Source: Octopus vulgaris
Lineage: Eukaryota
Length of the DNA: 64,000 nucleotides
NCBI GenBank assembly: GCA_951406725.2
Contig: OX597822.1
Location: 117,552,001 to 117,616,000, forward strand
Direction: 5' to 3'
The number at the start of each line of letters is the position of its first letter. Positions within the stretch are counted from its first letter, which is position 1. Under the pieces are notes generated by a model, which made no database searches, was not told where the DNA came from, and saw only the letters and a list, made by a program, of their open reading frames with translations. Position numbers and translations under genes: made by a program. Positions 1 to 64,000 of this stretch are shown in pieces.

Positions 1-475
1 TCTCACAGTTATTCGGTTACAATATGATGAATCGCGTTTGCAAGTCTTGTGCAAATTCTTTTTTTTTGTTGTTATTACAAGTGAACTCGTATGGAATTGG
101 CGAATAGTTACTAGAACTCAGCAGCGATTACTTATCATAACAGAACCTTCGTGCATTACTCCAGCGTACTACAAAGAGAAAATGTGTCTTATCTTTTCTA
201 CGATATGAAATCTGAGATACAATATCAGTTCAATGGATGCTTGTTGTTCATGAGAGGATTAATTTTGCTGAAAAGTATACGTGAAAGTGATAAGTGATAC
301 TCCACTCATTAACAAACAAACAAACAAAAATGCTTCTCATTAATATATTACAATATTTATTATTGCCACTATAGGCCTAAATTAAAAATCCTATAATTAA
401 CATTGTGGTTAAAGTGAGTTCGTAGAGATCTGGGGACCTGCTTCAGGAAAAATTAGTCAATAAAGAGGCGCTCGA

Positions 476-610
476 ATTCCGCCTAGGTCGATTTTGCCTT
501 TCATCATTTCTGGGACGATAGAATAAGTACTAGTTGAGTACTGGGTTCATGGAATCGGCTTACCCCCTCCCCCGAAATTGCTGGCCTTGTATAAATATTT
601 GAAATCAAAA
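476..610 (+). mobile_element. SINE fragment (family B, 3' part)
   Basis: Matches body of full copy at 53649-53881 (GAATTCCGCC..GGTCGATTTTGCCTTTCATC..) and tail CCCCTCCCCCGAAATTGCTGGCCTTG similar to 53500-53545. Confidence 0.75.
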
Positions 611-910
611 TTTCAATTTGTACTTAATTAAATAGAAGTCTCTATCACCGGCATATCTGACAATCACGACTTCCTAAGTTCATCATCAATATGGTAGAGG
701 AAGTGAGGGAGAGATAAAATTTCAGCAACAGATGGAAGTAAATGGACCTCCCTTGGTTTCGACGATGAGCATAGATTTCCTCGTTCAGCAAAATTACTTG
801 CTCGATGAATTAGTATGTAAGTGGCTAAGTATACATGAACCTTTTAACGTAATTTTCTAGCAAAGTGATTGTGATACACTATGTGACATAGCTAACTATT
901 TTAAATTATA

Positions 911-1073
911 GGCGTAGGAGTGGCTGCGTGGTAAGTAGCTTGCTTACCAACCACATGGTTCTGGGTTCAGTCCCACTGGGTGGCACCTTGGTTAAGTGTC
1001 TTCTACTATAGCCTCGGGCCGACCAAAGCCTTGTGAGTGGATTTGGTTGGCGGAAACTGAAAGAAGCCCGTCG

Positions 1074-1114
<41 letters not shown>

Positions 1115-1330
1115 ATATGTTTGTGTATCTGTGTTTGTCCACCCCAACGTCGCTTGACAACTGATGGTGGTGTATTTACGTCCCCGTAACTTAGCGGTTC
1201 TGCAAAAGAGACCGATAGAATGAGTACTAGGCTTACAAAGAATAAGTCCTTGGGTCGATTTGCTCAACTAAAGGCGGTGCTCCAGCATGGCCACAGTCAC
1301 ATGACTGAAACAAATAAGAGAGTAAAAGAG
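911..1330 (+). mobile_element. tRNA-derived SINE (family A) with internal (TA)n/(TG)n
   Basis: A-box-like TGGCTGCGTGG, B-box-like GGTTCAGTCCC; many homologous copies in the window. Confidence 0.9.
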
Positions 1331-1565
1331 TCTAGGCGCAATCCATCCAACGGGCATCCTTACAGTTTCTGTCGACCCAATATTATTCATAAGGCTTAGT
1401 TTGACCTCAAGATGCTAACCCTTGTGATCGAAATCGAGATCTCGTGGTTGAGAAGCAAACTCCGTGATCATTTAATCATGCTACATTACAGCAACATATG
1501 TAATCATTACATTGATGTATATGATATACATTACACATACACACACGCACAAACATACACACACA

Positions 1566-1610
<45 letters not shown>

Positions 1611-2289
1611 TAATAAATATATTCATATGCATATGTTTTGCATTACGTATGTATGCATTAATATAATATAACCATTATATTAACTCTCGGTGATGTATTT
1701 TTATTGTTCTTCAGACGCACTCACGACTAATACTTCTATATGACAAAACACATAATTTCTAATCATGATTTATGGGAGAAATTTCAATTTAATTTCAATA
1801 TATTTTCATCAAATAATAACATTTAAAAATCGTTACAAATTCAGTGAAGTAAATGAAATGTTGCAATAAATTGTATGTAGAAGTAAGAATGTCAAAGAGA
1901 GAGAGAGAGAGAGGGGAGAGGGGGGAGAGAGAGAAGGAGGGAGGGAGAGAGAGACCCATTATTTAATTATGAAGTCTAGCAAATTGGAATGAAACAATTT
2001 ATAGTAAGTAGATATAGTCATCAGTACATATACACATGCAACTGTATGTACACGTATTAGCATACACATATATATTGTACGCCGGAGGCACGCATAATCT
2101 ATAGCATTAATACACTTAATGCATGGTGTTCAGGCAAAAGTCAGGGTAATTTACATTATTAATTTAAGATTTTGAAATTTTAATGATAAATAATACATTC
2201 TCACACACGCACACACAGAAACGCACACACACGGAAACACACACGCACACACAGAAACACATACACACACACACACATAAACGTACACA

Positions 2290-2500
2290 CACACACAAGT
2301 ATGTATGTCTGTAACAACAGAGGCGTCACATCCTACGAACAGAATGGGATTGCAGGAGGACAAGCCAAAATGAGCTGCTCAAGTCCAGAGCCAACTTTTC
2401 TTGCCTTCATTCTCAGCAAACCACCTGTGCCCGATGTGCGGCAGAAGCTTCCCAGCTTGCTACAGCCGGACACGCCATGATCCATCTTCTCCCATGTGAT
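2290..2500 (+). mobile_element. Probable RTE-clade LINE 3' remnant
   Basis: GC-richer patch with CPMCGRSF zinc-finger-like half site typical of RTE C-termini; decayed. Confidence 0.4.
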
Positions 2501-2515
2501 GTCCTTTATATTTCT

Positions 2516-3198
2516 ATGTATGTATGTATGTATGTATGTATGTATGTATGTATGTATGTATGTATGTATGTATGTATGTATGTATGTATGTATGTATGTA
2601 TGTATGTATGTATGTATGTATGTATGTATGTATGTATGTATGTATGTATGTATGTATGTATGTATTTATGTATGTATGTATTTATGTATGTATGTATACA
2701 ATGTATGTATGTATACAATGTATGTATGTATTTATGTATGTATGTATGTATGTATGTATTTACGTATGTATGTATTTACGTATGTATGTATTTACGTATG
2801 TATGTATGTATGTATATATGTATTTATGTATGCATACATGTATGTATGTATGTATGTATGCATGTATGTATGTATGTATGTATGTATGTATGTATGTATG
2901 CATGTATGTATGTATGTATGTATTTATGTGTATGTATGTATTTATGTATGTATGTATGTATTTATGTATGTATGTATGTATGTATGTATGTATGTATGTA
3001 TTTATGTATGTATGTATTTATGTATGTATGTATGTATGTATTTATGTATGTGTGTATGTATGCATGTATGTATGCATGCATGCATGCATGCATGCATGCA
3101 TGCATGTATGTATGTATATATTTATGTATGTATGTATGTATGTATTTATGTGTATATGTATGTATTTATGTATGTATTTATGCATGTATGTATGTATG
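2516..3198. repeat. Long (TATG)n microsatellite with variant units
   Basis: Directly visible; explains ORFs 2477-3227. Confidence 0.98.
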
Positions 3199-3990
3199 TT
3201 TTTTTCTTTGATTTAAGTTCTTTCTGAGAGGGTTCAAGGCGGTTGCTAACAAAGCAATAAGACTTTTTGATTTAAGAGAGTTCCTGGTGTTTGTAAATAT
3301 GTGGTCTATCTATCTATCTATCTATCTCTCGATCGATACGTGCATACATATATGAATGGAGAGAAAGAGATGGATGTGTGTATGTGTATGTATGTATGTA
3401 TGTATGTATGTATGTATGTATGTATGTACGTATGTATATGTATGTGTATATGTATGTATGCATATGTGTAAGTATATGTATTTAGCGCTGTCAGGCCAGT
3501 AGTACACGTGTTTCAACTCTGATGCATCCGTGATGCATCTCCCACACAAACAAAGTTTACACCTGTCAAACCTACAAACCATTAACTCGATCTCCTGGTT
3601 AGTTCCATTCATGGAATGCAAGCAGTCGAGATTCAGTATAGAAATTGATAATTCTCACATCACGTCGATTCCATCTAATTCCAGTCTCCTTTGATACCAT
3701 ATAATGCTTCTGGCAAAGAACGATCGAATCTATCTATATACACACATATGTGTATTTACTGGCCTTCTCTTCTAGAAAGGAATAATATTATTTACAGTAC
3801 CAGGTAGGAAACCTCTTAGCCTAGGAGGCATCTACACTCCTGCAAAATATCTGGAAGAACTCAGGAAAAGAGAAATTAGTTTTATGAATCGTATGACCTT
3901 AAAATCTCACTACTTCCTAATTGCAGTCGAACCCTATTATCTCTTACCTCCCTAAGATGTCATGCTACTTAACATAAACATATTGATAAA

Positions 3991-4049
<59 letters not shown>

Positions 4050-4269
4050 GTAATAGGGAATATAATTCCAAAACTTACAGGGAAAAATTCAATTTAACAA
4101 TTTTATATCAAATTTCACAATATATAATATATGTATATAATTTAGAGAAAACCCACTATTAAACTATTCAATAAAGAAAGATCTTATTCACACCATATCG
4201 AAAACATATACCATAAAAAAACCTTATTTTAAATCAATAACATACGATAAATAATAAATAGTAGTTAAC

Positions 4270-4389
4270 AAACTACGCACGTTTCATGGCTATATTTTCA
4301 AATAGATTATAATAATAAAATCAATTCGATTCAAAATTAAATCGAACTAAAATTAATTCTATTTAAAAATATAGTCACTCATCAGGTCT
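4270..4389 (-). ncRNA. Type I hammerhead ribozyme motif (Penelope-like repeat)
   Basis: Minus strand: AGAC-CTGATGA-long AT-rich stem II (GTGACTATATTTT../..AAAATATAGCCAT)-GAAA-CGTGCG-TA-GTTT. Confidence 0.75.
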
Positions 4390-5384
4390 AAGATAATAAA
4401 CAATTAGAAATAATTATAGAATAAATGTACTTATCTTAACTTATACTAGTTATCAAATAAATATATTAAAGAAAATACGTGTATTAACTATAAATAATCG
4501 AAAAGCATTTAACAATATTTCTTAAAATAAAAATATATCTTATTTTGTCGAAGGATTTTCGTTAACGAGAGACATTAATGTCCAGGGGTTGATGAGGATG
4601 ACTCAAGTAAGCCAAAGTGGGATTTGAACTTAAAACGCAAACTCAAAGACGGGAACAAATATCGCAAAAAATCTGGTCCGACATTATAATTTTGTCCTGT
4701 CAATCCACGGCCCTGAATTGGTATTGTTTTAGTGACCCTGAAATCTTTCAGCAAGATTTGAACTTAGTTCTGAGAGCGACGGAACATTCCATCAATTACA
4801 GCAAAACATTCTATTCTACCAATCGTATAGTCTTGAAATTTTATTAACGTCTCATTCTTTTTTATGAAACCTCCATTGCACCCCTACAGTCTCATATTCT
4901 TTTATACACTTTTTTTTTGTTTATAAATTTTTCTTAAGTGTCACCTCTAACACTATCTGGAGCACCAAAAATACACATGTTTCCTTTCTGAGCGTATATT
5001 TTTTTACGAAAAAATATAATTTGCATAACTTTCTTGATACAAATTCTTAATTTGAATACAAATAAAAAATAGCGCCTTATTTGAATAATATGGCGGTATT
5101 ATTTAAAACTGAGCGGATATCAAATATGTTATAAAACACGTTGACTGCTGTTTTTCTCAAATAGACTGTGAAAGGTTTGTTTCACATTTTAGTCAAGAGG
5201 GAATGAGCCTTTTCAGAGCTTCAGCGAATCATTACCACAGAGTGAACTCCACCAAAGGCTCCCAAGAACCAGGCAGTGAAACAATAACAATGCCGCTCAA
5301 GTGTGGCCTAGGAGTTGAGCAGATATCAAATATGTTATAAAATGAGAGAGAAATAGAGAGACTTATAAAGAAAGAAAAAGAACC

Positions 5385-5712
5385 TTTTATCTTAGTCATT
5401 AGACTGCGGCCATGCTGGAGCACCACCTTGAAGCACAACCTCAGTACTTCTTTTTAAAGCCTGGTACTTATTCTATCGATAGCCTTTGCCGAACCGCTAA
5501 GTTACGGGGACGTTCACACACCAACACTGGTTGTCAAGTGGTGGAGGAGGGACAAACAGACATTATATATATACATACACGAAGGGCTTCTTTCGGTTAC
5601 CGTCTACCAAATCCGCTCACAAGGCTTTGATCGGCCCGAAACTATAGTAGAAGACACTTGCCCATCGTGCCACTCACTGGAATTGAACCCGGAACCGCGT
5701 GGCTTGGAAGTT
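5385..5712 (-). mobile_element. SINE family A
   Basis: Reverse-complement homology to 911-1330. Confidence 0.85.
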
Positions 5713-5972
5713 GAAATTAATTTCTTAGTTGTGTATAATTTACCTTCAAATTTTCTCACCATGTTTTATCTGTTAAAGTCCCATTGGAAGCAATTTCTTG
5801 CTTATTTCTGATATCTAATAAAGTATATATAATTATTTAGATGAGACAAGGTTTGAAATATGGATGGCATTCACCCCTGGCTTTGGTTAGTTATAACACA
5901 GGTTCCTAGCCTTGTATGAATGGTAAACTTAATGCAAAAGTCGTTGAAAGACTCATATATGGATTCAAAAAA

Positions 5973-6431
5973 TGTGTGGAGATAATATCGACCCATCAGG
6001 AATAAGGGTGGAATTCAAAGAATTGCCACCAGTGGTGGATTTAATAGATATCGAACCACTAATGAAATATCACTAAAAAATAAATATGTCAAAGCGACAG
6101 GAAAAAAGAAAAGAAAAAGGAGGAAAAAAAGAGTAAATGTTTTATGTTATGTTTAATAATATCGGAAAATAGAACATTTTTAGAGAACGTATATAACGGT
6201 TCAAATAATTGTAATGGTAGACGATAATTAATTGTTAGTTAAAAACATGATAAAAACGGACAGTTTAAAAAGATTAATGGTAATACATGTGATGAGGGGC
6301 ACATGCAGCCATTCACAACCCCATTGTTGTATAATCATCTCATCATATTCGTATTGTCCCCTCTGTGGTGTCCTGTCTGCCCTTGTTTGTCCCCCCCCTA
6401 TGTTTGGACCCTTGTGGCTAATAAAGAAACT
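5973..6431 (+). mobile_element. 5'-truncated non-LTR (Tx1/L1-type) 3' UTR insertion
   Basis: Ends CCCTTGTGGCTAATAAAGAAA like the LINE end at 12616-12638; flanked by decayed ~26-bp direct repeat (GAAAGACTCATATATGGATTCAAAAA / GAAAGGCTCATATATATGGTTGAAAAA). Confidence 0.6.
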
Positions 6432-7800
6432 GAAAGGCTCATATATATGGTTGAAAAACATTATATAGTTTAAAGATACCACATTATGTAATCCTTTCGT
6501 TCACCTCTATAATCTTTACATAAATTCAATGAAAAGCTGGTCGCTGAAGACAATACCTGAGAATATGTAGTTGATAATGGATAGATACATTTCATATACG
6601 ACAAATATAGAGTGTAAGTACTTCTTGGTTCCGAGATCAAATTGTGCCAGAAATTTCGACTGTCCGAAGTCATATGAGAGACCAGTAATATAGCGATCTC
6701 GATACATTTGACTAAAGATGTTTGGCATTATGCCCGGATGGAAAATCAATATTTCATACATTTTTATGGTACTTCTCTACAGCAATAACTATCCCATTAA
6801 ATATATCAGAATGGCTGGCAACGTGGCAGATATAAGCATTTTTATTGCAAGAAATGCAAGTAAAAAGATAGTTTCTAAAATTCTGTATTCTTTTTATCTT
6901 TCTTGAGGCCAGTGATGAATTTATGACTTGAAATCTTCTTTCATTTGGTGCACCAATATACTTTCATTCTTAGCAGAGTGATCACATTTCTTCCCACTAC
7001 TTTTAAGATTCTTTTAACACACTTTGTTTTTCTCTTTTTATATGCGATGTTATTTCTTTTTTATGAGACAAAGATGGAACAATCAAGTCGTATACACAAC
7101 ATAAAAGCCGACACGAACCATAATTTATTCCCCAGAATATCCTCCTGGAAATTATTCTGACAAACATATTAACACACATTTACAATAGATAGATATTCAT
7201 ATTGTTTTCTTCTTGCTTTGTTTTTCAAATAAAGTTAATAGAGGAAAAAGATTAGAAGTTATCGTTAAAATATATCAAAAGTAAATGGCGGCAATTCCTG
7301 AAAGAATATGTTAGTCATAAATAGCAATTAAAATGAATAATTTTAATAAGACGGCTTACTGACAAATCATATAAACACGATTGCCTGCTAACAAGCTACA
7401 CAATATATAACCTACAATCACTTATAGATCTGTTAATAAACAATTACAAATCTAAATCAATGTTCTAAGGGGGAGATCTAAGTTTCACTTTAGGTCTGAC
7501 TGCATTCCAAGGGCCTTCTTTTTCTTGTTGGTTCTTGTCGTTTTTATAGGAATATTATAAAGCAAGTATAAACTTAGATATGTTTCGGCCAAAATTCGCC
7601 CAGGGAATGTCTAACCTAAAAGCAACACTTGACAGAATCTTATAAGCCGAGTTTTATGGTATCTTAGACCTTGAAGTATTGAGTTGTTTTTGACTGAGAT
7701 GAATCCAGGCATAAGTCGTTCGTATGGCATCCTGCGAAGATATTTATTCAGATATCTTTTGAAGGTGCAGTCGTAGCTGTGTGGTAAGAAGCTTGCTTCC

Positions 7801-9777
7801 GGTTGAACTGTGAAGACGTCTAGCTTTGAGCTCCGTCCTACAAAGAAAAAAGAACAAAAACAGTGTTCTTCACGCACCTGTTGAAGTCGTCACGCTGATA
7901 TGCAGCTGGCGAAAGTTGAACTGAAAGACGCTGTAAAGTAAGACTCTTTGCTTTTTGAGTCCAGTAGGATTTCTTGCCTGTTGGTTTTATTTTTTTGAAC
8001 AGGCAGGGAGTCCTTACTGGATTCGAAGCTTTTTGTCTGCCTTGCGGCGGAGACGTGTGTGTTGTCTCACATAATTGTGAGAAATTGTATTTGAAAATTT
8101 TTGTGCCCACGTGGATTAAAAGGATTGGCCAGGAGTACCTTTCGGCCGAAAATTTATTTCTTTGTCTGGATTTGAACTCTCTTTTCACAGCTATCATTTA
8201 TTTGAAAAAAAGAAAGAACTTTATTTGAACTGTTATTTTTATTTTTTCTTCCCTTCCGTTGTGTCTTCTTTCTTTTATTGTGTATCTTTCTTTATTTGAA
8301 AACGTATTGATGAACTGTATTTGAACTTTTTATTAAAAAAAAAATGGCAAAGGAAATATTAGTGTGGGAATTAACACCTCCCAAACCATGGCTAAAAGAG
8401 CTCGAAAGGAAGATGGTGGTGTTGAGGACTTATTCAAAGTCGCTCGATACCATAACCGTCTTCCCGAAAGCCACAATTTTGAAAGAGCTGGCAGAGAACA
8501 TGCCAGCTATTAAATTTATTTCACGGGGAGTCAAATTTGCAACGGTCTGGTTGCTATTTGAATCCCCCAAAGAAGCTTGAGGGAAGGAAATAATATTTCT
8601 TCCCAGTTATTGTGGAAAGAAGTTAACGAGAGCTTGGGTTTGCGGCTTGCCACGCGGAATTGAGCCCGAGTGGATAGAGGACTCTTTCCGCCGGGGTTTG
8701 GGTGGTAACAGTACCAAGCTGCTCAACGTAAAAATTTTGCCTGCGGCTGATTGGGAGGAGTTAAAAGCTGTGTTGACCCTATGGACCCAATCAGCCGAAA
8801 GTCTGGTTTTCCCAGATTTTTTGAGGATGGCCGGGTCTAGGTATCCGGTGATGCTCGAGGGACGCCCCCCCTCAAGTGTCATCTGAGTCTGGAGACCGGC
8901 CACATCAAGAAAAACCGCTCCAAGGACCAAAATAGGATACTGGAGCAGTTAATAGAGGAACCACTCCCTGCTCCCTCAATGGAGGGAGAGAAGGAGGAGG
9001 ATGTCGAGGAGGTGGAAACCTCCTCGAAAACAAAAAAGCGAAAGGTGGGTTGCCCACCGAAGAACCCGAGAGCTGCGGGAGAAAAAGAGGACCTGCTGGA
9101 CACAGCAAGGGAACACCACCCTCCCGCGGCCCAAGGGAAAAAGAAAAGAAAAAAGAAAAACGGGACATTGCCAGCGGGTTGTGACACGCTGCCGGCGTGT
9201 CCCGATTCTCCTTTGGCGGGTGTGCTGCTGGAGGAGGAATTTTTGGTCCTCATCCACAAGGGAGGAACCTTGCAAAATGAAATCCAAAAAATTGAAAGGA
9301 AGTGCCGGTGGGAGGACCCTGAGTGGCCTTCGCAGGTGGCTGCGGAGGTCATATGGGAGAACGATCTGTGCAGGATAACGGACTCCTTCCCGAAGGACTC
9401 CTTCAGACTTATGTTGAAACCTTTAAGTTCGGAACGGACCAGGTGCTTCGATGAAGCGAGGAGCCTGGCCGGGCGGAAAGATTGAAGAGGTGTATTACCT
9501 CAAAAAGAGACTAAAAATGTAAAAAGTGAGAGGATTATTACCTCGTGTTTGTGTTTTATTTTTAATTTTGAACTGTGTAAGAGGTTTATTGCCTCATTGT
9601 GTTTTAAAAAAAACAGAAAAAAAGAACAATATTTTAGAGAAGCGAATGTCGGCGGGCGCTTTTCGTCTTCTCCCATCCTTATCATCCTTGTATCATCATC
9701 ATTCATCCCATTAATGTTTCTGTCTAGCCCTCAAGCTTCTCTCTGTGTGCTGCCCTTGTGGAAAATTTAATGAAATA
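7801..9777 (+). mobile_element. ORF1-only (HAL1-like) non-autonomous Tx1/L1-type retroposon
   Basis: 15-bp TSD AAGAAGCTTGCTTCC (7786-7800) / AAGAAGCTTGCTTTCC (9778-9793); 5' UTR, one disrupted ORF, 3' UTR with AATAAA; no EN/RT motifs seen. Confidence 0.75.
8344..9485 (+). pseudogene. Disrupted gag-like ORF1 (RRM-like region, degenerate CCHC knuckle, K/E-rich tail)
   Basis: RGVKFATV..FLPSYCGKKLTRAWVCGLP; EGRPP then frameshifted KCHLSLETGHIKKNR; stop at 8578-8580. Confidence 0.7.
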
Positions 9778-9917
9778 AAGAAGCTTGCTTTCCAACCACA
9801 TGGTTCCGGGTTCATTTCCACTGCATGTCACCTTGAGCAAGTGTCTTTTACTAATGCCTTGGGCCAACCAAAGCTTTGTGAGTGGATTTGGTAGACGGAA
9901 CCTGAAAGTAGCCCGTC

Positions 9918-9952
<35 letters not shown>

Positions 9953-11182
9953 TGTTTTTGTGGGTGTGTCTTTGTGTCTGTGTTTGTCCCCACACCATCG
10001 CTTGACAACCGATGCTTGTACGTTTATTTCCCTCGTAACTTAGCGGTTCGGCAAAAGACACCAGTAGAATAAGTACTAGGCTTACAAAGAATAAGTCCTT
10101 GGATCGATTTCTTAGACTAAAATTCTTCAAGGCGGTGCTCCAGCATGGCCGTATTCAAATGACTGAAACAAGTAAAAGAATAAAGGTTAGGGGATCTTTT
10201 TCTTTGATTTAAAAAAATCATGTTGAATAGAGCAGGACCTGTTGAAGAAAAGTGAGTTGCAATGCGGTTATGTGTAGTGAGCATTCTACAGGTAGCATAT
10301 GGAAAGGGGTCCCAGGGTTGAACGAATTGCAAACTTGATGTTAAAGTCGTTGAAAGACCTATATATATTACTGAAAGACGAATCATATAATCTTTTGTTC
10401 CATTTAACTAGTACTCTGCTCCATAAATTCATCGCTATAATCCTTACATAAATATAATGATAAACTGGATACTGAAGAGAAAACTTGAGAATAGGTAGTT
10501 GATTTATGCTCAACCAGACTAACTGATAGAGATTAACTGAAGATTTGTCCTAAAGGTAAAATTTACGAAATGTTTAAGGTTACATAAAGTTATTTTTTAC
10601 TATATGATGTTCCTATTAAACAGCAGGACAAAGCTGAAAAGTCCGAGACTATGGAATGCAGAAAGAACTCTACTGAAACTGTCGTAGGTCATTTATTAAT
10701 CAGCTTGTTAACAGGCTATCATCTTTACACGATGTGTCAATAAGCCTTATTTTATATTTAATTCACTTTAATTACTTTTTATGACTAATATATTTTCAGG
10801 GCTAGCTGCCATTTACTTTTGATAGATTTTTAATGATGACTTTTAATCTTCTTCCTCAAATAACTTAATTTGAAAAACAAATCAAAAAGAAGACAATCTA
10901 TTTTAAATGCGTGTTGATATATTTGTAAGAATGATTTCCAGGAAAATAAATTATAGTTTGTGTTGGCTTTTATGTTGTATATAACTACTTGATTATTCCA
11001 TCCTTGTCACAAAAAGAGAAAGAAAGGAACTGAAATCATCGATTCATTCGAAAATGGCATATTACAGGGAGAACTATGGAAGGATTATCTTTCATTCTAC
11101 GGTATTTTCTACTATATAATCAATTTAGAATATATTTTTATAAAAGCAAAGAAAACAACACAAAACTCAAAGACATGAGATC

Positions 11183-12638
<1,456 letters not shown>

Positions 12639-12639
12639 C

Positions 12640-12783
<144 letters not shown>

Positions 12784-14496
12784 ATATATGTCTATGCATG
12801 TATGTTTATCTGCATGCCTTATTAATACACACAAACTCATATATCCAAGATACATGTACTACTAACGGCACTCGAACAACAACAAATCTGCTTAATGAAA
12901 AGTCGACTTGAAGCTGATCAGCGTCCATAACATCAAGCATCAACCGAAGAAATTACACACCCAGGCATTTATGCTTCTCTCACCCAGAAATACCAGCAAA
13001 AGGGAGACTCTAACGTACATAATATATTATTGGTAGTAAATCAAAACTAAACTACGTATGCATCTAAAAAACGTGATCCCATTAATACACTAATATGTTG
13101 AGGTATGAATAAATATGCATACGTAATCATATTCACGTTTACTAATCATACATTTGATCATCTTGTAGGACTAAGTCACGTGGTTAAACCAAAGTGATTC
13201 GGAAATTTGCAATAAAGATGAAATTGACTAGTTTTGTCTTAAGATTCGTCAGGGATCGTTTATCTCTGTCTCACAAGCTGCCCAAAATAGTTAGCGGAGA
13301 GCTACTTTAAAAAGTGTAAAGATTGTATTTGGGCATAAATACAGTTGATGATGGAACCTATCTGGCTGAAGTGGAAGTACTTGCGGTGATAGCAAGATTC
13401 CATCCATTGACTGAGCTGGCTTTATGCCTATTCAAAATAGATATTTAGTAAATAACGACTTAGCTTATTTGATTCAGCTTCCTAAATGGATTGCCAAGCA
13501 TTTACAGTTGAAGTCTCTTTGCATACTAAAATAAGAAAGTGATTTATAAGTTTTCATTATCTATTTCCCGATAAAAATATAAAATGTTGGATTCCGTTCA
13601 TAAAGAAACAATAGCGATCATTTTTAGAAACTTATCCGAAACATTCGCTGACGTATGTCAAATACTGGCAGGTATTTGGATGTAAATAGAATAACATTTG
13701 GTTTTGTTCCATAGATATTTCTTCCTTAATCAATATAGATTGATAAATAGAGCACAAATATGTCAAAGGTCATCCACAGTTATCATTCATTGACAATGGT
13801 ATTTCGTTCATTTGTAATGAGAATCCAAGTAGGATGATTTCTTCAAGTATCTGCTAATAGTGATTAGTTAACTAGATTTGCTATTAATGAAATATTCCAG
13901 GGAAAAAAAAAACATTGCAACAAACAACAATCTCAGTAATCTCAATTGATGTGTGACGTCATTGATTGAAGTACCAGCATCACCAATTTTAACTTGACGT
14001 AGAGTTTTATAAGAAATCTCACAATAAAGAATTTTTGGACAGTTGAATGATTATAATTAATCTCCTGTGACATTCTATGAAAGTCTAAGGAGGTTAACTA
14101 TTATCTTTTTTGCTCGGAGGTAAAAGAGGTTCTGCTTTATCATTAATTAATCAGAAGTGGAAATTAACAAAACATTAGAGTCATGCCGGTTATCTTCTTA
14201 GACTGGTAAAAACAGTAAAGCTAAGCTATACAGCAGGACGACATGAAGACGGAAAACGTAGGCGGAAGCGAAATTGAAGAGCGCTCTGGTTTTGGCGGGA
14301 AGAATTTAGAAGAGTGGTTTGTGAAGGATCTCTAGAGATGTCTGACACTTTGACATTATAAGTGGAGGAAAGACAGGCATATCAAGTAGGCAGAAATGGA
14401 ATTTGTAGGCAACATGTTAGTTTAGAGAAGGAAGAGGTGAATTTAACAGCGATAACGGAGGGAGAGAAATGAAAAAGAGTCTGTTGCTGCAAATGG

Positions 14497-14879
14497 ATGG
14501 AAGCACTCCGTCGGTTCCGACGAGGAGGGTTCCGGTTGATCCGATCAACGGAACAGCCTGCTCGTGAAATTAACGTATAAGTGGTCGAGCACTCCACAGA
14601 CACGTGTACCCTTAACGTAGTTCTCGGGGATATTCAGCGTGACACAGAGAGTGACAAGGCCGGCGCTTTGAAATACAGGTACAACAGAAACAGGAAGTAA
14701 GAGTGATAGAAAGTTGTGGTGAAAGAGTACAGCAGGGATCACCACCATCCCCTGCCGGAGCCTCGTGGAGCTTTAGGTGTTTTCGCTCAATAAACACTCA
14801 TAACGCCCGGTCTGGGAATCGAAACCGCGATCCTATGACCGCGAGTCCGCTGCCCTAACCACTGGGCCATTGCGCCTCC
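14497..14879 (-). mobile_element. tRNA-derived SINE (family C), full length
   Basis: Head GGAGGCGCAATGGCCCAGTGG..GTTTCGATTCCC; 15-bp TSD TGTTGCTGCAAATGG (14482-14496/14880-14894). Confidence 0.92.
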
Positions 14880-15351
14880 TGTTGCTGCAAATGGTTGTAG
14901 CATGTTTGCGAATGAGTCTTCGATAATCAACCGAATGAGATTTTTTCTTAGATGCTGTCTGGCGATATTTATGTGTGTAGTGGCCTCTGTACGATATATG
15001 TTGGAGATAAAGAAAGAGCTTTATCCTCTAAGAGAATAGCCATGGTGGGACACCACCATGAAAGGTTTAGTCGAACAAATCGACCCTAGCACTTATTCTA
15101 TCTGTCTCTTCTGCCTATCCACTATGTTACCGGTAAGTAAACAAACCAGCACCGGCTGTCAAGCGATGGTGGAGATACACAAAGATTTATACACACACTT
15201 ATCACATTTATATACACTCGATATATATATATATATATACCGGAGTAAGCACATAAATGTGAAACAAGGTGGAAAAAAGTACTCAAATACAAAACTGCCC
15301 GACGAACTCTGAGTAACAGCTTTTGTTATATTTCTGCTGATTTTAAATAAA

Positions 15352-15399
<48 letters not shown>

Positions 15400-15479
15400 A
15401 CAAAAATGCTTTCTACTATTGTTTCGGGCCTACAAGAGCCTTGTGGGTGGATTTAGTAGCAGAAACTGTAAGAAGCCCG

Positions 15480-15543
<64 letters not shown>

Positions 15544-15836
15544 ACACACACAAAATATACATATATATTCTTTTATTCTTTTACGTGTTTCAGTCATTTG
15601 ATTGCGGCCATGAAGGGTTTTGTCGAACAAATCGACCCCAGGACATTTTTTTAAGACTTAGTACTTATCCGATCGGTTTCTTTTTCAGAACTGCTTAGTT
15701 GCAAGGAAGCAAACACACTAGCACTAATTGTCTGGGAGACAAACACAGACACAAAGACACATACAAATAGAGACACATACAAATAGAGATACATACATAC
15801 ATACATTCATACATACATACATACAGGCATACATAC

Positions 15837-15875
<39 letters not shown>

Positions 15876-16144
15876 CATTATTGTTTTTACGTATTTTTGT
15901 ATTCTTATTCGTTCCCGTCCTTGTTTTGTATACATTCGAGGCTTTCCTCCAAGGAATCTAATGCGCTTGGCTTAGATTTTCCTTTGGGGCTGGCCAGGTC
16001 GGAGCAATCTCAAGATTAATCAGCCGAAATTGCGAGGATGATCCGGTTCGTGACTGAAGATTGAAGGCTTCGAATGTCCCGTCCGTGTTTTTTGTATCGT
16101 CTTCTAAATGTTTTGCGTTCTTGTCCCAGTTTGTATCTTTTTAC

Positions 16145-16190
<46 letters not shown>

Positions 16191-16921
16191 ATGGGTTAGA
16201 CAAAGGTGAAAGCGAGTAAAACAACAACAGCCCGTAGGATATTAGATGTGTATTGATATAAGTTAATGGCATAAAACACACAGATCGAAACCAGCTCAAA
16301 TCTGTCACAATCACTTGGGTCCAACGACACACAAGCCGTCACAAAATATCAGAGTTCAAGCGCAGAGCTGTTACAAATAGTTGAATATATATATATCAGT
16401 TCTTAAAGACAAGTGGATTTCCTTGATGGATGTTGAAACTCCAGCAGTTGCTACAGAAGCGAGCAAGCAAAACAAAAGGGAAGTCACGCATAGTGTTTTC
16501 TTCTTGTGTTGTTATTGTGCTTACGTCGGTAGTAGTAGTAGTAATAAATCCTTAAAGAGTGATAGAGTGGCAGAGAGGAAAGAGGAAGGAAGACAGAATG
16601 ATATTTTATTCTGCCTGTCATTTCAGCAGCAATTGAGAAAAGCAGAATAACACTTGATATTCTAAAGTGACCTGGTGATAAGCATTAGTCGTCTCTGGTC
16701 GTGGCCATCTCGTCAAACTCTCTTCACTAACTGCCTTTGGCTTGCTAATTTTCTGTATTTATAATAATCGCAACATAGCGAGAAAGAGAGACATATCGCT
16801 CTCAAAACAACGGGAATGAGAAAAACACATAAATGGCTTGTGACTGCTTGTCAACTACTGTGTTTCTGTGAGGAAGCAGTGCAGTACGTTAAAGGAAAAT
16901 ACTATAGATTCAGGTTCGAAT

Positions 16922-17095
16922 CCATATGCCTAAACGACGGGCTTTTTTCAGTTTCCGTCTACCAAACCCACTCACAAGGCTTTGATTGGCACGACGTTAC
17001 AGTAGAAGACACTTGCCCAAGGTACCACACTGTGGGACCGAACCCAGAACCATGTGGTTGGGAAGGTAGATTCTTACCACAAAGCCACGACTGCG

Positions 17096-17097
<2 letters not shown>
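16922..17097 (-). mobile_element. SINE family A 5' half
   Basis: Homology to 911-1075. Confidence 0.8.
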
Positions 17098-17136
<39 letters not shown>

Positions 17137-17299
17137 TAGCATTATGACCTGTCGTTGCCGGGTCATAGTGCTGGTGAATGTATATATGTGTATATATATG
17201 TGTACATATTACATGTACTTCTCTATCTATACATCTAGACATAAAATATAAAATACAAAGCTATATCTTGATATCGCTAGTGATAACAATACTCAAAAT

Positions 17300-17830
17300 A
17301 TATAACAGACTGGAATTGTAGGCTCGTCTCTTGCAATTTCAATCAATTGGATCTTGTCTTCCCTCTTGTATAGAAGTGTGGCTACAATCCAGCCTACCTC
17401 TACTTCAGGGGGGATATTTTAAATTTTTATCCGGCACGTCCTACGTCCCAGATATAATGGTAAAAATAAAATACTTCCACTTTGCAAGTTTCGAGTCGAG
17501 TACTTTCTTACATGCTCCGTTGACTCGAACCTTGCTTCTATTGTGGCGAATTTACCGCCTCTGGTTAGATATCTTTCATAGTCGCATCAAGATACTTTTC
17601 GATGGTGCTTTCCTCCCGGTGTTTAAATCTTTTTTTCTCTATATTGTATACTTTATAGACACTAGATTTTTCTTTAATTTAATTTTTTATTTCGTTTGGT
17701 GGTGTTATCCTAGATTCACCGTCTTTGTCGGTGATCAATCCGTATTTCTTCCATTTTAATTTCAATGAGTTCGCGCCCGCCGACGGCTGCAGCGAAATTC
17801 ATTTTTGGACTTTCTTCTATCGAAGGCACT
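17300..17830 (-). pseudogene. Second Tx1/L1-type ORF1 remnant
   Basis: Minus frame YLTRGGKFATIEARFES..ILFLPLYLGRRTCRIKI*NIPPEVEVGWI aligns by eye to ORF1 at 8344 (FISRGVKFATVWLLFES..IIFLPSYCGKKLTRAWVCGLPRGIEPEWI). Confidence 0.7.
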
Positions 17831-18499
17831 CTAACAAAAATGCTTCCGTGTAAACGATGAAAATATTGTCAATTTCCCCAAACAGGGACACAATTCAATT
17901 TTTGAACAATAACCAAAGCTCCTTCTCCCAAAGGGGGAGGGTTACAGTTTACAATTATTTAACAAATGCAACACAACAATGTTTCCTTTACGAGGAACCA
18001 ACAAACGTGATAACAATAGTTAAACAGTAATAATTATAACAACAAACCTTACGATGAGCCAGAAAGCAGTAAGCAGTTGAAGCTTTAGTCCTTTATGTAT
18101 AAGAAATAAACCAACAGGAGCGGCTGTTCGAGAAAACAGATATTACATACAGCCAAACTTCATATAGATACTTAATGCTAGCTAATTAGCAGATAATCTA
18201 ATGTAAAAGCCGTGCACACCTTCATCTGGACTATTCCATTTCTGCACGCTAATTTTATTTTTAATTTATTCCCATTCATGTGAAACCACTGATTCAAGTT
18301 CAAGTCATTGATGCAATTTTATACCAATTGCTATTTTTACTTTTGTTATGTTACGATTATATTATACTTTAGTTTGATTTTAATTATTACTTACTACATA
18401 TAATTCAATTGTTCTTATTATTTTTATTGTTAAAGTGAAAGCATCTGACATAAAATAGAGAAATGTTTTTGTTTCACTTTTAACACGTAATACTGAAAT

Positions 18500-18690
18500 A
18501 GTGGAGAAGATATGATATTGCTATGGGCTCGCTCTAGGCAAGAAGTTGAACATTTTTTTGCCCATAACACTACATGGACCCTAAGTAAGGCATGTGTAAA
18601 ATTTGAATGAAATTGGTTGTGTAGTTCTCAAGTTTTAGGGCAACACACAGACAGACAGACACACATTCTCAGTTTTGTATATATAAAGAT
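18500..18690 (-). mobile_element. Helitron/DINE-like non-autonomous element, 5' part
   Basis: Minus strand begins TCTTTATATATA..(TGTC)n, same architecture as the start of 36659-37037. Confidence 0.5.
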
Positions 18691-18727
18691 ATATAATCAA
18701 AATAAGCAACAAAGATATCCAAGGTAG

Positions 18728-18815
18728 TGTAGTACAATTGTTTCATGGGACTTCATTTTATTACACACTGTAAGTATTACATCAGTTTTAAAATGTCGAG
18801 CAATCTTCAGCCACA
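18728..18815 (-). ncRNA. Type I hammerhead ribozyme motif
   Basis: TGTGG-CTGAAGA-stem II (CATTTTA/TAAAATG; closing pair mismatched)-GAAA-CAATTG-TA-CTACA. Confidence 0.7.
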
Positions 18816-18841
18816 TATAGAATTTTTTTAACTAAACGGAC

Positions 18842-18877
<36 letters not shown>

Positions 18878-18949
18878 TGTATATATGTGCGTGTGCAGTG
18901 TGGTGTGTATGTGTGTGGTGTGCGTATGTGCGTATGGTGTGCGTATGTG

Positions 18950-19150
18950 CGTGTGTCTTTGTGTCTGTGTTTGCCCCACACCGCCGCTTGACAACCAGTG
19001 TTGATGGGTTTACGTCCCAGTAACCTAGTGGTTCGGCCAAAGACACCCATAGAATAAGTACCAAGCTTTGCAAAAAGATTAAGTGTTGAATAAAAATTCT
19101 TCAAGGCGGTGCCCCAGCATGGCTGCAGTCTAATGACTGAAATTAGTAAA
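18950..19150 (+). mobile_element. SINE family A 3' half
   Basis: Homology to 1120-1320. Confidence 0.8.
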
Positions 19151-19709
19151 AGACAACAGATTTTCGTGCTTAATTCCTAGAAAAAAAAAAGATATTTCAA
19201 TGTAGAAGAGAAGAAACTGTGCAGGCTCTGATATTCCCAAAAGTCTCATTCGTTGGTCTGATGGTTGTCTTGTATGTGTTGTGGGATCCTTAGGTAGAGT
19301 TCTCTGACACAGCTGTAACATTACTGGAAATAAATGACGAAAGAAATTGGAAGTTGTGGAGTTTAAGTTGTTCGAAAGGTGAGAAGGAACATATTTTGGA
19401 GAATCGTATCGGTGACCCTCCTCACTATCTTAGAAGGGTCAGAATTAAAACAGATTTACTGCTGACAGTTGGACGTTTGGCAATGGTGCTGTTACAACCT
19501 GTTTATTCTCGAACGATGTCACCCAGTTGGCTACGCGATTAGGCCAATATTTCCTCTGGTCAGAAATACGTGTCTTTCCCTGGTCGGAGTACGTGAAATG
19601 GTTGGAATACGTGGAATGAAGTGCTTCGCTCAAGAACACAACATGCAGCCGGTTTGAGGCTCGAAACCATAATATGGAGAATGTGATTGCGATACGCCTA
19701 ACCACAAGG

Positions 19710-19784
<75 letters not shown>

Positions 19785-20411
19785 AACACACACACATATA
19801 CATATGGATTTGGATATATTTATGAGAAAGTAATCACGTGTGTGTGTGTGTTTGTGTTTGTGTGTGTGTATGTGTGTGTATGGTAGTATATAGTATACCA
19901 CCACATCTTCATAAATATATAGCTCTCAGCAATGAGTTTTTTATGAAGATAAGTATTGCTCCTCAAATACATCTTAAAGATGAGGTCATCGATTAACATT
20001 ACACACTTCGACGTCTTCCTCGAGCATCCATTCAGACAATAAAAACAAGGCAAATTAAGAGAACTGTTTTATGCGGAGGTCACTGTTTTATTGCTCGATT
20101 ATCGTTGGGTTTGTTATTCTTGTAAATCGACAAAAACATTCAATATATTTCTACAAAGGTATCGACTTATTTCTTTAACACACGCTGTGATGGCTAAGAG
20201 AGAAAGAGTAAGACAATATGATGCCGATAATATACACACACACACATATATAAAATAATATGTGTGCATGTTTGTTTGTACGTACGTGTGTATGTATGTA
20301 TGTATGTATGTATGTATGTATGTATGTATGTATGTGCATGGGTGTGTGATATGCGGGAGTATAACCGCCTTGATGGGTAAGAAAGAAAGGAAAATATATA
20401 TACATGTGTGT

Positions 20412-20471
<60 letters not shown>

Positions 20472-20548
20472 CATACACATATATTCAAGGTGATGCTCCA
20501 GCATGGCTACAGTCAGATGATTGAAACAAGTAAAATAATGAACTAAAA

Positions 20549-20587
<39 letters not shown>

Positions 20588-20645
20588 TATAGTCATACCT
20601 AGTTTATCATCAATCTCACATCTTTTTTATTTTTCGTTCTCTTCC

Positions 20646-20677
<32 letters not shown>

Positions 20678-20772
20678 TATAGATAGATAGATAGATAGAT
20701 ATATATATGGGAAGAGAACGAAAAATAAAAAGAAGATGTGAGAGAGAAGAGGATAAACTGGGTATGACTATA
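20588..20772. repeat. Inverted repeat (~60-bp arms) around (TA)n/(TAGA)n
   Basis: TATAGTCATACCTAGTTTATC..TTTTTCGTTCTCTTCC vs GGAAGAGAACGAAAAA..GATAAACTGGGTATGACTATA. Confidence 0.85.
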
Positions 20773-22274
20773 GATTTCTATATGGAAATGCGACGTATTG
20801 GAGCAGTTTGATTGGTTTAACTGAATTATACTAGAATCTAAAATCGACGTATCGTCTGAATAAGTCAGATAAAGTAGATTAAGAAATTTCTAGAAATCAT
20901 CAAGCAAACGTCAAAGGATATCTTAGAAAATATTTATATTTTCATGAGTAGCATTTCTTAAAAACAAAACAAAACAAAGAAACGAATAGCAAAAACAAAA
21001 GACAAGAAACAATATGAGTTGGTTCTCTTCAGATTCAACTCAGACTAATCTAAGATACCTACTTAATGAAATCTCGACAGAGTATTATCAAAATCTTTAT
21101 ATATACTGACGGACTTATACACACGAGTACACGCATGCTTATGCGTCCATCACTAAAATAATCTCATTTATTTTATATCCTGTGAAATTTCACGGTTGAC
21201 TTGAAGTTATCTTCTTCGATTCCATAGGTATATGTTTCATATACGTATAAAAGCGATAGCTTTTTAATCACTCTTATCTATTTTAAGGAATGTCAATCCT
21301 AATTTAAACTTCATATATGAATTTATTCATTTCTCTTTTAATAAACTGCGCCCTAGTTCTGAAGGGCGATGTTAAAACTTTATCAATTTCAATAATCTAA
21401 ATTGTGTAGACTTCTTAGATGTGTCAATAATTTTACGTGACATTCTCTCAAGTCTAATTCCATCATTTTAGCTTTGATTAGTCTAACCTCGTATCACTGC
21501 CCTACCAATAGCATTAGTCTCCAAATTGGTTAGTGTTGCTGTCATTCAAGACATTAATATATGCTGATGCCTTTTATAAGTTTGCTCCGAAGAAAAGAGC
21601 TGAGCTCATAGCCATTATAATCGCTCTGATACGGTGAAACTGACGCGATTAATGTAAGAAAAAAACAAAACGAAAGACAAAAACAAAATCATGGGCAACG
21701 AAGTAATTCCATTGGGGCAAGGCATTCTGGAGAAGAAAATCAGGCATAGCGGTGTGGTGAGGTGAGGGCAGAGGTGATGGAGTGACGAATGAGACGAGTC
21801 ATTGAATGGAGGCGACACAAGACCACCAGCATAATTTTCATTTATGGCTGATGATTTTGGTATATGTTGTTGACTAAAGTGACTATGCACCGGACTGCTA
21901 GCACATAAGTTCAAATTTCACAAGCCATCAATAGCATTGTAGTTTGTCCACAGCCAAAATACTGTCAACTTACTTTTAATTGTTGTTTAATAGGAGAGTA
22001 CGAAATTTATCTTTGCAAACAGTGGGAGCACTAAGCAACTTTAAATCCCTACTGTCTCATTAACTTTCAGCGCTGATATTAAACCAAGCAAGGAAATAAC
22101 TTAGGAAGAAATTGCACGCGCCATATTGATCTTGCCTTTGGTATTCTTCACGAAGACCAGCTTGTCAGTAAGAGCTGAGAATTCAGTGGCTATAATTACT
22201 CTCCATTGGTACCATAGCACTATCATATTCAACCAAATAACAGTTATGAAGTACTAGGTTATCGATATATATTT

Positions 22275-22720
22275 AATGTAGGATAAAATGTTTTTCGAAA
22301 AAAAAAATTTATCAATGGCCAGCATATTAAAAAATACCTTTAAAGGTTAAATTTACAAACAACTTATAAATAAGGGCAAATGAAAAAATTCTAATGCCAA
22401 ATATGCCGAAATTAGACACTTTGTCCATAACCATATAATTTTTCACAATACGCACGCTACTCAAAAAAGGTCGACAGAAATTTCTAAAAAATTCCATTAT
22501 TACCATATCGAACCGATTTCAGGGTTAGTTCATAAGAACCCTCCCTTCATCAGTGATAAATGTGACAAAGAAATAAATGAGATACTTACTCATACCCATG
22601 GAATTTTTTAGAAATTTCAGTCGGCCTTTTTATGAGTAAAAAATTATATGGTTATGGACAAGGTGTCTAATTTCGGCGTATTTGGCATTAGAAATGTTTT
22701 CGTTTGCCCTTATTTATAAG
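22275..22720 (-). mobile_element. Penelope-like repeat with inverted partial duplication (arms 22363-22497 / 22597-22720)
   Basis: Inverted arms, internal hammerhead, second family member at 56123-56432. Confidence 0.7.
22500..22559 (-). ncRNA. Type I hammerhead ribozyme, intact core
   Basis: TTATCA-CTGATGA-AGGG..GTTC TTAT GAAC..CCCT-GAAA-TCG GTT CGA-TA-TGGTAA. Confidence 0.85.
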
Positions 22721-22750
22721 TATATATATATATATATGTGTGTGTGTGCG

Positions 22751-22813
<63 letters not shown>

Positions 22814-23894
22814 ATATATATATATGCACCTCATTGTGATATATTTATTGCTTTGTTCCTAGAAAATATACGATAGGTTAGACATCACATTTTCTGGTGG
22901 AGTTGAAAATTGTCTTTTGGAAGTTTTCTTCGAGATTCATTACAGTTTTCATTCGTAACTGAATCGAAGGTTTTACGAATAACCCAACTTATACTGGGAA
23001 TACAATTGTCCGTTCTGGAAGTTGTGGCGTGAAAACAGGTATGTTATAACTATACCATCAGATACTTTTAGAACATTCGAATATTTCTAATTAATCCGAT
23101 TAATTAATCACATTCAAGTTGTCTAATTAATTTTGAAATAAGAATGCATTACAACTCTTTTGTGACATCAAAATAAACGAATCAGTTGTGAGGTCAAAGG
23201 TTTCTGATGCACAATATTGAGAGACCATTTTTTTCGTGTGCAAATTAATATTCACTTCCTATATAGACAATATGGGGCATATATTTCATCAATTATTTTG
23301 CTATACACATAAGAATGATCGATTGTAATATATCTGCCAATATTACACAGATAGCTAAAATGTAATCTTGTTAAACGGGTAAAGAGACGCAACGGAGTTA
23401 ATTCACTTTCAAACATTATTACTGACATACTTTCAACTGATAAAAAGAATACTATCGATTGCATAATCAATAAAATTATCACAATAAAACTAATCAGATC
23501 TTAGAAAAACATTTTTATTAACAGGAATATTAAGTATTGGTATAACTTATATAATTCTGAATTTTCTAAATTCTGAACGATATAAAAAAGATGTGATGAT
23601 CATATTACCGAATCAGGTACCTAGTTCAGTAATAGTTTCCATAAGGTGTTTTTGTAAAGACAATATTGTTTTTGTTATAGATATTCTATACTCGCTTCAT
23701 ATGCAACACTCTTCTGGAATCATCGATAATGATAAAAAATGATGACCGCAACTGTAAAATAACGGAGAAAATATAACTCAACTACTGAGTGGTTTCCATA
23801 ACTCGTTCAAGTTATTTCAATAAGTTAATTAGAAGAGGAAGGGGAGGAATCCAGCCAAAGCAACTATAGGTCAATATCTGTAGGACAAGCATGG

Positions 23895-23957
<63 letters not shown>

Positions 23958-24635
23958 GAGAAAGAGGGAGGGAGAGAGAGGGGAATTTTATTTCTTTTAT
24001 ATCTTGTGCAGGTTCATGATTGCATCAAAGTTATTTTCCACGATTGTATCGGTAAATGTTTCACATATGAGTGATCGATCTTTAGCTCCCTGTATCTATT
24101 CTAAGAGGTGTTAATCCTAATTCAAATTTCATATCTAAATATTTAATCTGAAATTATAATTAATAGCTCGCCCTTGCTCATGTGGGTGAGACCAGCGACC
24201 GGAAAGCATCAGCAGAATATAGAACGACTCGCATGAAGTAATGTATGGCCGGACTTGGATTCTTGAGGAGGGAATGCAACTCCTTCATTCATTGTCTACA
24301 CATGATCACAATATCTGGGGCCCTTAAAAATGTACAAGGCGTTCTTAAGATTTTAACTGTGATGAACAAGCAATATACTTTTCTTCACAACCTTGTTGCC
24401 AAGCAGGTGGTGGGTGAAAGCTGACTTTAGATTAAAAGGAGTAAAAGAACATACCTGTACAGGTAGAAAGCTAGATACATGCATATCTGTACCTGTGCTT
24501 ATGTATGGTGTATCGACAGGAATACATACATACATACATACGCACACATAGACATAGATTTTACAAGGAAAAGATTGACAGTGACTTCGAAGGTTCGATG
24601 TATACACAGACACACACACATTATATATATATATG

Positions 24636-25392
<757 letters not shown>

Positions 25393-25531
25393 GAATGTGT
25401 ATATATATATATATATATATAGGTATATATATATATATATATATGTATGTATAAATATATGTATATATATATATGTATATATATACATATGTATTTATAC
25501 ATATGTATATATGTATATATATATGTATATA

Positions 25532-25577
<46 letters not shown>

Positions 25578-26728
25578 AATATGTATATATATACACACAC
25601 ATAAATATATGCATATTAGCTTTGTACGTGTATATAAAGTTGACAGTATGACTTTCATACATACATGAAACGTATTATCGATATTGGCAAAAGCTAAACC
25701 GTAGTTGAACATTAATGAACATTGATAAATGTATATAAAACTGTGTCACGGTCTCAGATTTTCGCTAACTTGTCTGACGATTGTAAAACATATATAAAAT
25801 ATTGTAGACATAAAACCCAAGTAAAAGAAAATCTAACACAAAATACTCTTTCCCTTTAAGTCAAGTGATCTGACAAACTATTTTATATTGAATATGTATC
25901 ACTAAAATTATTTCCCTCTGTTTTTATACAACACCATGCTCTTGTTTTTCAGACTGTCAGGTCAACATTAATTAGCGTTGTTTTTAATTTCACCTCTTGT
26001 CAACAACAGACGCTCGAGATAATTTTAGCATTATTGTACATCTCGGTCTTGTCGTAAAACACACTAATGTCTTATTTAACCTTGAAGCAAACAATTTCTC
26101 ATTTGGTTTCATTTATCAATTTGATTAGTTATTGATTCGTATCTTTCCAAATAGATCTCATCCCTTCACAACATGAAAATAATTATAGTAATTAATGTAG
26201 TAACGAAGACTTACATCTATTGTCAATTAGGATTCTTTTTTGCAAATAACGCTCTCACCTATTTTCGTCTGAATGCATCAAGATTAAATGATAAGGAAAG
26301 AAAAACAAAGGAGATAAGTTTTACTCATGAATAATGAGGCGTAGGATATAAGATGTCATTTGTTATTTGTTATTTGGTGACCGTATCACATGAGTTCTGA
26401 TAGCATCTGCATATGCACGCGCGCAAGCACACACACACACACACACGCGGTGAGGGCATCATGAGTTCTGAGAGTGTGTGTATACGCACACACACAAGTG
26501 GTTTAAAATTTACGACATCTGTTTCGGTAGAATTTTATTGATGTATTCATAAGCATATAATCCACCATCTTCAGGTAAAATTTTAAACAGGTAAAATAAT
26601 ACCTCGATGATAACCAGTGAGGATACAATCAATGTTGCACCTACTCGTTTCTCGCACCCGACATGATGATGATGTGTCTAGATTCTAATGAATCCTATAA
26701 CTAATCTCTGTCTGTCTGTCTGTCTCTC

Positions 26729-26773
<45 letters not shown>

Positions 26774-26876
26774 TAAGCAATTAAGGGTTTAGCAACGAAT
26801 TGCCTCACCACACATCGAATTTAGAAATAGCAGTCAAAGAGTTATAGCTATTCTTTCTAATAAAAGGGAGATCTCA

Positions 26877-26926
<50 letters not shown>

Positions 26927-27063
26927 TTTCAGCGTGGAAGGTCTTTATAAGCCATTTAAAAACACACAAAAACCGTTAGATTCACTTCAGCATTTAAATT
27001 TATATTGGTAAAATATTTTTATCGCTTTGAAACCGCGACCTGTTCATTGACAAAATTCTGTGC

Positions 27064-27114
<51 letters not shown>

Positions 27115-27215
27115 GCATTTATACGTATATACACATATACCATTTAATACACACAGTATTTTATACATATATATTGTTGGCATCCTTTTTGTCTCGGGAG
27201 ACAATGGAGTTGCGC

Positions 27216-27249
<34 letters not shown>

Positions 27250-27554
27250 GCATACACACACATATACACATGCATACGCATGCATACATACATACACACA
27301 TACATACGTACATGCATGCATGTATAGGCACATACACACACACTGACCCACACACATGTGCACAAACAAACAAAAAGGAACGCAGTGTAAATAACGGACA
27401 GAGTCAGGACTATTGAAAAGGTTGCAAGACACAACGAAAATTTTAGGAAAATAAAAATAAGTGGAAATTTTACCTGTGAGTGTGTTACATTATAAGGCAC
27501 AAAAAGAAAATGACTCTCCCCAGACACAACAGTATATGTATGTATATATATATG

Positions 27555-28190
27555 TATAATAAGATGAGAAAATAGAAAGGTAATTAATAAATAATTGTTA
27601 TATTTCGGAATGGTCATTTTGCCAGTTTAGCCAATAAAAACACACGCACTATATATTTGGTGCTATTTTGCTTCAGTGTTATTTATTTTTTTACATTAAT
27701 CTTAATCTTATTTAAGCCAGAGTTCTTTCGTCACACTCCTTTGTTTTCTTCTTTCTTATTTATTTCTTATTTATTTCTTATTTATTGTGTTTTTATTGGC
27801 TAAACTGGCAAAATGACCATTCCGAAATATAACAATATCTGTTTCAACACACGACTTCACATAAAAAATCTTGCACAACAAATATTTAAACGTAATAAAT
27901 ATTTCTTATTTATTAAAAAATTCACTAACATTCCTTACTGCTATATCAATTCAGGGTCTTAAAAATTAATTAAGTAAATTAAAAATTATTTGAAAGTAAG
28001 TCGAGTCTCTTCAGAGGTATACCTTTATATACCTCTGAAGAGCCTCGACTTACTTTCAAATAATTTTTAATTTACTTAATTAATTTTTGAAACCCTGAAT
28101 TGAAATAGCTGTAAGGGATGTTAGTGAATTTTTTAATAAATAAATAATAATTTACTAATTACCTTTCTATTCTCTCATCTTATTATTATA
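27555..28190. repeat. Nested inverted repeats (outer arms enclosing two hairpins), Penelope-like
   Basis: Outer 27555-27592/28146-28190; inner 27593-27643/27786-27836; ~240-bp palindrome 27905-28145. Confidence 0.85.
28032..28116 (+). ncRNA. Type I hammerhead motif, degenerate stem II (inverted copy at ~27926-28015 has GATA for GAAA)
   Basis: CCT-CTGAAGA-...-GAAA-TAGCTG-TA-AGG. Confidence 0.55.
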
Positions 28191-28548
28191 ATAAATATAA
28201 TATATATTGGCGACGGTTTATATAGTTATCTTGCAGTTGAGGTTTAAATATGATGTTCAATAATCTTTCTATAATTGCAAAACATATATAAAATATATAA
28301 AATATTGTAGACATAAAACCCAAGTAAAAGAAAATCTAACACAAAATACTCTTTTCCTTTATGTCAAGTGATCTGACAAACTATTTTATATCGAATATGT
28401 ATCACTAAAATTATTTTCCCTCTGTTTTTATACAACACCATGCTCTTGTTTTTCAGACTGTCAGTTTCATTGCATTTTGCTCTTCCTGAATGAAGTTAGT
28501 AACCTTTAATTGTGCTTTTGTATACATATATATATATATGCGTGTGTA

Positions 28549-28608
<60 letters not shown>

Positions 28609-28649
28609 TAATATGTATATATATATATATATACATACGCATGCACAGA

Positions 28650-28702
<53 letters not shown>

Positions 28703-28746
28703 TATATGTACATATATATATATATATACATACGCATGCACAGACA

Positions 28747-28804
<58 letters not shown>

Positions 28805-28910
28805 TATGAATGCTTATATTAGTACTTCTCTAATATTGAAGCTCAATTTTCAATGATGTTTTAAGATAAAAATAATTTTCTCGAGTTATTTTATATGTAA
28901 CAATTTATTA

Positions 28911-31382
28911 ATAACATAAGGGACTAAAGCCATCTGAATATGGCTAGGGACAGGGCAGGGTGGTGGGGGTGTTACTGTTGCATTTAGCCCCAGGCGAACA
29001 TCGACGTCACCAGAAAGGCTCGACACCGTCACGGTGCCCTTAACCTGCAAAGGGAGGTAATTCCCCGATGAAGCGGAAACCACACACGGACCATGGTTTC
29101 AAGGTGTATTTCCTATCGTCGGCGTGTGGTAGGCTTCCGCTTCCTCGACGAATCCTCACTCTGCAGGATATTCATATATAGATTTTCAAGCAAAATACAT
29201 TTGCTGATTTCGAAAATCTGTTCGAAAGCAATAATAATTCTCTAAAAGAGATATAGACAGTAACTGCTCGATAACATAAGGGACTAAAGCCATCTGAATA
29301 TGGCTAGGGACAGGGCAGGGTGGTGGGGGTGTTACTGTTGCATTTAGCCCCAGGCGAACATCGACGTCACCAGAAAGGCTCGACACCGTCACGGTGCCCT
29401 TAACCTGCAAAGGGAGGTAATTCCCCGATGAAGCGGAAACCACACACGGACCATGGTTTCAAGGTGTATTGCCTATCGTCGGCGTGTGGTAGGCTTCCGC
29501 TTCCTCGACGAATCCTCACTCTGCAGGATATTCATATATAGATTTTCAAGCAAAATACATTTGCTGATTTCGAAAATCTGTTCGAAAGCAATAATAATTC
29601 TCTAAAAGAGATATAGACAGTAACTGCTCGATAACATAAGGGACTAAAGCCATCTGAATATGGCTAGGGACAGGGCAGGGTGGTGGGGGTGTTACTGTTG
29701 CATTTAGCCCCAGGCGAACATCGACGTCACCAGAAAGGCTCGACACCGTCACGGTGCCCTTAACCTGCAAAGGGAGGTAATTCCCCGATGAAGCGGAAAC
29801 CACACACGGACCATGGTTTCAAGGTGTATTGCCTATCGTCGGCGTGTGGTAGGCTTCCGCTTCCTCGACGAATCCTCACTCTGCAGGATATTCATATATA
29901 GATTTTCAAGCAAAATACATTTGCTGATTTCGAAAATCTGTTCGAAAGCAATAATAATTCTCTAAAAGAGATATAGACAGTAACTGCTCGATAACATAAG
30001 GGACTAAAGCCATCTGAATATGGCTAGGGACAGGGCAGGGTGGTGGGGTGTTACTGTTGCATTTAGCCCCAGGCGAACATCGACGTCACCAGAAAGGCTC
30101 GACACCGTCACGGTGCCCTTAACCTGCAAAAGGAGGTAATTCCCCGATGAAGCGGAAACCACACACGGACCATGGTTTCAAGGTGTATTGCCTATCGTCG
30201 GCGTGTGGTAGGCTTCCGCTTCCTCGACGAATCCTCACTCTGCAGGATATTCATATATAGATTTTCAAGCAAAATACATTTGCTGATTTCGAAAATCTGT
30301 TCGAAAGCAATAATAATTCTCTAAAAGAGATATAGACAGTAACTGCTCGATTATATGAATATCCTGCAGAGTGAGGATTCGTCGAGGAAGCGGAAGCCTA
30401 CCACACGCCGACGATAGGCAATACACCTTGAAACCATGGTCCGTGTGTGGTTTCCGCTTCATCGGGGAATTACCTCCCTTTCCAGGTATAGGGCACCGTG
30501 ACGGTGTCGAGCCTTTCTGGTGACGTCGATGTTCGCCTGGGGCTAAATGCAACACTAACACCCCCACCACCCTGCCCTGTCCCTAGCCATATTCAGATGG
30601 CTTTAGTCCCTTATGTTATCGAGCAGTTACTGTCTATATCTCTTTTAGAGAATTATTATTGCTTTCGAACAGATTTTCGAAATCAGCAAATGTATTTTGC
30701 TTGAAAATCTATATATGAATATCCTGCAGAGTGAGGATTCGTCGAGGAAGCGGAAGCCTACCACACGCCGACGATAGGCAATACACCTTGAAACCATGGT
30801 CCGTGTGTGGTTTCCGCTTCATCGGGGAATTACCTCCCTTTGCAGGTTAAGGGCACCGTGACGGTGTCGAGCCTTTCTGGTGACGTCGATGTTCGCCTGG
30901 GGCTAAATGCAACAGTAACACCCCCACCACCCTGCCCTGTCCCTAGCCATATTCAGATGGCTTTAGTCCCTTATGTTATCGAGCAGTTACTGTCTATATC
31001 TCTTTTGGTGAATTATTATTGCTTTCGAACAGATTTTCGAAATCAGCAAATGTATTTTGCTTGAAAATCTATATATGAATATCCTGCAGAGTGAGGATTC
31101 GTCGAGGAAGCGGAAGCCTACCACACGCCGACGATAGGCAATACACCTTGAAACCATGGTCCGTCTGTGGTTTCCGCTTCATCGGGGAATTACCTCCCTT
31201 TGCAGGTTAAGGGCACCGTGACGGTGTCGAGCCTTTCTGGTGACGTCGATGTTCGCCTGGGGCTAAATGCAACAGTAACACCCCCACCACCCTGCCCTGT
31301 CCCTAGCCATATTCAGATGGCTTTAGTCCCTTATGTTATCGAGCAGTTACTGTCTATATCTCTTTTAGAGAATTATTATTGC
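28911..31382. mobile_element. Inverted tandem array of a 360-bp structured non-coding unit with 13-bp TSD
   Basis: Left arm 28911-30351 (4.0 units), right arm 30352-31382 (2.86 units, opposite orientation); CAATTTATTAATA at 28901-28913 and 31382-31394. Confidence 0.9.
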
Positions 31383-33879
31383 AATTTATTAATATATTTC
31401 ATGAAATACCAATAAGGCAGTACACGAGACATACTTAAGTAAATGTTGAATGTTTTCATGCTACTCAGCTCTGACAGTGTACGCTAGACGCATGTTCTCT
31501 CGCCATTCAATAAGCTAAAGTAAAAATTGTGAACACATTTTATGTGACAAACAGGACAGTTTTAATTAAAGGTATCACTACTCAAGATAGGTAGCAGCAA
31601 TATTTCCAAATCTCAAATAATTAAATGGTTTCTACATACTGGAGTTCAGTTAATTATAAGTGAGATATGGCAAAAACATTAGCTCGTCGGCTAATATTAA
31701 ATCAATGTCTTTACAAGCGTGATGACAACGTGTAAAATTTAGTTAGTGTCTCAAAATACGAGATGCATTTGTGGAAAGAACTATGTCACCAAATTCTTTT
31801 CGCAAGCGTATCTCCTATTTTAAGATGTGCTCAGCCATAGCAAACTGGCTGGAGATCTTGTGTTAGTGTACGCTGTCTGTAATTGAAGAATTGGGGTAAA
31901 ACTCAACATTTGTTTTAACGCTTCGGATATACTGAAATGTAAATTGCTTACGACGGATCCTCTCAACATTTTAGAAACAACTAAATTATACATCTAATAA
32001 AAGGAAAGAACAAATTAGATAATATAGTCGTATATGTACTAAAAATATGTATAGTCATACGTAGAATATCTCTGATATCGATCAGAATTGATTTAAAGTG
32101 AAGCAGTGACCTCAACGAAGTCGTTAATGAAATTAAAGAAATCATGAATATTGTCTTTTCACGTGGCCCTTACACCTTGGATTTCGCGCTGTCACTGATC
32201 CAAAGGGTTTATTGCAATGAAATATGTCTAAAAGAAAATACACTGCATTAAAAATATAAGAAAACGTTAGACGAAGACATTTTTATTGTATCTCAACATA
32301 ATTATCGTTGTTTGGTTTCTCAAGTAGAAATGAATCAACCATAGTGAATATATTTGATCTCATGTCTATTAAAAAAAAAACTATTTCTGTTTATACTCCT
32401 AGTACTAGTCTAATTAAAAAGTATTAAATTTAATTAATGCAACGTTACAAATCGCTGTCGAAACTCAAAACTTTTTATGAGCTAATAGCTTTTAAGACGC
32501 TTTTAAGGTCACAGTAACATACGGAGTGTTCTGCTGGGAAATTATACAGATAATGATCAACTTTATAGACACAACTAGGCCTCAAAACCACAATTAGTCT
32601 CATTCGATTTCATCTAATTTAAAGAGAAAAATTAATGTGGTGTTTGTTCGGTTTAATACACGAGTTATTTTTCAATTTCAAAGAAAACTCAGTCAAGTTA
32701 CCACATCTCACTTTGAAATAAAAGCCTTGAAAGCCTATCGGCATCTTTGATGTATTCTCTTATAATGTTATAGTGAAGGTTTGATCTCAACTAGATATTG
32801 CTTTGCATGCAGAATAGTAAATGCAGTGTACAGATAATCAATATGTTGTATAAAAGTGAGTTTAACCGTCTGAAAAATTTGTTAGAAATATATAACGAAT
32901 CAGCTAACTATGTTTATACGTAACAACTTTGATAAGACTTTTTTATATAGTATTTTCTCTTTTTATATAGCCAGTGAGAAGTTTTAGAGATACGGTCATG
33001 AAAATAAGAAAAATATATATATAACGTTAAAATATGTAACTAATGAAACTATAACGACTGAAAATATGCATTTTCAGATAAAGATTTAAAAAATATATCG
33101 TCAAGTTTTGGAATACACATGGGTACACATAAACACATATACAGGGACACACGTAAAAGTATAAAGTGAGCTTAAATTTGGTTATTTTTGGCAATAAAGA
33201 AACAAAGTGGTAATGAGTATTCATGTTGTTCCTGATCTCATAAAATACTTTAATGGTGAATATAAAATGAACAGGATTCAATTAAGAATCATAACTTAAA
33301 CTCGGGTTTTTGGGTACTTCTCGCTTGCTCTATCACGTTTACAAAATGCACTAAATACCAAATACAAACACACATACCGACACATAGACACTCACTATAT
33401 TCCTTTAGTCACCTAAATATTATTCTCTTAGTAATATTGATTTCATAAGATAGGATTTGGATGGAAGCTGAGTCATTGAGGGATGGAGAGCAAAGTGAAC
33501 CCGGATGGAATTTGAGCTTAAAATACAAAAGGCTGTACTAAATACCGAAAGGTATATTGTCGGACATTCTATTGATACTGATTCTACCATCCACTGCTCT
33601 TTTTATGAGATCGGTTTAGTAGTGCACAAAATACCTTGTGCTATCTAGCAACGTCCCTTTATGTTATGGGTAGAAAATCTCCAACCCTATACGACTTCGC
33701 CTTTGATCCTCTCAGTGCTGTTAAAATAATCCTGGAATCTATATTATTTACTAAAATCCCTCTCCCAAAACTATGGTCTTGTCTCTGTGTTATATCTTTT
33801 CTATTTGTACCAAAAAGAAAAGTAAGATATTTAAATATAAAATGTTAAAATCAGCATTTATAAGGATCACGCCCCACTC

Positions 33880-34215
33880 GAATGCTAGGACGTACCTCTG
33901 CATACTATACTAGTCTCAGTACGTTTGAATTAACCTCAACCAGCTGGGACTTCTCTCTTAATATGCTAATACTTATCTTAGCATGCTAAAACTCAGCTCG
34001 ATATGCTAAAACTCAGTTCAACATACTATGACTTATCTCAAAATATTAGGACTTATCGCAACACACTAGGGCTAATCTCTACATACTAGAACTAACCTCA
34101 ATTTATTAGGACTAACCTCTACCTGCTCAGACTTATCTTTACATACTAAACGTCACCCAGACATGTTAAGACTCGCTTCGACATAATACGACTAACCTCA
34201 TCCTGTTAGGATTTA
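33880..34215. repeat. Degenerate 20-bp minisatellite (~16-17 units)
   Basis: Period-20 units like CTAAAACTCAGTTCAACATA / CTAGAACTAACCTCAATTTA / TTAGGACTAACCTCTACCTG. Confidence 0.8.
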
Positions 34216-34751
34216 CCCTTTGCTTTTCAGCGCTTGTCATTATAAGTAATATTGATTTAGTTCTTACAGTCTATTGCTGACACAACATTCCTACAGTCAC
34301 TCAACCGTTCACACGGTGACTCGCTTATTGTTCCGTTTCATTGTTCCGTTTCATTAAACAATGTCAATCCAATGTGGTTGTTTCTTACTGTAATTTTGAC
34401 TAAATATTTTGTTTCATCTAATTGTTAGCTTGACGACGTCCAATTCATTCCAGATAATTTAATACATGAGTCATAAGAAACCTCTTCTCTCGAAAACGTA
34501 GCCTTTATTATTGAAGTAACATCTTAGTACCTTTTTCGATATATGCTGTTTTATTTGCTCTCATAATTTTCAACGGACAACTATTTATCTACCATAATCT
34601 CGAACCCAGTCAGTTGTAACGGGTTTCCTTTGGAATGATAGCTAAAGACTAGCTGTGGCAATGGTAACATATTTAATGTCGCTAGCATAGATAAATAAAA
34701 TCTGTTTTAGAAATACTTAGGTGGTGAGACAAGGAATTTAGTTCAATGTTT

Positions 34752-35072
34752 TATTCATTTATTTACGCACCGTTTTTCAATCCTATCCAGGCTCATGGGC
34801 CCGGATTCTCGGTTTCTGCGGCATATGTGTTCCCCCCAGCTGGACGGGACGCCAGTCCATCGTAGCGTTACTCAAGAAACAGGAAGAGAGAGTGAGAGAA
34901 AGTTGTGGCGAAAGAGTACAACAGGTGTCGCCACCAACCCCTGCCGGAGCCTCGTGGAGCTTTAGGTGTTTTCACTCAATAAACACACACAACACCCGGT
35001 CTGGGAATCAAAACCGCGATCCTTCGACCGCGAGTCCGCTGCCCTAACCACTGGGCCACTACGCCTCCACAA
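34752..35072 (-). mobile_element. SINE family C (alternative 3' tail)
   Basis: Same head as 14497-14879; TSD TTCAATGTTT (34742-34751/35073-35082). Confidence 0.88.
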
Positions 35073-35581
35073 TTCAATGTTTAAAGTTATATTAATCTCT
35101 TCTGAAAGTATGTGAGATGACTGAAGCTATGTTTGGATATGGTCGAACTTTCTCAACAAAACAGAGATACCTGCATTTGATGACTTGCAATTGATAGAAT
35201 TTCTAAATCGAACACTAACGAGCGTAAAAAATACCATATTTAAAAAGATTGATATTTGAGGTTAATAACCAATTTGGGACGATATTTCTCATGAAATACA
35301 ATTCATATGCATTTCATTCAATTTTGAAAATAATCAAGAATTTGGTGGAATTTAAGAAAATAATTTTGCCATTATAAATTTGGCCTTTAGGTCTTAACGA
35401 AATATTCTTAAGGTTGAATGTTTAAAATTTAGTTACAAATATGAAGTTTGTATTATATAATCAAGCAGGCAGGTTTGTATGAAAATGGATAATACACAAA
35501 TATTCAGACAGACATGCGTACATATACACTCACGGTCGCAAAAACTGACAGACAGACATTCTTACACACAAGAGTATACTC

Positions 35582-35637
<56 letters not shown>

Positions 35638-36658
35638 CCGAGTTGAAAAAGAACAGATAAAAACCTTTTAATTGCACACAGTAGTTTCTATTTATTTGAA
35701 TTAAAACGGCAAATACCGGGCCCAAAATAGAATCAGTAAAGTGATTAGGAAAGGTTGCAGAAGTCGTTCTTTGTTCGGAAGAAACCGTAAGGATTTCCTG
35801 AAGATAAAAATAAATACAAGATACCTGGTGGTATAGTACAAAAATATCGTGATAGTAGAAAATCATGTCGATGATAACATACATATTCGTTCTTAATAAG
35901 TACCGGGTGATTCAAACGTGAATATATTAATCATTGTTGTATTTCGTCATCAGAGAACAACTTTTCAAACGAACTTTGACATTTCATAAGACGCTCAATT
36001 CATTGTGAGTAACGGAACTTTAGAGCAATAATGTCTCGATCTAACAATAGTTTTTGGTTCTTGTTTATTGAATTCAGCAAATATCAGCGGAAAGCCTTTG
36101 TGGTAGTTTATCCGATCTTTCGTGGACTAGGTTCAAAACCTGATGTTTAATGCTACTACCACCTTGCCTAGCTTTACTAGAATCCGCTCGGTTGCAAGCG
36201 TTCGGATTAGTCTTCAACTTTGAGGACACCTTCCTTCCTACTAGTATCACAATACCTTAACGAGTCATCAGCATGGTTTTTTTAAAACTCCAAACTGAAG
36301 ATGGAAGAAACGATAAAAATTCTTTGAATCTGTTAGATTTTAAATGTCAAAGGGAAGGTTGCTTTATAAGCTGGTAGAACAAACAACTAGGAGGTCTTTC
36401 GTCGTTTCGTCACGGCACGTTGGTCAGTTTTGGTTAATAACCACAACTGAGAGTGATTCGACGTACCTTGTACCTGTACAAAGTAAGTCAAATCATTATC
36501 AGTTTGATCCTTTGATACAAAATCGTCCGGGTTGTATGACACAACCCTTTTGATACAAGCTTGTCCTGGCTGTATGATACAAGTTTACTGTTTGGAGTGA
36601 TCCAAATTAAGACCTTTCATCAAAATTTCACGTTAATGTGCTTCAAACACCAGATTAA

Positions 36659-37037
36659 TCATTATATATAAAAGTCAAGTTGTGTGTCTGTCTGTCTCCT
36701 ACGATTTAGATTCCTAACTACTCCCACATTTTGCGGTGCAGTTTAACCAAAACCGGGTATCTTATAGTAGGGATTCATATCGAGCCCTTCTGGGTATTAG
36801 CGCGCGTCTACGATGAGTCTACGATTTTAAAAATAATTTACCATAATTTTTTTCCATTTTAATGCATTTTTTCGCTATTATATAAGGGAAGTAACTCTCT
36901 AAAAATGTCTACGATGAGTCAACGATTAAAAAAAAAATTATCATCATTTTTTTGCTATTTTTTGGCTATAACTCTCTAAAAATGCTTATATAGTTATTTC
37001 CCTTACAAACCCGAGCAACGCCGGGCGATACTGCTAG
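36659..37037 (+). mobile_element. Non-autonomous Helitron-like element
   Basis: 5' TC, 3' subterminal hairpin CCCGAGCAACGCCGGG and terminal CTAG, inserted between A and T without TSD. Confidence 0.8.
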
Positions 37038-37930
37038 TAATCACTAAATTCTTCCTTATTTCCTAAAGTAATGGAAAGAAAAGCAGAGGATTTCAACACA
37101 AATATGATAACGAAAGTTTTAAAGTGATCTAAATTTAGACTTCCCATCAAAATTCCACGTTAATTTATGAATCAAACACCAACTTAATAACAATGAATTT
37201 AGTTTACTAAATTCTTCATTATTTGCAAAGACAGTGTATTTCAACAGAAACATGGTAACAAAAGGGTTGATAAAAGGTAAGAATTTTCCATGTTACAGTT
37301 GAGCGTTAATGTAAGAAATTGATTGTTTTGAGGTTAACAATTTAGGTGTGTAACGGTGAATTGTTTGATTAGGTCCTTTCTGAACATATCTGCTGGTTAC
37401 CCGTTTACATTTTTGGAGATCAATAGACCGTCATCTCCATAAAATCTGCTAAAAGTGCGGAATGGATTTTATATTAAGCATAAAATATATAATCCTATTA
37501 GATTTGAAATTTCTCTTGGATTCTTGATGCTCATGCTTACATCAAAGGCATCTGCTTTCTGTTTGTTATCAATAGACCGTCACTGAAGATGAAAATCGAC
37601 TTCCTGTTACCTATTATTACTTGCATGTAGTTATTTGAGATGATGAAGAGGGAATTCGCGAAATCTAGGGTCGTTAGCAATATCTATTTATAATGTACAA
37701 CTAACAGTAAATTACATAAAAATTGGTTGAATAAGTTTTCTTGTTTCTTAGGTTGTGTGTAAACCGACAAATGAGTGATTCATCTTTATTCCAAAATGCT
37801 AATCTGATCCTTTCTGGATATTGTTATTGAGTTTATCCAATATAGTTCTATATTTAAGAGATGAGGAATTATGTACATTATTTACATTATTTACATTTGA
37901 CGGATATTTGTCCCCATCTTATTAGTTGTT

Positions 37931-37976
37931 AACACAACGTTTCGGCTGATATACCCTGCAGCCTTCGTCAGGTGTC
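37931..37976 (-). ncRNA. Minimal type I hammerhead motif
   Basis: GACAC-CTGACGA-A-GGCTG..CAGCC-GAAA-CG-TT-GTGTT; palindromic AACGTT in place of stem III. Confidence 0.7.
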
Positions 37977-38114
37977 TTGGGGAAATTTCGAACCTGAGTT
38001 CTCATTCCTAAGGTATTTTTCGATGTTATTATTATTATTATTACTATCATTCAGTAGTTTTATTTTTATAACGTGCTTGGGTATGTGCTGTGGTTTGTTG
38101 TGATGCTCTGATGG

Positions 38115-38930
38115 TTACTGTATTGAAAGTGTTCTGCGTAGGATGTGTGCAGTGCCTAGTAGTGCAATTTTCTGTATGTTATATGTGTTTGTAAGTCCTG
38201 GTGTTTTTGTTATGTATTTGTCTGAATATTTTTTTATCATGCCTAATGCACCTACTATGATAGGAATTGTTTCTGTTTTTAGATTCCACATTCTGGTTAC
38301 CTCTATTTCCAGGTCTTTGTATTTTGAAAGTTTCTCCATTTCTTTTAGAGACACGTTGTCATCTGCTGGTATTGATACATCAATTAGAAAGCATTTTTTT
38401 CATCATGATCTCTGACAACTATATCTGGTCTGTTGGCCTTAATTTCTCTATCTGTGTATTGGCATATCCCAGAGTATGGTTGCTTTCTCGTTTTCTGTGA
38501 CCTTTTCTGGTGTGTGCCTATGCCATCTTTTTTCTGTTGTTATTCCATAATGTTGGCATAGCTTCCAGTGTATGTAGAACCCAACTCTGTCGTGTCTGTG
38601 AATATATTCCTTCTTAGCCAGGACTGGGCAGCCAGAGATAATATGATTTATTCTTTCTTGTCCATCTCCACATATTCTGCAGTTACTTGTTATATTTCTT
38701 TTCATTACATGTTTTTGGTAATTTCTAGTGGGGAGGCTTTGGTCTTGTGCTGCTATTAAAAATCCCTCTGTCTCTGCTTTCAATCCTGAGCTTCTCATCC
38801 ACTGCTGGGATTTTTCTTTGTCTATTTCTTTTGCATTTAGTTTAGTCCAGTACTTGCCATGAAGGGGCTTTTCTTGCCATCGTTTTATCATGGTCCGTTA
38901 CTGTTCTAGATTTAGTTTTGATTTCATTTG
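38115..38930 (-). pseudogene. Restriction-like endonuclease LINE C-terminus (R4/Dong-like), frameshifted
   Basis: PLHGKY, ETEGFLIAAQDQSL, CRICG..NHIISGC, RHDRV, EKLSKY, PIIVGALG; 3' end abuts (TAA)n. Confidence 0.9.
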
Positions 38931-39044
38931 CTTTATAGCTTTTGTTGTGTTTTCTTCTTCTTCTTCTTCTTCTTCTTCTTCTTCTTCTTCTTCTTCTTCT
39001 TCTTCTTCTTCTTCTTCTTCTTCTTCTTCTTCTTCTTCTTCCAG

Positions 39045-40160
39045 TTGATTAGTCATTGCAGTGCCTGGGTGACCTCTTCAGTTGTTATGGGGGTCCAAAG
39101 TTGCTCAGATGCTGAGTTTGTTGTTTTAATACTCCTTTTTTTTTGGTTGTTCTTTCCCCGACCATATTTCTTTCCAGAATTCTTCCACTTCCTCTGTCGT
39201 TGGTGCTGCAGTGATGTCTATTTTATTTTTGCCAAGTTCTTGGTAGAACTTTTTGGGGTTGGAGTTGAACTGTTTGTTTTGTTCAAAGAAACGTTGGCGT
39301 TTCTCGTACCGGATCCTTTGTGCTTTGGCAAGGATATCTTGCTTTAGCTTTTCTTTTATCTCAGGTAAATCTTTTTGTGTGATGTTGTATTTGCGGAGTA
39401 TTTTAGTTTTCTTTTTGTTGCTCAGTAGCGTTGATTGTCTACTGATTTCATTAAGAATCGACAGATCTTTTCTGATTTTTTGTATTTGTTTTTAATGTTA
39501 TTTATCCACAGGGTTTGTTTGGGTGGTTGTACTCCTGTTTGGATGGGTTTGAGGGAGTATCCAGCTTCTTTTGTGGCTGCAGTGGCTGCTGCATATACTA
39601 AGTCATTTAGCTCAGTGATATCGCTATTTGTTTCAGTGGCTATTAGTTCTGTGACGGCTAGGTTTATGCTGTTTATAATTGATGTTATTTTTGGTCTATT
39701 TTGATATTTGGGAGGTATGGTCGGTGGTCCATTTTGAGATCTGTGTTTTTCAGTTCTTTGATTATTCTACTTTTTATAGTATCATCATTAGGCTCCCCTT
39801 CGTTGTTTCCAGGTTTTAGATTTGTGTCGCTTTTTTTCTCGTTCGTATGTTTGTCTGTCGTGTTTTGGCTTGCTGCTTGTCGTGCATTATTATACATCCT
39901 TACGGTCTGGGTTTGTTGTTTTTTGTTTACATGGTTTTTGTTGGAAATGTTACGTTTGTCTTCGTGTTTTACTATCTCAGTGTTTATATTATTTGGCATT
40001 GTTGTGTGGCTTCTATCTACATTTTCCTGATGTATTTTTTCTTTTAAATGTTCTATTTCTGATATTTTTTTGCGTTGAGAATATATCTTCGTACGTTAGC
40101 TAGTTTATTAGGGTTCATTGCTGTATCCAAGTCTTTGTTTATGTTATTTTTCTTCCATAT
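39045..40160 (-). pseudogene. N-terminal region of R4/Dong-like LINE; RT domain missing
   Basis: YLPNIK..ELNDLVYAAATA..PPKQTLWINNI motifs resemble pre-RT region of R4-clade ORFs; joined to C-terminus via (TTC)n at 38953-39041. Confidence 0.6.
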
Positions 40161-40176
40161 GGCGAAATTTCCCCAA

Positions 40177-40222
40177 GACACCTGAAGAAGGCTGGAGGGT
40201 ATATCAGCCGAAACGTTGTGTT
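40177..40222 (+). ncRNA. Minimal type I hammerhead motif
   Basis: GACAC-CTGAAGA-A-GGCTG..CAGCC-GAAA-CG-TT-GTGTT. Confidence 0.7.
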
Positions 40223-40532
40223 AACAACAACAAGATGAGGACGAATATCCGTCGAGTGTAAATAATTTATCCAATATGTTTTACTGATGCTTCTGTGTTC
40301 GATTCTAGTTGTGTTGATGGCGCTATTTCGCAGTCATTTATAAATATTGGGATTGTGATCCTTTAGAGTTACATACAAGATTTTGTGTGTGAGCATGTTT
40401 TATTTGTTATTTCTTTCTACCTGCTAATGATTCTGTTTATTAGTGGATTATTTTAAGTGTTGAAATCAATTTCCTAGGTGTTCTAATTTCACAAATATTG
40501 CTGGGGATTTATGCAAGCCATACTAGCACGCA

Positions 40533-40601
<69 letters not shown>

Positions 40602-41134
40602 GCATATACACACGTATACGTCAGAGTAAGAAGAGAAATACTCGTGCATGAGTTCCAGTAAGAACACAGACATATATACATTAAACCTTTTAAACAAACA
40701 CTCAGACGCACGCGTCTCAAAAGACTCAAACATCCATCGGACTACATAAAGAAAATTCTCAATAAAACAACCGGGAAAAACCCTTATCTCACAATTCCTA
40801 CATGCCATTATAGTAACACAGGAAGTTGCTTCTATTCATTTCTTCAAAATTAACCTACGCAGACGGGATGAATAGAATTTTAAATCGCATTGCAGGAACA
40901 GCCATGGTGTGACTAATTTAAAAGCCATAACATAAAATTGAGTAACCAGCTATTAGTAGTAATAAAATATTCATATATATGGCATAAAAAAAATTAACAT
41001 TGAGTTATCTTTGCTTTATATTCCTCTTAACCACTATCAATATTCTCATTAATATCTAGCGCCCTTTCTGCATTTTATGCATGACAACTACATCAAGAAA
41101 TACCAAGAGAATCAAAATTCGGTATTAGGATAAA

Positions 41135-41238
41135 ACGACAGTTACTGAGCAACAGACGACTACTCAAAAGTTTCTATTAAATACACAAAGTTAACAGCGC
41201 TTTCCAGAAATATAGCCATACATACATACATACATACA

Positions 41239-41269
<31 letters not shown>

Positions 41270-41575
41270 TTTACGACTAGCTACTTTGCTTGTTGCAAAT
41301 CAGTGACCGATGGTTGCTTTTTTTTCTATATATTGCTTGCTGGAGCGGACTCTGGCCATCTCTCTAGCGACCGGGTTTTCGCGATTGAGAACGAGTAAAT
41401 TAGCTCAAAACAGAGTCGGTCTCGCGATCCCGTCGTCTGCTGGAGGGTAGAAGAGATTCACTCCCCTGCTTGCAATATATACAGGGTGCAAGCTGCTCCT
41501 ATAACCAGTTAGTGGAAGACCTGCCTGGGGTTACACATCAGTAACATTGATAACATTGAAGGGCCATATTGATGC
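41135..41575 (+). mobile_element. Diverged single-copy relative of the 360-bp structured unit
   Basis: Same motif order: CAGTTACTG, AAATCAG..TTGCTT..TCTATATA, long rod hairpin, short hairpin, GCCTGGGG(C/T)TA, CAGTAACA, GCCATATT. Confidence 0.6.
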
Positions 41576-41592
41576 GGATATTAAATTTACTA

Positions 41593-41642
<50 letters not shown>

Positions 41643-41653
41643 TCTTTATTTAG

Positions 41654-41709
<56 letters not shown>

Positions 41710-41714
<5 letters not shown>

Positions 41715-42195
41715 GATATAGTGTATATTTATACACATAAGGAATCCACTTAACATGAATTCAACACATTAGAAAGAACAGCTAGGTTCTGTAAACCACA
41801 AAAATAACGGATAAAATTCGACAGGAATAAATTTGGAAATGAAAAACATTTACCATCTAGTACCCTGGACCAATTGGTTTCTGATCATCTTTTAACGAGT
41901 CAGGGGGAACTCACAAGGTCTGATCTTCTTCAGCAAGGTCCAACCTAGGGTTAAACATATCCAACAGGAGACAAACAAGATCAGACCTTGTGAGTTCCCC
42001 CTGACTCGCTAAAAGATGATCAGAAACCAATTTGGTCCAGGGTACTAGATGGTAAATGTTTTTCATTTCCAAATTTATTCCTGTCGAATTTTATCCGTTA
42101 TTTTTGTGGTTTACAGAACCTAGCTGTTCTTTCTAATGTGTTGAATTCACGTTAAGTGGATTCCTTATGTGTATAAATATACACTATATCGTATA
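41710..42195. repeat. Near-perfect inverted repeat, ~218-bp arms, ~49-bp spacer (Penelope-like)
   Basis: 41710-41927 vs 41977-42195 with only a few differences. Confidence 0.92.
41862..41939 (-). ncRNA. Type I hammerhead ribozyme, intact core
   Basis: ACCTTG-CTGAAGA-A GATCA..TGATC A-GAAA-CCAATTGG-TC-CAGGGT. Confidence 0.8.
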
Positions 42196-42339
42196 ACTAA
42201 TATATAGTCTTCTGACTAATTTTTTTTTGCACGTTAGACCACTGGAAATGTATATTTTGATTGAATATTTTAATTTTAATTAAATTCCGTTTCCCTTTGA
42301 TATGATTATATATATATATATGCGCTGGTTTTGGACTTA

Positions 42340-42730
42340 CCATCAGTCTGAAGAAGGCAAAGCCATGTTCTCTTCGTCTCCAGGAGAGCCCTATGTCGAT
42401 GTAGACGCTAACATCTTCGTCTAGGGTATGAGATTGGGCGATATCGATTCTTTCGTCTATCTTGGTACCACATTCTCTAAAGTTGTATCGCTTCATTCTG
42501 AAATAAATCAGACGATCGAAAAGAACCGACTAAGCCATCGCAATGAGCGCAAATCATGTGTGTTCTGACAAAGGTCTCACCATCAAAACCAAGTTCAGAG
42601 TCTATGACTCCTGAGTTTTAACTGCCTTTTTATACACTTATTACATCAAAGCTTTGCAAAAACTCTATCAAACTTGCCCCAGGAGGATCTTAAACATCAA
42701 ATGACAGTCTTTGACACCAGAGACCGTTGG
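42340..42730 (+). mobile_element. Decayed RTE-clade LINE fragment (post-RT region)
   Basis: FVYLGTT..EI and GLTIKTKFRVY motifs, RRILNIK*. Confidence 0.6.
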
Positions 42731-45700
42731 AAGAAATAGTACTCGAAAACCGGAGGTAGAGTAATATGCTTTATTAATAAAGCTGCAAAGACATCACAAA
42801 ATCAGTTTTTGTGATGTCTTTGCAGATTTATTAATAAAGTACGCACACATACACACACACACGCACACACACAGACACACACACACATACACACACATAT
42901 CTGTATGTATATAAATAATTATTTGAACTTTAGTAGTGCGTCGTTCACAGTCAGTATAGCCAGCATCCTTCAGGTGACTATAACATGTCAAGCGAAACTC
43001 AGTATATGTAGCGAAGTATTTTATTTAAAACCAGACACCTGACGTGATGAATGCAACACAGTTAGCTGTACAATATCCCACCCGTAAAGGACAGATGCAG
43101 GAAGGGCCGAACCGTTTCCCTCATTCAATCACTCATTATTTGTTTGTGTGTTTGGGTGTGTGTGTGTGTGCGTGCGTGTGTCTATGTGTGTAGTTGTGTG
43201 TGTGTGTGTGTGTGTGTAGTTGTGTGTGTGTGTAGTTGTGTGTGTATCACGTAAGTAGACAGTTGTTGTCATTTTGGAGTTCTGCTCTTTAACGGGTCTT
43301 TTTTTATATCCTGCAGTGTGCCGAATAACCGCCCTCATCATCAAGCAGACTTGGTGGTGTTGCTGGTTTAGACGCCGATGGTCTGACCAGGCAGCAGGTT
43401 GTAATTGGGCCTCATGTTGCCAATGGACAATGGTTAACTCCTTAACTCGACTCCTTATGTCAGTTGTTCTTTATTTTATTGGATTGGCCAACGGGAATAC
43501 CAAATGGCTCTCACTATAGCCTTCGTAGGCCCAACGCAGCCATTAAAATCAGATCAGCGTGTTTAATGTTTCTCTTGGATAGTCACAAATAGACGGATGC
43601 AAAATAAGAAAAGATAGTAGGGGAAAGAATTCCAGAAGGCACACATTCTGTGCAGAAAGAATGGATGTTACGGTTAATAAGAGGAATGTGTGAATAGGTA
43701 TAAAGGTGGCTGTAGGAGGAGAGGTGAATAAGACAAGGATGCTTAAACAGAAATGGTAAGGAGCCAGTCTGCTACGGATTCGATTTCCTCAAAATCTGAC
43801 ATTCGCTTTCATCACTTCTAGACAAATAAACAATAATAACTTGGATTTAAGTCTATTTTACGCCGCTCCTATAGAGTTTTGTGCCAAGTCATACATTTAA
43901 TAATCAACTTGATTTAAAGTTATTGAGTGTAAAGCTCAACAAGCTTTAGTTTCAAGATCTTAATCTTATATCTATTTGTTGGTTTTCTAAAATTATCCTC
44001 TATAAATATTTCCATCAATAATAAAATTTCTTTACAACCGGCAGCTCCTTTTTATAATTCCTCTTGTATGTACTGTACCTGCACAGAGCCTTGAAGAAAT
44101 CTTTCTTAGATATTATTTGTTCATGTTCTAAATAAACAGAATTCATTGAACCATTCATTTCCTCTGCTAGATTCGATTGAAACCCTTTTGGGTATGATGG
44201 AAAGAAATATGTTAATAGGGAGACAGATGATGCTCGTCTACATTTTATATTGGAAAGTAACAAAGAACAGAACAATCAGGTTAGTGTTTCCCGCGAGCTT
44301 ACTGTACATTTGAATATTTCTAATTCCTATATGTTTCTTTGACTTTCTAATGAAAGACGACTCAGTACGAATGGTTATTGTAAAACACAGTTTCTTTGGG
44401 TGTGTTTAATGAAAAGAAAGCATGAAGCGATCCATACCGTACGAAGTAATTACAGACTACGGCTGACAGAGAGAACGGGATTAATCCCTGGCAAAGGATG
44501 TAAAGCACGATAGAAATGAAACTGTGGAGTACACCAGGAAAACAAGTTAATTTCAAGTAAACATAAGTAGCCAAAGGATTTATAGAAAATCGAGTTCGAA
44601 ATACCGACATGGTTCAGCGTCAAACTAAATGTCTGACATTTTGTATACTCTCTGTTTAAACTGACCGCTTAGAATTTAATGTAAACTAGCAGTACTCTAA
44701 AAAAAAACCACGATTATTTTGTAGATTATAAGATGAAATTGTGTATTTTTCTGAAATATTGAACTTTGAAATGATCTAAAAATCCATGTAGGTAATATTG
44801 TAGGCGCTATCTCAAGAATCAACATCCCTGAAAGCGATATTCTATCGTTTTCTATTCTGGGATTTATTATCTATTATTTTCCTCTTTACACCAAGAAGCA
44901 AACAACCTTAACTATGGAACAAAACCGATCCTCCCAGACTAGTAGGAAGAAGGAAGAAAAGTGTTATCAGACCAAAGATATAATGACCCGAATGCTTGCA
45001 AAGGTACCCAAGAACCAGACGATTTTGTTCAAGTAGGCGGTGGATTTAAGTTTACCTGCCAGGAACAAGAACAGTCCATTTGACGGGATTCCGTCTACTA
45101 AATCTCATACAAAACACTCTTGTTTACCCACAGGTTTTGGGTGAAAGTTCATGGCCATGTTGTAGCACTGTGGAGTCAAATTTGAAATCATATAGTTTTT
45201 TTGAGAGATTTTAACCATGCAGGAATGACTGTGCGTAGCTCTCTATTCACAAAGCCATGCAAATGCACAAAAGTTTTAGTAGAGAAATTGAATTTAATTT
45301 TCACTAACCGCAATACAGTCATGTCTTATTAAGAGTTTACTTCTTGCGCCGCAATACTTCCCGCATTTTCATGTGATATTGGCCACCTGTCAGCAGACAT
45401 CAGGTTCAGAATTTCTAGAAAAAGAGAAATTTTATTGCGTATATACCAAGCGTACCAAATCAGTAAAAGTGAAGTGATGCACATATAATTACTTTTTATG
45501 TGATCCCTTAACCTGAAACTTATTCTTAAAATCCTTCATTACGTGAATGACAGCTCCTCATTCTGTAATCAACATTGAGTCGTGAGATCGACCTACGGAA
45601 GTTAAGATATATGGGCAGCTTTAAAGTGAATCTGAAAATGGCAATATTCGTATAGGAAATTGGGAAAATACCATACTTAATTGGACCTCATGGAAAAAAA

Positions 45701-45869
45701 TGCTGATTGTATCCAAACACTTGAAGATTTTCCCATTAAGCATACCAAATTAAAACGAGGCACACGGAAAGGCAACTCCGGAGATTTATAATCCCTTCAA
45801 ATATTCAAACTCGGACCTAGAATCTTTAGATTATTGGCTTTATCTTCTTTTATCTTCTTTTCCTGACAT

Positions 45870-46220
45870 CAGCCATTAGACTACGGCCATGCTGGAGCAC
45901 CGCCTGGAAGGGGTTTTGTCGAACAGGTCGATCCTGATGCTTATTTCTTTTAAAGCCTGGTACTTATTCTACCTGTCCGTTTTGCAGAACCGCTAAGTGA
46001 CGGAGACGTAAACAAGCCAAGTCTAGTTGTCAAGTGGTGTGGGAAACAAATACAGACACACACATAGTCATATATATATATATATATATATACACGACGG
46101 GCTTCCACACAAATTTACTCTAAAGGAATTGATTACCAGATGTTATAGTAGAAGACACTTGCCTAAGACCTCTCTGCAGTGGGACTGAATCTGAAACCAC
46201 GTTGTTGCACACAGCTATAC
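45870..46220 (-). mobile_element. SINE family A
   Basis: Homology to 911-1330. Confidence 0.8.
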
Positions 46221-47994
46221 GTCAAATAATATTTTTGCTTATATTTACAAGTGATATCATCGATATATCTCTCGTAAATCTAAGATCAAAGAGTACCACC
46301 TTCGCTCCCAGTATTTTGTACACAGCCTCTTTATTTATTTGTCTGGAGCAAGCAATAAGGATACTTCATCGTTGATCCAGATTTTGCGACATGGACCGCC
46401 AATGATATCAGAACGATTCACTCGTTTATGAGATTTTATCATTTCGGATAAGCATTATCATTTGTTTCGTAATTCGAAGATTTTCGGTAAAATCCGACAT
46501 AATGGAGTGTAGGGTGATATCGTGTTATAGGACAGTTCCCTGACTGTCGCAAATGAAAGAAATGTTTTGGCAAACAGAAGACTAGTTAAGTGATGGAGAA
46601 AAGATGAAGTTTGTTACTTTAATTGTTATGAATGAAGTCAAAATTGAGTCAGATTTAACATGAAAAAATTCTCTATTGATATCTAAATCATAAATTATTG
46701 TTTACAACTAGTTGATATTTTATTGTTGATAACTCCTTGACATGCTGTTAATATCTAGTTGATATATGTTGATGATAACTGGTCGATATCTTGTTGTTAA
46801 GAAAATGGCGATATCTTGTTTCTGATGAATGGTTGTTATCTGGTTGATAACTGGTTCATATCTCGTTGTTCATATGCAATTATTTTTATCGTACTAAATC
46901 TAGTATGGAAGGTGAATGTTTCATCATCAGAGAAATGCATAGGTAACCTAGTTTTGAATAATTAATTCAAATTAATTAGCATTTATTAAGTTGCTAATAG
47001 AAAAAATACTATTAATAACAGAATTATTAATTAGATTAACTAAACAGATCATATTTATATGTCAGAGGCAGGCAAAAGGAAGCTGCAACATTCTTGTCTT
47101 ACTTAAAAATGCAAGTATGTCCTGAAGGAACAAACCTATTATCAAAAGTGATCCAGTCACGACGATATCGTCCCTTAGGATTACCTTATCCACTTTTCCA
47201 TTCCTGTTCTTAAGAGAGTATGATTTATGACTTGAAAGACAGAACTATTAGCTAATACTAACAACTAGTTCGTTTACATGGGTTCGTTTCCTAAGAGTAT
47301 TACAAGCTTGTTAAACATTGAAGGGTATTAAATAAAAACTGAGAGCGTATTGAAGTTTCTGTCCATTTCTAGGCGCTATTTCTGAACTCCCGTCATCAAA
47401 GTTTCTGAAAATATTGAGGAGTAAAGTAATCCATATTCTTTTACTGGGATACAGCTGAGAAATGCAAAATGATATCGAATGGGATTTAAATCTGTTCGTC
47501 AACTGATGAGAAACTAACCGCTTTTATCTATCGTGCAAGATATAGAATTACAGAAAAGAATATCCGTCGTAATTGAATTTAGAGTTGATTTATCTCTATT
47601 GTTAGTGAAACTTGAATTAACCTGCAAATATGTTAACATTGTTGCAGAGTTATTTTGTGCAACTACGCAAAGCTAAAGGAAAAGTGTTTCAAAAGGAATA
47701 TATCACATCGGAGCAGGGCCGCATATTTTGGGGGAAAGCTCACTCGGTAAAACCAACTTCAGTTCTAGAATATTATTTAGTTAATCGATCATTGAGGAAG
47801 GAGACAAGGCCAAGTCTCTTCGAGAAACATTTGATCTCACAAAGACAGGGACATAAACTATTATAACATCTATTGTTCTGCGTTCTACCGATTCCCCTGT
47901 TGACCCAGTCATCAGGAGAGCCCGTATGTAGGGGTTCGTTCCTCTTGAAAGAAGCAGTTAAATGTCTTCTTGGAATTCTATCTTACTGCTATCA

Positions 47995-48665
47995 CTCCAC
48001 TATCTATCCGCTCAGTCGAAGTCGACTCTTGGTTACTCGATGGATCAGTGTTCTCCAGCCAGTTCTATCGTGGGTTGCTTCTTTCAGATTGGCTTTGGCC
48101 ATTCCCGTGTCACTCTTGATAGCGTCAAGCCGGTGGGTTCTTGGTCAGCCTCTTCCTCTCTTGCCACTTACCATTCCGGGCATGATGTCCTTCTCCAGGG
48201 ATTTTCTCCGCATAATATGACCGAAATATGCCAATCTATGCTTGGTGATCGTAGCTTCTAGCAACAGTTTCGGCTTGATCTGGTTAAGAGCTTCTGCATT
48301 GGTGAGCCTCGCTGTTCATGGAATCCGTAAAAGTCTTCTCCAACACCAAAAGCTCGAATGCATTAATTCTCTTCTGGTCAGCTTTCTTTAGTGTCCAGGC
48401 CTCGCATCCATTTGTTGCTATTGGGAAGACGATTGCATTCACCAATCTGCATTTGGTAGCGAGTCTGATGTCTCTACTCTTCCAGACCTTGCTCATGCTG
48501 ACCATTGCCTCTCTGCCTAGTACTATCCGCCGCCTTATTTCAGGAGTGCAGTTACCATCTCAATTTATTTTGAGCCTAGGAAGATGAAATCATCAACCAC
48601 TTCGATCTCTTCATTATCGATTTTGATGCTGATGTTTGTTGTGGCTGCTGTTGACATGATCTTGT
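47995..48665 (-). mobile_element. RTE-clade LINE 3' end
   Basis: KVWKSRDIRLATKCRLVNAIVFPIATNGCEAWTLKKAD..RINAFE; YFGHIMR; GKRGRG. Confidence 0.88.
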
Positions 48666-49190
48666 ATCTTAACACTTTATAAAAGATGTGGACGTTGGAT
48701 AATGTTATACTAGATAAACTTAGTCTGCAAAAACATGTGAGGATTACGGTTGGAATGCATTTGATAATAGATGTGTTTGAGCAGGACTAACCTGAAACTG
48801 AAAATTAAACCTAAAACTCTAATTAGTAATACTACTTTTATAATATGCATTAGACAACGCAATATTAGTTGTAATATTTCTGAAAGAGATGACATTTTAT
48901 TACTGCTGAAGTGATTTTGGTAATTACTGTTTCATGCTAGGCATTAATACGAAGACAAGTGTGTTAAGTGGTAAGAGGAACACAACGTGATTTGAACTTA
49001 TCGGAACTCTCGCCTACCAAATTTCTGTTCACGTCTGACGATTGTCTCCACCATGGAACTCTGTACAATTAGATGAACGAAGATGTCGAAATATCAGGGA
49101 TTTTCAATTGAAAGTTGAAAATGAATATGTTACGCAGTGCAACCCCTAAGGAGAATACACATGCCCTCTTCCACGGGAACACACACACTG

Positions 49191-49221
<31 letters not shown>

Positions 49222-50739
49222 TGTATGTATGTATGTATGTATGTATGTATGTATGTATGTATGTATGAAGGTATGTATATCTATGTAAGTATGTACGTAT
49301 GTGTGTGTGCATGTTTATATATATATATGTGTGTGTGTAGTATAACGATACATCGTGCAAATATTGTGATATAAGGCTCGAAATGTGGAATGGAGTGGAT
49401 ACGTTTAATAACATTGACAATCTACTTTAATTATGTATATTATGCTAGCAAACTGATTGGCTTTGTAGAGGCTTTGCTGTTACCTTTCATTTTGCGTACG
49501 TCTCCTACTTACATTTTGCGTACGTCTCCTACCTAAATTATAAAAGATTAGTTAAACACATTTGGAAAGGGCTTTGACCGAACTTGATCATAAATGATTT
49601 ATATTTTCTTACACATTTCAGGAATCGAGCAAAAACAAGAATTAAAGCTCGAAAATTGTTGTTATTTAATAGGTTATTTTCGTGTAAAGAATGAATAAAT
49701 TGTGAAATCCAAGATCGAAAACTGATTGATGAAGTAGAAAGGCTGGACTTTATTGTTTTTAGTTGAGATTGGAGAAGGCAATACATCAGCAGCATTTTGT
49801 AAATGAAGTGTCCGTTTGACAAGCGGTAGTAATTAAGTTTTACTTTCCAACTGCGTAAACAGTGACGTGTCTTAATAGCTGCTAAAACACCATCTTAGAA
49901 GTGACCTCTTTTAGAATTCAACATCATTTATCGCTGCAGCTTCATTAATTGACTTAAGAATTTTTAGAGAAAAGCTAATGGTATTTTTCACGACATGTCC
50001 TTTTCCCCCTTTTTCTTGTATGTGTATTGTTTGTGCAAGTGTATGTGTTATAACTTACTGTCAGCTGTGATTAAACTCATTTAGATTTAAACAATGTACT
50101 TTTAAAATTATGTCGTTATTGAAGCCACTCTGTTTTTCATCTCATTTATTTTTAAATAACGAAAAACAATGCTGCATTCTTCGAAAAAAAAAAAATTCTG
50201 TATGTGCTTACAGAGGTGATATGTGATTTTAATATTTGAAGTCTAACTTCATTTATAACAATCTTCTACTATATTTTATTTCGACATACGAATAAATATA
50301 AGGTAGTTTCATTAGAATATTTTCCCTCGTCCTTTATATCTAAATACCACTTGTAAATTGTTTTACTTGAAGTAAATCATTCTATTCGTTCTTTCACCTA
50401 TTCTTTCTCTTGAGAAGCAGCGAAGGAGAGGCAATAAGAAAGTCTTTCCGCAATATTTGTTGGAAAGCTCATTAGATTCTACTTAGAGTTGACAAGCTTC
50501 AAATGTCAAAAGGTGTGTGGTCGATGTTACTGGTCTGTCGAGGCTTCGAATATTTTCTTTGCTTTTACTTATGTAATCAACCATCACTGCTTTGTCAATA
50601 CTCGTGTTTACATATTGTTTTATCAAGCTGACATTTTATGTATGTGAATGTAGCTATGATAACCTCTTACATACATATATAAATACACACACAGACACAG
50701 ACACACACACGCACACACACACACACACACACACACGCA

Positions 50740-50773
<34 letters not shown>

Positions 50774-51765
50774 AATCATGATGACTATCCACCAGTGGCG
50801 CGGAAGTCCATCATTGACCACTGACCATTGCCATGAAAAATGCCAACAATGCCTGTTTTGAAGTCGGGTAAGACCATTCCTGCACAAGATGCAATGTGAC
50901 TACTTAAGGCGAAATTACCTTGTATTTTCGTCTCGGGTCTGTTGGTGGCGAGTTGTCATTCTTTTGGGTAATGAAATGGTTGTCTATCCTATGTCATTTT
51001 GTTGACATCCACCAAATGTAATTGTATAGATTAAATTTCCCGAGCTGCAGGTGAAGTTGACTTCTACTTTAAAGGTTTGCCCACCTTTAAATGTGAATTC
51101 TGATTCTTAAATTAGGTGTAGGCTGGTGTTACAATTTGTTCTACCGCTTGTTCGGTTGGGGATTGGTTTACGTAATTACGTTCCAGTGAGAATTTGTTTT
51201 AGTTTTTTGGGCTAATTTTGATTTTGATGATTTGATGTGTTTCGATATATATATATATATATGTATGGAAACACATCAATATATATGAGTGTCCCTTGAA
51301 ATAGAAAATAGTCTTTTACGATAACATGGTGGACCAGGTCAGTTTAAGCTACCCTACTACTATAATGTAAACTTTTTTTTAACTTATAATATTCTGTGCG
51401 TGTATGTATATACAGATACAATACCAATATTCCACTGACTTTTTAATAATTCCTTCTGGAAACTATCTTTAACATTTTCTTGAGAATGTATATTTATGTT
51501 GTAATCTGTTGTGCCCAATATTTTAATGAACTTGTTAAACTTTTTTATGTTCTTAACATGTTCTTGTTACCAAAGAATGTATATATGTATTGTAGTATTT
51601 TGTGACAACCAATAATTAACATAACCAAACTTTTACATGTTACTTTTGACAATCTTTTTCTAAAAAGTGAAACCGGTAAAGTAAATAAACATCTTTTAAA
51701 ATTGCATTTTCAAACCTTCTTTCGTATATAATTTCACTCGTGCGGTACCTTACAACTCCACTTTG

Positions 51766-51804
<39 letters not shown>

Positions 51805-51934
51805 AAGTGAGATAGGGGATGTGTACTGTATTTGATCTGGATGTTCCTATGTAGTTGGTTAATAAATTATGTGAATTGGTATTATCTGGTAGTTGATGAT
51901 TGATTAAAATATATTCCTCCATTTTCTTATTTTG

Positions 51935-51996
<62 letters not shown>

Positions 51997-52964
51997 ATTT
52001 AATATAATATAATATAATATAATATATATATGTAAGTATGTATATATATACATATATCTTATCTGTTTTTATATTTACTAATACTTAGTGACAAAATATA
52101 GAACATTCTCGTGTTTTATAGAAATAATTAAAAGTTATCTAGTATTTGGTGTTCAGTGTAACTCATCGCCTGTTTTCGTCGTTTAAAGTAATTTTGGATT
52201 CGTAACCATATTCTTCTCACCATAAGATTTCTTGAACATCTGCCAGCTTCTGCATAGACAAACAATATATAATGTGTGAAACATGAGACAGAATTTACAT
52301 TTCCGTTCACTTTATATATATATATATATATATATGCCGGAACACATCAATCAGTTTGTCATATACACTATATGTATTCATGTTTCTGTACAATATAGAT
52401 CTGACACTGATTTCAGCTGAAGAGAAGATATTTTCCCCAATCTTGTTCCATAAACATTCGATTTTAAAATGAATCACATTAATATTAGATTAACACAAAT
52501 CATTTGAATTGCAGTGAAACGCATTTGACCAGATAAATGTTAAGGATAATACAGAAGTTAATCTTTATTCACAATTTAATAATCGTCAATCCAAACATTT
52601 CCAGGAAGATATAACCATGTTGTCACGTAAAAGTTAATGATATCAGAGTTACAGCACCTCTGCGATACAGAAGGGTTCCGTTCCTGAAAATCTTTTAGGT
52701 CACGTGAAACTCTATTACATGGAACCTATTTTCCTATCAATTTCCGTGCGATATGAAAGTCAGGGAATATAGAAGTCCATGGGAAAATACATTACGCTTT
52801 ACGGAACTTCACGTTACAGCAAAACGTTACGCAACCCTTTTATAACGTGGAGAACGCCTTTATTTTACAGATATATCTATGAATTTATGTTGAACGAAAT
52901 ACATGACATAATAGGTACAACATGCGATACGGTAATACTAATTACGTATCTTTGACTGTTTATT

Positions 52965-53330
52965 TATTTCGGTCATTAGACCGTGGCCATACTGGAGCAC
53001 TGCCTTGAAGAACTTTAGTTGAACGAATCGACCCCAGGACTTATAATAACTTTTTAAAGCCTGGTACATATCCTATCGGTCACTTTTGCCCAAGAACTGA
53101 GTTACGGAGACATAAGCACACCAATACCAGTTGCCAAGTGGTGGTGGGGGGAAACACAGACTCAAAGGCACACAGTCACCATATACGGCAGGCTTCTTTC
53201 AGTTTCCGTTTACCAAATTCACTCACAAGACTTTGGTCTGTCCGCGGTGGGAGTAGAAGACACTTGCCAAAGGTACCACAAAGTAGAACTGAATCATGTG
53301 ATTGGGGAGCAAACCTCTTACCACGCAGTT
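52965..53330 (-). mobile_element. SINE family A
   Basis: Homology to 911-1330. Confidence 0.8.
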
Positions 53331-53387
53331 ACAACTTCACCTTTAATCACACAATCACACAGCCATACCTGCCCCTATATACTTATG

Positions 53388-53545
53388 TTTACGTTCTGAG
53401 TTCAAATTCCGCCGAGGTCGACTTTACCTTTCAAACTTTTATGGCCGATAAAATAAAAACCCGTTAAATAAAAACCTGGGGTCGATGTAATCGACTTATC
53501 TTCTCCTCCAAAATTGCTGGCCTTGCAACAAAATTTGAAATCAGT
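53388..53545 (+). mobile_element. SINE family B, 5'-truncated
   Basis: TTACGTTCTGAGTTCAAATTCCGCCGAGGTCGAC.. Confidence 0.8.
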
Positions 53546-53648
53546 ATTCGTTACGTTTGTTTACGTTCTGAGTTCAAATTTCTCCCGCTTCAACATCGCT
53601 TCTCACATAAGAGTTCGAAAGCGAAGTGTCATTTATATACAAGTCTCA

Positions 53649-53881
53649 AAGGCGGCGAGCTGGCAGAAGCGTTAGCACGTCGGGCGAAATGCATATCTGT
53701 ATTTCGTCTGCCGTTACGTTCTGAGTTCAAATTCCGCCGAGGTCGACTTTTCCTTTCATCCTTTCGGGATCGATAAAATAAATACCAGTTACGCACTGAG
53801 GTCGATGTAATCGACTTAATCAGTCTGTCTGTCCTTGTTTGTCCCCTCTATGTTTAGCCCCTTGTGGGTAGTAAAGAAATA
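53649..53881 (+). mobile_element. SINE family B, full length
   Basis: A-box-like TGGCAGAAGCG, B-box GAGTTCAAATTCC; 15-bp TSD TATATACAAGTCTCA (53634-53648/53882-53896). Confidence 0.92.
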
Positions 53882-54098
53882 TATATACAAGTCTCAGTCA
53901 ACCATAGCTATCTCTATGAATAATAAACCTTGTGTCAATCTTTGATTGATTTACTTTTTAATTTATTCTCTCGTCAAAATATAATGTGATTTCACTGCAT
54001 TTTAAATTGTAAATGACATGTAATAGTCATAATGGATAATCGATATTTTTTAATCAATACACGCTGGCCGTTCTTAAGAAATGTCCCTTCTCATATAC

Positions 54099-54493
54099 TT
54101 TTCTACTATGGGCAAAGGCCTGAAATTTGTGGGGAGGGGGCCAGTCGATTAGCTCTACTACAGTAAGCAACTAGTACTTAATTTATCGGCCCCGAAAGGA
54201 TGAAAGGCAAAGTCGACCTCGGCGGAGTTTGAATTCACAACGTAAAGACAGACGAAATACCTATTTCTTTACTACCCACAAGGGGCTAAACACAGAGGGG
54301 ACAAACAAGGACAGACAAACGGATTAAGTTGATTATATCGACCCCAGTGCGTAACTGGTACTTATTTAATCGATCCCGAAAGGATGAAAGGCAAAGTCGA
54401 CCTCGGCGGAATTTGAACACAGAACGTAAAGACCGACGAAATACCTCTGAGCATTTCGTCCGGCGTGCTAACGATTCTGCCAGCTCGCCGTCT
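54099..54493 (-). mobile_element. Dimeric SINE family B
   Basis: Full monomer + headless monomer with different tail; single 17-bp TSD TGTCCCTTCTCATATAC (54082-54098/54494-54510). Confidence 0.88.
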
Positions 54494-55701
54494 TGTCCCT
54501 TCTCATATACATCTTACTTATGACTATGAATAGTTAATAATTCACACGTTATGACCATTTTTCACTTTAAAAATGAGTACATAATAGAATTTTGAAAACA
54601 TTCTCTGAGACAAGACGCGGTGTATGAAGAGCAGCTGTGCCATTTCGTCGGATCTATAAGTCGCTGGCATACATTAAAAAGTGACGTCTAAAGCGAATAC
54701 TATCATCAGAAAATAGCGACAATTTTTTAACCTAAAATTTCACTCACTTTCTAAGTTACAGCAGATTTGTTGCGATAAATATAGATTTAGGGTAATAGAT
54801 CTTCGGTAAATATAGATTAAAGGTTAAAAAAAGAAAAACGCACATGTTTCAAGAATTAATGAAGTTACTGTTGGAACAATAGATATTCAGATGCTAAGCA
54901 GAAGAAAATTCTAGCGATCATGTCAACGATTTTGACATGCATTCATATGATGAACTTCAGTTGTATAAGAAAAAGAAAAAAAAGATCATAATTGCTGTGT
55001 ACTTTATGTCTCTCCAAATAATCACTACTACTCCAGTTGCTATGATACTGCGTTACCTTTTCTATTTCTGGTAATGATGTTAGCAAATGATTTATCAATT
55101 GCCAAACCAAGATATCTTATTAAAACAATGAATAAAAAAAAAATCAACCAAAATGAATAAATTTCATTTTGATATATTTCTTTTCGCACAACTGTTTTAC
55201 GTAAATTTCAAGCTTCTATATTTACAATTTCACTTTAACGAAAGCATATAACAGAGACACTGTTCCCCAGTTTCAAAAACAGATGGCTAGCAGTTCGTTT
55301 TATTGAATTACCATACTCTCTCCATATTCATTTGATAAATATAAGCTTTCAAATCTCTCACCGGTTTGATAATTCACAGAGAGAGGAAAAGAGAGTAGGA
55401 AAAAGCAGAAAATGTAGATCGTTCTTTATAAAATGTTCAGTAATTCTTGATGTAAAAATTCTTGTATGACTGAAAGATACGTTCTTCGCATCATGGAGAC
55501 ACATATGTGAAGTGTATTCCCGTTTTCATGTTTTACTGATAAATAATGATGAGGATGATGGATCTTCCATTGGTTTCGACGATGAGCTTTCAGTTATTGG
55601 ACCTGAGGGTATGGTTAAAAACATTAACTGAAGGTTTTACAGAGAAATTGGAAACGGGCCCTCATGAATCCAAAGCGAACATAATCTCTGACAAGTGATT
55701 A

Positions 55702-55737
<36 letters not shown>

Positions 55738-56042
55738 GAAAAATGAACCCAAAGAATTATATGTATATGTAGAATTCTAAATATGCTCATTACATATATT
55801 TTGATCTTCCAATACAGAAACACGTGTGGTTCCTTTTTAATTATAATTTTAACTTAAGTAAGGGCTAATTAAGGCAGTATATTTTATATCCTGCCATTGT
55901 ACTGGATTTATCCTCAAGTATTATTTCTCAATGTACATATAAATAGCATGAATTTTCCATCATAAATACTCGTTATTCTTTTTGCATTATCTGAAATGGA
56001 ATTCCCACAAATCTATTGATTGAAATCCCAATAACTGAACTA

Positions 56043-56073
<31 letters not shown>

Positions 56074-56122
56074 GTCAGTGACTTTTGGGACACCCTGTAT
56101 ATATATATATATATATATAACT

Positions 56123-56432
56123 AATGTAGGATAAAATTTTTTTCGGGAAAAAATTTTATCAATGGCCAGCATATAAAAAAATACCTTTAAAGGTTAAATT
56201 TATAAATAATTTACAAAAATAAGGGCAAAAGAAAAATTCTAATGCCAAATATGCCGAAAAAAAGACAAAAATTGTTAATAACAATTATAATTTATGCGTC
56301 TCGAAACAAACCGATAGAAATTTCTAAGAAATCCGTTATTACCGTATTGGTCCCAATATCGGGGTTAATTCATAAGAATTTTCCCCTCTTCAGCGATAAA
56401 TACGTGAGATATAAGTGAAATACTTACTCATA
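56123..56432 (-). mobile_element. Penelope-like repeat (same family as 22275-22596)
   Basis: Colinear homology over ~300 bp, including hammerhead. Confidence 0.75.
56339..56399 (-). ncRNA. Type I hammerhead motif with GAAA>GATA core change
   Basis: TTATCG-CTGAAGA-GGGG..CCCC-GATA-TTGG GA CCAA-TA-CGGTAA. Confidence 0.7.
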
Positions 56433-57937
56433 TAAGTATATATATATATATATGTGCATGCGCGCGCGCACGTGTGTGTGTTAGAGCGAAGTTATGTTAT
56501 GTATATATGCTAGAGCGCCCCTACCCCTCGCATAGCTCTCCCTTATTCTGTCTTGAATACTGAAAATGTAAGGAACTGTAAACTTTGCATTGGTTAAAGT
56601 ATTACCTATATAGCATTTTATAAGTTATATGCAACCCCACCACCACCAGCACCTGAAAAATAAAACCCAGTTAGTAGAATCTTTATAGTTTGTATTAATT
56701 TTTAAAAATAAAAGCAGCCTATATTCAGAAAAGCAGTTTCAACGTAAAAAAAAAATGTAAATTCTTACTGACTTGTGACATGCAATACAAAAAACTATGC
56801 ACGAACCTCGAACGAAATACATGAACAGCTAACACCGTAAAATAAGCATTAATAGAGTTTACTATTTAATTAAAAGGCCATTGTTTTCAGTGAAAGTGAG
56901 GTAAACTTTTGTCTTGATTTCTGTACATTTAATATGTATTTTCGTAGCCTACTTTGACTTCAGAACCTTTTATCACTAAATTGATAGCATGTTCGATTCC
57001 TTGGCTATGACAAGGAAGAGGTATTGGCTATGTCAGTCTGATCTTTTTATCTGTTTGTCATAACACGTGCTGGTGCATATATCAAACATTTCATTGAACT
57101 CCTCTAATTTCTTATGAAAACTATCTTCTCTTTGCTTGATAGGTATTTTGTTTAATTTATAAGCAGATTCACCCAATCTCTCAATTTTTAGAGCTATTTC
57201 CTCATACTCAATAAAAGGAAAAGAAAATGTGTTCCATATTGCTTGCACATCTGCAGCAACAATCCGGTAGTATTCTTTGGGTGTGGGGGAAGTTTTTGAT
57301 ATCTGTTCCTCACGTTTTCTTATGTATAAATAATGTCGGAATACACCAGCCTTTGATGGGAGTCATTGCTGTAGGAAATTCTGCAGGAAATCCAGATGCT
57401 GAACTACGGCTTTTACTTCTAGTTACCGTTATATAATTCTATATACTTAAATTATTACACTTTAAATTTATGTAGGTATTTTTGTAAACTTAATACAATT
57501 TAGCTCTAAAAGAATGTGAAAAACAAAAGAAAATCATTTAACAAATGTATACATTTTCCAAAAAAAAAAAAATTATTTAACACATATTGAAAAGTTATAA
57601 TTTTACCATGTTGGAGGGGTACCTACCTATCAATTGTCTTATATATATCAATGTTTTTGCTATCTTTATTCATCAGATGTTCTAAACAAGGTTTCTACAG
57701 TGAAATATGATCAAATGTTTCATATCCATAAACAATTAAGTATATATGTGTTAGAGATCATATGGTTAATATAAAAAGTTAGGTTATTTAATTGTGGTAG
57801 GTGTATGCGAGGGGTAATTTTCATATATTTTATTTAAAATACTATATATATATATATATATATATAGGGAGAATTCACGAGAAAAACAAAAGACGAAGAC
57901 AGGTGGTGTAGAAAACAACCAGATGTATTAGTATAAC

Positions 57938-58332
57938 TCTTTACTCTTTTACTTGTTTAAGTCATTTGACTGCGGCCATGCTGGAGCACCGCCTTTAGTC
58001 GAGCAAATCGACCCCGGGACTTATTCTTTGTAAGCCCAGTACTTATTCTATCGGTCTGTTTTGCCGAACCGCTAAGTGACGGGGACGTAAACACACCAGC
58101 ATCGGTTGTCAAGCAATGCTAGGGGGACAATCACACAAACACATACACACACATATATATACATATATACGACAAGCTTCTTTCAGTTTCCATCTACCAA
58201 ATCCACTCACAAGGCATTGGTCGGCCCGGGGCTATAGCAGAAGACACTTGCTCAAGATGCCACGCAGTGGGACTGAACCCAGAACCATGTGGTTGGTTAG
58301 CAAGCTACTTACCACATAGCCACTCCTGCGCC
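57938..58332 (-). mobile_element. SINE family A, full length
   Basis: Homology to 911-1330. Confidence 0.9.
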
Positions 58333-58349
58333 TCGGGAATTGAAAAAAT

Positions 58350-58385
58350 CTTTAACATTTCGAGCCTACGCTCTTCCACAGAAAG
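58350..58385 (-). ncRNA. Degenerate minimal hammerhead-like motif
   Basis: CTTT-CTGTGGA-A-GAGC GTAG GCTC-GAAA-TG-TT-AAAG; core deviates from CUGANGA. Confidence 0.4.
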
Positions 58386-59044
58386 AAACAAGGAGATAGA
58401 GAAAAATGTATGTAGTGGTTACCGATCTATCATGGGTGAATATATACATATATATTCATAATTATATAATTCAAGTTGTTCTTTAGAGATTGGTATATTG
58501 ACACTTTTTTTAATTACATTCCCGAAATCTCTTCCATTGGTTAAATAACGCTAGATCTTCAAAGTTCTCAATAATCTGTTAATATCGTCTCGTATAATTC
58601 TCTACGGCGTGAGTGTGTTACTTTTCTTTATCGGTTAAACTCTGTGTTGTTCTGCGATTTCACTCGCGTAGTTATTAGTGATTATGGTTTATTTAATGTA
58701 GTTATTTCCTTATATTATGGTGCAATATATTATAGTCTTCAGATGTCGGTAATGATGAAACGACTGAAATTTAATATTTATCAGAAAACTCGCAATATTT
58801 GTCTATCTAAATACCGCCATGAATTTTTTTTTTATGTAGCGACCGAGTTGATGTGTTTATTGGTTTTCATTAAGAAAGTTTATACTTGTACTTTTGTACC
58901 TAATTGATAAGAACATTTTTAAGCGTAGTTATGTTCAATATCTTGCCTTTATTTACTCAAACAACTAATTGCCGTCGGTGTTTCAGATTTAAATTGGTTA
59001 TCTTTTTAATATTTGTTTCCAAAAGAAACTGATAAACGTGTGTC

Positions 59045-59080
<36 letters not shown>

Positions 59081-59177
59081 AGAGATGTACAAACACGCGC
59101 ATAAAATGTCTGTTTATCTACAAAAATATATAATATAATATATATATATATATATCAAGTAAAATCTATATACGTGA

Positions 59178-59208
<31 letters not shown>

Positions 59209-59401
59209 TACATATGCATATATGTATGTGTGTGCGCGTGTGTGCATTAATATATGCACTCTATTATAAAGCAGTGAGAATGAGTGCTCAATACCGTATT
59301 GGAGGATAAATATTCTTTATTTGTGGGTTAACCAGACTACCATTGGTTTCATGTATGGGAAATCTCTTTACATGAAACCATTTGTAGCCTTGTTAACCCA
59401 C

Positions 59402-59403
59402 AG

Positions 59404-59458
<55 letters not shown>

Positions 59459-59489
59459 TAATAATAATAATAATACTGATAATAATAAC
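59402..59489. repeat. (TAA)n microsatellite
   Basis: Directly visible. Confidence 0.95.
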
Positions 59490-59804
59490 AAGAGCACGTA
59501 GAGAGCACAAAACTCCGCCAAGGCAACACCAATGTCCTCTCAACGATTAGCCGGAGATGATTTTTAAAATGAGAATATCTGAAATAAACTCGACTGCTCT
59601 CACAAACGAGAATACTAAAAGTGAACCCGACCGCTCTCAAGAATTAAGTAAAAAAAAAAACCCGGAAAAATAATACAGAATCTTTTTCCGGTACCAGATC
59701 GATCCCAATGATAGTCATGGAATGTAAAGGTGGGTGTGCGGGCCATGTTTGTAATGCTGTGTGTGTGTCGTCTGCAGTTTGGAACAGTGACAGTTTTCCC
59801 TAAG

Positions 59805-59935
59805 AAGACCTTAATTAGTTTATCCATTGATATAATGTCTTTACGACCATTAAGGCCTATAGTGAAAAATTTATCCGTGCGTGTAAGAAAACGGTTAACT
59901 TTGCTGTTCTTTTCGGAGTCGATGGAGTCAATTTA
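59805..59935 (-). mobile_element. Gypsy-like integrase C-terminal remnant
   Basis: RFLTRTDKFFTIGLNGRKDIISMDKL resembles the 'K.F.I..NG..D.VS.DRLK' end of Gypsy pol. Confidence 0.5.
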
Positions 59936-60491
59936 AGGCCATGGATTGGCGTAATCATTAACATATCGGACACAATCCCTCACAGTGTTTGCTCAGACAA
60001 ATCTTTGTATTCAGAATTCTTTGATGGTAGTTATAACCCGTTAACCGGATTGATACCACCGCCAAGTTCTTGGGTGCTTTTAGCGGAATTCGGGCTAGGT
60101 GTCCGGTTTCGGGAATGACAACTCCACTTTAATATCAGAGATCCTGAAAAATGAGGGGACATGACCGTTGTCCTTTCATTCCTCAGACAACTCTAAGTAT
60201 ACTCTTCTTTCATATGTTGAATAGTTTCGTTCAATGGTGCAGAGTAAAATGTGCTGCAGAAATAAATAAAAATGAAAGTTAATGTTATATGAAGGCCTTT
60301 GATGAAGCATTTTTCCACAGTGTCTTTTCTTGTGTAAGCGGAACAGTTTTAACTAGAAATGTAAAAATATCATGCTTTAACATGTTCATTGATATTAATT
60401 TCTTCAATAATTCATTTTAGCTTAAACTTAAATTAAAATAATAACTATTATTAAATCTCAGAATGAGATGTAAACAGTAATCGCTCGATAA

Positions 60492-60590
60492 TGTAAAGTA
60501 TAGAAGCCATCTTAGAAGCCACAGTAGAGCTACAGTAACACCCCCTCCCCTATGTGGTTAGCCATATTAAGATGGCTTCTATACTTTACA
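60492..60590. repeat. Short inverted repeat / possible MITE
   Basis: TGTAAAGTATAGAAGCCATCTTA vs TAAGATGGCTTCTATACTTTACA (23 bp perfect). Confidence 0.7.
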
Positions 60591-60921
60591 AAATAATAAC
60601 TATATTGCATTAAATATATTTATTTAACCCCCAAAAATCTAAGCAATATAAAAAAACAAAAAGCTCAAGTTTTCTTAGCCACGGTTCAAGGATTGAAAAG
60701 GCGAGAGCAGTACAAGGTTTAAAAATTTAAGATCTTGGATGACAACGGAATGATTTCAATGTCAACTTTTTTCAGAGCAAAGAGCGAACATAATTCAATT
60801 AAACTTTTACCGTCCAACATTCCCATAATGAGAACAAATTTTAAAATTGCATTACAAATGCACTAATAATTAATATTATGATTTGACTGCGTAATTACGC
60901 TCACTTAACCACCATCTAATA

Positions 60922-61062
60922 TAAGGTTGTCCCAAAAGTTCGTAGAAAGTCTTGGAAAATAATGGTCTTTATTTTGAGGAATAATTTTTGTTGTTATTGT
61001 TTGTACATGGCGAGTAAAAATTCAATTTTCGTAAGTATTTACGAACTTTTGGGACAACCTAA
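60922..61062. mobile_element. Tc1/mariner-type MITE
   Basis: TIR (TA/TT)AGGTTGTCCCAAAAGTTCGTA, flanked by TA on both sides. Confidence 0.8.
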
Positions 61063-61609
61063 TATCTACTGAAACTACAGCAATTATTTGTAAAGATTTC
61101 TTCATGTGAACCAGCTATAAAATTTATGTTTGGGAACATGGTAAAACCTAAGAAAATGATATTTTTAGTGCAAATTTGGTACATAGAATTAATATTGAAT
61201 GGGAAACAGGCAATATATCAAAAAATTACGATCTTTTCTCATTGCAACTATAAGCTGCCTCTGGAGGGTTAATACCCACTAAATAGACATTTTCCGTTAA
61301 TCTGTGCAACTGTTGGCGATTAGGCATTAAAAGGGAAATGATTAGGCATCTAGAGAGGAAAAGCCAGTGTGTAAAGCATTTCAAAGCTACTATATCCGTA
61401 AACATCAAGCTAAAACTGGCTGTTGACCTTATGGCTAAACTTATTTATACCTTTATATCTTTTATTATTTAGAAGGTCAATTGAGTTGAGTTTTATAGAA
61501 TCTGGATGGACTGAATCTCAGTCGTATTGTTTACGAAGAATGCAACTATATCTGTAAGTCTGGGGAAAATGTTGTTCATGCATCCATAACAACAATGCAT
61601 CATCTATCA

Positions 61610-61776
61610 CTGCCACTACGACAATGACTACGACTGCAATGACAACGACAACGATCGCGAAGGCCGCCAGCACCACCACCACCACCACCACCACCACCAC
61701 TCACCACCACCACCACCCACCACCACTACCACTACCACCTCTCACCACCACCACCACCACTACTACTACTACTACA

Positions 61777-61833
<57 letters not shown>

Positions 61834-61866
61834 ACTACTGCTGCTGCTGCTACTGCTGTTGTTGTT
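61610..61866. repeat. Compound trinucleotide microsatellite (ACC/ACT/GCT)
   Basis: Directly visible. Confidence 0.9.
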
Positions 61867-63058
61867 AAGCAAAGAGACAGGTAAGGGTGATTAGGTGATG
61901 GTCTAGGGCTTAGAGGAGCGGGAGACCCCAGACCTTGGGAAAAAAAACTTTGTTCGTCTTGTTGTAGTCTAGGGCTCTTCGTTGACGCCCCACACCACTG
62001 GGAGGTTGCCCTCGAAGTCGCTGGAAATGGAGATCTCCAGGTCCAAATCCTTGAACGGCTGCTGGTGCTGTTGCTGCTGGTGCTATTGCTACCACCACCA
62101 TCGCAGCATACCAAATCTCAAGTACATGACAAGGAACAGGTACACTGAATCAAGCATGAGACAGTGAGTGACCCTCGAGGCGGTTGTCTCACCAATTAGA
62201 AGCTGTAGCCAAACCTCCGTCAAACCACTCCTTACCACCCTTAAAAAAAGAAAGGATACAGTGTGCAAAGTAGTCTCTGTGCGTTGTTCAAGAGAAAAAG
62301 ATGGTATGACTGGGCATTATGATTCAGAATATTTTTGATCAGAAGTCTACATGATCAGGACTAATATAATATAAACATTAATAGCTAAACGTATGTGTGT
62401 GAATATTCGTATAAATTATCTCAGCTGAATTATAATACCTTAGCAAGACATACGCCAACAAGTAAGTCTCTATTTAGGCGTTGGAACCGCAAGAAATATC
62501 GATCAAATATCGCTCAAACCTTACTCTATTCTCATGAAAGGAAGGGTACACTGAATATTTATTCCCATTTAAATGTGGATTTTCTGTTAGAACAAAGAGT
62601 ACTGTGGTAGAAAGCATGAGAGAAACTCTCACATTGGCTTTTGGCATAAAGTACACTCTTGTTTATATCGTTAGCAGGGAGATAAATCACCCACGTTTAA
62701 GCGGGAATAAATATTACCTCCCAGTATTAAGTTTGCCTCTGTCGCCATTATACACTGAATAATGTAGACCGCGTTACACTACGTTTACAAATAAAACAGA
62801 AGATTCTTCTATGGAAAGATTGCTTTGATCATGCGTCAAAATCAAAGACAAGGACGATGTGATATCAAACAGAAGCTCTGTCAATAATAACCACAACAAG
62901 AACAAGATTAAGAACAAAAGCAACAACAGTAACGTTACCTTAATATTCCTACTGACCTTCATTGATGGGAGAGAGTAATGCATCCTCGAATAAAACTTAT
63001 ATCCTAATATAGAACTCTACTATGCATCCTAGTGTGAAACTGTGCTGCACAGTGATAG

Positions 63059-63365
63059 TGGAGGCGCAATGGCCCAGTGGTTAGGGCAGTGGACTCGCGG
63101 TCGGAGGATCGCGGTTTCGATTCCCAGACTGGGTGTTGTGTGTGTTTATTGAGCGAAAACACCAAAAAGCTCCACGATGCTCCGGCAGAGGGTGGTGGCG
63201 ACCCCTGTTGTACTCTTTCGCCAAACTTTCTCTCATTCTCTCTTCCTGTTTCTTGAGTAACGCTGCGATGGACTGGGGTCCCGTCCAGTTGGGGGGAACA
63301 CATGCACCACAGAAACCGGGAAACCATGAGCCTGGCTAGGCTTGAAAAGGGCGAAAGAAGAAGAA
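63059..63365 (+). mobile_element. SINE family C (tail as in 34752-35072)
   Basis: Head GGAGGCGCAATGGCCCAGTGG; GAAGAAGAA tail. Confidence 0.88.
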
Positions 63366-63419
63366 CACAAGTGATATAATTGCATCATAATGAACTTTCC
63401 TTTGCAACGGAACATTTAT

Positions 63420-63688
63420 GTGAAGGTCGTGAGTTCTATTCCTGGCGACGCGTTGTGTCCTTGAGCAAGACACTTTACTTCACTTTATTGCTCCAGTTCA
63501 CTCAGCTGTCAAAATGAGTTGTACCTGTAATTCAATGGGTCGGCCTTTTCACATCCCGTATCACGCTATGTATCCCTGAGAACTACGTTAAGGGTGCGCA
63601 CGTTTGTGGAGTTCTAAGCCACTTTCTCGTTAATTTCACAAGAAGGCTGTTCTGTTGATCGAATGAGCTGGAACCCTCCTCTCCGTAG

Positions 63689-63690
<2 letters not shown>
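63420..63690 (+). mobile_element. SINE with the tail of 14497-14879 but a different 5' body
   Basis: B-box GAGTTCTATTCC, GTGTCCTTGAGCAAGACACTT segment, tail GAGAACTACGTTAAGGGT..GGAACCCTCCTC. Confidence 0.7.
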
Positions 63691-63720
<30 letters not shown>

Positions 63721-64000
63721 GAGGGAGAGAGAGGGAGAGAGAGGGAGAGAGAGATGGGGATAGAGAGAGGGAGAGAGAGAGGGAGAGAGAGAGAAAGATT
63801 TTTTTATGAATCATAGTAAGAATCTGCATCCTGACCTGAGGCGGTTACTGACAATTTTGGGAGCTGTACTTTTGTGATCCATTCTAATAATTCGCGTTAG
63901 AGTCCGACTGTCCCTATCTGAAAGTTTGGGGTTTTTTCCGGAGTTTTGTTTCGACTATGAGGTTTTTCCCTACATCAGCAATCATAACTAGTAGCCCACA

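Follow-up and report, generated by a model that had tools for sequence, protein, structure and literature searches.

The locus described here raises the question of how a non-coding repeat unit came to form a single array with two inverted arms in the genome of Octopus vulgaris, and which enzymatic machinery placed it there. Within the window (the whole stretch of 64,000 nucleotides that was analysed), two tandem arrays with a period of 360 adjoin each other, the first with 4.0 copies (99% matches) and the second with 2.9 copies (98% matches). The second array is inverted relative to the first, the arms converge, and the outer ends fall at different unit positions, 1 and 318. The direct repeat CAATTTATTAATA is present at both outer ends and at no third place in the window (Table 1). 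One of its letters is common to the element at one end and up to three at the other, and the true target-site duplication (TSD) is therefore 9–13 bp; the pattern of the family favours 12–13 bp within this range. Neither poly(A), nor a stop-to-stop frame of at least 120 aa, nor an LTR arrangement occurs in the array, and an open frame combining reverse transcriptase (RT) and GIY-YIG is also absent from it, being present elsewhere in the genome. These features bear out the first-pass annotation, which had described the two arms of 4.0 and 2.86 units, the 13-bp flanking repeat and the lack of poly(A), and had read them as one retrotransposition event with priming on both target strands. In run X18, a 3576-nt contig spans the right flank up to 31382 and continues for another 112 nt without alignment to the unit; it may represent the empty allele.

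Table 1. Features of the array, in window coordinates
Feature	Position	Strand	Details
TSD, left copy	28901..28913	+	at most 13 bp; last 3 letters are also the short end of the element
Left arm	28911..30351	-	4.0 units, with the - strand as RNA sense; tailless outer end at the 'short' RT start site (unit position 1-3)
Type I hammerhead copy 1	29081..29130	-	core CCGACGA, U4C; 38.9 bits
Type I hammerhead copy 2	29441..29490	-	37.3 bits
Type I hammerhead copy 3	29801..29850	-	37.3 bits
Type I hammerhead copy 4	30160..30209	-	37.3 bits
Right arm	30352..31382	+	2.86 units; RNA sense is the + strand; inversion junction at unit position 268, tail end at position 318
Type I hammerhead copy 5	30400..30449	+	predicted cut after 30441, GUC triplet; stem I CACACG/CGUGUG, core CCGACGA, stem II AGG/CCU on a U-U mismatch, GAAA; stem III palindromic, ACCAUGGU
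Type I hammerhead copy 6	30760..30809	+	37.3 bits
Type I hammerhead copy 7	31120..31169	+	31.7 bits; one private change, in stem I
PLE-type tail	31340..31382	+	between the two RT start sites; terminal on the right arm only (compare PMC11167929)
TSD, right copy	31382..31394	+	other copy of the duplication

The nature of the unit is indicated by a type I hammerhead ribozyme with a U4C core, found in seven of the seven copies of the window, where the first-pass annotation had seen no hammerhead core. All seven were matched, on one strand, by a model trained on older relatives without the unit, and none of 2000 shuffles gave a hammerhead. The ribozyme is confined to the sense strand (+ in the right arm, - in the left), in agreement with the template sense proposed earlier. 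A hammerhead-like word on the opposite strand was rejected, as it lacks stem I and does not match the descriptor. Rfam gave no meaningful match over the unit at E ≤10 and none over the window at the gathering score. The stems are 91% paired, with 37 two-sided changes across 19 relatives; the free position 7 varies at 48 loci, and a change in the stem III loop at seven loci preserves the palindrome. The non-canonical U4C core is present in 312 of 339 copies. Older members carry a C3U core, as does a sibling family with a 355-nt unit that is 73% identical and has the same two ends. The hammerhead fold lies about 9 kcal/mol above the predicted minimum fold, and U4C is described as reducing hammerhead activity in vitro (PMC3088659). 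This core predicts slow self-cleavage of the unit RNA, and, given the core and the fold cost together, the predicted hammerhead may cleave poorly or not at all.

The unit is by no means confined to the window. A search of the source genome gives at least 535 near-identical insertions, counted by exact junctions of (AT)n to the short end; 441 junctions join (AT)n to the tail end, and controls gave 0. In 40 scored of 670 candidates, 207 unit matches were found, the full-length ones mostly 97–100% identical, and such a number of near-identical matches elsewhere in the genome excludes chance or artefact. Two arms were present in 120 of 164 insertions, and all 120 converge; the remaining 44 were scored as one-armed, some of them being mis-grouped two-armed ones. 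The short end is paired with the tail end, 44–46 nt further on, in 116 of the 120 two-armed insertions. The majority of loci come from end-anchored searches, in which one end and its (AT)n flank are fixed by selection, and the same pairing holds in 27 of 28 loci chosen without regard to ends. (AT)n lies on both sides of 101 of the 120 two-armed insertions, partly by selection; (AT)n flanks are also seen at most loci of a set unselected on flanks. At 19 two-armed sites the target was scored as something other than pure (AT)n, and 10 of these have a TSD of 12–13 bp. The different end registers noted earlier are real, but the random entry on a circle once read from them is not supported: the ends of the family are two fixed RT start sites 44–46 nt apart, the tail signature of Penelope-like elements (PLEs).

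The unit has the size of a retrozyme, is dispersed and non-coding, carries one hammerhead per unit and no LTR, and is flanked by TSDs of more than 4 bp. With a hammerhead in each unit and hundreds of copies, the retrozyme-like nature suspected at first is upheld, and the 360-nt unit is regarded as a new family of non-LTR retrozymes, a class that is itself already known. Cervera and de la Pena (2020, PMC7229834) described metazoan non-LTR retrozymes in coral, mussel and axolotl. Like the octopus family, these are non-coding tandem units of 150–450 bp (350–390 bp in mussel) with one type I hammerhead per unit, a strongly self-paired RNA and a TSD above 4 bp. In the axolotl HHR_Amex2, which is more active as a dimer, helix II likewise has a U-U mismatch at its base (PMC7229834). 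The octopus cores, U4C or C3U, differ from those of the retrozymes of PMC7229834, and the accessible text of that paper holds no counterpart of the two converging arms, the fixed ends and the 44–46-nt tail. Circular RNA and self-cleavage, two further traits of non-LTR retrozymes, are putative in the octopus family.

The insertion anatomy leads to the PLEs. Craig et al. (2021, PMC8557442) describe PLE insertions with an inverted 5′-truncated copy and an optional tail, and Frangieh et al. (2024, PMC11167929) describe two adjacent internal RT starts for the PAc PLE, with both target strands cut and extended. The octopus insertions resemble those of PLEs (Neptune/Nematis, Naiad) in the inverted truncated copy, the optional tail and the paired internal RT starts, as well as in AT-rich or (TA)n targets and a type I hammerhead (PMC8557442, PMC11167929). 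Unlike a PLE, the octopus unit has no ORF, the entire element is the repeated unit, and the tail is 44–46 nt long, against 30–40 nt in PLEs. Nor does it resemble in sequence any of the sampled PLE terminal repeats: against 30 GIY-YIG loci (30 fetched, 150 scored, of 6136 candidates), neither BLAST nor profile searches gave a significant match, and a derivation from the terminal repeat of the young PLE described below is therefore at most hypothetical. An example of comparable non-coding PLE passengers is given by the Chlamys non-autonomous PLEs (MRC1), which also form multicopy head-to-tail insertions; in contrast to the octopus unit, their 3′ sequence is also found in autonomous partners, and canonical hammerheads are absent from their clade (PMC8557442).

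A young PLE with RVT_1 and GIY-YIG in 781-aa open frames is present in this genome. Its anatomy, read from 3.3-kb loci, resembles that of the retrozyme in that the tail is optional, being present at 5 of 12 ends inserted into (AT)n; this tail is about 35–38 nt long, and that of the retrozyme differs in length and sequence. In one of the 164 insertions (L286), a retrozyme arm is fused to the terminal repeat of the 781-aa PLE. The neighbourhoods of 30 loci with canonical hammerheads and of 30 loci of the sibling family contained no PLE protein. The assignment of the partner rests on the common anatomy and this one chimera in 164 insertions, and the likeliest driver, with good probability, is the young 781-aa PLE of the Neptune/Nematis type.

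These observations make it very probable that the array belongs to a young non-autonomous non-LTR retrozyme, a 360-nt non-coding RNA with one type I hammerhead, copied in trans by a PLE. In such a mechanism, the arrays would be transcribed on the hammerhead strand, and the PLE protein would bind the RNA near the two RT starts 44–46 nt apart, as the fixed ends and the PAc biochemistry suggest. The enzyme would then cleave AT-rich or (AT)n DNA on each strand with a stagger of 12–13 nt, matching the observed TSDs, and both 3′ ends would prime cDNA, one per start site. The cDNAs would pass through head-to-tail units without a halt at the predicted ribozyme cut, as is visible in the anatomy of the arms. 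Finally, the inner cDNA ends would be joined, in many cases close to the foot of the long hairpin, and two converging arms would result; here the anatomy is observed and the joining chemistry is presumed.

Inversions of this kind are known from L1 twin priming, and the first-pass annotation had ascribed the array to a LINE-type RT. Twin priming by an L1-like enzyme that enters a circular RNA at any register would produce both the inversion and the TSD. However, the array is without poly(A) or a tail repeat, both ends are fixed at two internal sites, and in 116 of 120 insertions the 'inverted' arm, too, has a fixed starting point of its own. Fixed paired ends with a tail are the anatomy of a PLE, to which the L286 chimera also points; a LINE is thus highly improbable, and its free registers are already largely refuted by the end pairing. 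Another possibility is the insertion of a monomer followed by local tandem amplification through unequal exchange, the satellite model of bioRxiv 10.64898/2026.07.22.740005. Some exchange after insertion would fit the partial variants in adjacent units of L054 and L061 and the mosaic of L048, but each arm is multimeric and the lengths of the two are correlated (Spearman 0.63, n=80). The outer ends are intact on either side, as are the TSDs, and the family has only about 5 rare changes per kb, which makes this model very unlikely. The chance of an assembly or amplification chimera is negligible: inverted tandem repeats are difficult to assemble, yet more than 100 loci have the same anatomy with locus-specific haplotypes and TSDs, and the unit is present in public runs from 10 studies. 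The driver could also be a different PLE family of the genome (e.g., Naiad or Penelope/Poseidon) with a terminal repeat homologous to the unit; L286 would then be due to a chance template switch or to one insertion following another. The small share of GIY-YIG candidates fetched and the unequal tails speak for such a driver, as do the Naiads, which likewise prefer (TA)n and are present in cephalopods (PMC8557442). It is nonetheless unlikely, as the two ends of L286, one of the tail type and one of the short type, are those of a single insertion, and its PLE part is 98.7% identical to one copy of the young family. Moreover, the last ~10 nt of the retrozyme are absent there and not duplicated, which disfavours a later insertion.

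The template of the PLE is a further point of choice. Both arms agree in 356 of 397 comparisons of common variants and were copied from the same template. That one arm arose from the other by snap-back was rejected: of 80 insertions, 34 have their longer arm at the short end. Linear cleaved monomers were likewise rejected as the main template: three arms end one base short of the predicted cut, as run-off there would produce, but a larger set gave 3 of 284 against 2.4 expected. A continuous template would be either a ligated monomer circle read repeatedly or an uncleaved multimer transcript. If the template were always an uncleaved linear multimer from long master arrays, with a vestigial or slow hammerhead and no circles, the same element and PLE would suffice. 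This reading is a serious contender, a little short of an even chance. It accords with the weakened U4C core (less active in vitro, PMC3088659) and its sequestering fold, and with PAc, which inserts unprocessed RNA and for which the ribozyme is dispensable (PMC11167929). Variants occur in some but not all copies at 13 of 68 multi-copy loci, and some unit-restricted variants have matching unit numbers in the two arms (L161, L167, L275, L291). These mixed arrays, together with L048, a mosaic of subfamily haplotypes, imply that one monomer circle is insufficient as a source. Rare changes are not in excess at the predicted ligation point, and no ligation scar was seen there. Against the multimer, the other 55 of 68 loci are uniform, the largest of them (L159) with about 23 copies, and the 35 haplotypes in 100 fully covered loci, with nine rare variants found in every copy of their locus, require a monomer bottleneck or strong homogenisation. 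Two locus pairs, both at adjacent sites, have at least two common unit-restricted variants, and so no common master order is seen; the hammerhead stems are still covarying. Of the public runs that contain the unit, none is recorded as RNA, which speaks neither for nor against its expression. In two presumed-RNA runs, the unit forms a self-closing 390-nt contig, whose break at the short end fits read-through equally. A substantial role of circles as template is evenly poised.

A more specific form of the circular template can be put forward tentatively, with less than even confidence. With a circular RNA of viroid size as template, a dimeric PLE enzyme would prime from each of the two DNA strands and go round up to about 15 times per arm, the passenger having no sequence in common with the terminal repeat of its driver. 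The youngest lineages would have shifted repeatedly to weakened cores, with CUGA in old subfamilies, followed by UUGA and lastly CCGA, and the circle would thereby stay closed. If true, this would be direct genomic evidence for the mode of movement of animal retrozymes, and hidden retrozymes would have been overlooked by canonical hammerhead searches.

The mobilisation of animal non-LTR retrozymes is stated as open in PMC7229834, PMC7761336 and bioRxiv 10.64898/2026.07.22.740005. In the last, Li, Clavereau and Pollet propose that vertebrate retrozymes use PLE machinery. Their evidence is co-distribution and phylogeny, whereas that of the octopus is insertion anatomy and a chimera; the word 'tail' is absent from the accessible text of the preprint. 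The preprint favours local tandem amplification, while the octopus tandems look made at insertion and argue against later satellite growth. A literature search, run largely on open-access papers, gave no paper on a cephalopod retrozyme family and no report of tails or inversions in retrozyme insertions; the octopus family may already be catalogued elsewhere, for instance in Repbase or Dfam. Its insertions define the RT start sites exactly, together with the stagger length and the strand. With a chimera and a candidate enzyme whose reading frames are open also in hand, mobilisation becomes directly testable in a PAc-type in vitro assay. Active retrozyme families are, on this evidence, able to carry non-canonical cores that standard searches miss. 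Among other cephalopods, 235 hammerhead-1 hits have been counted, and counted only, in the giant squid (PMC6962438).

The array in the window consists of two mutually inverted arms, is flanked on both sides by CAATTTATTAATA, which is absent elsewhere in the window, and lacks poly(A), in agreement with the first-pass annotation. It carries no frame of at least 120 aa, and the predicted fold of either unit strand is more stable than those of shuffled sequences (z -4.2 and -5.5). The earlier statement that the unit has no hammerhead core does not hold, as a type I hammerhead is present on the + strand of the right arm (table). On sequence grounds, the unit size, tandem dispersal, hammerhead, absence of coding and long TSD make the element a non-LTR retrozyme by the criteria in the available part of PMC7229834. 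Literature searches turned up no description of this 360-nt retrozyme family in the text accessible to them.

Features of the array, its hammerhead and other elements in the window and at loci elsewhere in the genome
Feature	Position	Strand	Character
Left arm	28911-30351		4.0 units of 360 bp; left end is the short end
Right arm	30352-31382		2.9 units; right end is the tail end
Stem I	right arm	+	CACACG/CGUGUG, extended into long rod
Core	right arm	+	CCGACGA (U4C)
Stem II	right arm	+	AGG/CCU on U-U mismatch, GAAA
Stem III	right arm	+	palindromic ACCAUGGU
Cleavage triplet	right arm	+	GUC
Inverted repeat	27897-28021 / 28028-28152		125 nt, 93% complementary, 6 nt between arms, 750 bp left of array
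Open frames	8841-12245		GC-richer, interrupted by (TATC)n run
Fragments with apparent CCHC finger	38448-40095	-	split by (TTC)n run
Older-subfamily piece	41450-41597	+	short, decayed, terminates in (AT)n
Older-subfamily piece	60436-60512	-	short, decayed
PLE hammerhead-like motif	L075 ~2770-2805; L080 ~2667-2705		core UUGAUAA (C3U with G8A), palindromic stem III ACAUGU
Other hammerhead family	L211:27-75	+	different stem III palindrome

A relaxed descriptor detects the hammerhead on this strand but not on the opposite one, and none of 2000 shuffles gave a match. Stem III is identical in 49 genomic relatives that have the canonical core (control 3). When the unit is aligned with 18 of 30 fetched relatives, pairing in the stems reaches 91% and 37 changes are two-sided (0 of 500 shuffles), values which relatedness inflates; slid registers are only 17-37% paired. 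A covariance model trained on 16 older copies, with the unit excluded but the copies chosen by its stem III word, gives all seven copies in the window 32-39 bits, against 15 for the next best match, and also recognizes sibling copies bearing other stem III palindromes. Within the family, hammerhead position 7 is free to vary (48 loci), the palindrome is preserved despite a stem III loop change (7 loci), a UUGA core is found in 14 older loci, and 312 of 339 copies have C at position 4. The predicted hammerhead activity is probably low, because U4C is reported, in the available part of PMC3088659, to lower activity in vitro while still allowing viroid infectivity, and because the predicted minimum-energy fold pairs the core away, the hammerhead being enforced at a cost of about 9 kcal/mol.

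Within the 2.8 Gb genome (227 contigs), a one-unit query gave at least 207 matches among the best 40 of 670 candidates scored, and exact patterns of (AT)n-joined ends occur at 535 and 441 places for the two end kinds (controls 0). The family is young, since rare changes amount to only about 5 per kb. A sibling family with a 355-nt unit shares 73% identity (141 pattern matches), and the alignment of three or more older subfamilies covers most of the unit, including the tail region.

The anatomy of 164 complete insertions was mapped, leaving out groups that run off a fetched stretch. Two arms, always converging like those of the window array, are present in 120, while 44 are scored as one-armed, several of which are mis-grouped two-armed insertions. 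Outer ends at unit positions ~1 (short end) and ~317 (tail end) are paired in 116 of the 120, where one end is mostly fixed by selection as most loci were retrieved by end pattern; the same pairing is found in 27 of 28 two-armed insertions among 39 loci retrieved by similarity alone. On the RNA, the ~317 end is 44-46 nt 3' of the other, a distance that varies with the assignment of terminal A/T letters to the target. In 101 of the 120, (AT)n borders the insertion on either side; the remaining 19 show a 12-13-bp duplication (ten), none (four) or other lengths inside AT runs (five). The arms are two separate cDNAs: among 80 length-unbiased insertions, the short-end arm exceeds the other in 34, falls short of it in 24 and matches it in 22. 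Arm lengths correlate (Spearman 0.63), and arms that stop no more than 10 nt apart in unit coordinates are commoner than expected (24 of 120 against 8.9 by permutation).

According to the available parts of the sources, Penelope-like elements (PLEs) are marked by a 5'-truncated copy in inverted orientation and by a tail of 30-40 bp on one end (Craig et al., PMC8557442). In AT-rich DNA, both strands are cut and extended by a PLE protein, which starts at two neighbouring internal sites of the RNA, and the sequence separating these sites forms the tail (Frangieh et al., PMC11167929). The right end of the window array is of this tail kind. Mobilisation of retrozymes by PLEs has already been proposed; the evidence from tail and inversion is absent from the available portion of the proposing text, and the mechanistic evidence in this family is unusually clear. 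A GIY-YIG scan gave 6136 candidates; among the best 150, which were scored, are many young copies that score identically and have open frames of 781 aa. The protein combines RVT_1 and GIY-YIG domains with a CX4CXXC linker, the Neptune/Nematis motif in the accessible part of PMC8557442. The terminal repeat of this PLE has its own variant hammerhead and ends in (AT)n, with an optional tail on 5 of 12 ends; 124 tail junctions occur genome-wide. One insertion of the 164, L286, is a chimera inserted in (AT)n. Its first arm is retrozyme from the tail end, while the second begins at the PLE short end, continues for nearly 300 nt of the PLE terminal repeat (98.7% identical to locus L094) and then switches to retrozyme, so that one tail and one short end match the pattern of a single insertion. 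The retrozyme works like a PLE passenger, yet it has no terminal sequence in common with the sampled PLEs, and no significant match between PLE and unit was found in 30 loci. Many PLE copies conserve the hammerhead-like motif, and CCAAT-like and TGACGTC words are repeated upstream of it.

The template could be a monomer circle or a multimer. It is continuous across the ribozyme cut, because inner ends show no excess there (3 of 284, 2.4 expected) and 88 of 160 arms read through, 26 twice; 63 of 284 inner ends fall at positions 121-150, where the long hairpin has its base. The uniformity of 55 of 68 multi-copy loci, which in L159 spans both arms and about 23 copies, the 35 haplotypes in 100 fully covered loci and nine rare variants found in every copy of their own locus favour the monomer circle. 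A single circle as sole template is opposed by 13 of 68 loci in which not every copy has the variant (17 rare variants are of this kind), by L048, which mixes subfamily haplotypes, and by 41 disagreements in 397 arm-to-arm variant comparisons. Such mixture could stem from transcripts that are multimers, from a switch of the enzyme from one circle to another, or from gene conversion at a later stage. None of the public runs containing the unit is registered as RNA. In two runs from two studies, guessed to be RNA, the unit forms one 390-nt self-closing contig, both breaking at the short end, as read-through also gives; in a third guessed-RNA run, the contig continues from the unit into flanking sequence.

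In L283, L285 and L298, the arms are set apart by unrelated sequence, a few hundred bases long, which may represent captured templates. In L062, L114 and others, older-subfamily changes at unit positions 99-129 are confined to the junction-adjacent copy, which suggests that copying moved to a related RNA or that the junction was repaired. The innermost right-arm unit of the window has a cluster of four changes. The host genome seems rich in retrozymes; other hammerhead families, with stem III palindromes such as ACUCGAGU and ACUAUAGU, occur in L211, L197, L202 and L220. Decayed pieces of the array's own retrozyme lineage lie within the window (table). The nearby inverted repeat is like a MITE or another fold-back insertion. 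By eye, the open frames resemble the two terminal parts, start and end, of a non-LTR retrotransposon, and the CCHC fragments a restriction-like-endonuclease retrotransposon. The summed contig depth of run X18 at 31253-31321, which is not a copy number, is about 600,000 against 45 on unique flank; the 3' part of the unit is common to very many related copies.

Follow-up and report, generated by a model that had tools for sequence, protein, structure and literature searches.

A putative non-LTR retrozyme family of Octopus vulgaris with a PLE-type insertion anatomy

The genome of Octopus vulgaris carries a 360-nt tandem repeat that very probably represents a young, non-autonomous and non-coding family of non-LTR retrozymes moved in the style of PLEs, with cleavage and circles predicted from the sequence. 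The family is probably copied by a PLE reverse transcriptase. We analysed a window of 64,000 nt (assembly GCA_951406725.2, contig OX597822.1, positions 117,552,001 to 117,616,000), in which the repeat forms a two-armed insertion of 2472 nt at 28911-31382 with 4.0 units on the minus strand and 2.9 units on the plus strand. The two arms are joined 5' to 5' at 30351/30352 (Table 1). The retrozyme kind and a proposed PLE link are already known, and PLEs were named 'a strong candidate' for copying animal retrozymes in 2020 (PMC7229834). What is added here is a rule for the pairing of the ends and the occurrence of drifted ribozyme cores.

Table 1. Features of the two-armed insertion and of its 360-nt unit (window positions; position 30712 is unit position 1)
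Feature	Position	Strand	Details
Target-site duplication, left copy	28901..28913	+	13 nt; final 3 nt common to element end
Left arm	28911..30351	-	360-nt units in tandem, 4.0 copies; 'short' outer (3') end, at unit position 268
Hammerhead copies (GAAAC..GTC)	29089-29100, 29449-29460, 29809-29820, 30168-30179	-	
Right arm	30352..31382	+	2.9 copies in tandem; 'long' outer (3') end, at unit position 311
124-nt rod extending hammerhead stem I	30723..30846	+	folding and covariation
Predicted type I hammerhead	30762..30807	+	read from sequence and descriptor scan
Hammerhead stem I	30762-67/30802-07	+	
Hammerhead core CCGACGA (U4C)	30768-74	+	
Hammerhead stem II	30775-89	+	U.U, then AGG/CCU, loop CAAUACA
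Hammerhead GAAA	30790-93	+	
Hammerhead palindromic stem III	30793-30800	+	2-bp stem, loop CAUG
Small hairpin	30852..30868	+	kept in sister families
Family-conserved domain closed by CAGTAAC/GTTACTG	30913..30992	+	30913-30919 with 30986-30992
AGCCAT/ATGGCT hairpin	30945-30962	+	inside the CAGTAAC/GTTACTG domain
Short 3' end site	30979	+	inside the CAGTAAC/GTTACTG domain
44-nt 'tail' between the two fixed 3' ends	30980..31023	+	unit 269-312; terminal copy 31340-31382
Last hairpin, AGATTTTCG/TGAAAATCT enclosing AGCAAA/TTTGCT	31031..31070	+	inner stem rewritten with pairing kept in sister families
Target-site duplication, right copy	31382..31394	+	first nt common to element end

The repeat unit

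The unit has a GC content of 0.47, which is below 50%, and no coding frame longer than 65 amino acids; its longest ATG frames, of 50-65 amino acids, run antisense. A layout of LTR, internal region and LTR is absent from the unit. No PLE protein match was found in the family-A loci, and the RT and GIY-YIG frame between pLTRs that is the hallmark of an autonomous PLE is absent. By all features that can be tested in a sequence, the repeat is a non-LTR retrozyme. A B-box-like word on the minus strand of the unit was rejected as a promoter element, as it is not kept in family B described below. The octopus genome is rich in (TA)n and other microsatellites, and the window also holds a diverged 20-nt minisatellite at 33944-34215.

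A hammerhead ribozyme in each unit

A type I hammerhead ribozyme can be read at the tip of the 124-nt rod, with its cut predicted at 30801|30802, after the GUC that ends at 30801. In a descriptor scan the hammerhead geometry was present in all seven units of the window (7/7), with further predicted cuts on the plus strand after 30441 and 31161, and the full hammerhead appeared on one polarity only. When the family-A sequence is compared with the consensus C3 U4 G5 A6 N7 G8 A9 / G12 A13 A14, A15.1-U16.1 and H17, every position agrees except U4, which is a C. Together with U10.1-U11.1, the core departs from the consensus at two places. Each of these variants has been reported in natural hammerheads, and U4C considerably lowers the activity in vitro (PMC3088659). 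Because the core combines U4C with the U.U, the activity of the predicted ribozyme is a real question. Rfam gave no match at the gathering score in the whole window, nor at E 10 in the region 28800-31500. A hammerhead-like word on the minus strand of the rod was rejected, as it is not kept in the sister families; other ribozyme classes, looked at by eye, received no support from Rfam.

The 8-nt palindrome of stem III is retained with six different loops across the families, which fits cleavage as a dimer; a palindromic stem III has been described as a mark of hammerheads that cut as dimers (PMC4209133). In the modelling, the stem III homoduplex had -11.2 kcal/mol and the double hammerhead -23.8 kcal/mol, as compared with -3.4 kcal/mol per active monomer. 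Modelled inactive folds scored lower than the active ones, with -28.6 kcal/mol for the double form and -11.6 kcal/mol for the monomer, and the minimum-energy monomer as predicted differs from the active fold.

Copies in the genome and sister families

The genome of 2.8 Gb (227 contigs) was then searched with parts of the unit. The 38-nt core region of the hammerhead has 395 exact copies on many contigs, and the control had 0. A search with the unit gave 222 matches from the 40 candidates scored out of 681. Since most of the matches are 98-99% identical, this family, termed family A, is young. Its hammerhead site was identical in 212 of 232 scanned sites, the loci of which partly overlap.

Three sister families were named and further ones were seen. 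Family B, with a unit of 355 nt that is about 71% identical to A, was found via one of two loose-end motifs in public contigs and has 373 exact matches of a 30-mer; the other motif matched nowhere in the genome. Family C, with 2592 candidates and an identity to A of about 60%, was found beside a PLE. Family D and further families were found with a loose hammerhead pattern, whose gap length excludes family A and which matched 3714 times in the genome, compared with 86 times for the reversed control. The cores of C and D have the canonical CUGANGA at the same place, and B has UUGACGA (C3U). U4C is seen in A and in two other families. At 10.1-11.1, families A, B and C carry U.U, G.U or C.A. The loop of stem III is CATG in A, TATA in B and TCGA in C and D, with three more kinds elsewhere. 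Among the 100 matches listed of the 3714, loop 3 was palindromic by eye in 69, in five kinds to which family A adds a sixth; the chance of a palindrome is 1 in 16 for independent loops, but the copies counted are not independent.

Family D (L163-L169, L191) is young, with tandem retrozyme units of 353 nt whose hammerhead is canonical throughout. The most distant family (L154, L159, L160) has a U4C core, an ACGT loop and the same 3' domain with rewritten helices. Within the window, a small old two-armed relic of the same superfamily lies at 60445-60591, with the long end on its left arm, the short end on its right arm and, by eye, a duplication of about 14 nt. At 41285-41600 on the plus strand lies a decayed distant relative of the unit that ends in (TA)n and scores 42 bits with the family model.

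The older genomic families form a graded series at 60-90% identity. This bears on the idea of an endogenised viroid-like RNA that replicates from RNA to RNA and is occasionally captured by reverse transcription. The size, the rod with a multibranched fold and the many haplotypes among the loci would suit such an RNA. However, the full hammerhead is found on one polarity only and the graded older families point to a long residence as a retroelement, and we regard a viroid-like origin as very improbable.

Predicted fold of the plus-strand unit

The sequence-only reading had paired the plus strand of the right arm into eleven helices, which were taken to fold the unit almost end to end and on one strand only. 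All eleven can be written from the unit and six of them contain one G-U pair each. In the very copy that had been read, TCTCT/AGAGA cannot form since 30999-31011 has GGT for AGA, and it does form in the neighbouring copies. The helix ATTCGTCGA/TCGGGGAAT can be written with one mismatch inside. The rod 30723-30846 is solid, with a mean pair probability of 0.85-1.0 in its four outer helices. The ensemble probability was only 0.02-0.05 for GGCACCG/CGGTGTC, which the homologues support with 69.5% of the cells paired, and likewise 0.02-0.05 for GGGGCTAA/TTAGTCCC, for which the homologues give 44% and thereby no support. With 62-66% of the bases paired, a fold from end to end was a generous description, and the segment 30847-31023 has three near-equal predicted folds.

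When the folding was compared with shuffled sequences, the plus strand reached -123.5 kcal/mol (z -4.95) with 0 of 100 shuffles as good, as the reading had expected. The restriction to one strand was overstated, since the minus strand reached -110.3 kcal/mol (z -2.26), again with 0 of 100 shuffles as good. Three monomers, each taken from cut to cut, were folded in linear and circular form and gave z values of -4.5 to -6.3 for the plus strand and -2.2 to -3.6 for the minus strand; in the circular plus-strand monomers z was -4.5 to -5.1 with 63-66% of the bases paired. Four full units of sister families, obtained from 4 of 12 loci tried, favoured the plus strand by 8.5-15 kcal/mol, and their minus strands still reached z -3.9 to -6.2. 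One old copy, C123, folded relatively better on the minus strand. We conclude that the fold is real and biased to the plus strand, yet the asymmetry is a matter of degree, with both strands folding.

The G-U pairs had been taken as evidence for selection on a single-stranded RNA. This argument is weak, because the helices were chosen on one strand and a fair count shows no excess: with the union of the helices predicted for either strand in 14 family members, there were 40 G-U cells on the plus strand and 38 on the minus strand. A hand count of recurrent helix variants in family A slightly favours the reading, as six keep or improve a plus-strand pair and two break one. Selection on an RNA from the plus strand of the right arm is supported by the hammerhead with its covarying stems and not by the wobbles. 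The sequence-only reading had overlooked this ribozyme, along with the target duplication and the fixed 3' ends.

The covariation was analysed in homologues. When 17 natural copies from families A, B and C were aligned without fitting, 95% of the 221 cells in the ribozyme stems were paired, compared with 11-52% with slid partners, and 4 of the 13 pairs had changed on both sides. For the full structure as first read, 72.5% of the cells were paired, compared with 36-50% in the controls, and both partners had changed in 19 of 79 pairs. In 14 members of more families, two-sided change was seen in 23 of 43 predicted pairs. As the rows descend from few families, these counts contain only a handful of independent events, and the old copies add noise. 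G5, A6, G8, A9, GAAA and the GUC cut triplet are near-invariant across families that are 60-71% alike, and N7 varies. The 3' half is conserved in a form other than the one first read: CAGTAAC/GTTACTG covaries and is also seen in the circular fold of family D. In family A, the fold with this helix lies 2-3 kcal/mol above the minimum. The 44-nt tail holds the 3' strand of the CAGTAAC/GTTACTG helix and the TCTCT/AGAGA hairpin.

If the repeat were a neutral satellite, a fold-back DNA element or a DNA cruciform, the fold would be a by-product of internal inverted repeats. That both strands fold better than shuffles, that a family-wide wobble asymmetry is absent and that the head-to-head arms look like a fold-back element would agree with this. 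In contrast, a hammerhead core with covarying stems is found on one strand, the arms end at two distinct fixed sites and are 5'-truncated at scattered points, and short arrays are dispersed over many contigs. This explanation is largely refuted and we give it next to no weight.

Anatomy of the insertions

The loci studied for their anatomy were top-scoring or first-listed matches and so do not form a random sample; three further listed family-A loci were left out. Among 36 distinct family-A insertions, 29 are two-armed with the 3' ends facing outward. In 25 of these 29, a short end close to unit position 268 is combined with a long end close to 312. Two insertions have two short ends, two have one atypical end and none has two long ends. 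In family B, 15 of the 16 two-armed copies (among 27 loci) likewise combine a long and a short end, at homologous sites. Taken together, a tail of about 44 nt is present on one arm only in 40 of the 45 two-armed copies of the two families. (TA)n is touched by 32 of the 36 family-A insertions. Outside of pure TA, 12 of 13 target duplications are 12-14 nt long when the overlap with the element ends is counted.

PLE insertions target (TA)n and show an inverted, 5'-truncated copy, with a tail that is frequently confined to one end (PMC8557442). The length of the PLE tail equals the spacing of two RT start sites, with cutting and extension of both strands of the target (PMC11167929). As read from the sequence, the insertion anatomy of the retrozyme family carries this PLE-type signature. 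Elsewhere in the window, nested inverted repeats lie between TA-rich runs at 27540-28200, with arms of 125 nt (27897-28021/28028-28152) and more pieces seen by eye; they may be another two-armed remnant of the PLE type.

The inner ends of the arms, which are 5' truncations, are scattered; of 58 inspected by eye, 1 is within 5 nt of the predicted cut site, so that a cut linear monomer was not the template. Scattered inner ends fit a circle and an uncut uniform multimer alike. In 15 loci with 67 full units, 13 carry one locus-typical haplotype throughout, up to 8 units, and in all six loci with full units on both arms (6/6) the arms share the haplotype of the locus. L032, with an array of about 11 units, is a haplotype mosaic and L031 is partly so (2 of the 15 loci); a single circle leaves these unexplained.

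The family could alternatively be a SINE-like parasite of PLEs with a weak or idle ribozyme, for which the template would be an uncut multimer, the fold would serve mainly as a landing site for the RT and no circle would be needed. The mosaic array L032 speaks for it, as does the recent spread of families A and B despite their altered cores (U4C; C3U), and the single inner arm end in 58 near the cut site is as compatible with an uncut multimer as with a circle. In addition, hammerhead mutants of a lizard PLE still insert in vitro, and unprocessed RNA is the main substrate (PMC11167929). However, the catalytic core and the GUC are near-invariant across families that are 60-71% alike with N7 varying, the stem III palindrome was rebuilt in six ways, and 13 of 15 arrays are uniform in shared variants over up to 8 units. 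We hold the SINE-like parasite to be fairly unlikely.

Candidates for the PLE partner

The genome contains thousands of GIY-YIG candidates and intact-looking frames of 781 amino acids with RT and GIY-YIG in many copies. The family with the 781-aa frame (L071-L080) has many intact-looking copies at 98-99% identity. This family, by eye, and also a second PLE family have hammerhead-like motifs of their own near the 3' ends, and both sit in (TA)n. The 3' region of the 781-aa family contains repeated ATTGG/TGACGT motifs, and its hammerhead-like motif seems by eye to be a U3-A8 core variant. In the few copies inspected by eye, the 781-aa family seems to end at one site on both arms, which counts against the partnership model. 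The flanks were examined for about 50 of the 148 scored GIY-YIG matches (6136 candidates).

Among the PLE-containing loci examined with the model search (45 + 20 sources), no terminal repeat (pLTR) related to the unit was found. A weak match of the unit near a PLE in L081 was rejected as a pLTR link, as it is a separate family-C insertion. The retrozymes beside PLE pieces in L155 and L191 were also rejected as pLTRs; because (TA)n lies between them, they point to a common target. In L142 (1356-2209), between TA runs, a family-C copy has a PLE RT fragment fused directly to its 5' end, and this single case is possibly a template switch. The window itself has a PLE protein fragment on the minus strand at 50918-51211 that shares 43% identity with the C-terminal portion of the 781-aa frame.

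Sequencing runs

Parts of the unit were found in 20 of 24 sequencing-run rows, none of which is listed as RNA. In all four runs followed further (4/4), which are only guessed to be RNA, the unit-bearing contigs go back on themselves after 360 nt, and a circle and a tandem array fit this alike. These four runs consist of contigs only, from which strand, ends and level are not readable. A 25-nt stretch of the hammerhead had 0 matches in a metagenome scan.

Proposed mechanism and its meaning

In the mechanism that we propose, the array would be transcribed by read-through or from a promoter. Neighbouring hammerheads would pair via the palindromic stem III to a double hammerhead, so that 360-nt monomers would be cut out. 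A host ligase may then circularise the monomers; with a single stem III of 2 bp per circle, the ribozyme would be largely off. The PLE protein, with its GIY-YIG nuclease and reverse transcriptase, would nick each strand of AT-rich DNA, with about 12-14 nt between the two nicks. The two 3' ends would act as primers for cDNAs on the same RNA, with the short site (268) used by one end and the long site (312) by the other. Both cDNAs could run for one to many units before their far ends are joined, which would leave two arms that face outward, one of them carrying the tail.

We tentatively go further, with a confidence that falls somewhat short of an even chance: the insertions may be the direct footprint of rolling-circle target-primed reverse transcription on a circular RNA, in which a dimeric PLE enzyme would prime both nicked strands of the target on one 360-nt circle, at two different fixed sites, with several turns per cDNA, and the young lineages may have spread with drifted cores (U4C, C3U), which would be active only as obligate dimers and be missed by the standard ribozyme searches. 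If true, the rolling-circle reading accounts both for the movement of animal retrozymes and for the confinement of the PLE tail to one end. A retrozyme without a protein that bears the PLE signature provides exact start sites, a near-strict rule of one long and one short end and haplotypes common to both arms, so that the PLE model can be tested with a 360-nt circle and purified PLE protein.

In the literature searched, we found no report of the two-armed, one-tailed form of retrozymes and, supplements and subscription papers apart, no paper on cephalopod elements of the retrozyme or hammerhead kind. The word 'ribozyme' is absent from the main text of a 2026 octopus repeat annotation. Because Rfam missed the hammerhead sites in the window, our results suggest that thousands of such sites in the genome may lack annotation.

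Comparison with known systems

Canonical metazoan type I hammerheads of the newt and schistosome type (PMC4209133) resemble the octopus ribozymes in a helix I of 6 bp, a helix II of about 4 bp and a 2-bp helix III whose loop is palindromic, together with a proposed action as dimers. They differ in the conserved G-C at 10.1-11.1, where A, B and C have U.U, G.U or C.A, and in positions 4 and 3, where A has U4C and B has C3U.

The metazoan non-LTR retrozymes of Cervera and de la Pena 2020 (PMC7229834) share with the octopus family the tandem non-coding units of 150-450 bp with one type I hammerhead each, a GC content below 50%, long target duplications and a highly self-paired predicted circle. 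They occur as dimers to multimers with target duplications of more than 4 bp, and a mussel family has units of about 350-390 bp. Unlike these, the octopus unit has a variant core (U4C, U10.1-U11.1) and the family has two outward-facing arms with two fixed 3' ends; the word 'inverted' is absent from the main text of PMC7229834. Cleavage and circles were demonstrated in that work, whereas the octopus family is known from its sequence.

The same partnership has been proposed for vertebrate retrozymes as non-autonomous PLE derivatives (bioRxiv 10.64898/2026.07.22.740005). That study argues from co-occurrence, pLTR similarity and phylogeny in vertebrates, whereas our case is built on the insertion anatomy in an invertebrate genome and no related pLTR was found here. 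Of nine predicted retrozyme (frog) dimers, eight did not cleave in vitro in the vertebrate study. Its pipeline, described with canonical and minimal hammerhead models, might overlook a core with U4C and U10.1-U11.1.

With the PLEs, that is Poseidon PAc (PMC11167929) and Naiad and other EN+ clades (PMC8557442), the octopus family shares the inverted 5'-truncated copy adjoining the main copy, the tail that is often at one end only, the AT-rich or (TA)n targets, the hammerhead in the repeat and the two RT start sites. It differs from them in that the retrozyme has no reading frame, its whole element is the repeat unit, and its tail is 44-47 nt long as compared with 30-40 nt in PLEs.

Follow-up and report, generated by a model that had tools for sequence, protein, structure and literature searches.

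A decayed, probable retrozyme copy in a microsatellite of Octopus vulgaris and the covarying 3' fold of its repeat family

Does a lone, diverged relative of a tandemly repeated 360-nt unit in the octopus genome preserve an RNA pseudoknot through a compensatory base-pair change? The question was raised for positions 41135-41575 of a 64,000-nt stretch of Octopus vulgaris DNA (assembly GCA_951406725.2, contig OX597822.1, positions 117,552,001 to 117,616,000), hereafter the window. The original prediction treated this segment as one ~440-nt copy of an unknown pseudoknotted RNA, starting in about the same register as the left arm of the array and joining its two ends through helix P2, in which an A-T pair had become T-A. 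Our analysis led to a different answer. It is highly probable that the element spans 41268-41594 and is a 5'-truncated, decayed copy, predicted to be inactive, of an old repeat family with hammerheads (a non-LTR retrozyme); the reverse transcriptase (RT) and endonuclease of a Penelope-like element likely carried out its insertion into a TA-rich microsatellite. The class of element is already known, the window copy is an ordinary decayed insertion, and the fold at the level of the family is the useful, testable detail.

The features of the copy, its flanks and its relatives in the window are listed in Table 1. The family-B profile (nhmmer, 25 loci) matched the window at 41268-41365 and 41453-41597 only and found nothing further upstream, and a copy start and register at 41135 were therefore not borne out. 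The window copy was 79% identical to a natural B unit over 249 nt (BLAST), and mapping the ends of family B insertions placed its 3' end within the first 3'-end cluster of that family. The copy stops at about 41594, ahead of its own P2 3' strand. The (CATA)n tract, which had been taken to interrupt the copy, merely borders it, and the P1 3' strand reported as missing was present, in decayed form, at 41581-41590. The P2 5' strand is followed by a 9-nt tandem duplication (41542-41559). A near-perfect foldback with arms of ~220 nt that are 97-98% complementary (41710-42195) comes directly after the (TA)n tract at the 3' junction of the copy and is either MITE-like or a second head-to-head insertion.

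Table 1. Positions in the window of the decayed copy, its flanks and related insertions.
Positions	Strand	Feature	Basis
28911..30351	-	Subfamily A array, young, left arm of 4 units with its 3' end at position 82 of the unit	
30352..31382	+	Subfamily A array, young, right arm of 2.9 units with its 3' end at position 125 of the unit	
30402..30447	+	Type I hammerhead of the array unit; U4C-variant core CCGACGA, stem III palindrome CCATGG, GUC site	
41135..41216	.	Flank with GTTACTGA, outside the element	Genome search, profile, shuffles
41217..41268	.	(CATA)n microsatellite, 5' junction	
41268..41594	+	5'-truncated subfamily B monomer, ~327 nt of the ~355-nt unit	nhmmer, BLAST, end map
41297..41303	+	AAATCAG, U2-promoter-like motif, putative snRNA-type promoter element; overlaps hairpin 41302-41318	
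41379..41427	+	Type I hammerhead remnant, predicted inactive	Alignment of 20 B copies
41502..41533	+	Conserved stem P0: TAACC/GGTTA, 4x3 internal loop, inner hairpin	
41538..41545	+	P2 5' strand, altered here: TCAGTAAC where the family has GTAGTAAC; 3' partner outside the copy	
41563..41578	+	GCCATATT hairpin (P3), decayed	
41594..41733	.	(TA)n microsatellite, 3' junction, typical target	
60449..60590	.	Short head-to-head insertion, subfamily C	

The motifs on which the compensatory swap was built were all found where they had been reported, including GTTACTGA at 41141-41148 and TCAGTAAC at 41538-41545. An exact 8-bp complement does exist, CAGTTACTG is a 9-nt match to the array, and subfamilies A and B can both be drawn with a long P1-like helix; these observations speak for a single, pseudoknotted copy at 41135-41575. 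We nevertheless consider that reading very improbable. Its 5' part, 41135-41216, had no homology to any tested subfamily. A genome search that skipped very common words matched 40960-41216 to itself alone, and when 41100-41216 was compared with seven subfamily sequences, 84-474 of 500 shuffles scored at least as high. The 8-mer GTTACTGA occurred at a chance rate (3 in the window, 2.54 expected) and stands ~120 nt upstream of the TTTTACAAC-like motif, whereas the P2 partner of the family, GTTACTAC, lies downstream of GCCATATT, 16-30 nt before that motif, a spacing matched in 19 of 25 loci. The TC found at 41538-9 of the window copy was present in none of the 25 B loci. With no homology of the flank to the tested subfamilies, an 8-mer at chance frequency and no TC among the 25 B loci, the swap reading fails. 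The apparent swap is an alteration of this copy paired with what is likely a chance 8-mer in the flank, and the reported finding was largely an artefact on a decayed copy. The other helix of the proposed pseudoknot fared no better. The long P1 helix can be drawn in A and B only, the register common to all subfamilies had two-sided changes at 0 of 5 pairs, G stands opposite G in that register in young E/F copies, and the 5' strand assigned to P1 covaries with a strand upstream of it. Accordingly, these repeats should no longer be taken for a new pseudoknotted RNA.

The helix TCGCGA/TCGCGA, formerly read as part of a rod, is the overlooked stem I of a type I hammerhead and places the family among the known non-LTR retrozymes. 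In the alignment of 20 B copies, CUGANGA was conserved in 12, GAAA in 13 and GUC in 17, and all three were present in eight. The window copy has the core TTGAGAA (U3-A8) and a GUC site, and AAAA in place of GAAA removes G12. Subfamilies A, C, D/E and H also carry hammerheads (cores CCGACGA, UUGACAA, CUGAUGA and UUGAUAA, respectively) whose stem sequences differ and whose stem III is short and palindromic or near-palindromic. The cut site lies 96-111 nt before a TGG(G/A)G motif in A, B, C and H. The 3-8 pair was C3-G8, U3-A8 or U3-G8 across the subfamilies examined, and the retention of the stems and of this pair through different sequences implies selection on the hammerhead fold. PLE-type hammerheads may work as dimers (PMC4209133). 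Two published results speak against the cleavage step: a U4C core, as in young subfamily A, lowers activity in vitro (PMC3088659), and only one of nine Xenopus retrozyme dimers was cleaved in vitro (bioRxiv 10.64898/2026.07.22.740005).

Rfam gave no match at gathering scores in the window, and its matches at E<=5 in the array and the regions of the finding included no ribozyme family, nor did those of a subfamily C copy at E<=10; these hammerheads are simply missed by Rfam. A strict hammerhead descriptor detected subfamily C only and missed the Neptune positive control, and the remaining hammerheads were found by relaxed scans. Twister and HDV-like descriptors had zero matches on the sense strand. 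Resemblances to hatchet, pistol, 7SK and group I intron RNAs were considered as leads and dropped. Three minimal hammerhead motifs in the window, at 40176 (+), 37977 (-) and 51640 (+), are unrelated to the 360-nt family; two of them are similar, lie on opposite strands 2.2 kb apart and face outward, and this pair probably marks the ends of a PLE-type insertion. Two of four contig runs contain a contig of 390 nt (unit plus 30), which is as compatible with tandem DNA or RNA as with a circle and was given no weight as evidence.

A search of the 2.8-Gb assembly with 41270-41590 gave at least 47 dispersed matches (40 scored of 864 candidates), of which the long ones were 74-85% identical. Alignment showed that the family B unit is circularly permuted and ~355 nt long. 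Subfamily B occurs as monomers and partial dimers of up to about 500 nt and subfamily A as multimers. The family is thus found in partial tandems and inversions. Unit lengths across the family were 354-362 nt, and the units are non-coding. ARAGORN detected no tRNA genes in the window, and the units have no tRNA-derived head. Two patterns of shared motifs had 3,172 and 6,514 exact genomic matches and none in reversed controls, and pattern searches brought out further subfamilies.

The 360-nt unit to which the window copy had been likened is that of the subfamily A array (28911-31382), whose two arms are head-to-head; a 13-bp direct repeat (28901-28913 and 31382-31394) overlaps the ends of the array. 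The kinship held at the level of the family, since a profile made without B rows detected 11 of 26 B segments at E<0.01 and none of 25 reversed controls. It did not hold by direct alignment: BLAST gave no A-B match, the window copy and the array unit aligned with a score of 30 (shuffled mean 24-25, maximum 43-45), and the 11 segments did not include the window copy itself. The structure model, trained on A-G rows, found the young subfamily H, which was absent from the training set, at E=0.007. The broader suggestion of an older, diversified family defined by RNA structure was upheld, as P2 changes on both sides between subfamilies.

Several other arrangements of these repeats were observed. 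A different dispersed repeat with ~520 candidates (loci L111-L122, e.g., L113:1640-1730) contains a retrozyme-core fragment of ~80 nt; these loci were set aside as another repeat. At L185-L191 (G000 C1:11168356-11169115), the retrozyme 3' tail and (TA)n together form a 119-bp tandem array, in which a truncated insertion has been amplified locally. A single head-to-head insertion of subfamily D with common flanks was found in about ten places on one chromosome (L124-L132 and L135; G000 C28) and reflects segmental duplication of host DNA. Subfamilies F and A2 lie side by side in one TA tract at L172:1500-1900.

The ends of the insertions link the family to Penelope-like elements (PLEs). Of 40 distinct A arms, 19 end at unit position 74-83 and 21 at 122-128, and their 5' ends are scattered. 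Arms of subfamily H ended at 72-73 (6 of 24) or 129-133 (15 of 24), with a query that favours the second end. Arms of subfamily B ended at 52-62 (24 of 64), at 100-120 (13 of 64) or elsewhere (27 of 64), the loci having been chosen in part by a query that ends at the first 3'-end cluster. The arms of A, B and H are head-to-head (inverted) and 5'-truncated; 35 of the 40 A arms and 26 of the 64 B arms run into microsatellite, and the A tracts are TA repeats. Published PLE insertions consist of tandems or inverted 5'-truncated arms, carry a tail on one end and lie in (TA)n targets (PMC8557442), and the tail was shown in vitro to be the stretch between two internal RT starts (PMC11167929). The two stops ~45 nt apart, found in 40 of 40 A arms, are the Penelope tail signature. 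The window copy appears to have used the first start point, which accounts for the missing P2 3' strand, and to have decayed since.

Elements with RT and GIY-YIG domains, many with 781-aa frames, are present in the genome. Their terminal repeats contain minimal hammerheads of the U3-A8 type that share core and stem III with subfamily H, and the likeness to the hammerheads of the GIY-YIG loci was limited to the core of that subfamily. No autonomous element with the shared 3' fold was found in 40 GIY-YIG loci (30 plus 10 extended stretches), a sample that consists mostly of one Neptune-type family. The structure model had three matches in these loci, all of which were stand-alone retrozyme copies. 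The five core motifs had no matching element among the Naiad/Hydra consensus sequences of the PMC8557442 supplement. We infer a Penelope-type driver by class. Loci L101-L109 represent a young Neptune-type PLE of ~5.2 kb, with copies up to 99% identical, a coiled-coil-like open reading frame (no Pfam match) upstream of the RT-GIY-YIG frame and a U3-A8 hammerhead-like motif near the 3' end.

The conserved 3' domain folds into helices other than those of the original prediction. The strand GGGG(C/T)TA, once assigned to P1, covaries with the upstream strand TA(G/A)C(C/T), and folding also pairs the two (P0). Over 18 distinct rows drawn from B, C, D, E and H, 6 of 10 P0 pairs changed on both sides, for instance from G-C to A-U (B) and from C-G to U-A (H); 3 of 500 shuffles reached this count. 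The P0 covariation score was 0.423, compared with 0.219 for shuffles and at most 0.199 for slid controls. Subfamily A is outside this count, its upstream helix being misaligned in alignment A1, and folds the same way; alignment A4 was excluded, with two misaligned rows.

The P2 helix of family B is GTAGTAAC/GTTACTAC, and 20 of 25 loci pair at seven or more of the eight positions; the 5' strand starts with GT in 21 loci and the 3' strand ends with AC in 19. The original prediction raised the question whether P1, P2 and P3 covary. Covariation was detected in P2, where two-sided changes affect 3 of 8 pairs (in B, A-U to G-C and C-G to U-A; in D/E, A-U to G-C), but not in P1, and P3, like P4, was mostly invariant. 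Two more P2 pairs appear by eye to have changed in H. The P2 covariation score (0.208) exceeded all shuffles (0.161), and in alignment A3 the number of two-sided pairs was not above chance (4, compared with 4.8 in shuffles). Covariation here reflects few lineage events, and kinship alone can exceed shuffles. P0 and P2 contain G-U pairs that are valid on the sense strand only. Folding z-scores were -2.06 for the window copy and -4.0 for the array unit; those of the 3' domain alone ranged from +0.62 to -2.67 on the sense strand, and in C, E and H the antisense strand reached values at least as low. Predicted folding energy alone thus gives weak support to the 3' fold. The fold spans the two 3' ends and its P2 3' strand falls within the tail, suggesting that RT recognition is its most likely role.

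The unit also contains a promoter-like motif. The sequence AT(C/T)AGT was found at -57 to -61 in 13 of 15 U2 loci, representing three promoter types, and in none of 12 U6 loci. With a matrix built from the U2 sites, the AAATCAG position was the best sense match in five of five subfamily units, and background matches occurred at 7e-5 to 1.5e-3 per position. Given the relatedness of the units and a matrix built on six distinct sites, an snRNA-type promoter inside the unit is a lead drawn from motif similarity. An internal snRNA-type Pol II promoter has a precedent in newt satellite 2 (as cited in PMC2220036). AAATCAG is the second-best matrix match in the window copy. The best is the altered stretch before P2 (41532-41543), which has a 12-nt identity to the commonest U2 upstream element that is probably coincidental.

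These features can be arranged into a candidate cycle. The putative snRNA-type promoter in one unit would drive transcription into the next unit, and the hammerheads, with their short, near-palindromic stem III, would cleave in dimeric form to release unit-length RNA. By analogy with other retrozymes, this RNA may circularise. A Penelope-type enzyme would then recognise the folded 3' domain, comprising P0, P2, P3 and the flanking hairpins, make nicks in the two strands of AT-rich DNA and begin copying from two fixed points ~45-60 nt apart. The expected product is head-to-head arms of random length, and such arms and fixed ends were observed.

Two other explanations of the data were weighed against this cycle. 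The repeats may have been mobilised by PLE enzymes as linear, multimeric read-through templates, with a vestigial hammerhead and neither cutting nor circles. PLE insertion in vitro was indifferent to hammerhead mutants (PMC11167929), which leaves cleavage and circles as possibly dispensable steps. The family that spread most recently, A, combines a U4C core with a non-canonical 10.1-11.1 pair, and non-autonomous PLEs of the Chlamys clade, described as lacking canonical hammerheads, form head-to-tail arrays (PMC8557442). Set against this are the hammerhead stems and 3-8 pair retained through different sequences in all subfamilies examined, and we regard a vestigial hammerhead as unlikely. Somewhat less likely again is that the conserved 3' motifs are mainly promoter elements acting at the DNA level, or remnants of recent descent, and form no RT-recognition fold. 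The resemblance of AAATCAG to the U2 upstream element would fit such an origin, as would the invariance of most of P3 and P4 and the weak folding z-scores. It does not readily explain the two-sided changes in P0 and P2, the G-U pairs that hold on one strand or the detection of subfamily H by a structure model that had not been trained on it.

A bolder, tentative reading, to which we give slightly less than even weight, is that subfamilies, some of which cannot be aligned by BLAST, keep P0 (with its conserved AGCU/UGG internal loop), P2, P3 and P4 across both RT starts as a template-recognition handle for a Penelope-type RT. Together with the snRNA-type promoter and the hammerhead, this handle would make the 355-nt unit a minimal self-transcribing parasite. 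For PLE enzymes, the starts and the minimal RNA length have been mapped and a binding motif has been hypothesised (PMC11167929). The set of subfamilies may matter for understanding how Penelope-type enzymes choose an RNA and start at two internal points, as covariation across at least five subfamilies points to specific helices at the RT starts and provides natural break-and-rescue mutants. No description of octopus retrozymes or of such a fold was found among the openly available papers listed in our literature searches.

Among known systems, HDV-like ribozymes are superficially similar in the order of their parts: a G-rich strand, a helix strand, a hairpin, a pyrimidine strand and a partner strand. 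HDV-like ribozymes form a nested double pseudoknot (P1, P1.1, P2 and P3) with a catalytic C. An HDV-like identity was rejected for the octopus units, which have no P1.1, no catalytic C in J4/2, a P2-P3 gap of 8-26 nt and no conserved P1; an HDV-like descriptor, run with no positive control, had no matches in units A, B and C. Newt satellite 2 carries a hammerhead. Like the octopus units, it is a tandem repeat with a promoter-like element in the unit (PMC2220036), whereas the putative octopus promoter is a motif match to the U2 upstream regions of this genome.

PLEs and their pLTR hammerheads (PMC4209133, PMC8557442, PMC11167929) share with the octopus units a short palindromic stem III, the U3-A8 core variant and, in subfamily B, an extra nucleotide before stem II. 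Tandem and inverted insertions, a tail between two RT starts and AT-rich or (TA)n targets are common to both. The octopus units differ from the PLEs in those accounts in having no open reading frame and a tail of ~44 nt (A) to 60 nt (H), compared with the 30-40 nt described. Their hammerhead lies ~175-240 nt upstream of the starts, whereas that of the local Neptune-type element is near the 3' ends. Metazoan non-LTR retrozymes (PMC7229834; bioRxiv 10.64898/2026.07.22.740005) are likewise non-coding tandem units of ~350 nt (~350-390 bp in mussels; PMC7229834) with one type I hammerhead each, lack an LTR, a PBS and a tRNA head, and co-occur with PLEs. The Xenopus families have pLTR homology to an autonomous PLE, and no such homology was found for the octopus units among the 40 GIY-YIG loci. 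Compared with the retrozyme descriptions consulted, the octopus units make the PLE scars explicit, with head-to-head arms, two 3' ends and TA targets, and at least five of their subfamilies share a covarying 3' fold.
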